From Candidatus Bathyarchaeia archaeon (GTDB lineage Archaea; Thermoproteota; Bathyarchaeia; Bathyarchaeales; Bathycorpusculaceae): a DNA stretch of 50,112 nucleotides. The stretch lies in contig JAVZLS010000011.1 in NCBI GenBank assembly GCA_038883715.1, forward strand, positions 1-50,112, written 5' to 3'. Below, one piece after another: positions 1 to 50,112 of the stretch; positions within the stretch are counted from its first letter, which is position 1; each line of letters begins with the position of its first letter. The position numbers and the translations under genes are program-made. The notes under the pieces were generated by a model. That model did no database searches. It worked only from the letters and a program-made list of their open reading frames with translations, and was not told the DNA's origin.

Positions 1-471
1 AAGAGCCAAGTAGCTTAAATCGCAGTTTTCTTGATTTAGGGCTTTAGCAAAAAGGTAGCAGCATGTAGATCCGGAAAAATCTGTTTCGCCTTTAAAGCCA
101 AAATTTTCTAGGTTTAAATCCAAAACTCTAGGATCTTTGGACACTTTTGGGTCGTGATGGTCTAGTATTATGGTTAGGTTTCGCCCCATGTTATACTTAG
201 ATATTAGATCCGCGTGTGAAGAGCCTATATCTACATAAAAAATTGTTTGCCCAGTCTTCGAATGTATATCTTTAATCACTTCTTCGTAGACTTTCTCCAG
301 ACAGAAAGTTTCCGCCTTTACTCCTTCCCGTTCCAAAGCCTTCCAGGTTATTGTCGCTGAACATAAGCCATCTGCATCATCATGATGGATAATGATAACC
401 TCTTTTGACATTTCCCTCTTTAAGATTGAAATAACATTTGTAACGTAACGGTCAAAATCCTGCAAAGACAT
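1..471 (-). CDS. DHH-family phosphoesterase (RecJ/Cdc45/GAN-like), 3' end runs off window
   Basis: Manual translation from ATG at 471: MSLQDFDRY...IIIHHDDADGLCSA...YVDIGS...ILDHHDP...SGST, i.e. DHH motifs I-IV; not in ORF track. Confidence 0.85.
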   Translation of the reverse strand, partial: MSLQDFDRYVTNVISILKREMSKEVIIIHHDDADGLCSATITWKALEREGVKAETFCLEKVYEEVIKDIHSKTGQTIFYVDIGSSHADLISKYNMGRNLTIILDHHDPKVSKDPRVLDLNLENFGFKGETDFSGSTCCYLFAKALNQENCDLSYLAL

Positions 472-481
472 TTCTAAACCT

Positions 482-1015
482 CTAAGCAATCGTCTTCAAT
501 AGATCTGAACGGGTTATTATTCCAATAACCTTTTTGCCTCTCGCCACCAGAACCCCCTGCCGTCGCTCGAGCGACGGTCGAATGGCACTTATGCTTGTTT
601 CTTCCGAGACTATTGGCAGTGGAGGGTCCATAACGTTCTTGACTTTCTCATCTGCAATGTTTGATCCCAATTTTCTAATTATGCTTTCCTCGGTTATTGT
701 TCCAATAACTTTGCGTCCATTAATAACTGGCATCTGAGAAATTGCATGTCTAACCATTATCTCGCTAACCTTCAATACACTATCTTCAGGTCTCGCAAAA
801 AGTACACCTCTCGTCATCAAATCTCTACACTTTACCTCTCTCCCCTCGGTTAAGACCTTTAAGATCTTGTTAACCGTTGACAGTCTAGGGTCAACCTTTC
901 CTTGTTCGATTTTCGCAATATGTGCCTGTGAAACCCCGACAAGTTCCGCCAGCTTTTTCTGAGTTAACCTGGCTTCTATTCGCAGTTTTCTAAGCATGGA
1001 ACCCGTTATTATCAA
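482..1015 (-). CDS. XRE-type HTH + CBS-pair transcriptional regulator (COG3620-like)
   Basis: LRKLRIEARLTQKKLAELVGVSQAHIAKIEQG HTH, then two CBS repeats (ISQMPVI, GIITRSDLL). Confidence 0.9.
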   Translation of the reverse strand: MIITGSMLRKLRIEARLTQKKLAELVGVSQAHIAKIEQGKVDPRLSTVNKILKVLTEGREVKCRDLMTRGVLFARPEDSVLKVSEIMVRHAISQMPVINGRKVIGTITEESIIRKLGSNIADEKVKNVMDPPLPIVSEETSISAIRPSLERRQGVLVARGKKVIGIITRSDLLKTIA

Positions 1016-1114
1016 TAATAACCACCAGTTATTCTAAATGCAAATTTAATACAGCAAAATATATATTTTCGTTTTGTACATAAACCGAAACCTCACGAGT
1101 AATGGAGGATCAAT

Positions 1115-2323
1115 TTGCGAAACATAATAGTTGAAAGGTTGAGGCAGACTCCCCTTGAGAAGCAAAGACTAGAGATAGTGGAGAGGAAAGGTTTAGGGCA
1201 TCCGGACTACATTTGCGACGCGGTAATGGAGCAAATATCTCTACGCCTTAGCGAAAAATACTTGGAGAAAACTGGCACAATACTCCATCACAATGTAGAT
1301 AAATCCCTTCTTGTGGCCGGACAGGCTGAACTTAGATTTGGAGGGGGAGTTGTAAAACAACCGATGCTTTTCGTTTTCGGCGACAGAGCAACCACAGAAT
1401 TTGACGGCATAAAAATAGATGTGGAAGAAATAGCCGTAAACGTTGCCAAAGAATGGTTCAAGAAAAACATGCGCTTCGTAGACCCAGACAAACACGTAAA
1501 ATACCAGGTGGAACTTAAACCAGGTTCAGCAGGACTTGTAGACATTTTTAAGCGAAAAGGAAAAGTTTTAGGAGCTAACGACACATCCGCCGCTGTTGGC
1601 TATGCGCCAATGACAAGAACAGAGAAGATAGTACTGAAAACAGAGCAATTCCTAAACTCAAAAGAGTTTAAGAAACGCCATCCAGAGTCTGGCGAAGACA
1701 TAAAAGTTATGGGTTCACGGAACAACAATAGCCTAAACTTGACGATATCAATGGCCTTTGTAGACCGCTTCATAAGCAGCGAAGAGGATTACTTCGAGAA
1801 AAAAGCGAAAATCCTCGAGGAAATAAACAAATTCGTTAGAGCAAACACAGATTTTGAAAGGATAAGCGTCCAATTGAACACGTTGGATGTACGCGGCAGA
1901 GGAATCGATGGCGTATACCTAACCGTCTTAGGAACAAGCGCGGACAGCGGAGACTCTGGGCAAGTGGGCAGAGGAAATCGCGTAAACGGTTTAATATCCC
2001 TAAACAGACCCTTCTGTTCAGAAGCCGCTGCCGGTAAAAACCCAGTAAGCCACGTTGGAAAGATATATAACGTTCTCACATTTAGAGTGGCGCAACACGT
2101 CTACGAGCAGGTGCCAGAACTTGAGGAAGTTTACATATGGCTCTTAAGCGAAATTGGACGCCCAATAGATCAGCCAGCAATTGCCGCAGCCCAGGTTGTT
2201 ATGGCAGAAAACAGCTCGCTTGACAAAGTTAAAAGCAAGATAGAGGCTGTGCTGGAATACGAGCTTGAGAACATTGACAAGTTCTGCATGGAGCTAGCCC
2301 AAGGTAAAATTCCAATATGCTGA
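1115..2323 (+). CDS. mat: Archaeal-type S-adenosylmethionine synthetase
   Basis: [57 protein letters not shown]; TTG start with GGAGG SD. Confidence 0.96.
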
Positions 2324-2414
2324 CAATATTCAAATTTTAGCGCTTACATTTTCCTGTTTAAAACGCTTAAATCATAGCCTATCCGAAACTATAGAGAACA
2401 GGAGAGCAAATATC

Positions 2415-2675
2415 ATGGCAGAATCCAGCGAAAAGCTGCCTATCTCCGAATTTTATAAAGTAATAGATTATATCACAATCTTTAAAAGTGAAAAATGGTG
2501 GGAAGCCATAGTAATCTTTGAATCTTTTGGAAGACGCTCTATTGGACTGTATCTTTGGCAAAAGAGAGATGGCGCTTGGAAAAGAAAGCATAAGTTTAAT
2601 GTGAGGAACATGGAGGAATGGAATAGGCTTAAGGACGCCATAGAAAAGCTTGCCCCAAAATTATTGCAAAGGTAA
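2415..2675 (+). CDS. Small Trp-rich protein, possible PC4/YdbC-like nucleic-acid-binding fold
   Basis: 86 aa, SD-like AGGAG; beta-rich pattern ending in NMEEWNRLKDAI helix. Confidence 0.6.
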   Translation: MAESSEKLPISEFYKVIDYITIFKSEKWWEAIVIFESFGRRSIGLYLWQKRDGAWKRKHKFNVRNMEEWNRLKDAIEKLAPKLLQR

Positions 2676-2764
2676 ACCTAATTTGGGATTCTTATTCTAA
2701 ATACGAATCCAAAATTGAATAATTTTATTAATTCACACGTCCAAATCTCAAAGAGGCGATTGGC

Positions 2765-3145
2765 ATGGAAGTTGAAGAAACACAAACAGAAGTCCAGTTT
2801 GGCGAAGGTCCAAACCAGCAAGAACTTGAACAAGTACCAGAAGAGCCCATAAAAGAAGAGCAAACATCAGAACAAGAAATTGAACAAAAAGAACAGAGTA
2901 AGCCAAACGCAAATAATCAAGATAGAAGCAGCTTTATACACGGGCTTTCCGTAGGCTTAGGGTTGGGATGCATCTCAACTTTTGTAATAATGTGGGTTGT
3001 GGTGTTTTTCACCCCGCAGATACCGCCGACATTAACCTATGAATCCATGCTATCAATGTTTATCTATCCAATGCTATACCTGTTGGCAGTGGGGCTTATC
3101 GCATTAACAGCTGGCATAGTAAGAGAATATTATGTCAGAAGATAA
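2765..3145 (+). CDS. Hypothetical membrane protein (acidic E/Q-rich N-terminus, 2 TM helices)
   Basis: Two hydrophobic segments at the C-terminus. Confidence 0.75.
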   Translation: MEVEETQTEVQFGEGPNQQELEQVPEEPIKEEQTSEQEIEQKEQSKPNANNQDRSSFIHGLSVGLGLGCISTFVIMWVVVFFTPQIPPTLTYESMLSMFIYPMLYLLAVGLIALTAGIVREYYVRR

Positions 3146-3238
3146 TAACACAATGTAACCTCGTTAATTCGTATTTCAACTCCTTTTCAGTTAAGGATAA
3201 TTTTATACCTTTAAAACTGAAATTTTAACTGTGAGAAA

Positions 3239-3868
3239 ATGCCGAGCAGGATTAAAAATGTTTTAGAGAAGATTGTTGGCAAAAAAGTGATAGGCCCAGT
3301 TCCTACGTTTTCTGTTTTGCATGTTCTCCGCATCATGGAGCTAATTTCTGAAAAACCATTGGGGCGGGGTAAACTTGCTGAGGAACTGAGGGTTGGGGAA
3401 GGTGTCGTGCGCACTATTATCAATCGATTAAAAAGAGCTGGGCTTATCTCGACATCGAGGGCGGGCTGTCAGTTAACCGTTAAAGGATTTAAACTTTTTG
3501 ATGAATACAGAAAAACTCTTGGGAAACGAGCTAAATTAGAAGAAGCCAAACTTATGCCGGCGCTCTTCAACTCTGCCATACTAGCTAAAAATTGCGGAGA
3601 CAGAGTTAAATCAGGCATAGAACAGCGAGACGCAGCGGTTAAAGTTGGCGCAAAAGGCGCCACCACTATAATTTTTAAGAATGGACGATTAGTTATTCCT
3701 TCTGTCTGCGACGATCTTTCAAGGGATTATCCAAAGACTGCTGAAAAGCTAATTGCGCTTTTGCAGCCGGAGGAAAACGATGTTATTGTAGTTGCAGGTG
3801 CTGACAGTTTAGAATTGGCGGAGTATGGCGCCACAGCTGCAGCATGGACACTTTTTGACGATTGTTAG
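3239..3868 (+). CDS. Winged-helix DNA-binding protein with DUF4443-like C-terminal domain
   Basis: LGRGKLAEELRVGEGVVRTIINRL; GIEQRDAAVKVGAKGATT. Confidence 0.8.
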   Translation: MPSRIKNVLEKIVGKKVIGPVPTFSVLHVLRIMELISEKPLGRGKLAEELRVGEGVVRTIINRLKRAGLISTSRAGCQLTVKGFKLFDEYRKTLGKRAKLEEAKLMPALFNSAILAKNCGDRVKSGIEQRDAAVKVGAKGATTIIFKNGRLVIPSVCDDLSRDYPKTAEKLIALLQPEENDVIVVAGADSLELAEYGATAAAWTLFDDC

Positions 3869-4626
3869 TATGTGTATTTATCTCCTCCTGCAAGTATGCG
3901 TTCCAAAGCCATGTTAAAGTTGACCATCCCCTCATTTGTTTTCGCTGAAACTGGAATAAGAAGGAACTTTAAACCAAGCTGATAAATAGCCTTCATCATG
4001 TTTCTGCTTAAGAGACGCTTTGTACCTTCAAGCTTTTGTTCAATGGCTGCTTCCAATGCTTTTGGATTTGCCGACCAGTCTACAATTTTGTTAACGTCTC
4101 CTTCTGAAAGCAAGTCGCATTTTGAAAGTACATGCACTTGAGGTAGCAGAAAGCGATTATAAACGGCTGCTGAAAGGAACAAATTTGAAACATAATTAAG
4201 CGGATTTAGCGAAAATACAGCGTCGAAAAGGTAGACTATGGCTTTTGGCTCTTTGGTTAATTCGCTAGCTATGTAGGGTCCGCTTGCCCTAAAGGCAAAT
4301 AATTCCATCTGCCCTGGAGTATCAACCAAAACAATGTCTGATTTTAAATCTTCTACGTCCTTTGAAATATTTTCAATTTCCTCGGCTAAAAGGTCTGCAG
4401 CCATTATTAGGGCGCCATTGGGTCCCAAACCGTACTCTTCCATGATTTTGTCCACGCTTATGTAGTCACGAGCGTCCACGTCAGGCGTGTACGGCAGTGT
4501 TAAGGCTCCCGGATCTAAATTCACTATTGCAACGTCTTGCTTCGAAAGTCTTAACCATTCGCTAAAGGCTGCTGTGAGCAGAGACTTTCCAGAGCCAGCT
4601 GTTCCAATGATAAACACAATAAACAT
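3865..4626 (-). CDS. GPN-loop GTPase
   Basis: GTAGSGKS, NLDPG, GLGPNG, DTPGQME, SKCD. Confidence 0.95.
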   Translation of the reverse strand: MFIVFIIGTAGSGKSLLTAAFSEWLRLSKQDVAIVNLDPGALTLPYTPDVDARDYISVDKIMEEYGLGPNGALIMAADLLAEEIENISKDVEDLKSDIVLVDTPGQMELFAFRASGPYIASELTKEPKAIVYLFDAVFSLNPLNYVSNLFLSAAVYNRFLLPQVHVLSKCDLLSEGDVNKIVDWSANPKALEAAIEQKLEGTKRLLSRNMMKAIYQLGLKFLLIPVSAKTNEGMVNFNMALERILAGGDKYTY

Positions 4627-4691
4627 TTCAGTTCACTTATAAGATGATTTTAATTCAATAAACCAATATTCGATGGTAAAAGCTTTTCCTA

Positions 4692-5831
4692 TCACGTTGA
4701 TATTTCGGGAAGTTTCAGCTCTTCTATTTCTCGATATTTTTGTCTTGACAGTATAAATATGGTTACGCTTACACAAATCAAAACTGCAACAATTATTATA
4801 AGCATAATAAAGTAAGCGGGTAGTATGGTTACGGTTATAATTGGGCTGTCTGTTCCACCGTAATCACCGTTTCCAGACCAGCTTGCACGAATTAAACATG
4901 TGCCTGCTTCATTAAGGTTAAGAGTGCATACAAATTGACCAGCAGGATCTGTGGTTGTTATGTTTGCTGCAATCCATTGGGCACCTCCCATTTTAACGTA
5001 GATAGTTATTTTTTCGTTTGACAATTTTGGTATAAGTTGTCCAGAAAGGGTTATTGCGCTTCCTTGTATAACAAGAGTTGATGAAACAGTTAGAGATAAT
5101 GTTGAAGATGCCAATGTCGTGTAACTTGCCGCTACCTGTCCTGGTGACCACTGCTCGCAATTTTCAAGCGTGACAATTATGGGGTTTTCATCAATTAAGT
5201 CCGGCGGACATTCTCCAACTCTCCATCCATCTCTCCAATTTCCGCCAGTGCATTCTGCGATATAATATTTGACGCCATTATAATTCACATAATAGGCTTG
5301 TGTTCTTGCGTAGCGTGGTGGATTCGGAAGACCAACACCAACATTCATGTGTGCCTTATTCTCATAATACAGAAGAACAACATCGAGACCTCCAGCCTTC
5401 ATTATCGAGGCTGCCACGTAACTAAACAAGTCACAATCACCTTTGTTTTCCACAATTGTTTCAATTGGATATTTAGCGGACACTGTTACTTCGTAAGGTA
5501 TTTGGTGAACAATCATTAAAACCCCGTTTGCAAAATTTTCACAGTCACCTTGATAAATTTCCCAAAGTTTTTCTGCAATTGGCAGTAGCGTGTATGGTGT
5601 AACAAATTTTGGAAAATCTGCTTCTGAAACTTGCCTATGACTCTGTCCAACATAATATTCGTAGAGTGCTCGCGTGACAACAACGTTTAACCTATACAGC
5701 CTCGCGCCATTTGGTCGATCTAAAAGATTGTAAGTGCGAGTATAATTTTCCGAAAAGCATGATGAAAGCATGTAGAAAAATGCGGAAAGAACGAGAAGCA
5801 TTGTTAAAGTTTTGGTGATTTTCGGCTTCAT
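4692..5831 (-). CDS. Secreted, membrane-anchored transglutaminase-like cysteine protease-fold protein with Ig-like domain
   Basis: Signal peptide; GDCDLFS, AHMNVGV, YIAECT triad pattern; Ig-like IRASWSGNGDY; C-terminal TM. Confidence 0.7.
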   Translation of the reverse strand: MKPKITKTLTMLLVLSAFFYMLSSCFSENYTRTYNLLDRPNGARLYRLNVVVTRALYEYYVGQSHRQVSEADFPKFVTPYTLLPIAEKLWEIYQGDCENFANGVLMIVHQIPYEVTVSAKYPIETIVENKGDCDLFSYVAASIMKAGGLDVVLLYYENKAHMNVGVGLPNPPRYARTQAYYVNYNGVKYYIAECTGGNWRDGWRVGECPPDLIDENPIIVTLENCEQWSPGQVAASYTTLASSTLSLTVSSTLVIQGSAITLSGQLIPKLSNEKITIYVKMGGAQWIAANITTTDPAGQFVCTLNLNEAGTCLIRASWSGNGDYGGTDSPIITVTILPAYFIMLIIIVAVLICVSVTIFILSRQKYREIEELKLPEIST

Positions 5832-5891
5832 CTTCTCGAATCGTTATTTAAGGCTATTTATGGCTTTTATGAAACCGTAATCAATAAGGTT

Positions 5892-5986
5892 AAAACATAT
5901 GGTTGCTTTGGTGAACCCGGATTTTCAATCATCTAGCAAAAATGTTATCAGCATCTAGCCTGCTCATCATCGCAACCATATGTTTT
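5892..5986 (-). ncRNA. Putative box C/D-like sRNA enclosed in a perfect 15-bp inverted repeat
   Basis: AAAACATATGGTTGC (5892-5906) / GCAACCATATGTTTT (5972-5986); minus strand has ATGATGA, CTGA, ATGATTGA, but a degenerate box D. Confidence 0.5.
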
Positions 5987-5990
5987 TATT

Positions 5991-6806
5991 TTATTCCTTA
6001 AGTTTAACTTTTCCGCCCCTTTCTTTTATCAGTTCTGAAAGTTGGATTATGGCTCTTCCAATACGATCTTTTGCAGTTTTAGAATTCTTGGCCGTTGTTG
6101 ACAAATGGATTTCTATGTGTGGTTTTTTCTCCACGCCTTTTGGATGAGATTTTATGTAAACATAAGGGTTGTCACGCATTGCGATGTCAATAAGTGGGGC
6201 TAGGGCTGACTCCATTATATTATCTGCGTATATACTGGCTTCAAAGAATGTCATGTCACCCGTTTCTTTCTTGAGCATATCGACTACATGCTCATCAAAA
6301 ATTGCTTCCATTTCGGATGGAACGCCAGGCAAAGCAATCAGATCGGTGCCGCCTATTCTCACTAGAACTCCTGGTGCTGTACCAACGGGATTCGGCAATG
6401 GTTCAGCGCCTTCCGGAAGTTTTGCCATTTTAATTCTATGAGCCGTCATCTCAATAGCGTTGATTTTTCTAGCTTTGGCATACTCCTCATACTTTTTTCT
6501 AACCATTTCAAGGGCTTTTTCGTTGAGTTCTAACTTGCGGTTTATGGCTTTTGCTATTCCCTCCAATGTTTTGTCGTCAAAAGTTGGTCCCAATCCGCCC
6601 GTCGTGATTATGAAGCGAGGTTTTCGATCTAGTGCTTCGCGCACGGCGCAAGCAATTTCGTCAACGTCATCGCCGACAACTGTTATCCTTTTAAGGGTAA
6701 CCCCCAATGATGTGGCACGTTTGGCAAGCCATTGGGCATTTGTGTTTAGAGTTTTCCCGGTTAATAGCTCGTTGCCGACGCAAATAATTTCCATCTGCAC
6801 ACTCAT
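5991..6806 (-). CDS. CinA N-terminal/MoeA-like (molybdopterin-binding domain) protein
   Basis: VGNELLTG, NTNAQWLA, TGGLGPTFDDKT, NPVGTAPG, LPGVPSEM. Confidence 0.9.
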   Translation of the reverse strand: MSVQMEIICVGNELLTGKTLNTNAQWLAKRATSLGVTLKRITVVGDDVDEIACAVREALDRKPRFIITTGGLGPTFDDKTLEGIAKAINRKLELNEKALEMVRKKYEEYAKARKINAIEMTAHRIKMAKLPEGAEPLPNPVGTAPGVLVRIGGTDLIALPGVPSEMEAIFDEHVVDMLKKETGDMTFFEASIYADNIMESALAPLIDIAMRDNPYVYIKSHPKGVEKKPHIEIHLSTTAKNSKTAKDRIGRAIIQLSELIKERGGKVKLKE

Positions 6807-6896
6807 ATTTGCACCTCATACAAGCATAATTTAGGATAAGTTTCATTCTTTTATGCTGTTTGCTAACAAACATTAAAACAAGGGATTTTCGGAGCT

Positions 6897-7106
6897 CTAT
6901 TTCTTTTTGCTACTTAGCCACCATTTCAAGTATTCCTTTCTCCGCCTTTCCTTTTCATCCTCCTCGCTCTCAACTGGAGGTCTCAATTTTTCTCTAAGCT
7001 CTATGAGTTCTTGCTGTGTCACTGAAAGCCCACAGCTTTGACAGACATAGTGTTTGGTGGCTATTATGTAGCGCATTTCGCCACCGCATTCTGGACAATA
7101 TGGCAT
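6897..7106 (-). CDS. Small zinc-ribbon protein
   Basis: Probable start MPYCPECGG...YVCQSCG; charged C-terminus ending YLKWWL. Confidence 0.75.
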   Translation of the reverse strand: MPYCPECGGEMRYIIATKHYVCQSCGLSVTQQELIELREKLRPPVESEEDEKERRRKEYLKWWLSSKKK

Positions 7107-7171
7107 CTTAACCACTTTCCACGATAAGAAGGGGTGGGCTTTAAGAAATAGCTTTCGATGAACGTGGCAGC

Positions 7172-8263
7172 TCACGTTATAAAGTTCACTAACCCAGCTT
7201 CTTTCGCGAGCTTAATAGCTCTATCCATTTCGTCCTCTGTCAGTCTTCGCCGAAGTTCTGGGATTTCATATGCCCGCCATTCTGGTCTGTACTGAAACAT
7301 GACATTTACTCTGGTTTCTTTACCAAGGTTTTCAGCTATCCAGTTCAGTATGGGCTTTGTACAACATTCAAGATGACCAGGCAAAACTAAAACACGTATT
7401 ATAAGTACGCCATATTCTCTAGCAACTAAATGGTTTTGGGTGCATGCTTCCCAATAGTTTGGAGCTTCCGAAATTCTCTCAGCGCAGCCTCCTGGTCCAT
7501 ACTTAAAGTCGAGTAGGTAAACGTCCGCAAAGCCAGCTAGAAGCTGGGCTGTTTCTTTGCTGTAATAGGTGTTTGAGTTCCAAACAACGGGTATGTTAAC
7601 ATTCACGTGTTTGAATGTTTCAAGCCACTGTTCTAGCCACGGTGTTGGTTCTCCACCAACAAGGTTTGCGTTTCTGCATCCACCTCTGCGCAATTCTTTA
7701 ACCTCGTCTGCTAGTCTTTCCGGCTTGTACGGTTCCCCGCTTTCAATCCACTGGGATATCGTCCAGTTTTGACAGTGCTTACAGCGCATGGTGCATCCCA
7801 TAGTGAATATGGTTCCGGAAGGCACAAGTTCTGGTTCCTCACCCATGTGCTCAAAAATGCTTGAAACAGTTATCACGTTTCCACATTTGCAAAAGCCTCG
7901 CTCATCCGCAAGCCTGTTCACTCTGCACCTTCGAACGCAGAAATGGCATTTTTCGAGTATACGCCTAGCAATTGCGATTTTTAAGTCTAGGTAGGATTTT
8001 TCAGGCTTTGGCATTTCGTCCAAGCTTTTCTTTTTGGTATCAATTTCTTTTTCGAATTCACAGAATAGTCTTGTGAGTTCTCTATGGATCTGCCAAAGTT
8101 CCTCTAGGGTAGCATTTTCTTTGAAGTCGGCCGGAAGCATTTTGGCTATCAGAAACTTTGCTGGTTTTTCATTTTGCATTACAGCAAAATACCTAGCTAG
8201 GCTTTTCCTCGCCATCTTGTCGTTCAGTACAGCCACAGCGTCTGGACGAATAATCCTCCACAT
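7172..8263 (-). CDS. Radical SAM protein, PflX-like
   Basis: CHFCVRRC, HMGEEPELVPSGTIF, CTMRCKHCQN, VGGEPT, QYRP. Confidence 0.9.
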   Translation of the reverse strand: MWRIIRPDAVAVLNDKMARKSLARYFAVMQNEKPAKFLIAKMLPADFKENATLEELWQIHRELTRLFCEFEKEIDTKKKSLDEMPKPEKSYLDLKIAIARRILEKCHFCVRRCRVNRLADERGFCKCGNVITVSSIFEHMGEEPELVPSGTIFTMGCTMRCKHCQNWTISQWIESGEPYKPERLADEVKELRRGGCRNANLVGGEPTPWLEQWLETFKHVNVNIPVVWNSNTYYSKETAQLLAGFADVYLLDFKYGPGGCAERISEAPNYWEACTQNHLVAREYGVLIIRVLVLPGHLECCTKPILNWIAENLGKETRVNVMFQYRPEWRAYEIPELRRRLTEDEMDRAIKLAKEAGLVNFIT

Positions 8264-8298
8264 CGCTGTTCAACCAGAATTCAAGGCGCAAAAATCAT

Positions 8299-9348
8299 TT
8301 AAAAAAGTGCATATGGATAAGCATAGCCACTAGCATGGAGTTTCCCTTTTATTGGAATTTCCCGACCGCACACCGGACAACGCATATCCTTGGTTAAATT
8401 CCACTTTGTAATCTCAAAACTGAAGCGCTTAATTAAAAGTTCATTGCAGCCTGGGCAATAAGTGTTCTCAGCTGGATGCCCCGGAACATTCCCGATATAA
8501 ACGTAGTTTAAGCCAGCACTCTTAGCGGCAGCGTAAGCCTTCTCCAAAGTCGCGATAGGCGTTGATGGAATATTGGTAAGTTGATAGTCTGGGTGGAAAC
8601 GCAACAAGTGAAAAGGTGTGTCTTCCCCAAGATTTTCTTTTATCCAAGTTGCCAGCTCCTTTATCCTTTCAATGGAATCTCCCATTTTCGGCACAACCAA
8701 ATTCGTAATTTCAATATGAATGCCGTTCCTTTTCATCTCCTTTAAGGACTCGTAGATGGGTTCAACTGATGGAACAGCCGAAAAAACTCTATAAAAGTCA
8801 GGGTCACCCCCGCCTTTAAAATCTACAGTTGCAGCGTCTAGATATGGCGCTATGGTCTTGACAGCCTCTGGCGTCATATATCCATTCGTAACAAAAGTGT
8901 TGAAGAAGCCAACTTGATGCGCAAGTTTAGCCGTCTCGTATGCGTATTCAAAAAATATTGTTGGCTCAGTATATGTGTAACTTATTCCTTGACAACCATT
9001 GTCTCTAGTAGCTTTAACAACCTCTTCTGGTGGGAAATCTCTTCCAGTAATCTTCTTTTCTTGGCTTATCATCCAATTGTCGCAAAATTGACAACGGAAG
9101 TTACAGCCGATGGTGGCGATGGACATGACAGACGCCCCCGGATGGAAATGCGAAAGAGGTTTCTTGCCAATAGGGTCTATACATGCGGATATGGCTTTTC
9201 CGTGAACAAGTGAGTAAAGGGTGCCTTCATTGTTCTTTCTTACGAGACAGAAGCCTGTTCCGCCGTTATTTATTGTGCATCTCCTGCCACATAAATTACA
9301 TTTAACCTTTTTATCCTCAATCTTTTCGTAAAGCATGGCTTCCCTCAT
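8299..9348 (-). CDS. amrS: AmmeMemoRadiSam system radical SAM enzyme
   Basis: CNLCGRRC, DPIGKKPLSHFHPG, CNFRCQFCDN, YTYTEP, RFHPDY, YVYIGNVPG, CPGC/CPVC. Confidence 0.9.
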   Translation of the reverse strand: MREAMLYEKIEDKKVKCNLCGRRCTINNGGTGFCLVRKNNEGTLYSLVHGKAISACIDPIGKKPLSHFHPGASVMSIATIGCNFRCQFCDNWMISQEKKITGRDFPPEEVVKATRDNGCQGISYTYTEPTIFFEYAYETAKLAHQVGFFNTFVTNGYMTPEAVKTIAPYLDAATVDFKGGGDPDFYRVFSAVPSVEPIYESLKEMKRNGIHIEITNLVVPKMGDSIERIKELATWIKENLGEDTPFHLLRFHPDYQLTNIPSTPIATLEKAYAAAKSAGLNYVYIGNVPGHPAENTYCPGCNELLIKRFSFEITKWNLTKDMRCPVCGREIPIKGKLHASGYAYPYALF

Positions 9349-9650
9349 TCTCGTTTTTCCTCCACATGAAACCCATTATTGTTAAAGCCTATTTTCAAGG
9401 CTTTGTAGGCGGCTCTAAACCCCTTTTTATGTCCGTTGGTCACTATTAACCCGGCCTCGCGAAGCTTTTTTAGGTGGAAAGATATTGTTGTGGCTGAAAC
9501 TGGTCTGGGGAGAATTTTCTCTATTTCATTAATTGTTTTTGCTTTTGGATATGCCTGCAGAAGGTATCTGAGTATCTTTGTCCTTGTGGGGTCACTTAAA
9601 GCATCGCATATTTTGTGGCCATTAATGTGTTCTTTCAAGTTTTTCCACAT
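9345..9650 (-). CDS. ArsR-family HTH regulator
   Basis: ALSDPTRTKIL...TISFHLKKLREAGLI; ATGA overlap with amrS. Confidence 0.85.
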   Translation of the reverse strand: MWKNLKEHINGHKICDALSDPTRTKILRYLLQAYPKAKTINEIEKILPRPVSATTISFHLKKLREAGLIVTNGHKKGFRAAYKALKIGFNNNGFHVEEKRE

Positions 9651-9713
9651 ATTTTAATATAAAAATGCAACAATTTAAACTTTCCCGGCTTAATGAGAAA
9701 TACAATCAGAGTT

Positions 9714-10307
9714 TTATTGCTTAATTTCAAAAACAAAAGGTGGGGTGAACGTTTTTATATCTAATTCTACGCCCAGCAAACCCTCTAAAAATCCAGCCCA
9801 GATTTCAGACTCGCTTATAAACGGAGCTTTTATCAAAAGGTACTTGTCTTTTAGGTAGAAGTCTCCAAAGCCTTGAACCCTCAAGCGTTTAAAGACATCC
9901 TGCCACTTTTCTGGGTTTGATGTTTGTATGCCTAATGTGGCTTCCAGGGAAACTTTTGTTGCTTCGCCCATTTTCCGTCCAATTTCTCTCCACTTCTCTC
10001 TCGGGATGTTTTGGATTAGTATGTTTACAAGTTCTATGTTTAGGAAGGCTATGCGACTTATTCCGCAATAATATTCGCCTGGGAAACGCCAATCGCAGAT
10101 CATCATGCTTCTATAAACGTCAAGCATCTTAGAGATGAGAGGCTTTATGCCTGGCTCCTTTCCCTCTTTGATTAGCTTGTCAATAAACTCGCGTTCCTCT
10201 TTTTCAAGGATTATTGTTGTTCTTTTAGCAGCACCTTTATCCTTTTCAAGCATCTTGTCTATGTGTTCCTCTTTTTCACCTTGCATAACTAGTATATCTT
10301 TAAGCAT
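9714..10307 (-). CDS. Hypothetical protein (RHH-like N-terminus, V4R/4VR-like C-terminus)
   Basis: RTTIILEKEEREFIDKL; GRKMG...GFGDF...GFLEGLLG pattern; start uncertain. Confidence 0.6.
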   Translation of the reverse strand: MLKDILVMQGEKEEHIDKMLEKDKGAAKRTTIILEKEEREFIDKLIKEGKEPGIKPLISKMLDVYRSMMICDWRFPGEYYCGISRIAFLNIELVNILIQNIPREKWREIGRKMGEATKVSLEATLGIQTSNPEKWQDVFKRLRVQGFGDFYLKDKYLLIKAPFISESEIWAGFLEGLLGVELDIKTFTPPFVFEIKQ

Positions 10308-10384
10308 ACTTTATATGTTTTGTTCCGTAACGAAAAATAACTACAACCGAACCGCTTTTTAACTACTTACACGCATAATTTATT

Positions 10385-10440
10385 GCCGATGACGAGTTCT
10401 GGAACACTGAAGAGATGATGCTCCCTGGGGTATCTGAGGC
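10385..10440 (+). ncRNA. Box C/D guide sRNA
   Basis: GCC stem; C ATGACGA (10389-95); D' CTGA (10407-10); C' ATGATG (10415-20); D CTGA (10434-37); GGC stem; 11-13 nt guides; TATA-like TTTTTAA about 25 nt upstream. Confidence 0.88.
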
Positions 10441-10448
10441 GTAAACCC

Positions 10449-10694
10449 TTAAGAAATCACTTTTTTCCTTATCAAGAACAGCATGAGCGCCAAGCCAGCT
10501 AGAAACACTATGAAACCAGAAACAACCGATACAACATAGTTTAAATCTAAAGCTTTGAAAACTACTAGAACCAAGTAGGGTCCGCCAAACGTTAAAAGTG
10601 CAGAAAGTAATGTGAGCAAAACTCGCCAGAACCTTGAATTCCAATCAAACCGCGCGGTTTTTCTTCCTCCACGTTTTCCTTTATCTTCACTCAT
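10449..10694 (-). CDS. Small 2-TM membrane protein
   Basis: Two hydrophobic helices, basic ends. Confidence 0.7.
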   Translation of the reverse strand: MSEDKGKRGGRKTARFDWNSRFWRVLLTLLSALLTFGGPYLVLVVFKALDLNYVVSVVSGFIVFLAGLALMLFLIRKKVIS

Positions 10695-10748
10695 GGTTTT
10701 CAATCCTCAGCTTTTTGGGGGTCAGCAAGCATTTAATAAATAAATTGC

Positions 10749-11393
10749 TTATAACCCTTCCTTAACTTCGTTCCCTAGGGCTTTCATTAGGAATTTGAAA
10801 ACTGAAAATCCGGCTCCGCGGTCAGCCTTAAAACCCGTTGTTGCCCCTAAAAGGCATATACCGTCTAAGCCTTGTTCTTTTGCCATTCCGAGCATGAGAC
10901 CGGTGGCTCCCGCTATTCTCCCCTTGCTGTATAGTATGGCGCCCTTCTCCATAAAATCCATTGCAAGCCTAGGCGATGTGGCAGCAACGTAAACTTGTGA
11001 GGTGTTTTCTGCTGTTGGTATTCCGCCCATCGTTATTATTAGGCTGCAGTTGTGTTTGATGGCAAAATTTAATATTTCGCCGCATAACTCGTAGTGGGCG
11101 ACAACATCTTCGAAGGATGGTTGCGTATCTCCAGTTAGTATTATGAAGTCGTTTTTTTCCATGGGTGCAGCGTAAAACTCGTATTTTGGCAAGCGGCAAA
11201 CACCACTCGAGTCCACAGATACGTAGTCTGGAAAGTATGGTGCATACAGTTCCGCAAATGGCCTAGCTCCGCAAAACTTTATCAGAAGATGGGCTGCAAT
11301 CTTTCCAACATTACCAAACCCGGGCAATCCCTGAACGAAAATAGGATTTTCCAACACTGGAGTGAAAATTTGGTGGAAGTATGGTTTGTCCAT
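10749..11393 (-). CDS. PAC2 family (proteasome assembly chaperone-like) protein
   Basis: QGLPGFGNVGKIAA, TGDTQP, ITMGG, IAGATGLMLG; probable start MDKPY at 11393. Confidence 0.88.
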   Translation of the reverse strand: MDKPYFHQIFTPVLENPIFVQGLPGFGNVGKIAAHLLIKFCGARPFAELYAPYFPDYVSVDSSGVCRLPKYEFYAAPMEKNDFIILTGDTQPSFEDVVAHYELCGEILNFAIKHNCSLIITMGGIPTAENTSQVYVAATSPRLAMDFMEKGAILYSKGRIAGATGLMLGMAKEQGLDGICLLGATTGFKADRGAGFSVFKFLMKALGNEVKEGL

Positions 11394-11486
11394 GTGCAGT
11401 TGACCACGCTCGGATAGTGTTGGCTGCAATAATAAAGTTTCTGGTTTCCTAAAAGGATTTAAGAGAGTTTGTTTCAGCATAGATGT

Positions 11487-11565
11487 AGCGGGGTGGGGTA
11501 GCCAGGATTAACCCGCTGGGCTCATAACCCAGAGATCGGTCGTTCAAATCGACCCCCCGCTACCA
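11487..11565 (+). tRNA. tRNA-iMet (CAT), CCA encoded
   Basis: A1:T72 pair, anticodon arm CTGGG-CTCATAA-CCCAG with three G:C pairs, T loop TTCAAAT. Confidence 0.97.
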
Positions 11566-11600
11566 CTTTTAAGAAATGTAAAACGCTGCTGATAGCCAAT

Positions 11601-11625
11601 AAAAAAAGGGGATGAGAGGTTAGGC
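11601..11625 (-). terminator. Pyrimidine tract plus T7 terminator after S8 protease gene
   Basis: Minus strand CCTCTCATCCCCTTTTTTT just after the stop codon. Confidence 0.5.
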
Positions 11626-11630
11626 GATTT

Positions 11631-14279
11631 TTAAATCGCACAAGCTCCCTTGCAGCCTCTGGGCATTTTGGCAAGGTTTGCGAATCCGCCAATATACCAT
11701 ACGCCAAAGTCGGCGTCGTATAGCCAGACAACAGCTACTCCATATTTTGGCGATTGGACGGTTGCCATATATTTTAGGCTTATTAGTGGTGAAGACCATA
11801 CGGGTGTTGTGTCGGCAAAGTATACGATTTCTAGGTAGTAGTATTCTGTTTTGTCAAAGTATACTTGGTATCCGTCTACGAGGATTGTATATTCTCCGGG
11901 TCCGGCTGTTAACATGGTTACTTCTGGCGATGCCAGTGTTGCTCCATCTATGTTCCATGAACCGTCTGGGTTGATTATTATTAGGTCTAGGTCGCTTGTC
12001 GCCCATTTTGTCCAGTCTCTGTACCAGTATAGGAACACAAAGGCGAATCCATTTGCGTCCTTTATCTTGAACGTGTATACGTCTGTTTCGCCTTGTTTGA
12101 CTGCTCCAGAGTATCCCTCAATTCTTCCCGGATAAACTTCCACTAGAGCGGTTGTTGGGATTCCGTTGTTGTAAAGGACTACTTTCTTGTCCATGCCTGT
12201 AACCCATACCTCTGTCACCTCTATTGTCACCTCACCAACAATCACTTGGTTGTAGCTTGAGAAGTCGCCTGCAAGTGCAAGCCTAATAACACCTGCAGAT
12301 ATTGGTACATCAAATGTTACGAGGAGTTCGCCGTCTCCATAAAAGTACAAGCCCCAAGCATAGTAGCCGTATTCGTCGTCAACCCCGCCCCTTCCTGCTG
12401 TGCTTAAGTATATTACTCCGGCGTCACCCCATAATGGGTTCTGTTGTGCCGGATCAGCTAAAACAACATTTGATAGTGTGATTTTGATTGAATCAACTTC
12501 GCTTGAAGCCCAGAAGGAGAAGTATTGGTATTTAGCAGGTTCAAGCACTAGATTGTTGAATGTTGCTTTCCCTTTGCATAGGCATGTTACTTCTATTGGC
12601 GGGAACCATAAGTCACCGATGTGATGTGGCCATGTTGTTGGAAGGGTTCCAAATGTGCCTGACTTGATGACGTTTAGCGCGTTTACTGCATTGACATAGC
12701 CTGCGCCTTGTTCTTCTGCTGTAAAGCCTGGAATTGGAACAGCGCCATCTATTATGGCTTGCTTAATTTCTTTTGGTCCGTAGGGTAGCCCATTTGTTTC
12801 TATGTAAGAGTTAAGCAGTGCAGCGACTCCGGCAACTTGGGGTGTTGAGAAGGAAGTGCCTCCACCTAACCTTATGCGTCCGTCTGGGAATAATCCGAGG
12901 AAGCACCATGATCCGGTGGCAACAACTTCCGGCTTTAGTCTTCCGTCTGCTGATGGCCCTCTGCTGCTGAAGTCAACAATAGCCATGTAATCATGTGGAT
13001 ACCAAAGGTCATCGCCTAATCCGTTTCCAGCAGGCTGTCCATAGTAAGCCCAGAAGTATATGTCGCCGAATACCCATTCGTGAATCGGGTCCATTGCCGC
13101 GCCTACTGTTATCGCCGTTTTTGCGCTTCCAGGCGAAGCCACTCTTAGCAAGGCTGGGCCTTCATTGCCAGCTGCTGCTACAACTGTTATGCCTACTTCG
13201 GTAGCAGCATCAACAAGCAAGTCTTCAGGGTCTTCGCCGTCGGCGCCTATCCCGCCGCCAAGGCTCATGCTAATAACATCCACGTCTAATGTTCCGCTGA
13301 TCTTCATTTGTATTGCTATGTCGATCGCCTGCATTATGATCGAAGATGGTACCCCAGCACCAGTGTGCGGAAACACTTTTATGGCATAGATTGAGGCGGC
13401 AGGCGCAATTCCAAAGCAGTATGTGTAGATATATCCAGCGGCGTCTTTCCATGTTCCTACGGGGTCATAGTTGTAAATTGCTTCTCCCCATGGGTGTCCA
13501 GGCCTAAATCTCAAAATGGCGTGGGCTGCCAATAGATGGGCACATGCTGTTCCGTGGTAGTGGTTTGTTGTGGCGTTCCATCCTTCATAAGGTGTTCCAA
13601 CATCTGGGCTTATGTCAATTCCGCCAATTACATTTCCAACAAGCAAAGGGGATGCAGACCAAACACCAGTATCTATAATGACAACCACGCTGCCTGCACC
13701 ATTGGTTTCGCTCCAAACAGCGCTTGCTCCTGTCAATTCAGTGTTTGTATATATTCCTGGCTCGACTGAAGCTATATCTTCTATAGCGATGGGTTCAACC
13801 TCAACCCCTTCAAGCTCGCCTGCAAGGACAGGTTCGCCTGTAACAGGGTCACGTGGAATAGTGTATTTTAAATTCTCGGTTATCGCGCCTTTGTAGCATA
13901 ACTCCCTAATTGAATCTTTGTATATTCTAACTACACGATCATTTGAGGCAAGTTTCAAGAGACTACGGGCAGGAATAGATGCTGCCAACGCATCAACACT
14001 CTCATAAACCCTTGAGACTTGCCCACCCAACTCCTCAACCGCCGCCGCCACCTCATCCTTATTAGTCACTTGAACAATGATATCTACTTGTCCACCCGTA
14101 TCTTTTACTGCTTCAACTAAATTCTTTGAGATTTTCTGAACAACGTTTGGCGATACTCCACTTAAAGCATTAGACGCTGCAGGTACGACTACAGCAAAGA
14201 TCGAAACGGCCAGAATCGCTGAAAGCAGAATCCCCTGCAGATTTGTAGCACGTCTATAGTCGTAGGTTATACTCAACAT
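11631..14279 (-). CDS. Secreted S8 (subtilisin-like) serine protease with propeptide and C-terminal PPC-like domains
   Basis: Signal peptide; IIDTG, HGTAC, AAGNEG, FSSRGP, GTSFSTPQVAG; DLDLIIINPDG PPC motif. Confidence 0.93.
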   Translation of the reverse strand: MLSITYDYRRATNLQGILLSAILAVSIFAVVVPAASNALSGVSPNVVQKISKNLVEAVKDTGGQVDIIVQVTNKDEVAAAVEELGGQVSRVYESVDALAASIPARSLLKLASNDRVVRIYKDSIRELCYKGAITENLKYTIPRDPVTGEPVLAGELEGVEVEPIAIEDIASVEPGIYTNTELTGASAVWSETNGAGSVVVIIDTGVWSASPLLVGNVIGGIDISPDVGTPYEGWNATTNHYHGTACAHLLAAHAILRFRPGHPWGEAIYNYDPVGTWKDAAGYIYTYCFGIAPAASIYAIKVFPHTGAGVPSSIIMQAIDIAIQMKISGTLDVDVISMSLGGGIGADGEDPEDLLVDAATEVGITVVAAAGNEGPALLRVASPGSAKTAITVGAAMDPIHEWVFGDIYFWAYYGQPAGNGLGDDLWYPHDYMAIVDFSSRGPSADGRLKPEVVATGSWCFLGLFPDGRIRLGGGTSFSTPQVAGVAALLNSYIETNGLPYGPKEIKQAIIDGAVPIPGFTAEEQGAGYVNAVNALNVIKSGTFGTLPTTWPHHIGDLWFPPIEVTCLCKGKATFNNLVLEPAKYQYFSFWASSEVDSIKITLSNVVLADPAQQNPLWGDAGVIYLSTAGRGGVDDEYGYYAWGLYFYGDGELLVTFDVPISAGVIRLALAGDFSSYNQVIVGEVTIEVTEVWVTGMDKKVVLYNNGIPTTALVEVYPGRIEGYSGAVKQGETDVYTFKIKDANGFAFVFLYWYRDWTKWATSDLDLIIINPDGSWNIDGATLASPEVTMLTAGPGEYTILVDGYQVYFDKTEYYYLEIVYFADTTPVWSSPLISLKYMATVQSPKYGVAVVWLYDADFGVWYIGGFANLAKMPRGCKGACAI

Positions 14280-14367
14280 TAAAATCTCCTCTCCTATTTC
14301 CCTTTTCGCAAAAATAAAATTGGCAAAAATGCTATAAGAATCTTATGGAAGCATTTTCTATGCAATT

Positions 14368-14595
14368 TTACAGGTCGGTTTTTGCATTAACAGCATCTAA
14401 CGCGTTTTCCTCAGAAAACACCACTTGTCCATTTATCGTTAATGTTTCACATTGAAGAAAAGCGTTCCACAATTTGGTTTCAACAGCACTCTGCCGCAAT
14501 GCTTGCCTAATTTTCTCTAAAACGTTGGTTCTTTCAGATTCCGGTACTTCTAAAAGGTTTAGTTTCTTTTTGCTGTTATTTCTTTTCGCACCCAT
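14368..14595 (-). CDS. Hypothetical protein
   Basis: 75-aa ORF with GGTGA SD filling the gap; no motif recognised. Confidence 0.55.
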   Translation of the reverse strand: MGAKRNNSKKKLNLLEVPESERTNVLEKIRQALRQSAVETKLWNAFLQCETLTINGQVVFSEENALDAVNAKTDL

Positions 14596-14754
14596 TGAAT
14601 TTTCACCGGAAAGATGTTATAGTGTATCTTAATAAATCAGTTCTTTCGCCGCTTGAAATGTTTCATAAACCGATATAAACTTGTAAAGCTATGAAAGCTG
14701 GGGAAAAATTATAAGCGGCATGTCCCTGGAATACATAGCTTAAAGTGAAAGGCT

Positions 14755-16281
14755 ATGCAAATTGACGCCATTGAAAACGCCTTATTCTCAATTACCGTAA
14801 ACCCTCTGCTTAAAGAGTTTATCAGCCGCTTTGACATAACATGTCCAGCAGATGGAAACCTCCTCCTAAACTCCCTCAAAGAGTTTCTAGGCGAACCCGT
14901 TTCTCTTTGCCCTACATGTCAACACATAAGCCGCCACATCGCCAAACCCTTTTATGAAATTGGAAGCCGCCTCCTAAAAGCCGATAAAAACTTCATGAGA
15001 AAACAGTTTGTCAAGGACAAATATGGAGGCGCATGGTTCAAAGGCTTCGGCCTGATGATGAGAGGCATAAGAAAATATGGTATACGCGTGCCCTTCGTGC
15101 CAGCCGGACCCTTCGAAATAGTCTGGAACTTCACATACAAATGCAATTTACGATGTAAACACTGTTATGAAGACGCGGGCGCCGGCAAGCTCCCAGAACT
15201 ATCTACGGACGAGGCAAAACAGGTCATAGACATACTTTCAAAAATCGCTGGTATTGGATTGCCAGCCTTATCTTTTAGCGGTGGAGAACCCCTCGCAAGA
15301 AAAGACTTTTTCGAACTGGCAGCTTACGCTAAAAAGCGCATACCCTACATCAGCATCGCTTCAAACGGAACACTGCTCACAAAAGATAATGCCAAAAAAG
15401 TCAAGGACGCCGGGGTGGACTATGTGGAAATAAGCATAGACGGCGCATCACCACTCGTACACGACGAGTTTAGGGGCATACCAGGAGCCTTTGAAAAGGC
15501 AATACAAGGCGTAAAAAACTGCATTGAAGAGGGCATAGACACATGCATCGCAACAGTCCTTCATAGAGATAACATAGCCGAAACAGAGAAAATTCTACAG
15601 CTAGCCAAAGAACTGGGCGTACGCTTCATGCACTTCAACTACATCCCGACAGGAAGAGCAAAAGAACACATAGAACTAGATCTGACACCCGACCAGCGTC
15701 TTCACGTTTTACATGCCATAGGCAAGGAAATAATCACCTTATACCTGCAAGCGAAGGAGGAGGAGATGAAAACTGGAAAATCAAATATTAAGGTTGACAG
15801 ATTTTTCAGCACATGCCCCCAGTACGCAAGTGTTACTAAAGAGTTATCCCAACAGATGGGGCACAAATTCATGGTTGAAGCCCATTATGCCGCAAAAAAA
15901 GGTGTGGAAAATGTTGCCAACTTCCTAGGCGGATGCGGAGCCGGACGACTATACTGTGCTATCGAGCCGAATGGAGACATAAAACCATGCGTATTCTTCC
16001 CAACAAATAAAAACACTGTTTTAGGGAACATATTGAAAGACAATTTTGAGGAGATCTGGGATAACGACCCACTGCTATGGCAACTGAGAACCAGAGAAAA
16101 CCTTGAAACCTACATTGTAGATGGAAAAGAGGTAGGTTGCGGTGTCTGCCCGGACAAATACATTTGCGGGGGTTGTAGAGCAAGAGCCTACAGCTATTTC
16201 AACGGAAACGTGAAGGCGCCGGACATTGGATGTATCCATAACAAGGCTTTATGGGAAAAAATAGTCGCATTAAAGCGGTAG
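14755..16281 (+). CDS. Radical SAM/SPASM protein with N-terminal Cys-containing extension
   Basis: CNLRCKHC, SGGEP, SPASM CGAGRLYC...PC...CGVC...CGGC...C; N-terminal C-x-x-D-G...CPTC. Confidence 0.92.
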   Translation: MQIDAIENALFSITVNPLLKEFISRFDITCPADGNLLLNSLKEFLGEPVSLCPTCQHISRHIAKPFYEIGSRLLKADKNFMRKQFVKDKYGGAWFKGFGLMMRGIRKYGIRVPFVPAGPFEIVWNFTYKCNLRCKHCYEDAGAGKLPELSTDEAKQVIDILSKIAGIGLPALSFSGGEPLARKDFFELAAYAKKRIPYISIASNGTLLTKDNAKKVKDAGVDYVEISIDGASPLVHDEFRGIPGAFEKAIQGVKNCIEEGIDTCIATVLHRDNIAETEKILQLAKELGVRFMHFNYIPTGRAKEHIELDLTPDQRLHVLHAIGKEIITLYLQAKEEEMKTGKSNIKVDRFFSTCPQYASVTKELSQQMGHKFMVEAHYAAKKGVENVANFLGGCGAGRLYCAIEPNGDIKPCVFFPTNKNTVLGNILKDNFEEIWDNDPLLWQLRTRENLETYIVDGKEVGCGVCPDKYICGGCRARAYSYFNGNVKAPDIGCIHNKALWEKIVALKR

Positions 16282-16283
16282 AG

Positions 16284-16481
16284 CTAGGCTTTGCCCTTTT
16301 CTTCCTTGCCAAAGTATGTTGTCCACTTAAGCTTACGAGCATCTCTCTTGAGCTTCAGAGAGCTTTTCCTACATTTGCTTGAACAGAACCAGAAAATTGT
16401 CCCATCATTTTTAACGTACATCATTCCCGTACCGGGCGGGAATTCATTGCCGCAAAATGAACATTTCCTAATTTTTGGCAA
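16284..16481 (-). CDS. rpl24e: 50S ribosomal protein L24e
   Basis: CSFCG...[12 protein letters not shown]...FCSSKC...KLKWT. Confidence 0.97.
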
Positions 16482-16508
16482 GGGAGCGCCTCCAAAGGTT
16501 TAGCTTGC

Positions 16509-16736
16509 CTATCTTGTTATCTTCTTTGCTTCCCTCTCAGTTTCCCTTAGCATTAGAATATCTTGCACTCGCACAGGTCCTTTCACATTCCGCGTTATTA
16601 TCCGGCCTTTATCCTTTCCTTCTAAAATTCGGACTCTAACTTGAGTGATTTCGCCAGTCACGCCTGTTCTTCCAATTATCTGAATGACTTCTGCTGGTGT
16701 AAGTTCCTCTTCAGCTGCTTCTTTCTCCTTGCTCAT
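16509..16736 (-). CDS. rps28e: 30S ribosomal protein S28e
   Basis: [13 protein letters not shown]...RNVKGPVR...ETEREA. Confidence 0.97.
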
Positions 16737-17116
16737 TACTTGGCTCCTTTCCTGATCTGTTCAATTCTTTTAATTATCTCTTTAACGAGGCCCCCAGCGT
16801 CTCCCTCGTTGATTATGCATGCAGATGCTGCCGAAACATCTATCCCAACGGCATCTCCCAGTTTTTCCTTGCTTGGAACATAAACATATGGAATTTTCCT
16901 CTCTTCACAGAGAAGCGGCAGATGAGCTACAACCTCTGGCGGATCAACATCTTCAGCTATAACCACAAGCTTTGCCTGCCCCCTTTCAACAGCCTTAGTC
17001 GTCTCGTTTGTTCCCTTTCTCACAGTTCCAGTTTTTGCGGCTATTTGTAGGGCTTCATAGGCCGCATCTGCAACTTCCTTCGGAACCTCAAATTTTACAT
17101 AGAACGGTTTTGACAT
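16736..17116 (-). CDS. rpl7ae: 50S ribosomal protein L7Ae
   Basis: [29 protein letters not shown]; start MSKPFY. Confidence 0.97.
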
Positions 17117-17274
17117 AAGCCTCACCCTTCAAATGCACAGTTTAATCAACAACACCCATTTATGAATGTTTCGACTAAACCAGGCGAAAACTCTCTATAC
17201 GCAAGGTAACGTAGAAAGGTTTAAATAACATGCCACGTTTGAACCTTTTTGTTTTTCGAGGGGAATATAAAAGG

Positions 17275-17523
17275 TTGATTAGGCTAGGTCGAGCACTCCA
17301 TATAAGTCCAAACAAGAATGTTATAGTTAAGGTCGAAAACACTCCAAAAATAGGTGAAACGGTGGTTGATGAAGATTTAAGGCATGTTGGCGAAGTTTTT
17401 GATGTTTTTGGTCCGGTTTCCTCGCCATACGCGTCCGTTAAACCAAAAATCGCCAAGCCCGAAGTTTTGGTCAATAAGATGTTGTATGTTCTCCCCTCGA
17501 AAAAGGGAAAGGAGAGAAAATAG
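17275..17523 (+). CDS. gar1: H/ACA RNP subunit Gar1/Naf1
   Basis: VGEVFDVFGPVSSPYASVK; directly upstream of tfb; probable TTG start. Confidence 0.88.
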   Translation: MIRLGRALHISPNKNVIVKVENTPKIGETVVDEDLRHVGEVFDVFGPVSSPYASVKPKIAKPEVLVNKMLYVLPSKKGKERK

Positions 17524-18483
17524 ATGGATGATGCGGATGTTGGGGATGCAAGCCCAACATCAACTACTCAGCAGGCCAAAGTGCAGTCGTGCCCTGAATG
17601 TGGCAGCACAAGATTAATGCGCGATTATGAGTGCGCAGAACTAGTTTGCATGGACTGCGGCTACGTCATAGCCGCAAAAATAGCCGATAGAGGACCGGAA
17701 TGGCGAGCATTTGACGACGAGCAAAGAGCCAAAAGAACAAGAGTTGGCGCACCACTAACATATACCATCCATGATAAAGGCTTGTCGACCATGATTGACT
17801 GGCACGACAGAGACATTTATGGGAAAGGCTTGTCTCCAGGGCAAAAGGCCCAAGTTTATCGCCTTAGAAAATGGCAAAGACGGATAAGGGTTTCAGATGC
17901 CACCGAACGAAACCTTGCCTTTGCACTGTCTGAGATCACAAAGATCGCCAACAATTTGAATCTTCCAAAGAACATTTTGGAAACAGCATCCCTAATCTAC
18001 AGAAAGGCAGTTAAAGAGAGGCTCATAAGAGGCAGGTCGATTCAAGGGGTTACTTCAGCAGCGATTTATTTGGCTTGTAGGCAGTGTGGCCTGCCTAGAA
18101 CATTGGAAGAAATAGCCCAAGCATCAAATGTGAACAAGAAAGAGGTGGGGCGCAGTTACCGCTTCTTGATAAAGGAGTTAAACTATTTTATTCCACCTTT
18201 AAAACCAAGCCAATACATAACTAAGTTCTCAAATCAGCTAACAATGCAAGGCAAAGTTGAGGAGATAGCTCACAAAATCTTGGCGGCTGCAAAGGAGCTA
18301 AAACTGACGTCTGGAAGAGGCCCAACGGGAATTGCGGCGGCAGCAAGCTACATAGCCTCGGTGCTTACCGGAGAAAGGAAGACCCAGAGAGAGATTGCTG
18401 AAATAGCTCAAGTAACAGAGGTTACAATTAGGAACCGCTATAAAGAGCTTGTAGAACGATTAATGTTCCAGATGAGCCTCTAA
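17524..18483 (+). CDS. tfb: Transcription initiation factor IIB
   Basis: CPECG...CMDCG ribbon, GPEWRAF B-reader, two cyclin repeats, [12 protein letters not shown]. Confidence 0.98.
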
Positions 18484-18501
18484 CGCTAAAGGGGAGAGCC
18501 T

Positions 18502-18804
18502 TCAGAAGAGCTCCTCTTCCTCTTCTTTTTGGCAGCATTCCTCCACTTCCTCTTTTTCCCCCTCGCCGCTTAAAATTTTGGGAACAGTTCTGCTCAGCTC
18601 TTCCAGAATATCTTCGGGGATTTTATTCCTTAAACCTTTAATTTCTTCTTTAAGCTTGTTAACTTCCGCCTCTAAAGTTTTGGCTTTTTCGCTTAACTCT
18701 AAAACTTCCTTAAGCTTGTCTCTCTCCTCTAAAAGTGTTCGCCTCTCTTCCTCCAGCGCCCTAATCTTCTCCTCCAATTTCGCTTTCATTTCGGCAACCC
18801 TCAT
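18502..18804 (-). CDS. Coiled-coil hypothetical protein with acidic tail
   Basis: Heptad-rich E/K/L sequence; probable start MRVAEM. Confidence 0.7.
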   Translation of the reverse strand: MRVAEMKAKLEEKIRALEEERRTLLEERDKLKEVLELSEKAKTLEAEVNKLKEEIKGLRNKIPEDILEELSRTVPKILSGEGEKEEVEECCQKEEEEELF

Positions 18805-18905
18805 TTTATACCACCAATTTAATGTATTGGTGTCTCTGTGAATTAATAATTTGCTACAAAACACATTTTAGTCTCTTAGAGACAAATTTATAGTAGGGTT
18901 GTAGT

Positions 18906-19322
18906 TTGGTTAAATGTCCTAAATGCGGAGGGGAAGTGGCTGCCCCCGTTAAGACATGGTCTATTTCTCCACGAAAACCAGAGGAAGGTGCACCGAAACT
19001 CATGGGAATTTTCGAATGTCCCAGCTGCAAAGCGAGGTTCAGAGCGGCTGTCGAATCTGAAGCGAGGGTTGAAGAGACAGTAAGTATTAAAAACATGGTT
19101 GAAAGAATTAAAGTCATTAAGGGTGAACTTATGCAAACCTTGAAGAACTTGCGGGAGAAAATAAAAACTCTAGAAACGGAACGCACAAACCTCATGATAG
19201 AAATTGAAAAATTGAAGAAGGCGGCGGAATCAAGGGTCAGCGCGCTTGAAAGCGAAGTGAATATGCTCAGAGAGGAAGTGAAATCTCTAAGAGAGCTTCT
19301 GGGTTACACAGAAGAGAAATAG
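18906..19322 (+). CDS. Cren7-like Zn-ribbon protein fused to a coiled coil
   Basis: CPKCG..PVKTWSISP...MGIFECPSCKARFR, then about 80 aa of heptads. Confidence 0.7.
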   Translation: MVKCPKCGGEVAAPVKTWSISPRKPEEGAPKLMGIFECPSCKARFRAAVESEARVEETVSIKNMVERIKVIKGELMQTLKNLREKIKTLETERTNLMIEIEKLKKAAESRVSALESEVNMLREEVKSLRELLGYTEEK

Positions 19323-19360
19323 AAATAAAAGTGAATTAAAGATAGCACTCCGAGTTCAGT

Positions 19361-19765
19361 TTAAGACTGCAAAAACTTTTTGTAATATTCTTGAGCCTTA
19401 GCTACAGCCCTCTCCGGATTTTTCAGAATAGGATAACTTGTTCCAGGAGAAAGTTTTTCGCATTTGCCAAAGTATTCGACAACTTTTTTGACGTTGCCTT
19501 CATAGATCGCCAGTCCTCCGGCAATCTGGTACCAAAGCCTCGCCCTAGTGAAATCTTTTTCCTTCTCGAATTTTTTGGCATTTTCTGCTGCTTCTTCCAT
19601 GGAGACGCCGATTTTTCTGGGGTCGAGGAACATCACGTTAACCAGAGCCTCATAAGCTTCCTTATCGTCGGCGCAAAGTTGTTCAAGTTCTGTCATTTGT
19701 TTAGTTTCGACTATTATTTTTGCTTCCTCTTTCTTTTTTCTCCTTAAGATATCTAGTAAACCCAT
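19361..19765 (-). CDS. Hypothetical helical (TPR-like) protein
   Basis: GGAGG SD; ARLWYQIAGGLAIYEG helical pattern. Confidence 0.7.
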   Translation of the reverse strand: MGLLDILRRKKKEEAKIIVETKQMTELEQLCADDKEAYEALVNVMFLDPRKIGVSMEEAAENAKKFEKEKDFTRARLWYQIAGGLAIYEGNVKKVVEYFGKCEKLSPGTSYPILKNPERAVAKAQEYYKKFLQS

Positions 19766-19862
19766 AATTTTCCTCCATTAGCCATTTGCCCATTAAGGTT
19801 CAACGTGATTATTCATTTATGCAATGATTAGCTTTAAAGGTTTGTCTGTGTATTTGTGTTTT

Positions 19863-20477
19863 ATGCCATATAAATTCACGTTTGACCTCTCAAAAGTTCC
19901 GCGCCTTTTCTTTGCAGAGGTAGCAAGAATTGTTTACGAAAAAAGAGTGCATAAAAAGGTTGGCGGTGCTCTGCAAGATATCATCAGAAAGTTCAGGATT
20001 CAGGAGGCGACTGGTTTAAACTTTTCCGATGCTGTTCAGCTTTTGGAAGACTTTATTGATATGGAGGTCAAAAACCTTCTCGAGAAGGAAAAGTTTAGAA
20101 AGGCTAAGAAAAGGGCGTTGTTCTTGCCCCACTGTTCCAGAAAGTATATGGATAATAGATGCAAGGCAAAATTTGAGCCAAGCATCCCCTCATACATTTG
20201 CGTCCACTGCTCCTCCGATTGTCTGATTAACAGGGCGGTTTCAATAGCTAAGAAAAAGGGATATGATGTGTACGTTATACCGGGCGGTTCGTGCATTTAC
20301 AAGATTTTGAAGGTTAGACGTTATAATGGCATTGTAGGGGTTGCCTGTGGCGAGGAGGTGAAGCTGGCTGGAGAGGCGCTATCAAAGATGAATGTTGCTG
20401 GGCAAGCTGTCCCTTTGCTTAGAAATGGCTGTGCAAACACGTTCTTTAACATTGAAACCTTAATGCAAATCCTTTAA
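19863..20477 (+). CDS. DUF116 family protein
   Basis: LFLPHC...C...CVHC...C...IPGGS...GVAC...PLLRNGC. Confidence 0.88.
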   Translation: MPYKFTFDLSKVPRLFFAEVARIVYEKRVHKKVGGALQDIIRKFRIQEATGLNFSDAVQLLEDFIDMEVKNLLEKEKFRKAKKRALFLPHCSRKYMDNRCKAKFEPSIPSYICVHCSSDCLINRAVSIAKKKGYDVYVIPGGSCIYKILKVRRYNGIVGVACGEEVKLAGEALSKMNVAGQAVPLLRNGCANTFFNIETLMQIL

Positions 20478-20518
20478 AGAGAAAAAATTGTGGGTTATTT
20501 TAGGCGGGCAATGTCCTT

Positions 20519-20572
20519 TTACTTCTTTTCTTCCTTAGCCTTCTTCTTAGTTGTCTTCTTCTTGCAAGCCAA
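20519..20572 (-). CDS. Putative 17-aa Lys-rich microprotein MACKKKTTKKKAKEEKK
   Basis: TTG start, GAGGTG SD, upstream TTATATAA, downstream T-tract; not in ORF track. Confidence 0.55.
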   Translation of the reverse strand: MACKKKTTKKKAKEEKK

Positions 20573-20686
20573 CAATTTGCACCTCAAAACCAGCAAGAAA
20601 ATTAAAGAGTGAAATGGAATTATATAATTTTTACCATTTTTCGTGTAAATTGGGGATGAAATTTGCTGGAGAATTTTAAATTAATG

Positions 20687-20848
20687 TTACTTGATTATTT
20701 CCCGTTTCTTCCATCTGAGGTTTTTGCTGCGGCATTTTCGACATTTAACCGCTGTCGTGGCGTTTCGAGCACCACATTCTCTGCAGATTTTAACGTAAAG
20801 CCTACGCTGTTGAGCCAAAGTTTTTTTAAACGGGTCCATTATTGGCAT
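20687..20848 (-). CDS. rpl40e: 50S ribosomal protein L40e
   Basis: Manual translation MPIMDPFKKTLAQQRRLYVKICRECGARNATTAVKCRKCRSKNLRWKKREIIK; below the ORF-track length cutoff. Confidence 0.96.
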   Translation of the reverse strand: MPIMDPFKKTLAQQRRLYVKICRECGARNATTAVKCRKCRSKNLRWKKREIIK

Positions 20849-20940
20849 TTTACTTCAACCCATGATGTTGTTACAACAAAGGAAACCGTCTAAATATACT
20901 TTTTGCCATTTGCTCAAGCTACGCTGAGTTAACAGAAAAC

Positions 20941-21816
20941 CTAACGTTTTATCAGCTTTTCAAGTAGTGTGGCAACTTCGCTGGGTTTTTCAGCCACTTC
21001 AACGCCAGCCTTTCTAAAAGCCTCTATTTTGCTTTCAGCTGTTCCAGCTTTGCCCATTATTATTGCGCCGGCGTGTCCCATGCGTTTTCCAGGCGGGGCT
21101 GAGCGCCCAGCTATGAAAGCTACAACTGGTTTTGGGTATTTCTTTTTGGCTATGTATTCTGCGGCGAGTTCTTCGAGGTTTCCGCCTATTTCTCCTATAA
21201 GGGCTATGCCTCCTGTTTGGGGGTCTTTTTCAAAAAGTTTCAGGACGTCTATGAAGTTTAAGCCGACAATTGGGTCTCCGCCCAAGCCTATGCATGTTGA
21301 TTGCCCCAACTGTTTTTTGGTTAGGCTGGCGGCTATCTCGTATGTTAATGTTCCGCTTCTTGAAATCATGCCTATGCTTCCAGGTTTGAAGATGTGGGCT
21401 GGCATTATCCCAAGTTTACATTCGCCAGGCGTTATTATTCCCGGAGTGTTTGGCCCTATTATTGTTGCGTTGACTTGTTTAGCGTAAGCCATGACATTTA
21501 TGGCGTCCTTTATTGGGATGTGCTCGGTGATTATGACAACTGTTTTTATCCCGTTTTCTAGGGCTTCTAATGCAGCGTCCGCCGCAAAAGGTGCTGGAAC
21601 AAATATTATTGAAGCGTTAGCTTGATGATGCTCCAGAGCCTCTTCAACAGTGTCGTATACAGGGACTTCGTGGACTTTTGTTCCACCCTTTCCTGGTGTT
21701 ACACCCGCAACTATTTGTGTTCCGTATTCCAGCATGAGTTTTGTGTGGAAGCTTCCCTGTGCCCCGGTTATGCCTTGAACTATAGCCCTAGTATTTTTGT
21801 CGACTATTATTCCCAA
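20941..21816 (-). CDS. sucD: Succinate--CoA ligase alpha subunit
   Basis: [38 protein letters not shown]. Confidence 0.95.
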
Positions 21817-21820
21817 TTTT

Positions 21821-22960
21821 TCACGCCCCGCTTTTGACTATTTCTACTACGCGCTGGGCTGCTTCCTCCATGCTTTCCAGCACGTGTATTCCCGCCTCGG
21901 TTAGTATTCGCTTTCCTTCTTCTTCGTTTGTTCCCACAAGCCGTATGACCAAGGGTTTTTCTATGCCCAGTTTTTCTTTTGCGGCTAAAACTCCTCTTGC
22001 GACCTCGTCGCAGCGGGTTATCCCGCCTAAAATGTTTATAAATAAAGCTTTGACGTTTGGGTCTGAAAGCACAATTTTTAGTGCTGCTGCAATTTTTTCT
22101 GAGGGGGCTCCGCCGCCTACGTCTAGGAAGTTTGCCGGTTTTCCGCCGTAAAGTTGTATGGTGTCTAGTGTTGCCATCACTAAGCCGGCGCCGTTGCCTA
22201 TTACGCCTATGTCTCCGTCAAGTTTTACATAGGCTAGATCGTTTTTCGCTGCTTCAATTTCTTGCGGGGATAGTTCGCCTTCCAAGATTCTTTCTTTGAA
22301 TTCTGGGTGGCGGAAAAGGGCATTGTCATCAATTATTATGCGGGTGTCAACAGCAACAAAGTTTCCATCCGGAGTTTCGACTATGGGGTTCATTTCAATG
22401 AGTTCAGCGTCATAGTCCATGCCGGCCCTGTATAGACTGTGGAAGATGTTTCCAAGCATTGAAAGCTGATTTCCACAATACCCCATGCGTTTTGCAATCT
22501 GCCTAGCGTGGTATGGTCTAAAACCATACAGGGGGTTTATGGGTAACTTTATGACTTTTTCTGGCGTTTTTGCGGCAACCTCCTCTATTTCCATTCCGCC
22601 TTCTGATGACGCAATAGCGACATAGCTTTTGGAGAATCTGTCAACGGTCATGCCGAAATAAAGCTCTTTTTTGGCTTGTATTTTCTCCTCAATCCAAACG
22701 CTCCGGACAGGTACACCTTTAATTTGCATTCCCAGCAGTTTTCTCACAGCCCCTTCCACTTCAGCTATGGAGTCTGCGAAAAGTATTCCTCCGGCTTTTC
22801 CTCTTCCTGCAACGGGAACTTGCGCCTTTATAACTAAGGGCTTGTTAAGCTTTGAGGCTATTTCTCGAGCTTGGGCTTCGTTTGTGGCTAATTCACCTTT
22901 TGGTGTTGGAATGTTATATTTTGCAAGTATCTTTTTCGCCTCAAATTCGAGAAGCTTCAT
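21821..22960 (-). CDS. sucC: Succinate--CoA ligase beta subunit
   Basis: [52 protein letters not shown]. Confidence 0.95.
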
Positions 22961-22979
22961 TTCTAAAATACCTCACGTT

Positions 22980-23438
22980 TCATTTTATGGATTCTATCGC
23001 GACGTAGGATTTTGTATCTTTTATGCCTTCAATTGCGGACAGCTTCCTTAAAACTTCGTGGAGTTTATCCCTTTCAACTATTAGTACGGCGTCAACGTCG
23101 CCTGCAACTCTAAAAGCTTTTTGCACGACTGTTTCCCTAATTTTTTCGTAGACTTCGCTTCTTTTAGGCGGGTAAACCTTAATGAATATGAAGGCTGGTG
23201 CTGATGATATTCCTAAGGCGTTTAATCCTTTTTCAGTTACGTCTATGAATCCTCTTCCTGTTCTTATGTAGTTTAGGTCTCTGAGCTTTTTCAGGTGGAG
23301 GTTTAGTGCTTGTCTGCTTATGCCTAATTCTTTTGCTAGGTCGCTTTGTCTGGCGTGTAGGGTGTATGTGCTTGTTGATTTTCCCTTTTCATATAACATC
23401 CGGAGCAGTTGGATTGAACGTCTTGTTAATGTTTCCAA
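22980..23438 (-). CDS. Lrp/AsnC-like transcriptional regulator
   Basis: QSDLAKELGISRQAL HTH; RVAGDVD...IEGIKDTKSY RAM domain. Confidence 0.85.
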   Translation of the reverse strand: METLTRRSIQLLRMLYEKGKSTSTYTLHARQSDLAKELGISRQALNLHLKKLRDLNYIRTGRGFIDVTEKGLNALGISSAPAFIFIKVYPPKRSEVYEKIRETVVQKAFRVAGDVDAVLIVERDKLHEVLRKLSAIEGIKDTKSYVAIESIK

Positions 23439-23651
23439 GTTTTAACACTTCTTAAATACCGTTGGAGCGTTAGAGAGTGTTTACAATAGTATGGATTATT
23501 TAAGCATTTAGCAAGTTCTAATCTTGTTTAGCTTTCGAACGCGGGCGTTTTAAGGCTACGGCAGAAGTTAAAACCGTAATGTATTTATTTATGGATAAAA
23601 ATGGTTATGAAGCCATAGAAAAAGTGGAAACAAGGAGTGAGGCGGTCCAAA

Positions 23652-23930
23652 ATGTCTGAAAGCAACTCAGTGTTGATCGGGAAGAAGCCAGTAATGAACT
23701 ATGTACTGGCTTGCATAACCCTCTTCCACGGCGGAGCAAAAGAGGTAAATATTAAGGCAAGAGGGAGAGCCATAAGCCGAGCTGTTGACGTCGTTGAGGT
23801 CGTTAGGCGCCGATTCCTACCAGACGTTAAAGTTAAGAAAGTAGGTATCGGAACTGAGCAGGTGGCACCCAGAGAAGAGGGTGGCACGCCTACAAACGTC
23901 AGCACCATCGAGATAACGCTGGAACGCTGA
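23652..23930 (+). CDS. albA: DNA/RNA-binding protein Alba
   Basis: [33 protein letters not shown]. Confidence 0.97.
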
Positions 23931-23995
23931 AACGCTGCGGCTGAACTTTCCAAAGCTCCGCCGCCCCTCCTTTATTTGTGGAGGGCATTCCCTTA

Positions 23996-24505
23996 GTGAA
24001 GACAGTGTTGTGTAGTTTCTGCTTAAAGAGTGGAATCTTATGCCAAAAGTGTTCAGAGAAGGTTAAGTCTGGCGAAGTGTCGGAGCTTGATTTGAAAATT
24101 GCCCGCTTACTTCTTTCGTTAGAGGAAACTTATCCTTCCCTCCAGAATGTTTATTTTTATAAGGCTGTGGATGCTGGAAAAACTTTAGCCATTCTTGTTG
24201 GTAAGGGGGATGTCCCCCGCCTTCTCGGGTATGGTGGGAAAATAATTAAGGCTTTGGGGGAGAAGACTGGAAAGTCCGTAAGGGTTTTGGAGTATGGAGT
24301 TGACGATAGAAAGTTTTTGGAGGACTTGTTTGCACCTTTAAGCATAGTCACCATAAACACTATTTGGCTTCCGGATGGAACAACTGAAACTCGTGTTATT
24401 TTGAGGAAGAGGGGTGGAAGGCAACCGCCCTTCGATGTAAAGGCTTTAAAGGAGATTGCCCGTAAAGTTCGCAACATAACGTTGCGTGTTGAGTTTACGG
24501 ACTAG
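23996..24505 (+). CDS. Zn-finger + KH-domain (NusA-like) protein
   Basis: CSFCLKSGILCQKC; LLGYGGKIIKAL KH motif; INTIWLPDG. Confidence 0.8.
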   Translation: MKTVLCSFCLKSGILCQKCSEKVKSGEVSELDLKIARLLLSLEETYPSLQNVYFYKAVDAGKTLAILVGKGDVPRLLGYGGKIIKALGEKTGKSVRVLEYGVDDRKFLEDLFAPLSIVTINTIWLPDGTTETRVILRKRGGRQPPFDVKALKEIARKVRNITLRVEFTD

Positions 24506-24518
24506 CGGGCGTGAAGCA

Positions 24519-25838
24519 ATGAAACTTGACCCTATTGGGAACTGGCGGAGAACTCACTACTCTGTTGAGGTACGACCTGAACTTGATGGGCAAGAGGTCA
24601 CTCTTTTTGGCTGGGTTCAAGAAATTAGGGATTTGGGCGGAATCCGCTTCATAATATTGCAGGACCGCGAAGGCACCGTGCAGATAACCATTCCAAGGAA
24701 GAAGGTGAGTGGCGAAGTTTTATCGAAGTCTGATGTTTTGCAGAGAAGATATAGCATAGGCGTGAAGGGGATTGTAAATAAAACCGAGATTACACCTAGA
24801 GGAGTCGAAGTTATACCGAAGGAGATTAGAATTTTCAGCACTGCAGCAGCGCAGTTGCCGATTGACATTACAGGGAAAGTGCCCGCCCAGTTGGAGGTTC
24901 GGCTTGACGCCCGCGCACTAGACCTTTGCCGTGAAGAAAACATAGCCATCTTTAAGATTCAGCACACAGCTGTCGAGGCAATACGCAGCTTCCTCTTCGA
25001 AAGAGGGTTCATAGAAGTTCACACTCCACGTATAATTGCCTCGGCCACGGAAGGTGGCGCAGCACTTTTCCCAGTGGACTATTTCGAAAAGAAGGCTTTT
25101 CTCGCGCAAAGCCCCCAACTTTACAAGGAACAGTTGGTCATGAGCCTCGAAAAGGTCTTTGAAATAGGCCCCTTTTTCAGAGCTGAGGAGTCCCATACGA
25201 GACGGCACTTAAGCGAATTTGTTTCAATAGACATTGAGCAAGCTTTTGCCTCGGCTGAGGATGTTATGCAGTTGTTGGAGCAGCTTATGCAGCACACATG
25301 CAAAGTTGTCCGCGAAAAATGTCAAAGGGAGTTGGCAACTTTAAATCATCAAGTGGATGTACCTGAAGTCCCATTTAAACGCTTGACCTATGACCAAGTG
25401 CTTGAAGACTTGAAGAAGGAAGGCATAAAGATTCCTTGGGGTGAGGACATACCAACACCAGCCTTCAGAACACTGGGCAAAATTCATCCATACTTCTACT
25501 TTATTACAGACTGGCCGACAAGGTCTAAGGCTTTCTACATAAAGCCTAGGGATGATAATCCCGAGATCTGTGAGGGATTTGACCTTATGTGGCGTTGGAT
25601 TGAGCTTTCTTCTGGCGGAACCAGAATCGCCTCAAAAGAGCTTTTGATGAAACGGTTGAGGGAGAAGGGGTTAAACCCAGAATCCTTCAAGTATCATTTG
25701 CAGGCTTTTGATTATGGCATGCCACCTCATGCTGGTTGGGCTATTGGTTTGGAGAGGCTTACTATGATGTTGACGGGGAAGAAAAACATCCGCGAGGTCA
25801 CGCTTTATCCTAGGGACAAGTTTAGGCTCACGCCATGA
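24519..25838 (+). CDS. aspS: Aspartyl-tRNA synthetase, probably non-discriminating
   Basis: LAQSPQLYKE, FRAEESHTRRHLSEF, ELSSGG, GMPPHAGWAIGLER; Pro in the anticodon-binding loop (EITPRG). Confidence 0.96.
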   Translation: MKLDPIGNWRRTHYSVEVRPELDGQEVTLFGWVQEIRDLGGIRFIILQDREGTVQITIPRKKVSGEVLSKSDVLQRRYSIGVKGIVNKTEITPRGVEVIPKEIRIFSTAAAQLPIDITGKVPAQLEVRLDARALDLCREENIAIFKIQHTAVEAIRSFLFERGFIEVHTPRIIASATEGGAALFPVDYFEKKAFLAQSPQLYKEQLVMSLEKVFEIGPFFRAEESHTRRHLSEFVSIDIEQAFASAEDVMQLLEQLMQHTCKVVREKCQRELATLNHQVDVPEVPFKRLTYDQVLEDLKKEGIKIPWGEDIPTPAFRTLGKIHPYFYFITDWPTRSKAFYIKPRDDNPEICEGFDLMWRWIELSSGGTRIASKELLMKRLREKGLNPESFKYHLQAFDYGMPPHAGWAIGLERLTMMLTGKKNIREVTLYPRDKFRLTP

Positions 25839-26057
25839 CAATTTAGGTTGTTGGGAAAGCCTAAATTGGCTACCCCCTCTAGTGATTTCGAAGAGCGGTC
25901 TATGTGAAATTTGGTTGTGTTCTTACCCTTATTTTGCCCTCCCCTCCTCTAGGATTTTGTCCCTTTTTAGGGATTTTCTAACGATGATTCGGCTTTCAAT
26001 GATTTGATTTAAACTTGTTCTAAAAGTTGATAAAGAGGCTTTTCTCTATCCCCGCAC

Positions 26058-27578
26058 ATGGGAGAAAACCTAAAAATAGCGTGCGGGGTCTTCGGCGCAA
26101 TAAACTTTGAACAACAACCCATATTCCCATATGTATATTGGGGTTTGAGGGCCCAAAACCATAGGGGACACCAGTCCCACGGTTTTCTCACATATGCTGA
26201 TGGAAAATTCTACGTTCATAGAAGCTTGGACCTCGTGCCGAAGATTAAGACAAGCGCTATTCAAGAGTGGTTTGGGCGTCTGCCGGGACATATCGGAATA
26301 GGTAATGTTAGGTATACAACTTCTGGGAAGACTGATGATAAGTCTTTGATAAGGGGCACTCAGCCCGTAACTGCTTCTAAAAATGGTTTGAGGGTGGCTA
26401 TCTCCTTTAATGGTAATGTTGTAAATACTTTTCAGCTTAAAAGAGAGATTTCCAAGGAATTCCATAATTTTTCTTATGAGTGCGACGCCGACCTTATCTG
26501 CCACAAACTGATGATAGAACTTGCTAAAAGCAAAGACCTCGCCGCCGCTGTGAAAAATTGCATGCAAGAAATTGAAGGCGCCTTTTCGGTTGCGGGAATA
26601 ACTGGGGAAGGCGAGTTTTTTGCTTTTAAGGACCCTCATGGTATAAGGCCTCTTTGCGCTGGTCACAGCGATGATGAGAAGACGTATGCTTTTTCTTCTG
26701 AAACTGTTGGTTTAGACATAAACGGTTTATGCCGAGATTTTGAGGTTGAGCCCGGTGAGTTCATAACTGTCTCTGAAAACGGGTTTAAACGTGAAAGGCT
26801 TATGCGTTCTGAACGGAAAGCCTTCTGCGCCTTTGAGTTTGCCTATTTTGCCAGACCAGACTCCATTTTTGACAAGAAGTATGTTTATGAAATCCGCGAG
26901 GAGTTTGGGAGAAACCTTGTGAGGGAAAACCCGGACATTGTTAAGGATGCGGACATGGTTATCTCTATGCCGGAGACCGGCGATGATGCGGCGCTGGGAG
27001 TTCATGAAGAGTCTGGTTTAAGGTGGGAGAGGGCGACCCGCAGGCATCGCTATGTGACCGAACGCGCGTTTATACTGCTTAATAAGGAGCGCTACGCCAC
27101 CATAGACAAGAAAATTAACATTTTAGCCTCAAAGGTGAAGGGTAAAAGGGTTATAGTGGTGGATGACAGCATTGTTCGAGGCGACACAACGCGGATTACT
27201 GTGGAAAAGCTTCGCAGAATGGGCGCCAAAAAGGTTTACTTGTTTGTGACTTTTCCACGAATAATTGGTCCATGCTTTTACGGGATAGACATGGCAACCT
27301 ATGGGCAGCTGATAGGCGCAAAGCACACACCGGAAGAAATAGCTAAAATTATAGGAGCTGATGCTGTTTGCTACCAGTCGATAGAGGGGCTTGTTAGAGC
27401 CACCGGTTTTAGAAGAGAAGAGTTATGCTTGGGTTGTTTGACCGGCGAGTATCCAACGCCGCTAGCTCAAAAAATTGCGGACGAAATGAAGAAGAGGTTT
27501 TTAGAAGGAGTTGAGGAGACAGGAAGGCTTTACGAAATTCCAGAACTAGTTGATGCAGTTAGTGACAAAATAGATTAG
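26058..27578 (+). CDS. purF: Amidophosphoribosyltransferase
   Basis: Propeptide then CGVFG, HRG, VRYTT, CAFEFAYFARPDS, VDDSIVRGDT, CFYGID. Confidence 0.95.
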   Translation: MGENLKIACGVFGAINFEQQPIFPYVYWGLRAQNHRGHQSHGFLTYADGKFYVHRSLDLVPKIKTSAIQEWFGRLPGHIGIGNVRYTTSGKTDDKSLIRGTQPVTASKNGLRVAISFNGNVVNTFQLKREISKEFHNFSYECDADLICHKLMIELAKSKDLAAAVKNCMQEIEGAFSVAGITGEGEFFAFKDPHGIRPLCAGHSDDEKTYAFSSETVGLDINGLCRDFEVEPGEFITVSENGFKRERLMRSERKAFCAFEFAYFARPDSIFDKKYVYEIREEFGRNLVRENPDIVKDADMVISMPETGDDAALGVHEESGLRWERATRRHRYVTERAFILLNKERYATIDKKINILASKVKGKRVIVVDDSIVRGDTTRITVEKLRRMGAKKVYLFVTFPRIIGPCFYGIDMATYGQLIGAKHTPEEIAKIIGADAVCYQSIEGLVRATGFRREELCLGCLTGEYPTPLAQKIADEMKKRFLEGVEETGRLYEIPELVDAVSDKID

Positions 27579-27621
27579 AGTCCTCCGCGTTTAGCATTTT
27601 AGCATAGAAAGGTGGCATGTC

Positions 27622-29034
27622 TTGGTCGAAAGAGTCGGCATACTGGTTGTTTCTTATGGTGCTCGCGAGGTGGCGATGGTTGACGCTTTCTTGCGGAGCA
27701 CAAACTGCAAAGTTGAGGTTTACGTTGCCGACAAGCAGCGAAACCCATTTAACGTGAAAAACGCAGTTGCACACGCTGTTATACCAGACTTGAATGTTGA
27801 TGCAATATGCAAATTCGCCGAAGCCCACAAAGACCGCGTAGACTTTGGTATAGTGGGTCCGGAAAAACCCATAATTGAGGGTGTCCGCGACCTTGTTGAG
27901 AAACGTGTTGGCATACCAATGATTTGCCCGACAAAAGAGTACGCCATAGAAGCTAGCAAAGTCCAACAGCGCCTACTCTTCCAGGAGACTGTTCCAGAAG
28001 TGAATCCCCGATTCAAAATCTTCCGCCCAGAAGAATACAAAACACTGGAAGATGTCCGTAAAGCCCTTTACAAGTGGCTTGACGAACTTGGAAATATGGC
28101 TGTTGTTAAGCCAGACAAGCCAGCAGCTGGCAAAGGTGTAGGCGTATGGGGAGACCACTTCACCACTCGCGAACAGCTTTTTGAACATTTTTGGGAAAAC
28201 CTAAGGCACGGCGCTGTTATCGTTGAAGAGAAGATTGAAGGCGAGGAATCCAGCTTCCAAGCTTTCTGCGACGGAAAACACCTGGTTCCACTTCCAGAAA
28301 CGAGGGATTATAAGCGTGCCTTCGACGATGATAAAGGTCCAAACACTGGCGGCATGGGCTCCTATAAGGACGCTGGCGAAGTGTTGCCCTTCATGACCGC
28401 CGCGGACAGAGAAAAAGAACTGGAAATAGTTAACAAAATTTTTAGCAAATGGCGAGCTTCAGACAACAACGCCTTAAGAGGCATCCCATTCTACGTGGCT
28501 TTTATGCACACCGGCAAGGAGCCAAAAATCCTTGAGAACAACAGCCGCCCCGGCGACCCGGAAATAATCAACATTCTGCCAATTTTGAAGGATGATTTTG
28601 TGGATGTATGCTTCAAAATTCTTGATGGAAACTTAACCCGTGTAGAGGTTGAAAAGGCTGCAACTGTGGTAACCTATAAGGTGCCGCCTAGCTATGGCGG
28701 TTATGCAGAAGCTTTCCCAGACCGCGTGGAAAAGGCGGAAATAGATAAGCCAGTAGACCTAACAAAAGCCTATGAGCTTAGCAAAAAGTATGGCGATAGG
28801 ATTCGTGTTTATCCGGCTTCTATGGAGCTCCGCAACGGTGAGACCTACGCTTTGAAGTCAAGGGCTGTTTGTGTTGTTGGCGTAGGCGAAACCATAGAGG
28901 ACGCTAGAAACATTTCTTTAGAGGGAATCAAAGCCATAAAAGGTGGAGCCTTGTGGCATAGAACAGACATAGCCTCAAAACGGCACATAGAAAAAAGCAT
29001 ACACCACATGGAGGCGCTTAGAAAACGCAAATGA
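27622..29034 (+). CDS. purD: Phosphoribosylamine--glycine ligase
   Basis: VGPEKP, AAGKGV, DYKRAFDDDKGPNTGGMGS, RPGDPE. Confidence 0.92.
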   Translation: MVERVGILVVSYGAREVAMVDAFLRSTNCKVEVYVADKQRNPFNVKNAVAHAVIPDLNVDAICKFAEAHKDRVDFGIVGPEKPIIEGVRDLVEKRVGIPMICPTKEYAIEASKVQQRLLFQETVPEVNPRFKIFRPEEYKTLEDVRKALYKWLDELGNMAVVKPDKPAAGKGVGVWGDHFTTREQLFEHFWENLRHGAVIVEEKIEGEESSFQAFCDGKHLVPLPETRDYKRAFDDDKGPNTGGMGSYKDAGEVLPFMTAADREKELEIVNKIFSKWRASDNNALRGIPFYVAFMHTGKEPKILENNSRPGDPEIINILPILKDDFVDVCFKILDGNLTRVEVEKAATVVTYKVPPSYGGYAEAFPDRVEKAEIDKPVDLTKAYELSKKYGDRIRVYPASMELRNGETYALKSRAVCVVGVGETIEDARNISLEGIKAIKGGALWHRTDIASKRHIEKSIHHMEALRKRK

Positions 29035-30113
29035 AAAAAGTTTTCATATCAGACTGTGAAGGACCAATTTCAAAAAATGATAATGCCTTCGAACTGACAG
29101 CCCATTACGTGCCCAACGGCGAGCACATTTTCACCGTCATAAGTAGATATGACGACGTGCTTGCCGATGTCATTAAAAAGCCCGGTTACAAGGCTGGAGA
29201 TACGCTGAAGCTTATACTGCCCTTCCTGAGGGCTTATGGCGTCACAGACCACAAAATGCGGAGTTTTTCGGCTAACAACCTTGTGCTAATCTCAAATGTA
29301 AAAGAGAGTTTAGCGTTCATCCAAGGGGTTGCTCACGCGTTTATTGTAAGCACAAGCTACGAGCATTATGTTAGGGCGCTGTGCAAAGCCATAGACTTTC
29401 CATTTAAGAACGCCTACTGCACGAGGGTGAAAGTTGACAAATACTCGCTCAGCCAGAAGGAACAGGATAAGCTTAGAGAACTGGCGGCGGAAATTGCCAA
29501 AATGCCAGTTGTTGAAATTCCGAAGGGGGCAAGCTCCATCAGAGACTTTCCAAAACAGCACCAGCAAGTCATAAAAAGGCTTGATGAAATCTTCTGGGAA
29601 GAAATTGCCAAAATGGAAATAGGTAAAATTTTCGAAGAGGTCAATCCAATCGGCGGGCGGGAAAAAGCCGAGGCGGTTAGGCGAATAGCCGAAAAGTTGG
29701 GCATGAGCATGTCAGAAGTGGTTTATGTTGGCGACAGCATAACAGACAACGAAGCCTTCAAAACAGTGCGTAACGGGGGCGGCTTAACAATATCCTTTAA
29801 TGGCAATGAGTACGCCATAAGAGAGGCTGAAATAGCCGTAATGTCTGAAAAAGCGCTTGTAACAGCACTGATAATAGCAGTCTTCTGCAAGTATGGCAAA
29901 AAGGGGGTAATGGAGCTTGCTAACAAATGGAGCTTTCAAAGGATTAAGGAGCTTGACATTGAAGGAGAACTAAAAAACAGGTTTTTGGAAGTTTATGGCG
30001 ATAAACTTCCAAAAGTCGAAATTGTTACAGAAGCGAGTATGGAAAGACTAGCGAAAGAAAGCACGACTTTCCGCAAAACTGTCCGTGGCGAGGCTATAGG
30101 AAGATTAGGTTAG
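29031..30113 (+). CDS. HAD-superfamily hydrolase (COG4030/EhaR-like)
   Basis: ISDCEGPISKNDNAFE, VSTSY, K, YVGDSITD, SFNGNEYA. Confidence 0.85.
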   Translation: MKKVFISDCEGPISKNDNAFELTAHYVPNGEHIFTVISRYDDVLADVIKKPGYKAGDTLKLILPFLRAYGVTDHKMRSFSANNLVLISNVKESLAFIQGVAHAFIVSTSYEHYVRALCKAIDFPFKNAYCTRVKVDKYSLSQKEQDKLRELAAEIAKMPVVEIPKGASSIRDFPKQHQQVIKRLDEIFWEEIAKMEIGKIFEEVNPIGGREKAEAVRRIAEKLGMSMSEVVYVGDSITDNEAFKTVRNGGGLTISFNGNEYAIREAEIAVMSEKALVTALIIAVFCKYGKKGVMELANKWSFQRIKELDIEGELKNRFLEVYGDKLPKVEIVTEASMERLAKESTTFRKTVRGEAIGRLG

Positions 30114-31003
30114 GCTGGACTAAGCCGCTTAAACTTTTGCAGCCACTCATTTATCTGCTGGTCGAGTCTCCTACTTTTTGCTTTTCGCCTTTTGCCAGTC
30201 AACATTCTGTAGCCGCCCACAGCTTCGTAGGCTTTTAGGGCTAAAGCGTCAGCCTCCCCTTTTTGGAAGTCCCGCCACGCAAGGTTATGCCTAAAGCTTG
30301 ATGGTTGAATCCATTCAGGGGAGAAACTGTCAACCTCGTCTGGTTTTAGGCAGACACATACAACGTCAAGTTGGCGGTGGAGACTTAAGGGGCACGTGAA
30401 AACTCTGCCGGCATCCATTCTATTCTCAACTTTTACATTTTCAACCCTTAGACTTTCGATTATTTTCGGCATCGCCTTGGTATTTATGTATTCCACAATA
30501 GCATACGCAAAGTCCAACGGGTGCGCTTTGTTAAGCACCGCCTCTGATACGGCATCCTCATGAATATGAATGTGGCAGCCGTTCCCAGACCACTTAACAT
30601 AAATAGACTTTTCCACACCCTCATTTTTCAAGACGGAGAGAATTTCTCTTGCGACGGCAATAGTTTCCCGCCAGTTCTGCAACGACCCGTCAATATCCCA
30701 TGTTGGAGTGCAACGATAAACCCTCGAAAAGTCAACGTCTTCTATGCGCTCAACTGCGGGATACTTGTTGGCAGTGGCGTAAAAGGCTCTAGCCGTGTTC
30801 CTCAACCTTTTCAAAAGCGTTGCGAATTCTTCTTCGCTTTTGATTGCCATTGGTTTGCCGCCTAAATAACGTCTAAAAACAAGCCTTCCAGACTCGTCAA
30901 TGTAGTGGGCCGCCATCCACCTTTCTTTACAGAATTCGGCTATTTCCTTCTGCACCTCGGCCCTTGAATAGTGCTCAATCGCTAGGCTTTGGTAGTTCGA
31001 CAT
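30110..31003 (-). CDS. Stand-alone archaeo-eukaryotic primase (AEP) superfamily protein
   Basis: TWDID (motif I), WSGNGCHIH (motif II), RMDAGRVFTCPLSLH (motif III). Confidence 0.8.
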   Translation of the reverse strand: MSNYQSLAIEHYSRAEVQKEIAEFCKERWMAAHYIDESGRLVFRRYLGGKPMAIKSEEEFATLLKRLRNTARAFYATANKYPAVERIEDVDFSRVYRCTPTWDIDGSLQNWRETIAVAREILSVLKNEGVEKSIYVKWSGNGCHIHIHEDAVSEAVLNKAHPLDFAYAIVEYINTKAMPKIIESLRVENVKVENRMDAGRVFTCPLSLHRQLDVVCVCLKPDEVDSFSPEWIQPSSFRHNLAWRDFQKGEADALALKAYEAVGGYRMLTGKRRKAKSRRLDQQINEWLQKFKRLSPA

Positions 31004-31778
31004 CCCGCCTCTCCACTGCCCTTTGTATTCTCTCCATAACTTTTCTTGGAAGGGCTATGTCTTCTCTCCGCTCTTCGACCGGTCCAAGGATTACAAGTCC
31101 CTTTCCATGCTCTATGGTGATTTCGTGCATTTGGAGGCTATGGGGTGTCTGCCTCATCTTTTCCACAAGCACATAACGCCTCAAAACGCCGTTTCTAACA
31201 AAACGCCTAAACCTTATTATGCCGTCGGCTATGTGCTCGACTCCCCAGCCGAAAGCCTCGGAAGTGGTTATGGCATACTGTGAAGTCGCCAATATTGTGA
31301 AGTCCCATTTCGCCAGAACCTTCTTAACAAAGTATGAGTGGCGCCTCGCCATGGCCGGCTTGTCAAGCCAAAAAGCCGAAAGCGAATCAATAACTAGGCG
31401 AGCTCTCCCATAGCCCAAAGCCTTCTTAGCCTCAATAACCTTGTTCACAAGCTCCTCAACACTTAACGCCTTAATCGTCCACTGGTCCTCAGTTCCCATC
31501 AACGCGTCAATCAATATTAATTTGCCATCCTTTATAGCTGAAGAAAAATCAAAGCCGAACTGGCTGGCTTGAGTTATTATAGACTCACGGCTTTCCTCGG
31601 TTGTAACATAAATACACTTGTCACCATCGACTATGCCTTGCGCAATAAAATGAATGCAGAGGATAGTCTTGCCAGTGCCAGGCTCGCCAGTAACAGCCAC
31701 ACAAAAACCCCTAGGAATCCCGCCAGCAAGCATTTTATCGAGGGCTGGCACTCCGGTGGAAAGCCTTTCCACAGTCAA
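30975..31778 (-). CDS. Single-domain KaiC-like RecA-family ATPase
   Basis: STGVPALD, GEPGTGKT, TTEES, LVIDS, VEHIADG, VEKMRQT. Confidence 0.92.
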   Translation of the reverse strand: MTVERLSTGVPALDKMLAGGIPRGFCVAVTGEPGTGKTILCIHFIAQGIVDGDKCIYVTTEESRESIITQASQFGFDFSSAIKDGKLILIDALMGTEDQWTIKALSVEELVNKVIEAKKALGYGRARLVIDSLSAFWLDKPAMARRHSYFVKKVLAKWDFTILATSQYAITTSEAFGWGVEHIADGIIRFRRFVRNGVLRRYVLVEKMRQTPHSLQMHEITIEHGKGLVILGPVEERREDIALPRKVMERIQRAVERRDVELPKPSD

Positions 31779-31909
31779 ACTCAGACCCTAATTATTCTAT
31801 TCACATGCATTCTCTATAAATTATCCGTTTTAAGCCAGCTCAAGCGCTTTAGTTAAGCGAAAGTCTGAAAAGCTGAACTCTCAAAATATAGAAATGAGGG
31901 GGCAACACT

Positions 31910-32458
31910 GTGAGTTTATCTCCTGTTAAAAGGCTTATTCTTGAAACCACATGGATGCTAAACAAGCCTGTAAAACCTATGGAAGTGGCGGAGGAGGTTG
32001 GGCTAGGCTTTCCAACGGTTATGATGCATATGCTTGGTCTAGCAAAAATAGGTTATGTTAAGGCTGTAGAGAAAGGATACTACATCGTAACCGAAAAGGG
32101 ACGGGAAGCCCTAGGCTTGCCAACAATTAATAGTGAAAAAGCCAGGCAGATTTTAGAATATGTCCCGTTAGACAAAGCCTTCTACTTTTACGCAGACATA
32201 GGCAAGCCCCTAGGCGTTTATGCCACAAGCCTAGGAGACTTCTGTGAGAAAATACAGAAAATTGACATAAGCTCAATAGAGTTCCATCTAAACCGAGGAG
32301 ACTTCGAAGCTTGGTTTTCCGGGTTGGGCGACATAGAACTTGCCAAGAAAACGGCCCTCATAAGGGAACGCAAAATGTCTGGGGAGGAGTTGCGGAGTAA
32401 GCTCTACGAGGTCGTGAGAAGCCGCTACGAGGAGTTAGCTAAAATAAGACAGCAGTGA
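31910..32458 (+). CDS. Winged-helix protein with DUF5752-like C-terminal domain
   Basis: PMEVAEEVGL...YYIVTEKG; AFYFY...SIEFHLNRGDFEAW..LGDIELA. Confidence 0.75.
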   Translation: MSLSPVKRLILETTWMLNKPVKPMEVAEEVGLGFPTVMMHMLGLAKIGYVKAVEKGYYIVTEKGREALGLPTINSEKARQILEYVPLDKAFYFYADIGKPLGVYATSLGDFCEKIQKIDISSIEFHLNRGDFEAWFSGLGDIELAKKTALIRERKMSGEELRSKLYEVVRSRYEELAKIRQQ

Positions 32459-32467
32459 GCCGCGTCG

Positions 32468-33589
32468 CTAAATTGGCGTAAACCTTTCCTTCAACTTCTC
32501 AATGATCTGCGGCAACGTCGTATACTCCATAGACTCGGCACTTAGGCGGGCTGGTTCAAATTCACCCATACGCCGAAGCATGGTGGCATATTTCAATGCC
32601 TCCTTTCTCGCAAGGGCAAATGCTGGGTCAGCGAAAAAGTCTGTTATCATGGGCTTGCCATCATCATCGCTTGCTATTGCACCATCCGCAACTTGAAAGC
32701 CTAAAGCCACCATTCGCGGCGGTCCATCAAAAAGCGTGCACCGAGCATCTTTCAAACCAACAGGCATCAGCGGTCCCCAGTGGCTTCCCCTCATCCAACC
32801 AGCCACCAAATAACTGTGCATGAAGGGCGCTAGAACCTCTCCAACGGCTGGCAAACCGTGCTGTGTTCGAACAATCATCACCGGATCATCTTTTCCAACA
32901 TATTTTCCAGCGATCAGCGAAAGCTTCGTCACACTGCCAGAAGCGCATATTAAATCGTCTCTGCGGCGCCAAACCCGAGAAACTATGTAACGCTCAACAG
33001 TCCCAATTAGGGCGACAAGCTCATACATTTCCTCTGGACATTCAAGCACAACTTTCTTACCCTTTTGGGCATCAACAACCTCAAACTTGAAACCGCCAGC
33101 CATGTTTGGATCTATCACAAGTCCAGCAGTATTCATAGGATCGGCAAAAATCCTGAAAAGAGGCAGATTAAAGCTTCCAGCCGAAGTCTTATCAGCTGCA
33201 AAAACAACTATTGGTTCGGATTTCCGCTCCTCAATCTCCATTTCAGCCACTCCGGGGCCAAGTCCACGGACCGTCCCGCTGAAAGCGTTCTTCAACAAGT
33301 CTTGTCCAGCACCATAAAGCTTCAGTTCCAAGGCTTTGTTGGCAGCCTCCTGGAAAGTGTTCCATGCAAGCCTATGAATTTCAGGACTGGATTCGCCCCG
33401 CTCATGCACCATTAATAGCTCTAAGTCGTCGCCAACGTTGAAAACATAATAACTGTTGATTAGGCCCTCTTCCTTGGCTTTTTTTAGGTTTCTCTCTCCA
33501 ATGTTTAGTAGGGGTTTTGGGACCACATGATGTCCCGCCAGAGAGCCAACATCACATTTTATAAGGGAAATTGTGGTTTTTCTAGACAT
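32468..33589 (-). CDS. fbp: Bifunctional fructose-1,6-bisphosphate aldolase/phosphatase
   Basis: KCDVGS..GH, VGDD, LYGAGQDLL, ADKT, FADPMNTAGL, GKYVGKDDP, GWMRGSH. Confidence 0.96.
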   Translation of the reverse strand: MSRKTTISLIKCDVGSLAGHHVVPKPLLNIGERNLKKAKEEGLINSYYVFNVGDDLELLMVHERGESSPEIHRLAWNTFQEAANKALELKLYGAGQDLLKNAFSGTVRGLGPGVAEMEIEERKSEPIVVFAADKTSAGSFNLPLFRIFADPMNTAGLVIDPNMAGGFKFEVVDAQKGKKVVLECPEEMYELVALIGTVERYIVSRVWRRRDDLICASGSVTKLSLIAGKYVGKDDPVMIVRTQHGLPAVGEVLAPFMHSYLVAGWMRGSHWGPLMPVGLKDARCTLFDGPPRMVALGFQVADGAIASDDDGKPMITDFFADPAFALARKEALKYATMLRRMGEFEPARLSAESMEYTTLPQIIEKLKERFTPI

Positions 33590-33617
33590 GACATACCACT
33601 TTGAATCGGAACTCGGT

Positions 33618-33645
33618 CTAGAGTTTACCCTCTAGCTTTTAAAAG
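33618..33645. promoter_or_regulatory. Palindrome CTAGAG-N6-CTCTAG abutting a palindromic TATA box (CTTTTAAAAG) between fbp and the RHH regulator
   Basis: Read directly at 33618-33635 and 33636-33645. Confidence 0.5.
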
Positions 33646-33694
33646 ATTTCCGAAAGAAATAGAGAACAGCCAACATGAAAGGGCGTATAAGCAT

Positions 33695-34195
33695 ATGAGC
33701 GAGTTAAGAGTAATTTCAGTAAAGATACCCGACGAAGTTTACAAGGAGCTTCTTTTACGAGTCCCAGAAGGCGAAAGAAGCAACTTCATAAGAGACGCCA
33801 TAATAGAAAAGCTTCAAAAAACACCCAAACCCGACAAAATCCTCGAATTAGAGAAGCGGCTGGAAAAACTTGAGGCTGAATTCTCCCAAATAAGAAAATA
33901 CCTAGCAGACTTGGAACTGCTCACCTACGAGAGAGGCAAAACAAACCCGCATACTTTTTGCATAGACGAACTGGACCACAAAATAGTCGACTACCTCATA
34001 CACTATAAGGGCGCGACAACACCAGAACTAGCCGAATACACAAAAACAAATAGGTGGCTAATCCTAAACCGCCTAAGAAGAATAGAAAAAGCCTCAAAAA
34101 AGCAGCTGGGCAAACCCATAATCGAATATTATCCGGGAGAAAAAGGCGGAAAGAAAAAGGCATGGTGGATAAACGAAGAACTAATAGAAATCTAG
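33695..34195 (+). CDS. Ribbon-helix-helix + coiled-coil + winged-helix regulator
   Basis: VISVKIPDE...RSNFIRDAI; ATTPELAEY..NRWLILNRL. Confidence 0.8.
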   Translation: MSELRVISVKIPDEVYKELLLRVPEGERSNFIRDAIIEKLQKTPKPDKILELEKRLEKLEAEFSQIRKYLADLELLTYERGKTNPHTFCIDELDHKIVDYLIHYKGATTPELAEYTKTNRWLILNRLRRIEKASKKQLGKPIIEYYPGEKGGKKKAWWINEELIEI

Positions 34196-34243
34196 CAGTA
34201 CAACAACAAATAATTCTAGCGAAGTGCTAACTTATCCCTCGGA

Positions 34244-34353
34244 GGGCCCGTAGCCCAGTATGGATTAAGGCGCCGAATATGCATGCATAAACATGCATGT
34301 GCGCAAGCCTCCGGAGCCGGAGAACCGGGGTTCAAATCCCCGCGGGCCCGCCA
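34244..34353 (+). tRNA. tRNA-Arg(CCG) with 31-nt intron at 29/30 (34276-34306), CCA encoded
   Basis: Removing the intron gives anticodon arm CCGGC-CTCCGGA-GCCGG; acceptor GGGCCCG/CGGGCCC; GCGC/GCGC central helix with CGA and AAG bulges. Confidence 0.93.
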
Positions 34354-34408
34354 AAATTCTGCAAACTAGCCTTTCCCATGATTGCTTAACTCCACATATA
34401 GACAATTT

Positions 34409-34654
34409 TCAGGATTGTTTAGGCGTTAGCCTTAACAAGGACTGCTTTGATTTTTCATCGGCAAAGAACCTAACTTCTCCGCATTTTGGGCACACATAGA
34501 GCTCAAAGGACAATAACTCTTCGCCAAGCTCGGCTAGTTCCCCAAAGAAAAGTTTCCACACGCCAGAGGTGCCCTTAATCCGGAAAGGCACCTTCTGCGC
34601 AAACTGCAGCTCAACATTGCAGAGAGGACATTTCCGTACGCGGTGTTCGCTCAT
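34409..34654 (-). CDS. Small zinc-ribbon protein
   Basis: CPLC...YVCPKCGEVRFF. Confidence 0.75.
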   Translation of the reverse strand: MSEHRVRKCPLCNVELQFAQKVPFRIKGTSGVWKLFFGELAELGEELLSFELYVCPKCGEVRFFADEKSKQSLLRLTPKQS

Positions 34655-34670
34655 GGCTGGTCATCTTTTA

Positions 34671-34779
34671 TGGTGCGGCCGCCGGGATTCGAACCCGGGA
34701 TCGCAGGCTTGGAAGGCTTCCACACGCCGTTAACCGCCTTTACAGCGTCTGTGTCCTAACCAGACTAGACGACGGCCGC
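34671..34779 (-). tRNA. tRNA-Gly(TCC) with 31-nt intron at 29/30 (34718-34748), CCA encoded
   Basis: Removing the intron gives CAGGC-CTTCCAA-GCCTG; acceptor GCGGCCG/CGGCCGC; T loop TTCGAAT. Confidence 0.92.
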
Positions 34780-34831
34780 ACAACACTTTTCCTAAATTCA
34801 AAACGGATAAATAAAAATTCTTACCAGTTTT

Positions 34832-35452
34832 CTATTTGAAGCTGCCTCTAAGCTTTTTGGGAGCAGTCTTCTGCCTCTCCAAGTTTTTAAGCCTAGCGTA
34901 AAGCTTTGCAATCTTTGTTTTTGAAGGCCTCTTGCGTCGCATAATCCTTGAGGGCGGCGGTATAAACGGCTTTTTCGGCTCCTCAGTCTCCCTTTTCTTT
35001 GGAAGATCCACACATGGAATTTTCTTCACTTTTCGGAAGATTACATAACCTTCTTTCAAGTTCACTTCGCTGGTTTCCCATTCGGCATCAAGCCAAGACC
35101 GCGCATGCACAGTGTCAGGAGAATTTGCCCACCAGCTTTCAGAGCGGTAAGCCTCCATTGGAAGATTATCCCCGATAATCCCGTCTATTTGGGCAAAAGA
35201 CAGCTTAACGGAATCTGTGAATGCTGCCCTAAACTTCAAATATCCCTTAAGAGGCTCGTATTTGGCTTTAGACTTTGGAGAAACAATCTTCCTTGCACAG
35301 TTAAGGCAAAGCAGTCTTGAAGCGTCTCCGGTTGATACTTCTGGAACCATACAGTCTATGCAGAAGAGCTTGCCGCATCTCCAACACCGCCTAAGATAAT
35401 GGTAGGGAAGAACCCTTCCACAAAGTTGACACTCATCTTTGAAAGGCATCAA
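34832..35452 (-). CDS. Zn-finger protein with a conserved unknown domain and basic tail
   Basis: Four CxxC pairs; KYEPL..YL...LSFAQID.IIG..LP...WWAN...W domain. Confidence 0.75.
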   Translation of the reverse strand: MMPFKDECQLCGRVLPYHYLRRCWRCGKLFCIDCMVPEVSTGDASRLLCLNCARKIVSPKSKAKYEPLKGYLKFRAAFTDSVKLSFAQIDGIIGDNLPMEAYRSESWWANSPDTVHARSWLDAEWETSEVNLKEGYVIFRKVKKIPCVDLPKKRETEEPKKPFIPPPSRIMRRKRPSKTKIAKLYARLKNLERQKTAPKKLRGSFK

Positions 35453-35610
35453 ACCACTTTACCTGTTGTGCAAACGACTTAACAGTAACTGTGCATATAG
35501 GCTTTTCTAAGCCCCAACTGGGCAATCGTCACCATCAAAAAGCGTTCTGGAATTCGGAATCCAAAATAACATTTATAGCTATCCACCCCACGCCACAAAT
35601 CGTGAACTAA

Positions 35611-35973
35611 ATGCTTTTTAGCGAATACCTTCATGAAAAGGCCGAAGAATCAAGACACAACGAAACAATAGGATACCTAATAACCATAATAGGCTCAATA
35701 TTCTTCGTCGGAGGCCTCCTAGAAACCGTCATAACAGTAGAAAACCCAGAATGGTTCCTAATAATACCGTATCATCTGACATCACATCCCTACAGCCTTT
35801 TGGGCTTATCCCTAACACTCGCGGGCTTAGTCCTCCTAATTGTAGGCATAGCCCTAAGCATCCACTACGCAAAGGAAAGAGCATGGTACATGAAACAACT
35901 CCAAAAGGCACACACAGTCGAAGAACTAAAACTAAGGGAGAAAGAAGAAAAGGATAAGAGGAAAGCAAATTAA
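35611..35973 (+). CDS. Hypothetical 2-TM membrane protein
   Basis: Two hydrophobic helices, charged tail. Confidence 0.75.
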   Translation: MLFSEYLHEKAEESRHNETIGYLITIIGSIFFVGGLLETVITVENPEWFLIIPYHLTSHPYSLLGLSLTLAGLVLLIVGIALSIHYAKERAWYMKQLQKAHTVEELKLREKEEKDKRKAN

Positions 35974-36006
35974 TACAGCCACATACTGAATATTATTCGG
36001 CTAAAG

Positions 36007-36084
36007 GCTCCGGTAGTATAGTCCGGTCAAGTATAGCGGCCTCTCGAGCCGCGGACCCGGGTTCAAATCCCGGCCGGAGCACCA
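36007..36084 (+). tRNA. tRNA-Glu(CTC), CCA encoded
   Basis: GCTCCGG/CCGGAGC acceptor; GCGGC-CTCTCGA-GCCGC. Confidence 0.97.
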
Positions 36085-36103
36085 TGCAACATTTTACATA
36101 AAC

Positions 36104-36229
36104 GTCGGTAAATATCCGACATAATTTTGAAATATAATCGGTAAGAATTGCCTAAGTCGACATATAATCCGACAGATTTAAATAACCCTTCGACAGAAAT
36201 ACTTCTCTGGAGAGGCATAGCAAATGTCG
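36104..36229. promoter_or_regulatory. Promoter of HTH-fae-hps with clustered operator-like CGACA/GTCG sites
   Basis: GTCGG-N7-CCGAC (36104-20), GTCG-N10-CGAC (36156-73), CGACA at 36191, TGTCG at 36225; TATA TTTAAATA at 36177-84. Confidence 0.6.
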
Positions 36230-37681
36230 GAAAGGGACTTTAAGAAGCCTGAAACTCGTGAAGAGTTCGTAAGGATTTTGACGGATGCCGCTAGGAAAGA
36301 GGTGGAAGCACGCACTCTTTTGTCGGGTAAGCCTGCAAAGCCGACGGTTTCCGGTACGGCTAAGATTTTAGGGATTCATAGGGATACCCTCTATTCTTGG
36401 CTTAGGGAGTTTAATGTCGATTTCGATGAGGTTGTTGCTGGTATTTCTACGGTTGAGGTGTCGGGTGTTCGACAGCCTCCTAAGGGGTATACTTTTCTAA
36501 TAGGGGAGGCTTTTGTCGGAGAGGGAAATGAGGTTGCTCATATAGATCTTTTGATAGGCGACAAGGATGGGCCTGTTGGGGAGGCTTTTGCAAATGGTTT
36601 GGCTCATCTTTCTATGGGGCACACGCCGCTTTTGGCGGTTATTAGGCCTAATCTTCCGCCTAAACCGCACACTTTGCTGGTGCCTAAAGTGACTGTGAAG
36701 GATCTTGAGGATGCTAACAAGGTTTTTGGTCCTGCTCAGGCGGCGGTTGCTAAGGCTATTGCTGATGCTGTTGAGGAGGGCATAATCCCAAAAGATAAGG
36801 TTGACGACTGGGTTGTGGTTTGCAGCGTCTTTGTCCATCCGAAGGCTAGTGACCACCGTAAAATATATCATTATAATTATAGTGCAACGAAGTTGGCTTT
36901 GAAGAGGGCTATGGCGAGGTATCCTTCGCTGGAGAAGGTTTTCTACGACAAGGATAGGGCTAAGCATCCAATGCTGGGTTACAGGGTGCCACGCCTATGG
37001 AGACCGCCGTACCTGCAGATTTCCCTTGACATACCTGACTTAGAGCGGACTAAGAAGATTATTATGCAGATTCCGAGAAGCGACAGGATAATTTTGGAGG
37101 CTGGTACGCCGCTCATAAAGCGTTACGGCACCAAAGTGATAAGCGAGCTTAGAGAAGTCGCAAGAGACATATTCTTTATGGCAGATTTGAAAACCCTTGA
37201 CGTTGGGAAGGTGGAGGTGGATATAGCCTATGAGGAGACAGCCGACGGCGTTATAGCAGCGGGTTTGGCGCCCACTGAAACCCTAGACGCCTTCATTTAT
37301 GAGGCGAAAAGGCTTGGGATTTATGCGGCTATTGACATGCTTAACGTTGAAGACCCGATAAAGAAGCTTAAAACTCTCAGAGACTTTCCAGATATTGTCA
37401 TTATTCATAGGGGCATAGACGAGGAGACCGGCAGAACCATTGGACTGGAGCTTATCCAAGAGCTTAGGCAAACATTCAAGGACAAGAAGTTCCTTATTGC
37501 TGTGGCCGGTGGGATAATCCCAGAGACCGCGAAAGAAGCGTTGGAGAAGGGCGCCGACATAGTTGTTGTTGGACGCTATGTAACGCAGTCAAGGGATATC
37601 GAAAGGTCTGTCAGGGAGTTCTTAGAGTTAACACCAGAAATGAGAGAAGACATAGATGTCTATAGAGTCCACGTAGAATAG
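36224..37681 (+). CDS. fae-hps: Formaldehyde-activating enzyme / 3-hexulose-6-phosphate synthase fusion with an extra N-terminal HTH
   Basis: Fae: GEAFVGEGNEVAHIDLLIG, GHTPLLAV, FGPAQAAVA; Hps: LQISLD, EAGTPLIK, DLKTLD, HRGID, AGGI, VVGR; N-terminal TVSGTAKILGIHRDTLYSWL. Confidence 0.93.
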   Translation: MSERDFKKPETREEFVRILTDAARKEVEARTLLSGKPAKPTVSGTAKILGIHRDTLYSWLREFNVDFDEVVAGISTVEVSGVRQPPKGYTFLIGEAFVGEGNEVAHIDLLIGDKDGPVGEAFANGLAHLSMGHTPLLAVIRPNLPPKPHTLLVPKVTVKDLEDANKVFGPAQAAVAKAIADAVEEGIIPKDKVDDWVVVCSVFVHPKASDHRKIYHYNYSATKLALKRAMARYPSLEKVFYDKDRAKHPMLGYRVPRLWRPPYLQISLDIPDLERTKKIIMQIPRSDRIILEAGTPLIKRYGTKVISELREVARDIFFMADLKTLDVGKVEVDIAYEETADGVIAAGLAPTETLDAFIYEAKRLGIYAAIDMLNVEDPIKKLKTLRDFPDIVIIHRGIDEETGRTIGLELIQELRQTFKDKKFLIAVAGGIIPETAKEALEKGADIVVVGRYVTQSRDIERSVREFLELTPEMREDIDVYRVHVE

Positions 37682-37696
37682 GCGGTACCTTTTGCT

Positions 37697-38887
37697 TCAG
37701 GAGTACAGCTTAAAAGATGCATAAGCAAGTAGAAAAGCTGCTCCCGCGAATAAAAACGCATAAGTGAAACCCAAAGTTTGGGCAACAAACGGACCAGTGA
37801 AAGCGCCGATGGCGCCACCTACACTCACAAGGACATCAAAGACGCCCGCTTTCCCAGCGGGTATAAGCTCCATTGACAGAGAGAGCACGGAAACATGGTA
37901 TAAAGCGTAGACGAAACCCATCAACGTTAGGATTAATGTGGCAAAAATTGCTGTGCCAAAGCTTAAAACGGTAAAACCCGCCAAGAGAATGGCAAGGAGG
38001 CTCCTCATCCAAACTATCTTTTGCAAACGTGCCCTCTCCTCATATTGTTCGAGCCTTTTTCTTGCTAAGAAATAGCCGACGGTGCTTGCCGCGGAGTTTG
38101 AAACGTATATGGCGTAAACCATGTAGGTTGGCAAGTTCAAATCTTTGGAGAAGAAGACTGGTAGAGGCGTGAATAGAATGTTTGCGGCAAAAGAGAAAAG
38201 CATTAATCCCCCGCAAAAAGCGTAAACATTCTCCACTTTAAGGTGTATATGAACGGGTAAACCTTCCAAAATTTTCGAGGCCAAAGTCGCACCTTTATGT
38301 ACAAAACTAACGCTTTTTTCTATGTTTACCAAACCTCTTTCAACAACTATGATTGGATCAGCAACCAAAAACAAGGAGAGCAAGAAGGCCAAAAAGTTTG
38401 AGCCGCTACAAATCAGCAATGTTGTCTTTGCATCAAAACTCGCTGAGGAGAATATGAAAATTCCAATGCACAGTCCGGTTAGCCAGCCTATTTCAGTCAG
38501 CCCTTCATAAAGGGCGTAGGCTTTCTCCCATTCATCTCTTGTATAGAATTCGGCTATGAGCACATTTTTGGGTGGTTCATGGGCAGCGTGGAAAACAGAA
38601 ATAATCACATATAAAGCTATGAGTACATTCACGTTAGTTGGGTGAGTGAAAAAGTATAGCAGAATAGAGGTGGATAAAAACGAAAGTAGGATGTAGCGTT
38701 TGTAATGTTGTGTTTTGTCGCACAAGTAACCCCAAAAGAAGAAGGCCGGAATGGACGCGAGTGAAGCGGTGAAAGTCATCACTCCTATGTCGAGCAACGA
38801 CCCACCAATGCTCATGATGTAAAGGGGGAGGAAAACTGAAAGTAGACCAAAAGCCATTTCATGGAACAGGAATCCCAAACGCCACAT
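37697..38887 (-). CDS. MFS transporter
   Basis: About 12 TM segments; WGYLCDK motif A-like. Confidence 0.88.
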   Translation of the reverse strand: MWRLGFLFHEMAFGLLSVFLPLYIMSIGGSLLDIGVMTFTASLASIPAFFFWGYLCDKTQHYKRYILLSFLSTSILLYFFTHPTNVNVLIALYVIISVFHAAHEPPKNVLIAEFYTRDEWEKAYALYEGLTEIGWLTGLCIGIFIFSSASFDAKTTLLICSGSNFLAFLLSLFLVADPIIVVERGLVNIEKSVSFVHKGATLASKILEGLPVHIHLKVENVYAFCGGLMLFSFAANILFTPLPVFFSKDLNLPTYMVYAIYVSNSAASTVGYFLARKRLEQYEERARLQKIVWMRSLLAILLAGFTVLSFGTAIFATLILTLMGFVYALYHVSVLSLSMELIPAGKAGVFDVLVSVGGAIGAFTGPFVAQTLGFTYAFLFAGAAFLLAYASFKLYS

Positions 38888-39024
38888 AAACGGTGAACAA
38901 CATTATGGCAAAATTAAAACTTTTGCCTTGGTAAAACTGGAAGCTATATACACAGTCGATGTTTTCACACAATCCTTAATAATTAGAGATTTAACTTCAT
39001 AATCTCCGCTGGAGAGAAACGCCA

Positions 39025-39435
39025 ATGGCTAAATTTAAGGTTATAGTGTCGGATCCCGAGGATGGGACTTCGAAGACTGTAGAGTTGGAAGATGCGCGAG
39101 CGGTTCCGTTAATCGGGAAGAAGATAGGCGACATAATAGACGGTTCAGTTATTGGCTTACCAGGTTTTAAGGTTCAGATTACCGGCGGTTCCGATAAGGA
39201 TGGCTTTCCAATGAGACCTAATGTGCATGGTGGAGTGCGAAGAAGCGTCGTGTTAAGCGGCGGGGTTGGCTTTAACCCGCAGAATGAGGGGGAGCGAAGA
39301 CGAAAAAGGGTCCGTGGAAACATCATCACAGATGAAATTGTTCAGGTGAACATGAAAGTAGTTGAGAAGCCGAAGGGCAAAAAGGGTGGAGAAACAAAGG
39401 AGAAGTCTCCGTTAACTCGGGAAGAGAAAGCCTAA
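39025..39435 (+). CDS. rps6e: 30S ribosomal protein S6e
   Basis: ITGGSDKDGFPM...GERRRKRVRGN. Confidence 0.97.
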   Translation: MAKFKVIVSDPEDGTSKTVELEDARAVPLIGKKIGDIIDGSVIGLPGFKVQITGGSDKDGFPMRPNVHGGVRRSVVLSGGVGFNPQNEGERRRKRVRGNIITDEIVQVNMKVVEKPKGKKGGETKEKSPLTREEKA

Positions 39436-39519
39436 ACGCGGAATGTATTTTGCTTAATATTTATTAACCTGCACGGCAACATCCTTCAATAATCATAGTT
39501 GTAAAGGGAAAATAGAGAA

Positions 39520-40770
39520 ATGAGCGAAGAAAAGACTGTTGCTTTGCCGCGGCAGCCGGAAATAAACATTGGCACGATAGGGCATGTTGACCATGGCAAA
39601 ACAACCTTGGTGCAGGCTTTAACTGGCATCTGGGCTGCTAGACACAGCGAGGAGCTCAAGCGGGGCATAACAATAAAGTTGGGCTATGCGGACATGCCCG
39701 TATACAAGTGCCCAAAATGCGAGCCGCCAAAAAACTATTCAAAAGAGACCTTCTGCCCTCATTGCGGTTCTGAAACAACCTTCATAAGAGCCGTAAGCTT
39801 TGTTGATGCTCCTGGACATGAGGCTTTGATGGCTACGATGCTTTCCGGAGCAGCAATAATGGATGGGGCAATACTTGTTATTGCTGCTGACGAACCTTGC
39901 CCTCAGCCACAAACTAGAGAGCACTTGGCTGCGGCTGAAATTATCGGCATCAAGAATATCATTATAGTGCAAAACAAAATCGACATCGTAACCGAGGAAA
40001 GGGCTCGGAAAAGCTATGAGGAGATTAAAAATTTTGTTAAGGGAACAATCGCCGAAAACGCCCCGATAATTCCAGTTTCAGCCCAACGGAGCGTGAACAT
40101 AGACGCTTTAATCCAAGCCATGGAAGAGTTTATACCAACACCTAAAAGGGATGAGACAAAACAGCCTTTAATGTATGTTGTACGCTCTTTTGATGTGAAT
40201 AAGCCGGGCACTCCGATAGAGAAGCTTAGGGGCGGAGTTATAGGCGGAACAATTTTGCAGGGAAAGTTTGCTATTGATGATGATATAGAGCTTCGCCCGG
40301 GAATAAGCGTTGAGGAAGAGGGCAAAACTGTCTACAAGCCTCTTTTCAGCGAAATCACAAGTTTGCACGCTGGAGGAAGGAACGTTAAGGAAGCCCACTG
40401 TGGCGGTCTGGTTGGCGTCGGAACACTTCTAGACCCTTCGCTTTCTAAGGCTGATGGTTTAACTGGAAATATTGTTGGAAAGGCCGGAATGCTTCCGCAA
40501 GTTCTCACAGAGCTCAATTTGGAAACGTACATTCTTGAAAGAGCTGTGGGGACCAAGGAGCTTGCGAAAGTTGAAAGCATAAGCAAGGATGAAACACTAT
40601 TGCTTCATGTGGGCGCCGCAATAACTGTTGGAAAAGTTGTGGCGGTTAAGGGCGAAATGACCACGCTTAAGCTAACAAGGCCGGTGTGCGCACTTACCGG
40701 TTCGAGGGTTGCCATAAGTAGGAAGATTGCCGGAAGATGGCGATTAATAGGGTATGGAATGATAAAGTGA
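39520..40770 (+). CDS. eif2g: Translation initiation factor 2 gamma subunit
   Basis: GHVDHGKT, RGITIKLGY, Zn knuckle, DAPGHE, NKID, RWRLIGYG. Confidence 0.97.
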   Translation: MSEEKTVALPRQPEINIGTIGHVDHGKTTLVQALTGIWAARHSEELKRGITIKLGYADMPVYKCPKCEPPKNYSKETFCPHCGSETTFIRAVSFVDAPGHEALMATMLSGAAIMDGAILVIAADEPCPQPQTREHLAAAEIIGIKNIIIVQNKIDIVTEERARKSYEEIKNFVKGTIAENAPIIPVSAQRSVNIDALIQAMEEFIPTPKRDETKQPLMYVVRSFDVNKPGTPIEKLRGGVIGGTILQGKFAIDDDIELRPGISVEEEGKTVYKPLFSEITSLHAGGRNVKEAHCGGLVGVGTLLDPSLSKADGLTGNIVGKAGMLPQVLTELNLETYILERAVGTKELAKVESISKDETLLLHVGAAITVGKVVAVKGEMTTLKLTRPVCALTGSRVAISRKIAGRWRLIGYGMIK

Positions 40771-41207
40771 CAAGCCACCAAAACCCCGAAGCTCAAAAGG
40801 AAAAATTGAAGGTTATTCTTGACTCAAATGCACTTTTTGTCCCCTTAAAGTTTAAAATTGACATATTTGAGGAGCTGGGGAACCTTTTGAAGAGGAACAT
40901 TGAGTTTGTGTTGCTTTCGCCGGTTATGAGGGAGTTGGAAACTCTTGCCGCTAAAGGTTCGCCGAAGACACGAAAAGAGGCAGCCTACGCTTTGAGGCTT
41001 GCCGACAAATGTAAAATTGTAGATTTAGACGAAACTTGTGCGGGTTCTCCGGACGACGCCATTGTGAAAGTGGCGGGTGAATGGAAAAGTCCCGTTTTCA
41101 CCAATGATAGAGCGCTTCGGAAGAGGTTAAGAGATATAAATGTGCCAGTTATTTATGTGAGGCAAAAGTCCCGGCTTGAAATTGAGGGAGGATACAGCCT
41201 TGTTTAA
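40767..41207 (+). CDS. PIN-domain protein (Fcf1/Utp24-like)
   Basis: ILDSNAL, ELE, DDAI, TNDRALRKR; conserved position after eif2g. Confidence 0.88.
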   Translation: MTSHQNPEAQKEKLKVILDSNALFVPLKFKIDIFEELGNLLKRNIEFVLLSPVMRELETLAAKGSPKTRKEAAYALRLADKCKIVDLDETCAGSPDDAIVKVAGEWKSPVFTNDRALRKRLRDINVPVIYVRQKSRLEIEGGYSLV

Positions 41208-41787
41208 GCTCATAACCATGGAGGACACAATTCGCATTCCCCCAGAAACCTTTGGCAACCCACTGGATGAGGTGGGTTACCAGCAAGTTAAAGCAAAGTA
41301 TGAGGGGGTTGTGGACGAAGTTCTAGGCTATGTTATCGCCGCAACGGATGTCAAAGTAAGCCCTATAGGGAAAATAATTCCGGGTGACGGGGCAACCTAT
41401 CATAAGGTAACCTTTTCATTGTTAACGTTTTATCCGGTTCTCCAAGAGGTTGTTGAGGGAGAAGTTGTTGAAATTGCGGATTTTGGAGCTTTTGTCCGTA
41501 TAGGACCAGTTGACGCTCTGCTTCATGTTTCACAGTTGATGGATGATTTTATCTCCTACGACGAGAAACAAGGCGTTCTGATTGGAAAACAGACCAACAG
41601 GAGACTGGCGGCGGGTGACAGAGTTCGCGTCCGCATAACAGCCGTCTCTCTCGGCAGGGTAGGCGGCTCGGCGAAGATAGGTGTAACAGCAAGACAGCCA
41701 TTCCTTGGGAAGCTGGAGTGGATAGAGCAAGACTTGCAAAAGTTGAAAGAAGCTTCTGAAAAGAAGAAGGAGAAGGCTAAAGAATGA
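41200..41787 (+). CDS. rpo7: RNA polymerase subunit Rpo7 (E')
   Basis: IRIPPE, GDGATY, FGAFVRIGPVDALLHVSQ, RQPFLGKLEW; TTG start inferred. Confidence 0.96.
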   Translation: MFKLITMEDTIRIPPETFGNPLDEVGYQQVKAKYEGVVDEVLGYVIAATDVKVSPIGKIIPGDGATYHKVTFSLLTFYPVLQEVVEGEVVEIADFGAFVRIGPVDALLHVSQLMDDFISYDEKQGVLIGKQTNRRLAAGDRVRVRITAVSLGRVGGSAKIGVTARQPFLGKLEWIEQDLQKLKEASEKKKEKAKE

Positions 41788-41969
41788 GCGAAAAAGCCTG
41801 CACAACATGTCACACAATAACAACCAGCAACGTCTGCCCAAAATGTAAGACCTCAACTCTCAGCGACGATTACAGCGGACTCGTAATAATATTTGACCCA
41901 GAGGGTTCAGCTATTGCAAAGGCGATGAATATTAAGGAGAAGGGGCGCTACGCCTTAAAGGTTAGATAA
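41784..41969 (+). CDS. spt4: Transcription elongation factor Spt4 (RpoE'')
   Basis: ACTTC...CPKC...SGLVIIFDPEGSAIA...GRYALKVR. Confidence 0.96.
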   Translation: MSEKACTTCHTITTSNVCPKCKTSTLSDDYSGLVIIFDPEGSAIAKAMNIKEKGRYALKVR

Positions 41970-42497
41970 ATGAGCATAGCCTATGTGTTGCCGTTAGCGC
42001 TTCGGAGAAAACTTAAAAAGCCCCTTGGCACGCTCATCAGAGGCTCTTTTGAAGAAACCGTCAAAAGGTTTAAGCAGATTGTGGATGGAGAAAAGCCGCC
42101 AAGCATAATTTCAGTCGGAGACACTGTTTCAAAGAATCTTGTTGGAAATGGGATTTTTCCAAACCTTATAATTATTGATAACCGAGTTATGCGCAGGGAT
42201 ATAGCTCCAGCGCCACTAAAGACAGATGTGGAAAAGCATGTTAAAAACCCTCCGGGAACTATAACTTTTGAAGCCTTAAGCGCCATCAAAGAAGCCTTGG
42301 AGGCTAATCGGAGGACGAAAATTGTTGTTGATGGGGAAGAAGACCTCTTGGCATTGTGTGCCATCTTGTATGCGCCTGAAAACTCTTTTGTGGTTTATGG
42401 TCAGCCCCGTGAGGGCATGGTGGTCGTTAAAGCTACAAGGCAGAAGAAGGAAGAGGTTGCCAGAATATTAAAGGCTATGGAGGTTGCGAAAGGCTAA
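41970..42497 (+). CDS. GTP-dependent dephospho-CoA kinase (DUF359)
   Basis: LKKPLG, SVGD, NPPGTIT, VDGEEDL, YGQPREG. Confidence 0.92.
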   Translation: MSIAYVLPLALRRKLKKPLGTLIRGSFEETVKRFKQIVDGEKPPSIISVGDTVSKNLVGNGIFPNLIIIDNRVMRRDIAPAPLKTDVEKHVKNPPGTITFEALSAIKEALEANRRTKIVVDGEEDLLALCAILYAPENSFVVYGQPREGMVVVKATRQKKEEVARILKAMEVAKG

Positions 42498-42542
42498 ATA
42501 AAGGGAAAAGGGTATCAAGTCAGACACCACAAGGGAAAAGCT

Positions 42543-42854
42543 ATGGAAGTCAAAATCTTGTCTGAAAATGTGAACCCGCTTCTGAAACGTAAGGAAGTCA
42601 TTTTCCAAGTGGACCACAACCAGACTGGTAGCACTCCTCCGAGGTTGGAGGTAAAAAATGCCATTGCAAAGCTGCTGAAAATTGACGCAAACCTTGTCTT
42701 CATCAAAAAGTTGGAGACAAAGACTGGTACACATAAAGCCATCGGATTGGCTAACGTTTATGACTCCACTGAACACGCAAAGCTTATTGAGCCCGAATAC
42801 ATTGTAAAGAGAAACATACCGCCAGAAAAACCAAAAGAAGAAGGGAAAGAGTAA
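42543..42854 (+). CDS. rps24e: 30S ribosomal protein S24e
   Basis: NPLLKRKE, TPPR, VYDS...EPEYIVKRN. Confidence 0.96.
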   Translation: MEVKILSENVNPLLKRKEVIFQVDHNQTGSTPPRLEVKNAIAKLLKIDANLVFIKKLETKTGTHKAIGLANVYDSTEHAKLIEPEYIVKRNIPPEKPKEEGKE

Positions 42855-42855
42855 A

Positions 42856-43101
42856 ATGGCTGAAAAAAACGAGGAAGCCCCAGCAGAAGAAGCAGCACCA
42901 AAGGCGGCACCGAAAAAGGGTAAGAGAGAAAAAAGAAAACGGGAAGAGAAAGGAATCCACTCCATCTATAAAATTGAAGGAGGAAAAATTGTCAGACTTC
43001 GTCCCACATGTGAACGCTGTGGACCTGGATATTTCATGGCTGACCACGGGGACCGATACGCATGCGGGCACTGCGGCTTCACGAGATATAAACACACTTA
43101 A
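42856..43101 (+). CDS. rps27ae: 30S ribosomal protein S27ae
   Basis: CERCGPGYFMADHGDRYACGHCG. Confidence 0.96.
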   Translation: MAEKNEEAPAEEAAPKAAPKKGKREKRKREEKGIHSIYKIEGGKIVRLRPTCERCGPGYFMADHGDRYACGHCGFTRYKHT

Positions 43102-43122
43102 ATTGTGCGATTACCATAGTGT

Positions 43123-43560
43123 ATGATGGTCAGAATGATTAGGGTAAATGTCCTAATAACAAATGTTTCTGGGGAGCGGTTCTGGGATATTAGGAAGCCC
43201 ATTCCACCAATCCAGATAAACACAAACCTTAACCTTGTTGAGGTGGAGAAAAAGTCGGATGACACGCTGGAAGTACCCTTCGTCTTAACGGTTAACTATA
43301 ACCCGTCAATAGCCCAAATAAGTCTCAAGGGAAGAGCCTATGTGGCTGGTAGCAAAGATGAGATAACAAAGATTTACGAGGATTATAAAGATAAGAAGCC
43401 GCCGCCACCAGTTCTTGTGCAATCCATCTCGAACGTGGTTTTTGTGGAGAGTGTAATCATTTCGAGAACTCTGAATATTCCGCCGCCAATACCGTTACCA
43501 CAGATTCCGCCGGCGAAAGAGGCGGAGAAAAAGCCTTCTGGTGTGGATTATACAGCCTAA
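43123..43560 (+). CDS. Conserved hypothetical protein, possible SecB-like fold
   Basis: Alternating beta strands, helix, then LNIPPPIPLP. Confidence 0.7.
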   Translation: MMVRMIRVNVLITNVSGERFWDIRKPIPPIQINTNLNLVEVEKKSDDTLEVPFVLTVNYNPSIAQISLKGRAYVAGSKDEITKIYEDYKDKKPPPPVLVQSISNVVFVESVIISRTLNIPPPIPLPQIPPAKEAEKKPSGVDYTA

Positions 43561-43591
43561 AAGCGCCGCTCAAACTGGCGGAAGGCTATTT

Positions 43592-43996
43592 CTATTTTAG
43601 CGGAACATACATTGAAGAGCGAGATGCACCTATGCCGGGCGTTCCATGCTTGACAGGCTTGTTGGTTATTGCAAACTCGCCGAGGTAATGCCCAATCATA
43701 TCTGGTTTTATCTCAACTGGGACGAATTCTTTGCCGTTGTGAACGTGAATTGTCAATCCAACCATCTCTGGCAGTATTATCATGTCGCGGCAGTGGGTTT
43801 TTATGGTCACGTTTCCGCCTTTCCGCACGGCTTCCTTCGCCTTCCTTACGTTTTCCAGTAGGATTCGCTGCTCTGGAGACAAGCCTCTATGGAGACTTCT
43901 CCTCTGCCGTGACGGAAGCAGCATTATAAACTCGTCCATTGACATACCTTGCAGTTGCTCAAGCGTGTATCCGCGATATGTGAATTCCTTGGGCAT
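43592..43996 (-). CDS. rps19: 30S ribosomal protein S19
   Basis: [30 protein letters not shown]. Confidence 0.97.
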
Positions 43997-44042
43997 GGCT
44001 TATCACCATTAAATTTTGATTGTGACGCTATAAACCTTCTGA

Positions 44043-44786
44043 TTACTCGCCTTCCTTCACCCTCTTCTTTCTCCGCCCAGTGCCTCTAGCCGCTATAAGC
44101 CCAACTTTCTTTCCAGGCGGGGCATTCCGCGAAACAGTTGTGACTTTCCTTGCGCTTCTTTTGCTGCTTCCATATGGGTGAACCGCCGCAACCATTGCTT
44201 TTCCACGGGTCCTCGGATATTTCCTTCCTCTAGCTCTCATTAAGTGGAATTTTGCTCCAGCCCTTAGGAACGGCTTTTCCGTCCTTCCAGCGCCCGCAAC
44301 AACGCCTATTGTGGCTCTGCAGTAATCGCTAATGTACTTGGTTTTGCCAGAGGGCAGCTTTATTAGGGTTCCCTGAGCCGTGTGCGCCACAATGGTGGCG
44401 TATGCGCCTGAAGATTTTGCGATTTTTCCGCCGTCTCCGGGTTTAAGCTCTATGTTGCAGACCATAGTGCCTTCTGGGATTTTACCAATTGGCAAGATGT
44501 TGCCAACCTCGATGCTTGCTTTCCCGCCCATCTGTATCTGCTGTACAGTGTACACGCCTTCAGGAGCCACTGTGTAGCATTCTTCCCCATTTTCAAATCT
44601 TATTAGGGCTAGGGGGGTACCTCTTCCCGGGTCGTGGAGGAGTTCCTCAACAATCCCCCTCGTTACAGTGTCGAAGATTTCTTTTGTTGCTGGTGGGTAG
44701 CATGCCGGAGCTACTCTCTTGTGGGTTGCGGCTCTGAAGGTGGGTCCGCCGCGCCCACGTCTTTGGACACGAATCCTCTTCCCCAT
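44043..44786 (-). CDS. rpl2: 50S ribosomal protein L2
   Basis: MGKRIRVQRRGRG, HDPGR, PGDGGK, RGKAM..VHPYG. Confidence 0.97.
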   Translation of the reverse strand: MGKRIRVQRRGRGGPTFRAATHKRVAPACYPPATKEIFDTVTRGIVEELLHDPGRGTPLALIRFENGEECYTVAPEGVYTVQQIQMGGKASIEVGNILPIGKIPEGTMVCNIELKPGDGGKIAKSSGAYATIVAHTAQGTLIKLPSGKTKYISDYCRATIGVVAGAGRTEKPFLRAGAKFHLMRARGRKYPRTRGKAMVAAVHPYGSSKRSARKVTTVSRNAPPGKKVGLIAARGTGRRKKRVKEGE

Positions 44787-44803
44787 AACTTTCACCACAC
44801 AAA

Positions 44804-45064
44804 CTATAGTATTCCAAGCTTTATGGCGACGTCCGTAGCCTTATAATCTGGATGGAGCTTAACAAAGGCTTTCTTTTGCCCTTTAGGCGTTATAACAATG
44901 TTTACTTTTTCAACCTTAACTTCGTAAAGCTCTTCAACAGCCCTTTTCACATCTTCCTTTGTGGCTTTTAGGTTGACTATGAAGACCAGTTTATTTTCCC
45001 TCTCAACCATTAAGCTGGCGGATTCCGTCATCAGCGGGTAAAGTATAACCTCATAAGGGTCCAT
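44804..45064 (-). CDS. rpl23: 50S ribosomal protein L23
   Basis: PLMTESA, NKLVF, KKAFVKL. Confidence 0.96.
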
Positions 45065-45851
45065 TAGGCTTCTCACCTCTGCAATAAAGCTTGTCAAGAG
45101 TTTCTATGGCGCTGGCTGTCCAAATTGTCAATCTTCCGGGATGTGTTCCGGGTGCAAGAACCTCAGCATTCAAACTCTTAACTGGAACAACGTCTACGCC
45201 GGGTATGTTTCTAGCAGCTTCGCCCACACCCTTGTCTTCAGCCACAACTATTAAGGGTCCAACAGCCTGTTTTATTCTACGCCCCCGCATCTTTCCCTTT
45301 CCAGCCCTGACTTTCACGCTTTCCTTAACCCTGTACAAGTCGGCTAAAACGCCGAGCTTTATGAGGGCTTCTTCAACATCCTTGGTCCTTTTCAAGCTTT
45401 CAAGCTCATCTGTGACAACAAGAGGGATTTGTGGTACTCCTTCAACGGCGTGTCCTCTCGAAACCACCATTCCTTTAGAGGCGGTGGCGGCTATGGCGGA
45501 GAAAAGAGCTAAACGCTTCTCCTTTTTTGGAATCCGTTTAACAATTCTTTTCTCTGGAGTTGGTGGATGCGCCAGTCTACCGCCGACGGTTCCTGGTGCA
45601 AAGGCGCCTCTCCCAATAGGTCCTTTAGTTCTTGGTATTCTCGCTATGCCTAAGCCTACACCTCTGGATTCCGCCGAGGTTCTTTTCCCAGCCATTGGGT
45701 CTCTGCCTTGCGGCTGAAATCTTGTGGACTGTATGGCTAAGACTGCCCGTTTTATGACATCTGGCCTTATGGGTGTTTCAAAGATTGGGGGAAGCTTGAT
45801 TTTTCCAACGGGTTTTCCGTTGAGGTCGAAGACTTTTACTGTTTTAGCCAT
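45051..45851 (-). CDS. rpl4: 50S ribosomal protein L4
   Basis: [38 protein letters not shown]. Confidence 0.97.
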
Positions 45852-45867
45852 AAGACTTTCACCGTTC

Positions 45868-46881
45868 CTACTTGCCTTGTGGAGACTCCAGGGATAGGTA
45901 CGTTATCTGCGGGGGCTCTTCTGGGGCTTCTTTTGGCGGACGAGCCGGATAGCGCAGTTTTATGGGACGCTTTTCGGGTCCGGGTATGCTTCCTTCTATG
46001 AGCATGTAGGGTCCGCGGACAATGCCGTAGCGTATGAAGCCGCCTTTAGGTGTAGCTTCTTTGCCATCCTTGCCTATTTTCAAAATCCTCTTATTATATT
46101 CTGTTCTTTGGTGGAAGCCCATCTGTCCGGCGCGTGGAACAGTGTACAGCACACGGTGGGGGTTCCATGGACCGAGAGTAGCGACTCCCCGCTTTGTTTT
46201 CCTACCCTTGTGTTGGAGGATGGCCACTCCCCAACGTTTTACTGGTCCTTGGAAGCCTTTTCCAGTTGTGACGGCTATTACGTCTACATGTTGCCCTTCC
46301 TTGAAAACGTCAGAAGGGTTCACAGTTTTTCCTAACAGACTTTTTGCATATTCAAATTGTTGCTGAATTGTTCCTCCGCCTATCTCTATTTCGGCTACAT
46401 CTGGCTTTTTCTTCGGCACGCTTGTTTGCTTGGGTTGGGTTATGGCTATTACGCGAATGTTTGAGATTTTGTCTAAATTAGCCTCAATTTTTTTCAGATT
46501 CTCTTCGGTGTTAAATTTTTCAGGAAGGGTTAAAACCCTATCAAGCCCTTCGGGCGGTTTTTCCATCCAAGCTTCACAAAAAGTTTGCAGTCCATAAGGC
46601 GTTTTCTTATAGGCTCTTATGGCACAAATAAGAATGGGCGGAGTTTCCAAAACAGTGACTGGGCGGATTACCTCCTTCCCAAAGTTTGGGGAACGCTTCC
46701 GATCTTCAATCACCATGGCGTAGGTCATGCCAGCCTTATAACCAACAAAACCAAGAAGCCGTGGCGTTTCAGCCTCAATTTTTGGCCAATAGCATATTCT
46801 AGCCAAAAGGCTTTTAGCCCGTTTCCTAGGCAAATAGGCAAGCGAACCGCGTTTTGGACCATGCTGTTTCCGGTGACCCAT
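45868..46881 (-). CDS. rpl3: 50S ribosomal protein L3
   Basis: RGSLAYLPRKR, GYKAGMT, GKGFQG, AGQMGFHQRT. Confidence 0.97.
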   Translation of the reverse strand: MGHRKQHGPKRGSLAYLPRKRAKSLLARICYWPKIEAETPRLLGFVGYKAGMTYAMVIEDRKRSPNFGKEVIRPVTVLETPPILICAIRAYKKTPYGLQTFCEAWMEKPPEGLDRVLTLPEKFNTEENLKKIEANLDKISNIRVIAITQPKQTSVPKKKPDVAEIEIGGGTIQQQFEYAKSLLGKTVNPSDVFKEGQHVDVIAVTTGKGFQGPVKRWGVAILQHKGRKTKRGVATLGPWNPHRVLYTVPRAGQMGFHQRTEYNKRILKIGKDGKEATPKGGFIRYGIVRGPYMLIEGSIPGPEKRPIKLRYPARPPKEAPEEPPQITYLSLESPQGK

Positions 46882-47026
46882 TGTTTCCCCGCTTCGCGTC
46901 TTCTAGGAATGAGATATTTAGGTTATAAACATTACCATTTCTATTCACACTATAAACGTGGATACGCCCATGTCAATTTTGCTCAGCGCCGACTACTGCA
47001 AAATTGATAGCCCCCCCTCTATACTT

Positions 47027-47578
47027 TTAGGCGTACCACTTGCCAATAATAACCTCAAGTATTTTATGGGCTGCTTGCTCCGGCGTGCACTCGGCGGTAT
47101 TCACTGTTATTTCCGGGTTCAGTGGGGGCTCGTAGGGTTGTCCAACACCGGGTACTGTGGGCGCCTCGCCTTTCAAGGCTCTTTCGTAGATTTTTCTTGG
47201 TGCTTGGCGAGTATCAGCCCTCAGGGACTCCCGTTCAATGCAGACTTCAAGCGGGCATTCTAGGTAGGCTTCCATGAACTTTTGGATTTGGTTTCGGGCA
47301 TTATCCCTATAACGCCTCAAATTGCCAGTGGCATCAATAACAACGTTCACACCATTCTGTGTTAGCAATTTGGCAATGTAGACAAGGGTTGCATAGACTA
47401 TGTCGCGTTCCTCAAGCGAGTATGTGGGCTTAGGAGTTAAAACCCTGCGTAACGCGTCAGAAGACAAAAGTTGGGCACGAATGCCCCTCTGAAGCAAAAA
47501 CTTGATTAGCGTCTCCGCTACAACAGACTTGCCGCTTCCTGGTAGACCAGTAACCCAAACGCACCAACCCTCAACCAT
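47027..47578 (-). CDS. Adenylyl-sulfate (APS) kinase-like P-loop kinase
   Basis: WVTGLPGSGKS, YSLEER, CPLEVCIER, PYEPPLNPE. Confidence 0.8.
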   Translation of the reverse strand: MVEGWCVWVTGLPGSGKSVVAETLIKFLLQRGIRAQLLSSDALRRVLTPKPTYSLEERDIVYATLVYIAKLLTQNGVNVVIDATGNLRRYRDNARNQIQKFMEAYLECPLEVCIERESLRADTRQAPRKIYERALKGEAPTVPGVGQPYEPPLNPEITVNTAECTPEQAAHKILEVIIGKWYA

Positions 47579-47658
47579 AATGAGTTGCCAACCTAGTCAA
47601 TATTGCCAGTCTACTTGTTAAACTCAAGTCTCAAGGCTATAGAAAAGTTTTGATTTAA

Positions 47659-49515
47659 CTATTTTACATTGTTTTTCTTCTTTACTTTCCAAGCTGTTAT
47701 TGTAATTAATGAGGAAGATAAGAGTGTTAGCAGGATTGTAGCCGATGGGAATTCCGGGATTATTATTACTTCATGTTTTGTGTGGTTGTAAGTGAAGTAT
47801 AGGTAGGCGTGGGTGCTGTTTGAAGCGCCAAGTTGATATACAGGCACCATTGCCCAGTCAACCAACACTATGTATGGATCGTTAAGCAAAGCTCTAGGAA
47901 TGGTTATCCTGCAAAATCCGCTGGTATCAATTTCGCCTTCTACAAAAAATAGTAAAAATTCTTGCCCAGGCTGTAAATATTCGTTCGGTGAGTTAAGCCA
48001 TTGGAATAAATTAAGCTCAGAAACTGTAGAGTTGCTAATAACTTGAACATGATACATTTTGCTGTCTAATCCAATAACCTCAAAATCATAAAACTTGCCC
48101 ATTAAAGGGTACCTATCTTGGTTATTATCGTCGATGCGATATGAAAAATCGGCTATACCGTCACTTCCAGTTTCATTTTGATAAGGACCACTATACCAGT
48201 CAACACCTCTGTAATTACTCCAATAATTTCCGCCAGAAGGATAACCAGCGTCCCAAACATTTCTTGAATACACAGTGGATTGAGGCAGCTGAAATGGTGA
48301 TAAGTAGTTAGAAATCACGTTTATAGCGTTGTCAATGAAATTATTATGGTGGAAAACATTTCCATTCGATTGATAGGCGCACACGCCTACAGTATTGTTG
48401 CTGATTATGCTATAAGTTATCATGTTGTTAGTTGAGTTGAAAAGGGTTAAACCTCCATGAAGCAGTGGACCGCGATTTCCTCTTATAGTCATATTTTCTA
48501 AATTGCAGTATGTTGACTTCGCTAACAACAAGCCATCCCGGTTGAAGGAAAGGTCTATGTCCTTTACTGTCACACGTGTACAGTTTACAAAGGCTAAATA
48601 TCCAATATCCGGAAGGCTTGATGAATTAACAAGAAGCCCGGAATAGTTTACGAAGTAATAGATTTTCCGTCTATTTACAATATTTGTTGTGTCAATGTCG
48701 TGTAGAAAGGCGTTAATTCCAGCACCCCAAACTATTAGGTTGTACCAGTCGCTTGTCATGTTATTTTCTCTTAAAGTGTTTAACTCGTTACATTGGTTGA
48801 GCACCATGCTAACGTTATTATGCAAAAGCTGGTTTCGTGTAATAAGATTCTTCCCGGATTTTTCAATCTCTATTCCTTCAAGAGTATTCATCACAGTATT
48901 TTCAATTATGTTACAGTTCATGCAGTTGCCATCCAAATGGATTCCCATCATCCCGCAACTGTTTACGAGGTTTTTCTGCACCACAATATTTGATGAAGCA
49001 TACGTGATAATTCCAGCAACTGTTCCATTATAAGCAACATTACTGCTAATTTCTATGAAGGAGGAGGAAGAAAACCATACGCATACAGCCGCATCTGTCA
49101 AAATGTTGTCTTTAACTTCAATGTATCTAACGCTGTTGCCGCTTACGCAGCTTGGCGGATAACCTACGCCATCCCACATTTTCCCCGCATTTCTAATTGT
49201 AAAATTGACGATACTTACATTGTTAGCGCTTACTTTAACCACAATTCCACTACCGCTGCCATCGATAACTGTGGTTGCCTTGTCTTCTCCCACCAGCTGA
49301 ATTGACTTGTTTATGTTTATGCTCTCGTTATATACTCCCGCCCTAACGTACACCGTGTCACCTTCGGTGGCGTTGTTTATGGCTTCTTGTATAGTTGCAT
49401 AATCATCAGGAACTATGATCATCTCGGGTTTCGCCTTTATTGATCTTGTACTAAATGCTGGTGTCAACATGCCAGCCAACAACAGCGTTAAAAGCAATCT
49501 AGAAACTGTTTGCAC
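47659..49515 (-). CDS. Cell-surface beta-helix (NosD/CASH) protein with PEF-CTERM-like sorting signal
   Basis: VPDDYATIQEAIN, repeated N-N-I strands, GGNYWS, DRYPLM, IPEFPS + TM + basic tail. Confidence 0.88.
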   Translation of the reverse strand: MQTVSRLLLTLLLAGMLTPAFSTRSIKAKPEMIIVPDDYATIQEAINNATEGDTVYVRAGVYNESININKSIQLVGEDKATTVIDGSGSGIVVKVSANNVSIVNFTIRNAGKMWDGVGYPPSCVSGNSVRYIEVKDNILTDAAVCVWFSSSSFIEISSNVAYNGTVAGIITYASSNIVVQKNLVNSCGMMGIHLDGNCMNCNIIENTVMNTLEGIEIEKSGKNLITRNQLLHNNVSMVLNQCNELNTLRENNMTSDWYNLIVWGAGINAFLHDIDTTNIVNRRKIYYFVNYSGLLVNSSSLPDIGYLAFVNCTRVTVKDIDLSFNRDGLLLAKSTYCNLENMTIRGNRGPLLHGGLTLFNSTNNMITYSIISNNTVGVCAYQSNGNVFHHNNFIDNAINVISNYLSPFQLPQSTVYSRNVWDAGYPSGGNYWSNYRGVDWYSGPYQNETGSDGIADFSYRIDDNNQDRYPLMGKFYDFEVIGLDSKMYHVQVISNSTVSELNLFQWLNSPNEYLQPGQEFLLFFVEGEIDTSGFCRITIPRALLNDPYIVLVDWAMVPVYQLGASNSTHAYLYFTYNHTKHEVIIIPEFPSATILLTLLSSSLITITAWKVKKKNNVK

Positions 49516-49637
49516 ATTCTTTCCCTATAAAACGCTATATAGTTCCGCTTTTAAAAGTTACGAGAAGATAACCTAAACTTCACTTCCACAACATTTATTT
49601 TAGTTGCTGTTCTGCATGGTTTAAAAGGTGAAATCTT

Positions 49638-50112
49638 GTGCTGGTTGTCCAGATTTCGGATGTTCACTGTAGACCGATGTTTAATTATGGGATTTTCCGC
49701 ACAGCCATGGACGAAATTAACGCTTTGTCGCCTGATGCCGTGGTGATAACAGGCGACATAACAGAAAACGGCATATTATCCGAGTTCAAGATGGCTGCAG
49801 ACGAGTTTAAGCGTTTGAAAGCCAAAAATGTCATCTACATAAGTGGCAATCACGATTACCGTTCCACGGGCTATTTGCTCTTCAAACAGTTCTTCCCCTT
49901 CAACCAAATAACAGAAGTCGACGACGCCGTAATAATTGTGCTGAGCAGCGCCCGCCCCGACAGAGACGACGGCGAAGTTGGACACAGGCAAAACCTTTGG
50001 TTAGAGAACACCCTAGAAAATTATAAGGACCGAGTGAAAATTGTGGCAATACACCACCACATAATCCCAGTTCCAGACACAGGTGCAGACCAAATCACAA
50101 TAGTGGATGCTG
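49638..50112 (+). CDS. Calcineurin-like metallophosphoesterase (Icc/CpdA-like), runs off window
   Basis: Manual translation from GTG after AGGTGA SD: ISDVH, TGDIT, GNHD, HHH. Confidence 0.88.
   Translation, partial: MLVVQISDVHCRPMFNYGIFRTAMDEINALSPDAVVITGDITENGILSEFKMAADEFKRLKAKNVIYISGNHDYRSTGYLLFKQFFPFNQITEVDDAVIIVLSSARPDRDDGEVGHRQNLWLENTLENYKDRVKIVAIHHHIIPVPDTGADQITIVDA

Follow-up and report, generated by a model that had tools for sequence, protein, structure and literature searches.

A Fae-Hps enzyme of Bathyarchaeia carries an N-terminal helix-turn-helix domain, and a conserved CGACA array spanning its promoter and 5' coding sequence is its probable operator

The gene studied here lies in a 50,112-nt stretch of DNA from a Candidatus Bathyarchaeia archaeon (contig JAVZLS010000011.1), which is referred to below as the window. 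[quoted passage not shown]

36224..37681, + strand: HTH-Fae-Hps open reading frame, 485 aa
36224..36424, + strand: N-terminal domain, residues 1-67, with a long helix at 12-34 and then the helix-turn-helix at 42-49 and 53-63
36425..36493, + strand: variable flexible linker, residues 68-90, which carries motif copies at 36459 (TGTCGG) and 36470 (CGACA)
36500..36973, + strand: Fae domain (formaldehyde-activating enzyme), residues 93-250 (PF08714, TIGR03126, 1Y5Y)
37007..37618, + strand: Hps domain (3-hexulose-6-phosphate synthase, OMP-decarboxylase fold), residues 262-465 (PF00215)

The Fae domain matched the Pfam family PF08714 (E = 3.8e-72, 241.9 bits against a cut-off of 27), TIGR03126 (260 bits, cut-off 118) and the PDB structure 1Y5Y (E = 3.4e-46). 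The Hps domain matched PF00215 (OMPdecase) with an E-value of 8.7e-31 (108 bits, cut-off 27) and the PDB structures 9LJ9, 3F4W and 3AJX with E-values from 1.6e-29 to 5.7e-17, while the model of the stand-alone Hps, TIGR03128, gave 120 bits, which is below its cut-off of 200. Residues D321, K323 and D326, which we take to be the D-x-K-x-x-D motif of Hps and the OMP-decarboxylase suprafamily, were invariant in 41 sequences. The NCBIfam Fae/Hps equivalog NF009833 covered both domains (574 bits, cut-off 274), and residues 91-484 were aligned with positions 2-390 of its 392 positions. Because this match begins at residue 91 on profile position 2, about 90 N-terminal residues are additional to the family. 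The initial annotation had described extra N-terminal residues in frame with intact Fae and Hps domains, and the Pfam and NF009833 matches agree with that description. Both catalytic domains are predicted to be intact, and the catalytic body is that of an ordinary Fae-Hps with the corresponding predicted activities. Fae-Hps enzymes interconvert ribulose 5-phosphate plus formaldehyde and hexulose 6-phosphate, and pass formaldehyde to H4MPT.

Relatives were obtained by a scan of genome contigs, from which the best 80 of 478 were used; together with the window gene they make a set of 81. All 80 are HTH-bearing, and one single open reading frame joins the HTH and the enzyme in 81 of 81 genes. Residues 1-485 were matched in 79 of the best 80 species loci and the 80th was matched from residue 7. 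The best 120 protein-cluster matches were 468-527 aa long, with a query coverage of 96-100%. The pairwise amino acid identity was 0.69 in the N-terminal domain (residues 2-67), whereas it was 0.30 in the linker, and since residues 2-67 are conserved while the linker is not, the N-terminal domain must be translated. The sole in-frame candidate for an alternative start near the Fae boundary, the GTG at 36458 (Val79), was rejected on the same grounds. The HTH extension had been annotated as part of the enzyme, and its conservation in the best 80 of 478 relatives upholds this and disfavours a start downstream of the HTH. In the AF2 model of the N-terminal domain, the pLDDT was 82-90 over residues 11-70, except for a value of 70 at residues 31-40, and it fell below 50 at linker residues 76-88. 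The invariant residues of the domain include H52, R53, D54, T55, L56 and W59; of the residues named in the recognition helix, HRDTL(Y)xW, only Y57 varies, being retained in at least 90%. These alignments show that the enzyme genuinely includes the N-terminal HTH domain, which is translated and conserved, and the HTH-Fae-Hps architecture is typical of the Bathyarchaeia sampled here.

The kinship of this HTH was examined with several profile and structure searches. The segment named as a "clear HTH" in the initial annotation (TVSGTAKILGIHRDTLYSWLREF) corresponds to residues 41-63, where an HTH does lie, but every match to a Pfam HTH family was sub-threshold (HTH_28, 19.5 bits against a cut-off of 25). 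Outside Fae proteins, the domain was most closely related to the HTH modules found in terminase small subunits of phages. A search of 1.84e9 library proteins with the N-domain profile found the terminase small subunits P0159, P0163 and P0167 with E-values of 3.8e-6 to 3.3e-5, and these three proteins scored 62-77 bits on GP3_package, above its cut-off of 29.4. An hhalign comparison of the domain with terminase small subunits gave a probability of 99.2 for a comparison set picked from the matches themselves, and phrog_606 (terminase small subunit) was its only PHROG match. The window protein itself reached 21.8 bits on GP3_package (PF16677), short of the gathering score of 29.4; an E-value of 0.01 or lower was obtained in 69 of the best 80 relatives, all below the cut-off, and the alignment was confined to profile positions 31-71 of 105. 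The weak PDB matches of a sequence-profile search were 2AO9 (0.081) and a Fis-type response regulator (0.34). Foldseek searches of PDB and BFVD with the model of the N-domain returned nothing at E ≤ 0.001, the top matches being generic HTH proteins, and the ESM Atlas feature search of the domain gave no usable match.

The domain and the phage terminase small subunits (PF16677, phrog_606/309; PDB 2AO9, an entry of 9 chains) have the HTH core PTI.G.A..L.[IV]HRDTLY.W..E...F in common. In contrast to the terminases, with which the HTH part alone aligns and at scores below the cut-off, the oligomerisation segment that follows the HTH is absent, and the linker and Fae-Hps stand in its place. No phage context was found within the 50-kb window. 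These matches point to an HTH of the phage terminase-small-subunit type, with a putative DNA-binding function. Terminase small subunits carry an N-terminal HTH on an oligomeric core and form rings that bind arrayed sites.

The promoter side of the gene contains the following elements:

36104..36108, + strand: GTCGG, imperfect inverted partner of the distal site; by eye, its position is not recurrent in relatives
36116..36121, + strand: distal CCGACA, 53 nt upstream of the proximal site
36157..36162, + strand: TCGACA copy inside GTCGAC; by eye, in the close relatives L003 and L008 only
36169..36174, + strand: proximal CCGACA in the BRE position, two bases upstream of the TATA box
36177..36184, + strand: TATA box TTTAAATA, (T/C)TTAWATA at 1.0-2.0 bits per position in 80 motif-aligned sequences
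36190..36195, + strand: poorly conserved TCGACA, downstream of the TATA box and ahead of the predicted transcription start
36209..36215, + strand: Shine-Dalgarno-like GGAGAGG, 8 nt before the ATG; GG is weakly conserved there
36225..36230, + strand: TGTCGG (inverted CCGACA), reaching from within the start codon across Ser2 to the first base of codon 3

On re-reading, CGACA was found at 36117, 36158, 36170 and 36191 and TGTCG at 36225, exactly where they had first been placed, whereas the "inverted copy" assigned to 36104 reads GTCGG and is the complement of CCGAC, not of CGACA. Two of the copies are almost universal. CGACA between -75 and -30, at a fixed spacing to the TATA box, was present in 81 of 81 genes, and TGTCG at +1, over the start codon, in 76 of 81, so the claim that the motif flanks the TATA box and overlaps the start codon holds across the HTH-bearing orthologues. 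A second CGACA lay 51-55 nt upstream of the proximal copy in 43 of the 81 genes, and 63 of the 81 had one or more sites within -125..-90. CCGACA was the top 6-mer of the 200 nt upstream, occurring in 80 of 80 genes against 3.6 expected, and the sequence flanking the proximal motif and the TATA box was unconserved (0-0.3 bits). Other elements fared less well: a site within -35..-20, which corresponds to the 36191 copy, occurred in only 8 of 81 genes. The two palindromes, GTCGG-N7-CCGAC (36104-36120) and GTCG-N10-CGAC (36156-36173), and the ATATAATC repeat (36132 and 36162) exist as first read, but by eye they are confined to the closest relatives. Because they are not conserved, the 36191 and 36158 copies, the repeat and the palindromes are probably not part of the mechanism.

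One reading is that there is no special element at all, in which case the proximal copy would be a strong promoter's BRE and the others would reflect amino acid and codon bias together with shared ancestry. The proximal copy does occupy the BRE position, and other TATA boxes in the window are preceded by purine-rich CGAAA or CGGAAA, which resemble it; for these two reasons it may partly serve the core promoter, and part of its conservation may reflect that function. The promoters of S6e, eIF2-gamma and MFS, neighbouring genes used as controls, were also strongly conserved, as promoters generally are in these genomes, so promoter conservation alone is not special; these control promoters have words other than CGACA at the BRE position. 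The window holds 67 CGACA/TGTCG, or 0.19 per 140 nt, against 5 in the cluster, which is the most extreme among canonical 5-mers (reverse complements merged) by a narrow margin (Poisson 1.6e-6, runner-up 3.6e-6), so clustering in the window alone is not decisive. No comparable CGACA cluster was found elsewhere in the 50-kb window, and none of 21 other TTTAWATA boxes had CGACA upstream. Outside the locus, 14 clusters of at least 3 sites were counted in 439 kb, where about 10 are expected by chance according to our own estimate, and a relaxed scan for CGACA plus AT-rich sequence in about 440 kb of sampled DNA gave nothing convincing as a further target gene.

Within the gene, six further copies, at 36321, 36415, 36459, 36470, 36514 and 36559, had been missed by the initial annotation. 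Those outside the linker are:

36321..36326, + strand: TGTCGG at +97, Leu33-Ser34-Gly35
36415..36419, + strand: TGTCG at +191, Asn64-Val65-Asp66, in 63 of 81 genes
36514..36519, + strand: TGTCGG at +290, Phe97-Val98-Gly99, in 26 of 81 genes
36559..36563, + strand: CGACA at +335, Gly112-Asp113-Lys114, in 28 of 81 genes

The zone +90..+125 contains one or more sites in 65 of 81 genes, at a position that differs by clade (+97/+117 versus +108), and the linker zone, +215..+255, does so in 72 of 81; clades exchange sites, yet they keep one in the same zone. A recurrent hit at +857 (GCGACAGRATAAT) was discarded as a candidate site, since it is explained by the conserved peptide SDRII. The median was 9 sites over 600 bp, the majority being in the coding sequence and not in the promoter. 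Pair distances between sites peaked at 51-56 and 105-107 nt, and the spacing of the intragenic sites was irregular.

Codon choice at the motif copies was strongly biased. The Ser2 codon was TCG in all but one sequence (76/77; 56/57 in the tally together with codons 34 and 80), and Ser was encoded by TCG in 22 of 22 cases at codon 34 and in 36 of 36 at codon 80, that is, in 114 of 115 Ser codons within the motif copies, compared with 16% of the 1303 other Ser codons of these genes. Val65 was GTC in 53 of 58 sequences, compared with 18% gene-wide. In nucleotides 1-380, CGACA occurred 455 times against 91.6 in synonymous shuffles, and with this ratio of 5.0 it was the most over-represented 5-mer; the ratio was at most 2.6 for the best unrelated 5-mer, at most 2.4 in the rest of the gene and at most 2.6 in the control gene eIF2-gamma. 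Such an excess over internal and external controls, the TCG codons, the distal copy held at 51-55 nt within otherwise unconserved sequence and the control promoters devoid of CGACA all argue against the view that no special element exists, which we consider extremely unlikely. CGACA is, on this comparative evidence, a conserved and repeated cis-element selected at the nucleotide level, and the array reaches about 350 nt past the start codon, with constraint on synonymous sites.

The intragenic copies might act in RNA, where UGUCGG/CCGACA pairing or the binding of a protein would control translation or mRNA stability. TGTCG and CGACA on the sense strand are complementary, both occur in the first 380 nt, and one copy lies over the start codon. 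However, RNAalifold found 0 consensus pairs in -20..+140 of 41 of the 81 sequences, and a permissive Rfam scan of 35900-36700 matched tRNA only. The best-conserved copies are upstream of the TATA box and presumably untranscribed, and the orientation of the sites flips around the promoter, which fits recognition of double-stranded DNA. An action at the RNA level is therefore very improbable.

We propose, with a probability of roughly 0.55, that HTH-Fae-Hps is a bifunctional enzyme and regulator acting on its own gene via the YCGACA array. The enzyme probably controls its own gene because it has a conserved, putatively DNA-binding head and because the motif recurs throughout the promoter and the first 350 bases of that gene. 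The initial annotation had likewise suggested a self-regulating fusion; the conserved and translated HTH, the intact enzyme and the conserved CGACA array speak for that suggestion, and the poorly conserved 36158 and 36191 copies, ATATAATC and palindromes on which it had also drawn do not. From the architecture and the conservation of domain and array we infer that the HTH binds CGACA, and the direction of regulation and the nature of the ligand are proposed in the same spirit. A flexible linker of about 20 residues would tether the small helical HTH domain to the enzyme body, so that an enzyme oligomer could offer several HTH heads to the array of YCGACA half-sites. Three of these sites would be spaced by about 52 bp (five helical turns), namely the distal copy, the copy that adjoins the TATA box at the BRE position and the inverted copy at the start codon, and additional sites follow in the coding sequence up to nt 350. 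Occupation of the BRE-adjacent and start-codon sites would exclude TFB and RNA polymerase, and free protein in excess would thus repress its own gene. Formaldehyde, a sugar phosphate or H4MPT may alter the binding.

The tie between HTH and motif is one of co-occurrence (81 of 81, in a set consisting of HTH-bearing loci only), and a separate trans-acting regulator might bind the array while the fused HTH has another target or role, such as other promoters or the recruitment of a partner. The window does encode stand-alone regulators, namely an HTH_3-CBS protein, ArsR, Lrp/AsnC and a DUF4443/CggR_N-like protein. Against such a regulator, approximately 440 kb of sampled DNA showed the motif cluster at no gene other than the one carrying the HTH, and the recognition helix and the motif are both near-invariant over the same set of species. 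Enzyme-regulator fusions also usually autoregulate, RbkR being an example (PMC5397151). We consider a separate regulator unlikely.

The HTH might also bind the array with no role in transcription, the DNA being a scaffold on which the oligomer is assembled or sequestered, or DNA binding acting as a gate on catalysis. The kinship of the HTH with terminase small subunits, whose rings bind site arrays, would fit a scaffold, as would the median of 9 sites per 600 bp located mainly within the coding sequence. However, the core promoter lies between the two best-conserved sites (BRE position, 81/81; start codon, 76/81), which is the classic geometry of archaeal repression, and one genomic locus can accommodate only one or a few oligomers. 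Such a role outside transcription is improbable.

Autoregulation may also take a more elaborate form, which we offer tentatively and consider possible but doubtful. The HTH would be a captured phage terminase-type head, and a pentamer-based oligomer would wrap about 450-500 bp of promoter and 5' coding sequence via at least 9 phased CCGACA half-sites, coupling pentose/formaldehyde flux to transcription of the gene itself. The operator would then dictate codons (Ser always TCG) and fix Leu/Val-Ser-Glu in an otherwise free linker.

Several known systems share features with HTH-Fae-Hps. In bacteria, the trigger enzymes PutA, BirA and NadR carry an N-terminal DNA-binding domain on an enzyme and autoregulate at their own promoters, and the sites of PutA are repeats of a 6-bp word. 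PutA has a ribbon-helix-helix fold and BirA a winged HTH, and their pathways differ from that of HTH-Fae-Hps; we know of no intragenic site array kept by codon choice for PutA, BirA or NadR. HxlR, which acts on hxlAB in Bacillus subtilis, and FrmR are likewise dedicated DNA-binding modules controlling a hexulose-phosphate synthase or formaldehyde gene, but they are separate proteins of other families and sense formaldehyde via cysteine chemistry. Neither the window protein nor its 80 relatives had a Pfam match to the HxlR or FrmR family (E ≤ 1 for the window protein), and there was no Cys among the invariant or near-invariant columns of the N-terminal domain.

Archaea offer a precedent in the riboflavin kinase/regulator RbkR, a fusion of enzyme and HTH which binds the promoter of its own gene (Rodionova et al., 2017; PMC5397151). 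RbkR resembles HTH-Fae-Hps in being archaeal, in having enzyme and HTH in one polypeptide and in having operators, including one at its own gene, recognised by comparative genomics; it differs in combining a winged HTH with a kinase and in operators that vary by lineage, and its DNA binding and the effects of CTP and FMN have been demonstrated and its DNA complex solved (PMC5397151). HTH-Fae-Hps has instead a terminase-type HTH, a Fae-Hps enzyme and an invariant motif arrayed into the coding sequence. The Fae-Hps of methanogens, such as Mhun1628 of Methanospirillum hungatei, has the same two catalytic domains in the same order (PMC5241800), and the 392-position family profile NF009833 has no counterpart of residues 1-90. 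Our literature search found no published description of an HTH-Fae-Hps with its own operator array, in line with the initial annotation, which knew of none.

Bathyarchaeia rank with the most abundant archaea of sediments and are largely uncultured, and Fae-Hps provides pentose supply and formaldehyde disposal in archaea that have no oxidative pentose-phosphate route. A self-contained enzyme-regulator with a 6-bp operator would be approachable without culturing, since recombinant protein and a DNA of about 450 bp would suffice, and if a response to a ligand were found, it would provide a compact formaldehyde- or sugar-phosphate-responsive part. HTH-Fae-Hps would add an example from C1/sugar-phosphate metabolism to the few archaeal enzyme-regulator fusions, one in which a housekeeping enzyme has put a phage-type HTH to new use, and would be a clean case of operator sites within a gene that constrain its synonymous codons and the linker it encodes.

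The fusion gene and its upstream neighbour have the following features.

36224-37681 (+), HTH-Fae-Hps open reading frame, 485 aa
residues 93-250, Fae domain (Pfam, E 3.8e-72)
residues 262-465, Hps domain, OMP-decarboxylase fold (Pfam, E 8.7e-31)
36007-36084 (+), tRNA-Glu(CUC), 3' end 139 nt before the fae-hps ATG and directly upstream of the promoter

The window protein scored 574 bits on the NCBIfam bifunctional Fae/Hps equivalog (cut-off 274), and its two enzyme parts matched the M. extorquens Fae structure 1Y5Y (E 3.4e-46) and solved Hps structures. The equivalog aligned with residues 91-484 only (profile positions 2-390 of 392), so about 90 N-terminal residues lie outside the known Fae/Hps family; public annotations of these proteins read plain 'bifunctional Fae/Hps'. 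Because a convergent MFS transporter gene comes next downstream, fae-hps looks monocistronic. The remaining window was housekeeping archaeal DNA (ribosomal proteins, TFB, eIF2-gamma, SAM synthetase, FBP aldolase/phosphatase). By eye, the tRNA 3' end also preceded fae-hps in the closest relatives (e.g. loci L001, L003, L004, L007 and L008), and that of tRNA-Glu(CUC) was not seen there in more distant ones. Fructose-1,6-bisphosphate aldolase/phosphatase (FBPase_3; 32468-33589, -), which provides the fructose-6-P with which the reverse RuMP route begins, lies 2.6 kb upstream of fae-hps, and no CGACA array was seen in its promoter in the window. An HTH_3-CBS domain regulator (482-1015, -) is divergent from SAM synthetase (1115-2323, +), and the short intergenic region common to both has a central ATATATA.

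The initial annotation had read the HTH as in frame with intact Fae and Hps domains, and the relatives bore this out. In 5.8 billion protein clusters, 8000 candidates were scored and 6006 of them were relatives; the best 120 were 468-527 aa long and 76-94% identical, with 96-100% query coverage including the N-terminal extension. GTDB species genomes were also scanned, and the best 80 of 478 relatives were used, 79 of them titled Bathyarchaeia, Bathyarchaeota or Bathyarchaeales and one 'uncultured archaeon'. Residues 1-485 were matched in 79 of these 80 loci and residues 7-485 in the remaining one, and the HTH was present in all 80. Proteins from the 58 genes with exactly 485 codons had a mean pairwise amino-acid identity of 0.69 in residues 2-67 and 0.30 in the linker (68-90); the Fae value was 0.87 and the Hps value 0.84. 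The N-domain residues KPT(I/V)SGTAK.L.IHRDTLY.WL.EF.VDF were invariant or near-invariant among relatives. AlphaFold2 predicted a confident four-helix N-terminal module (helices 12-34, 42-49, 53-63 and 67-79; the fourth spans 67-71 when the full-length protein is modelled). The linker after it was predicted with low confidence (pLDDT <50 for residues 76-88). Translation from a start downstream of the HTH was unsupported, since GTG at 36458, the sole in-frame alternative close to the Fae boundary, falls inside the unconserved linker. Fae-Hps is intact and carries a conserved, flexibly tethered HTH.

The helix-turn-helix first noticed corresponds to residues 41-63, and its matches to HTH families were all sub-threshold. 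A profile of the 80 N-domains, searched against 1.84 billion representatives, gave only 74 matches at E<=1e-3. Seventeen short matches were inspected and were mostly fragments of the HTH-Fae-Hps fusion, with some more divergent versions; a few matches were proteins of 4-7 tandem HTH repeats. In the matched proteins P0139, P0141, P0148, P0149, P0154, P0162 and P0166 a similar small HTH unit occurs in 4-7 tandem copies, as in a seven-repeat example, KLTVAEIAKKLGI..TLY.YLR.RNVP. Another match, P0129 (153 aa), joins the HTH domain to a different, Pfam-less C-terminal sequence that is not Fae; this could represent either another fusion partner or a chimeric gene prediction. Genuine small subunits of phage terminases were also among the matches: P0159, P0163 and P0167 were matched at E 3.8e-6 to 3.3e-5; they scored 62-77 bits on GP3_package (cut-off 29.4) and also matched phrog_606/309. 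The sole PHROG match of the window N-domain was phrog_606 (terminase small subunit, 1.4e-3), and GP3_package was matched by 69/80 relatives, every time below cut-off. Profile-profile comparison with nine terminase-like matches gave a probability of 99.2 over 43 columns, a partly circular value, as the set was picked from matches. Foldseek of the N-domain against PDB and BFVD returned nothing significant. From these comparisons we conclude that the head is a simple HTH, related to the module with which terminase small subunits bind DNA. It cannot be called a terminase, because the oligomerisation part of those proteins is absent from HTH-Fae-Hps and only the HTH module is common to both.

Within the window by itself, no local 5-mer cluster was more extreme than that of CGACA, though the margin was narrow; the relatives settled the matter. 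In 81/81 genes (the window gene and its 80 relatives) a CGACA precedes (T/C)TTAWATA by two bases and the start codon by 47-57 nt, with 0-0.3 bits per position in the sequence around it. In an unbiased count over the 200 upstream nt, CCGACA ranked first among 6-mers (80/80 against 3.6 expected; shuffle maximum 40). A second CGACA lay 51-55 nt upstream of the proximal copy in 43/81 genes, and at least one extra copy lay within 120 nt in 77/81. The start codon was overlapped by TGTCG in 76/81 genes: codon 2 was Ser in 77, written TCG in 76 of them, against a TCG share of 16% among their other Ser codons (n=1303). The neighbouring eIF2-gamma gene also begins Met-Ser, with Ser written AGC/AGT, so TCG is no general second-codon habit. 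Pair distances between sites had peaks at 51-56 and 105-107 nt, which puts about five helical turns between the distal and the proximal site and again between the proximal and the start-codon site. Repeated CGACA flanking the TATA box and overlapping the start codon, as initially described, holds in nearly all of the 81 HTH-bearing genes. The motif positions were also correct except at 36104, where the sequence reads GTCGG, complementary to CCGAC, and is not a TGTCG copy; sites 36158 and 36191, the ATATAATC repeat and the two palindromes do occur in the window but are common only to the closest relatives.

The proximal CGACA could be a generic BRE. It occupies the BRE place and resembles the CGAAA/CGGAAA that precedes other TATA boxes of the window; nevertheless, this reading was rejected, because CGACA was absent at that position from the S6e, eIF2-gamma and MFS promoters and from 21 other TTTAWATA boxes. 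These three syntenic promoters were strongly conserved across the genomes too, each with its own words, so promoter-element conservation is not remarkable by itself; what is distinctive at fae-hps is repetition, phasing and codon-level constraint. The S6e leader (about 38986-39006, +; gene at 39025) contains an inverted repeat, GAGATT-N9-AATCTC, within a conserved block shared by about 69-71 of the 75 orthologous promoters; the repeat may be a leader hairpin or an operator of the ribosomal-protein gene. The eIF2-gamma (39400-39520, +) and MFS (38888-38990, -) promoters were strongly conserved in about 36-66 Bathyarchaeia species, with the specific words GCTTAAYGTTTATTAAC and GCAAAAGTTTTAAT, respectively. 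Bathyarchaeia seem to preserve their promoter sequences unusually well.

The array continues into the gene, which is new over the initial annotation. Site density was 10-30 times background as far as about +380; between -200 and +400 the median gene has 9 sites, where the background rate would give about 0.8. Synonymous-codon shuffles, which kept each protein and its codon usage, gave 50.1 expected sites against 229 observed in nt 1-210, 41.9 against 223 in nt 210-380, and 163.1 against 229 in the remainder. CGACA ranked first among canonical 5-mers over nt 1-380 (455 against 91.6, ratio 5.0); the next-ranked words overlapped it (CCGAC, TCCGA), and the best unrelated word reached 2.6. In the same test as a shared-ancestry baseline, ratios were at most 2.4 in the rest of the gene and at most 2.6 in nt 1-380 of eIF2-gamma (59 sequences).

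Genes with at least one site, by zone (positions relative to the start codon)
+90..125, zone, 65/81
+185..200, zone, 63/81
+215..255, zone, 72/81
+325..356, zone, 57/81
+40..85, gap zone, 9/81
+130..180, gap zone, 1/81

Among the 485-codon genes (n=58), Ser34 was TCG in 22/22, Ser80 was TCG in 36/36, and Val65 was GTC in 53/58 against 18% gene-wide. Leu/Val-Ser-Glu/Gly at 79-81, inside the otherwise free linker, was written NTG-TCG-G, the start-codon word. Four-fold site conservation was 0.47-0.52 in the 5' part against 0.36-0.40 in the enzyme part. The exact position of the site near +100 differed between two clades, which looks like turnover under selection for presence. Farther down, GCGACAGGATAAT (37081-37093, +; +857) recurs in many orthologues, with CGACA there in 38/81; as it encodes the conserved Hps peptide SDRII, this probably reflects amino-acid conservation and not an operator. 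Neither the window nor 439 kb of flanking DNA showed further site clusters in excess of chance. Structure prediction gave no conserved RNA fold, and the tRNA was the only Rfam match. The YCGACA sites form a conserved, selected array at fae-hps and, within the DNA sampled, only there.

Searches of the full-text literature, subscription journals aside, turned up no account of a Fae-Hps with an HTH or of the CGACA motif, in agreement with the initial statement that none was known. Fae is a pentamer, and its crystal entries contain five chains each (10 chains in 2 entries). PutA, BirA and NadR are enzyme-regulator fusions and, with RbkR, make the arrangement proposed for HTH-Fae-Hps a known kind. 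An archaeal precedent among these fusions is RbkR (PMC5397151). By analogy with such precedents and with the terminase module, the HTH would bind the YCGACA sites, and the oligomeric enzyme could engage several phased sites simultaneously. From TATA 36177-84 and the usual archaeal spacing, transcription should start near 36205-36210, so that the best-conserved sites would lie on either side of the pre-initiation complex, at about -35 and at +15 to +20; this geometry suggests repression. We put the odds that the HTH of HTH-Fae-Hps regulates its own gene slightly above even (about 0.55).
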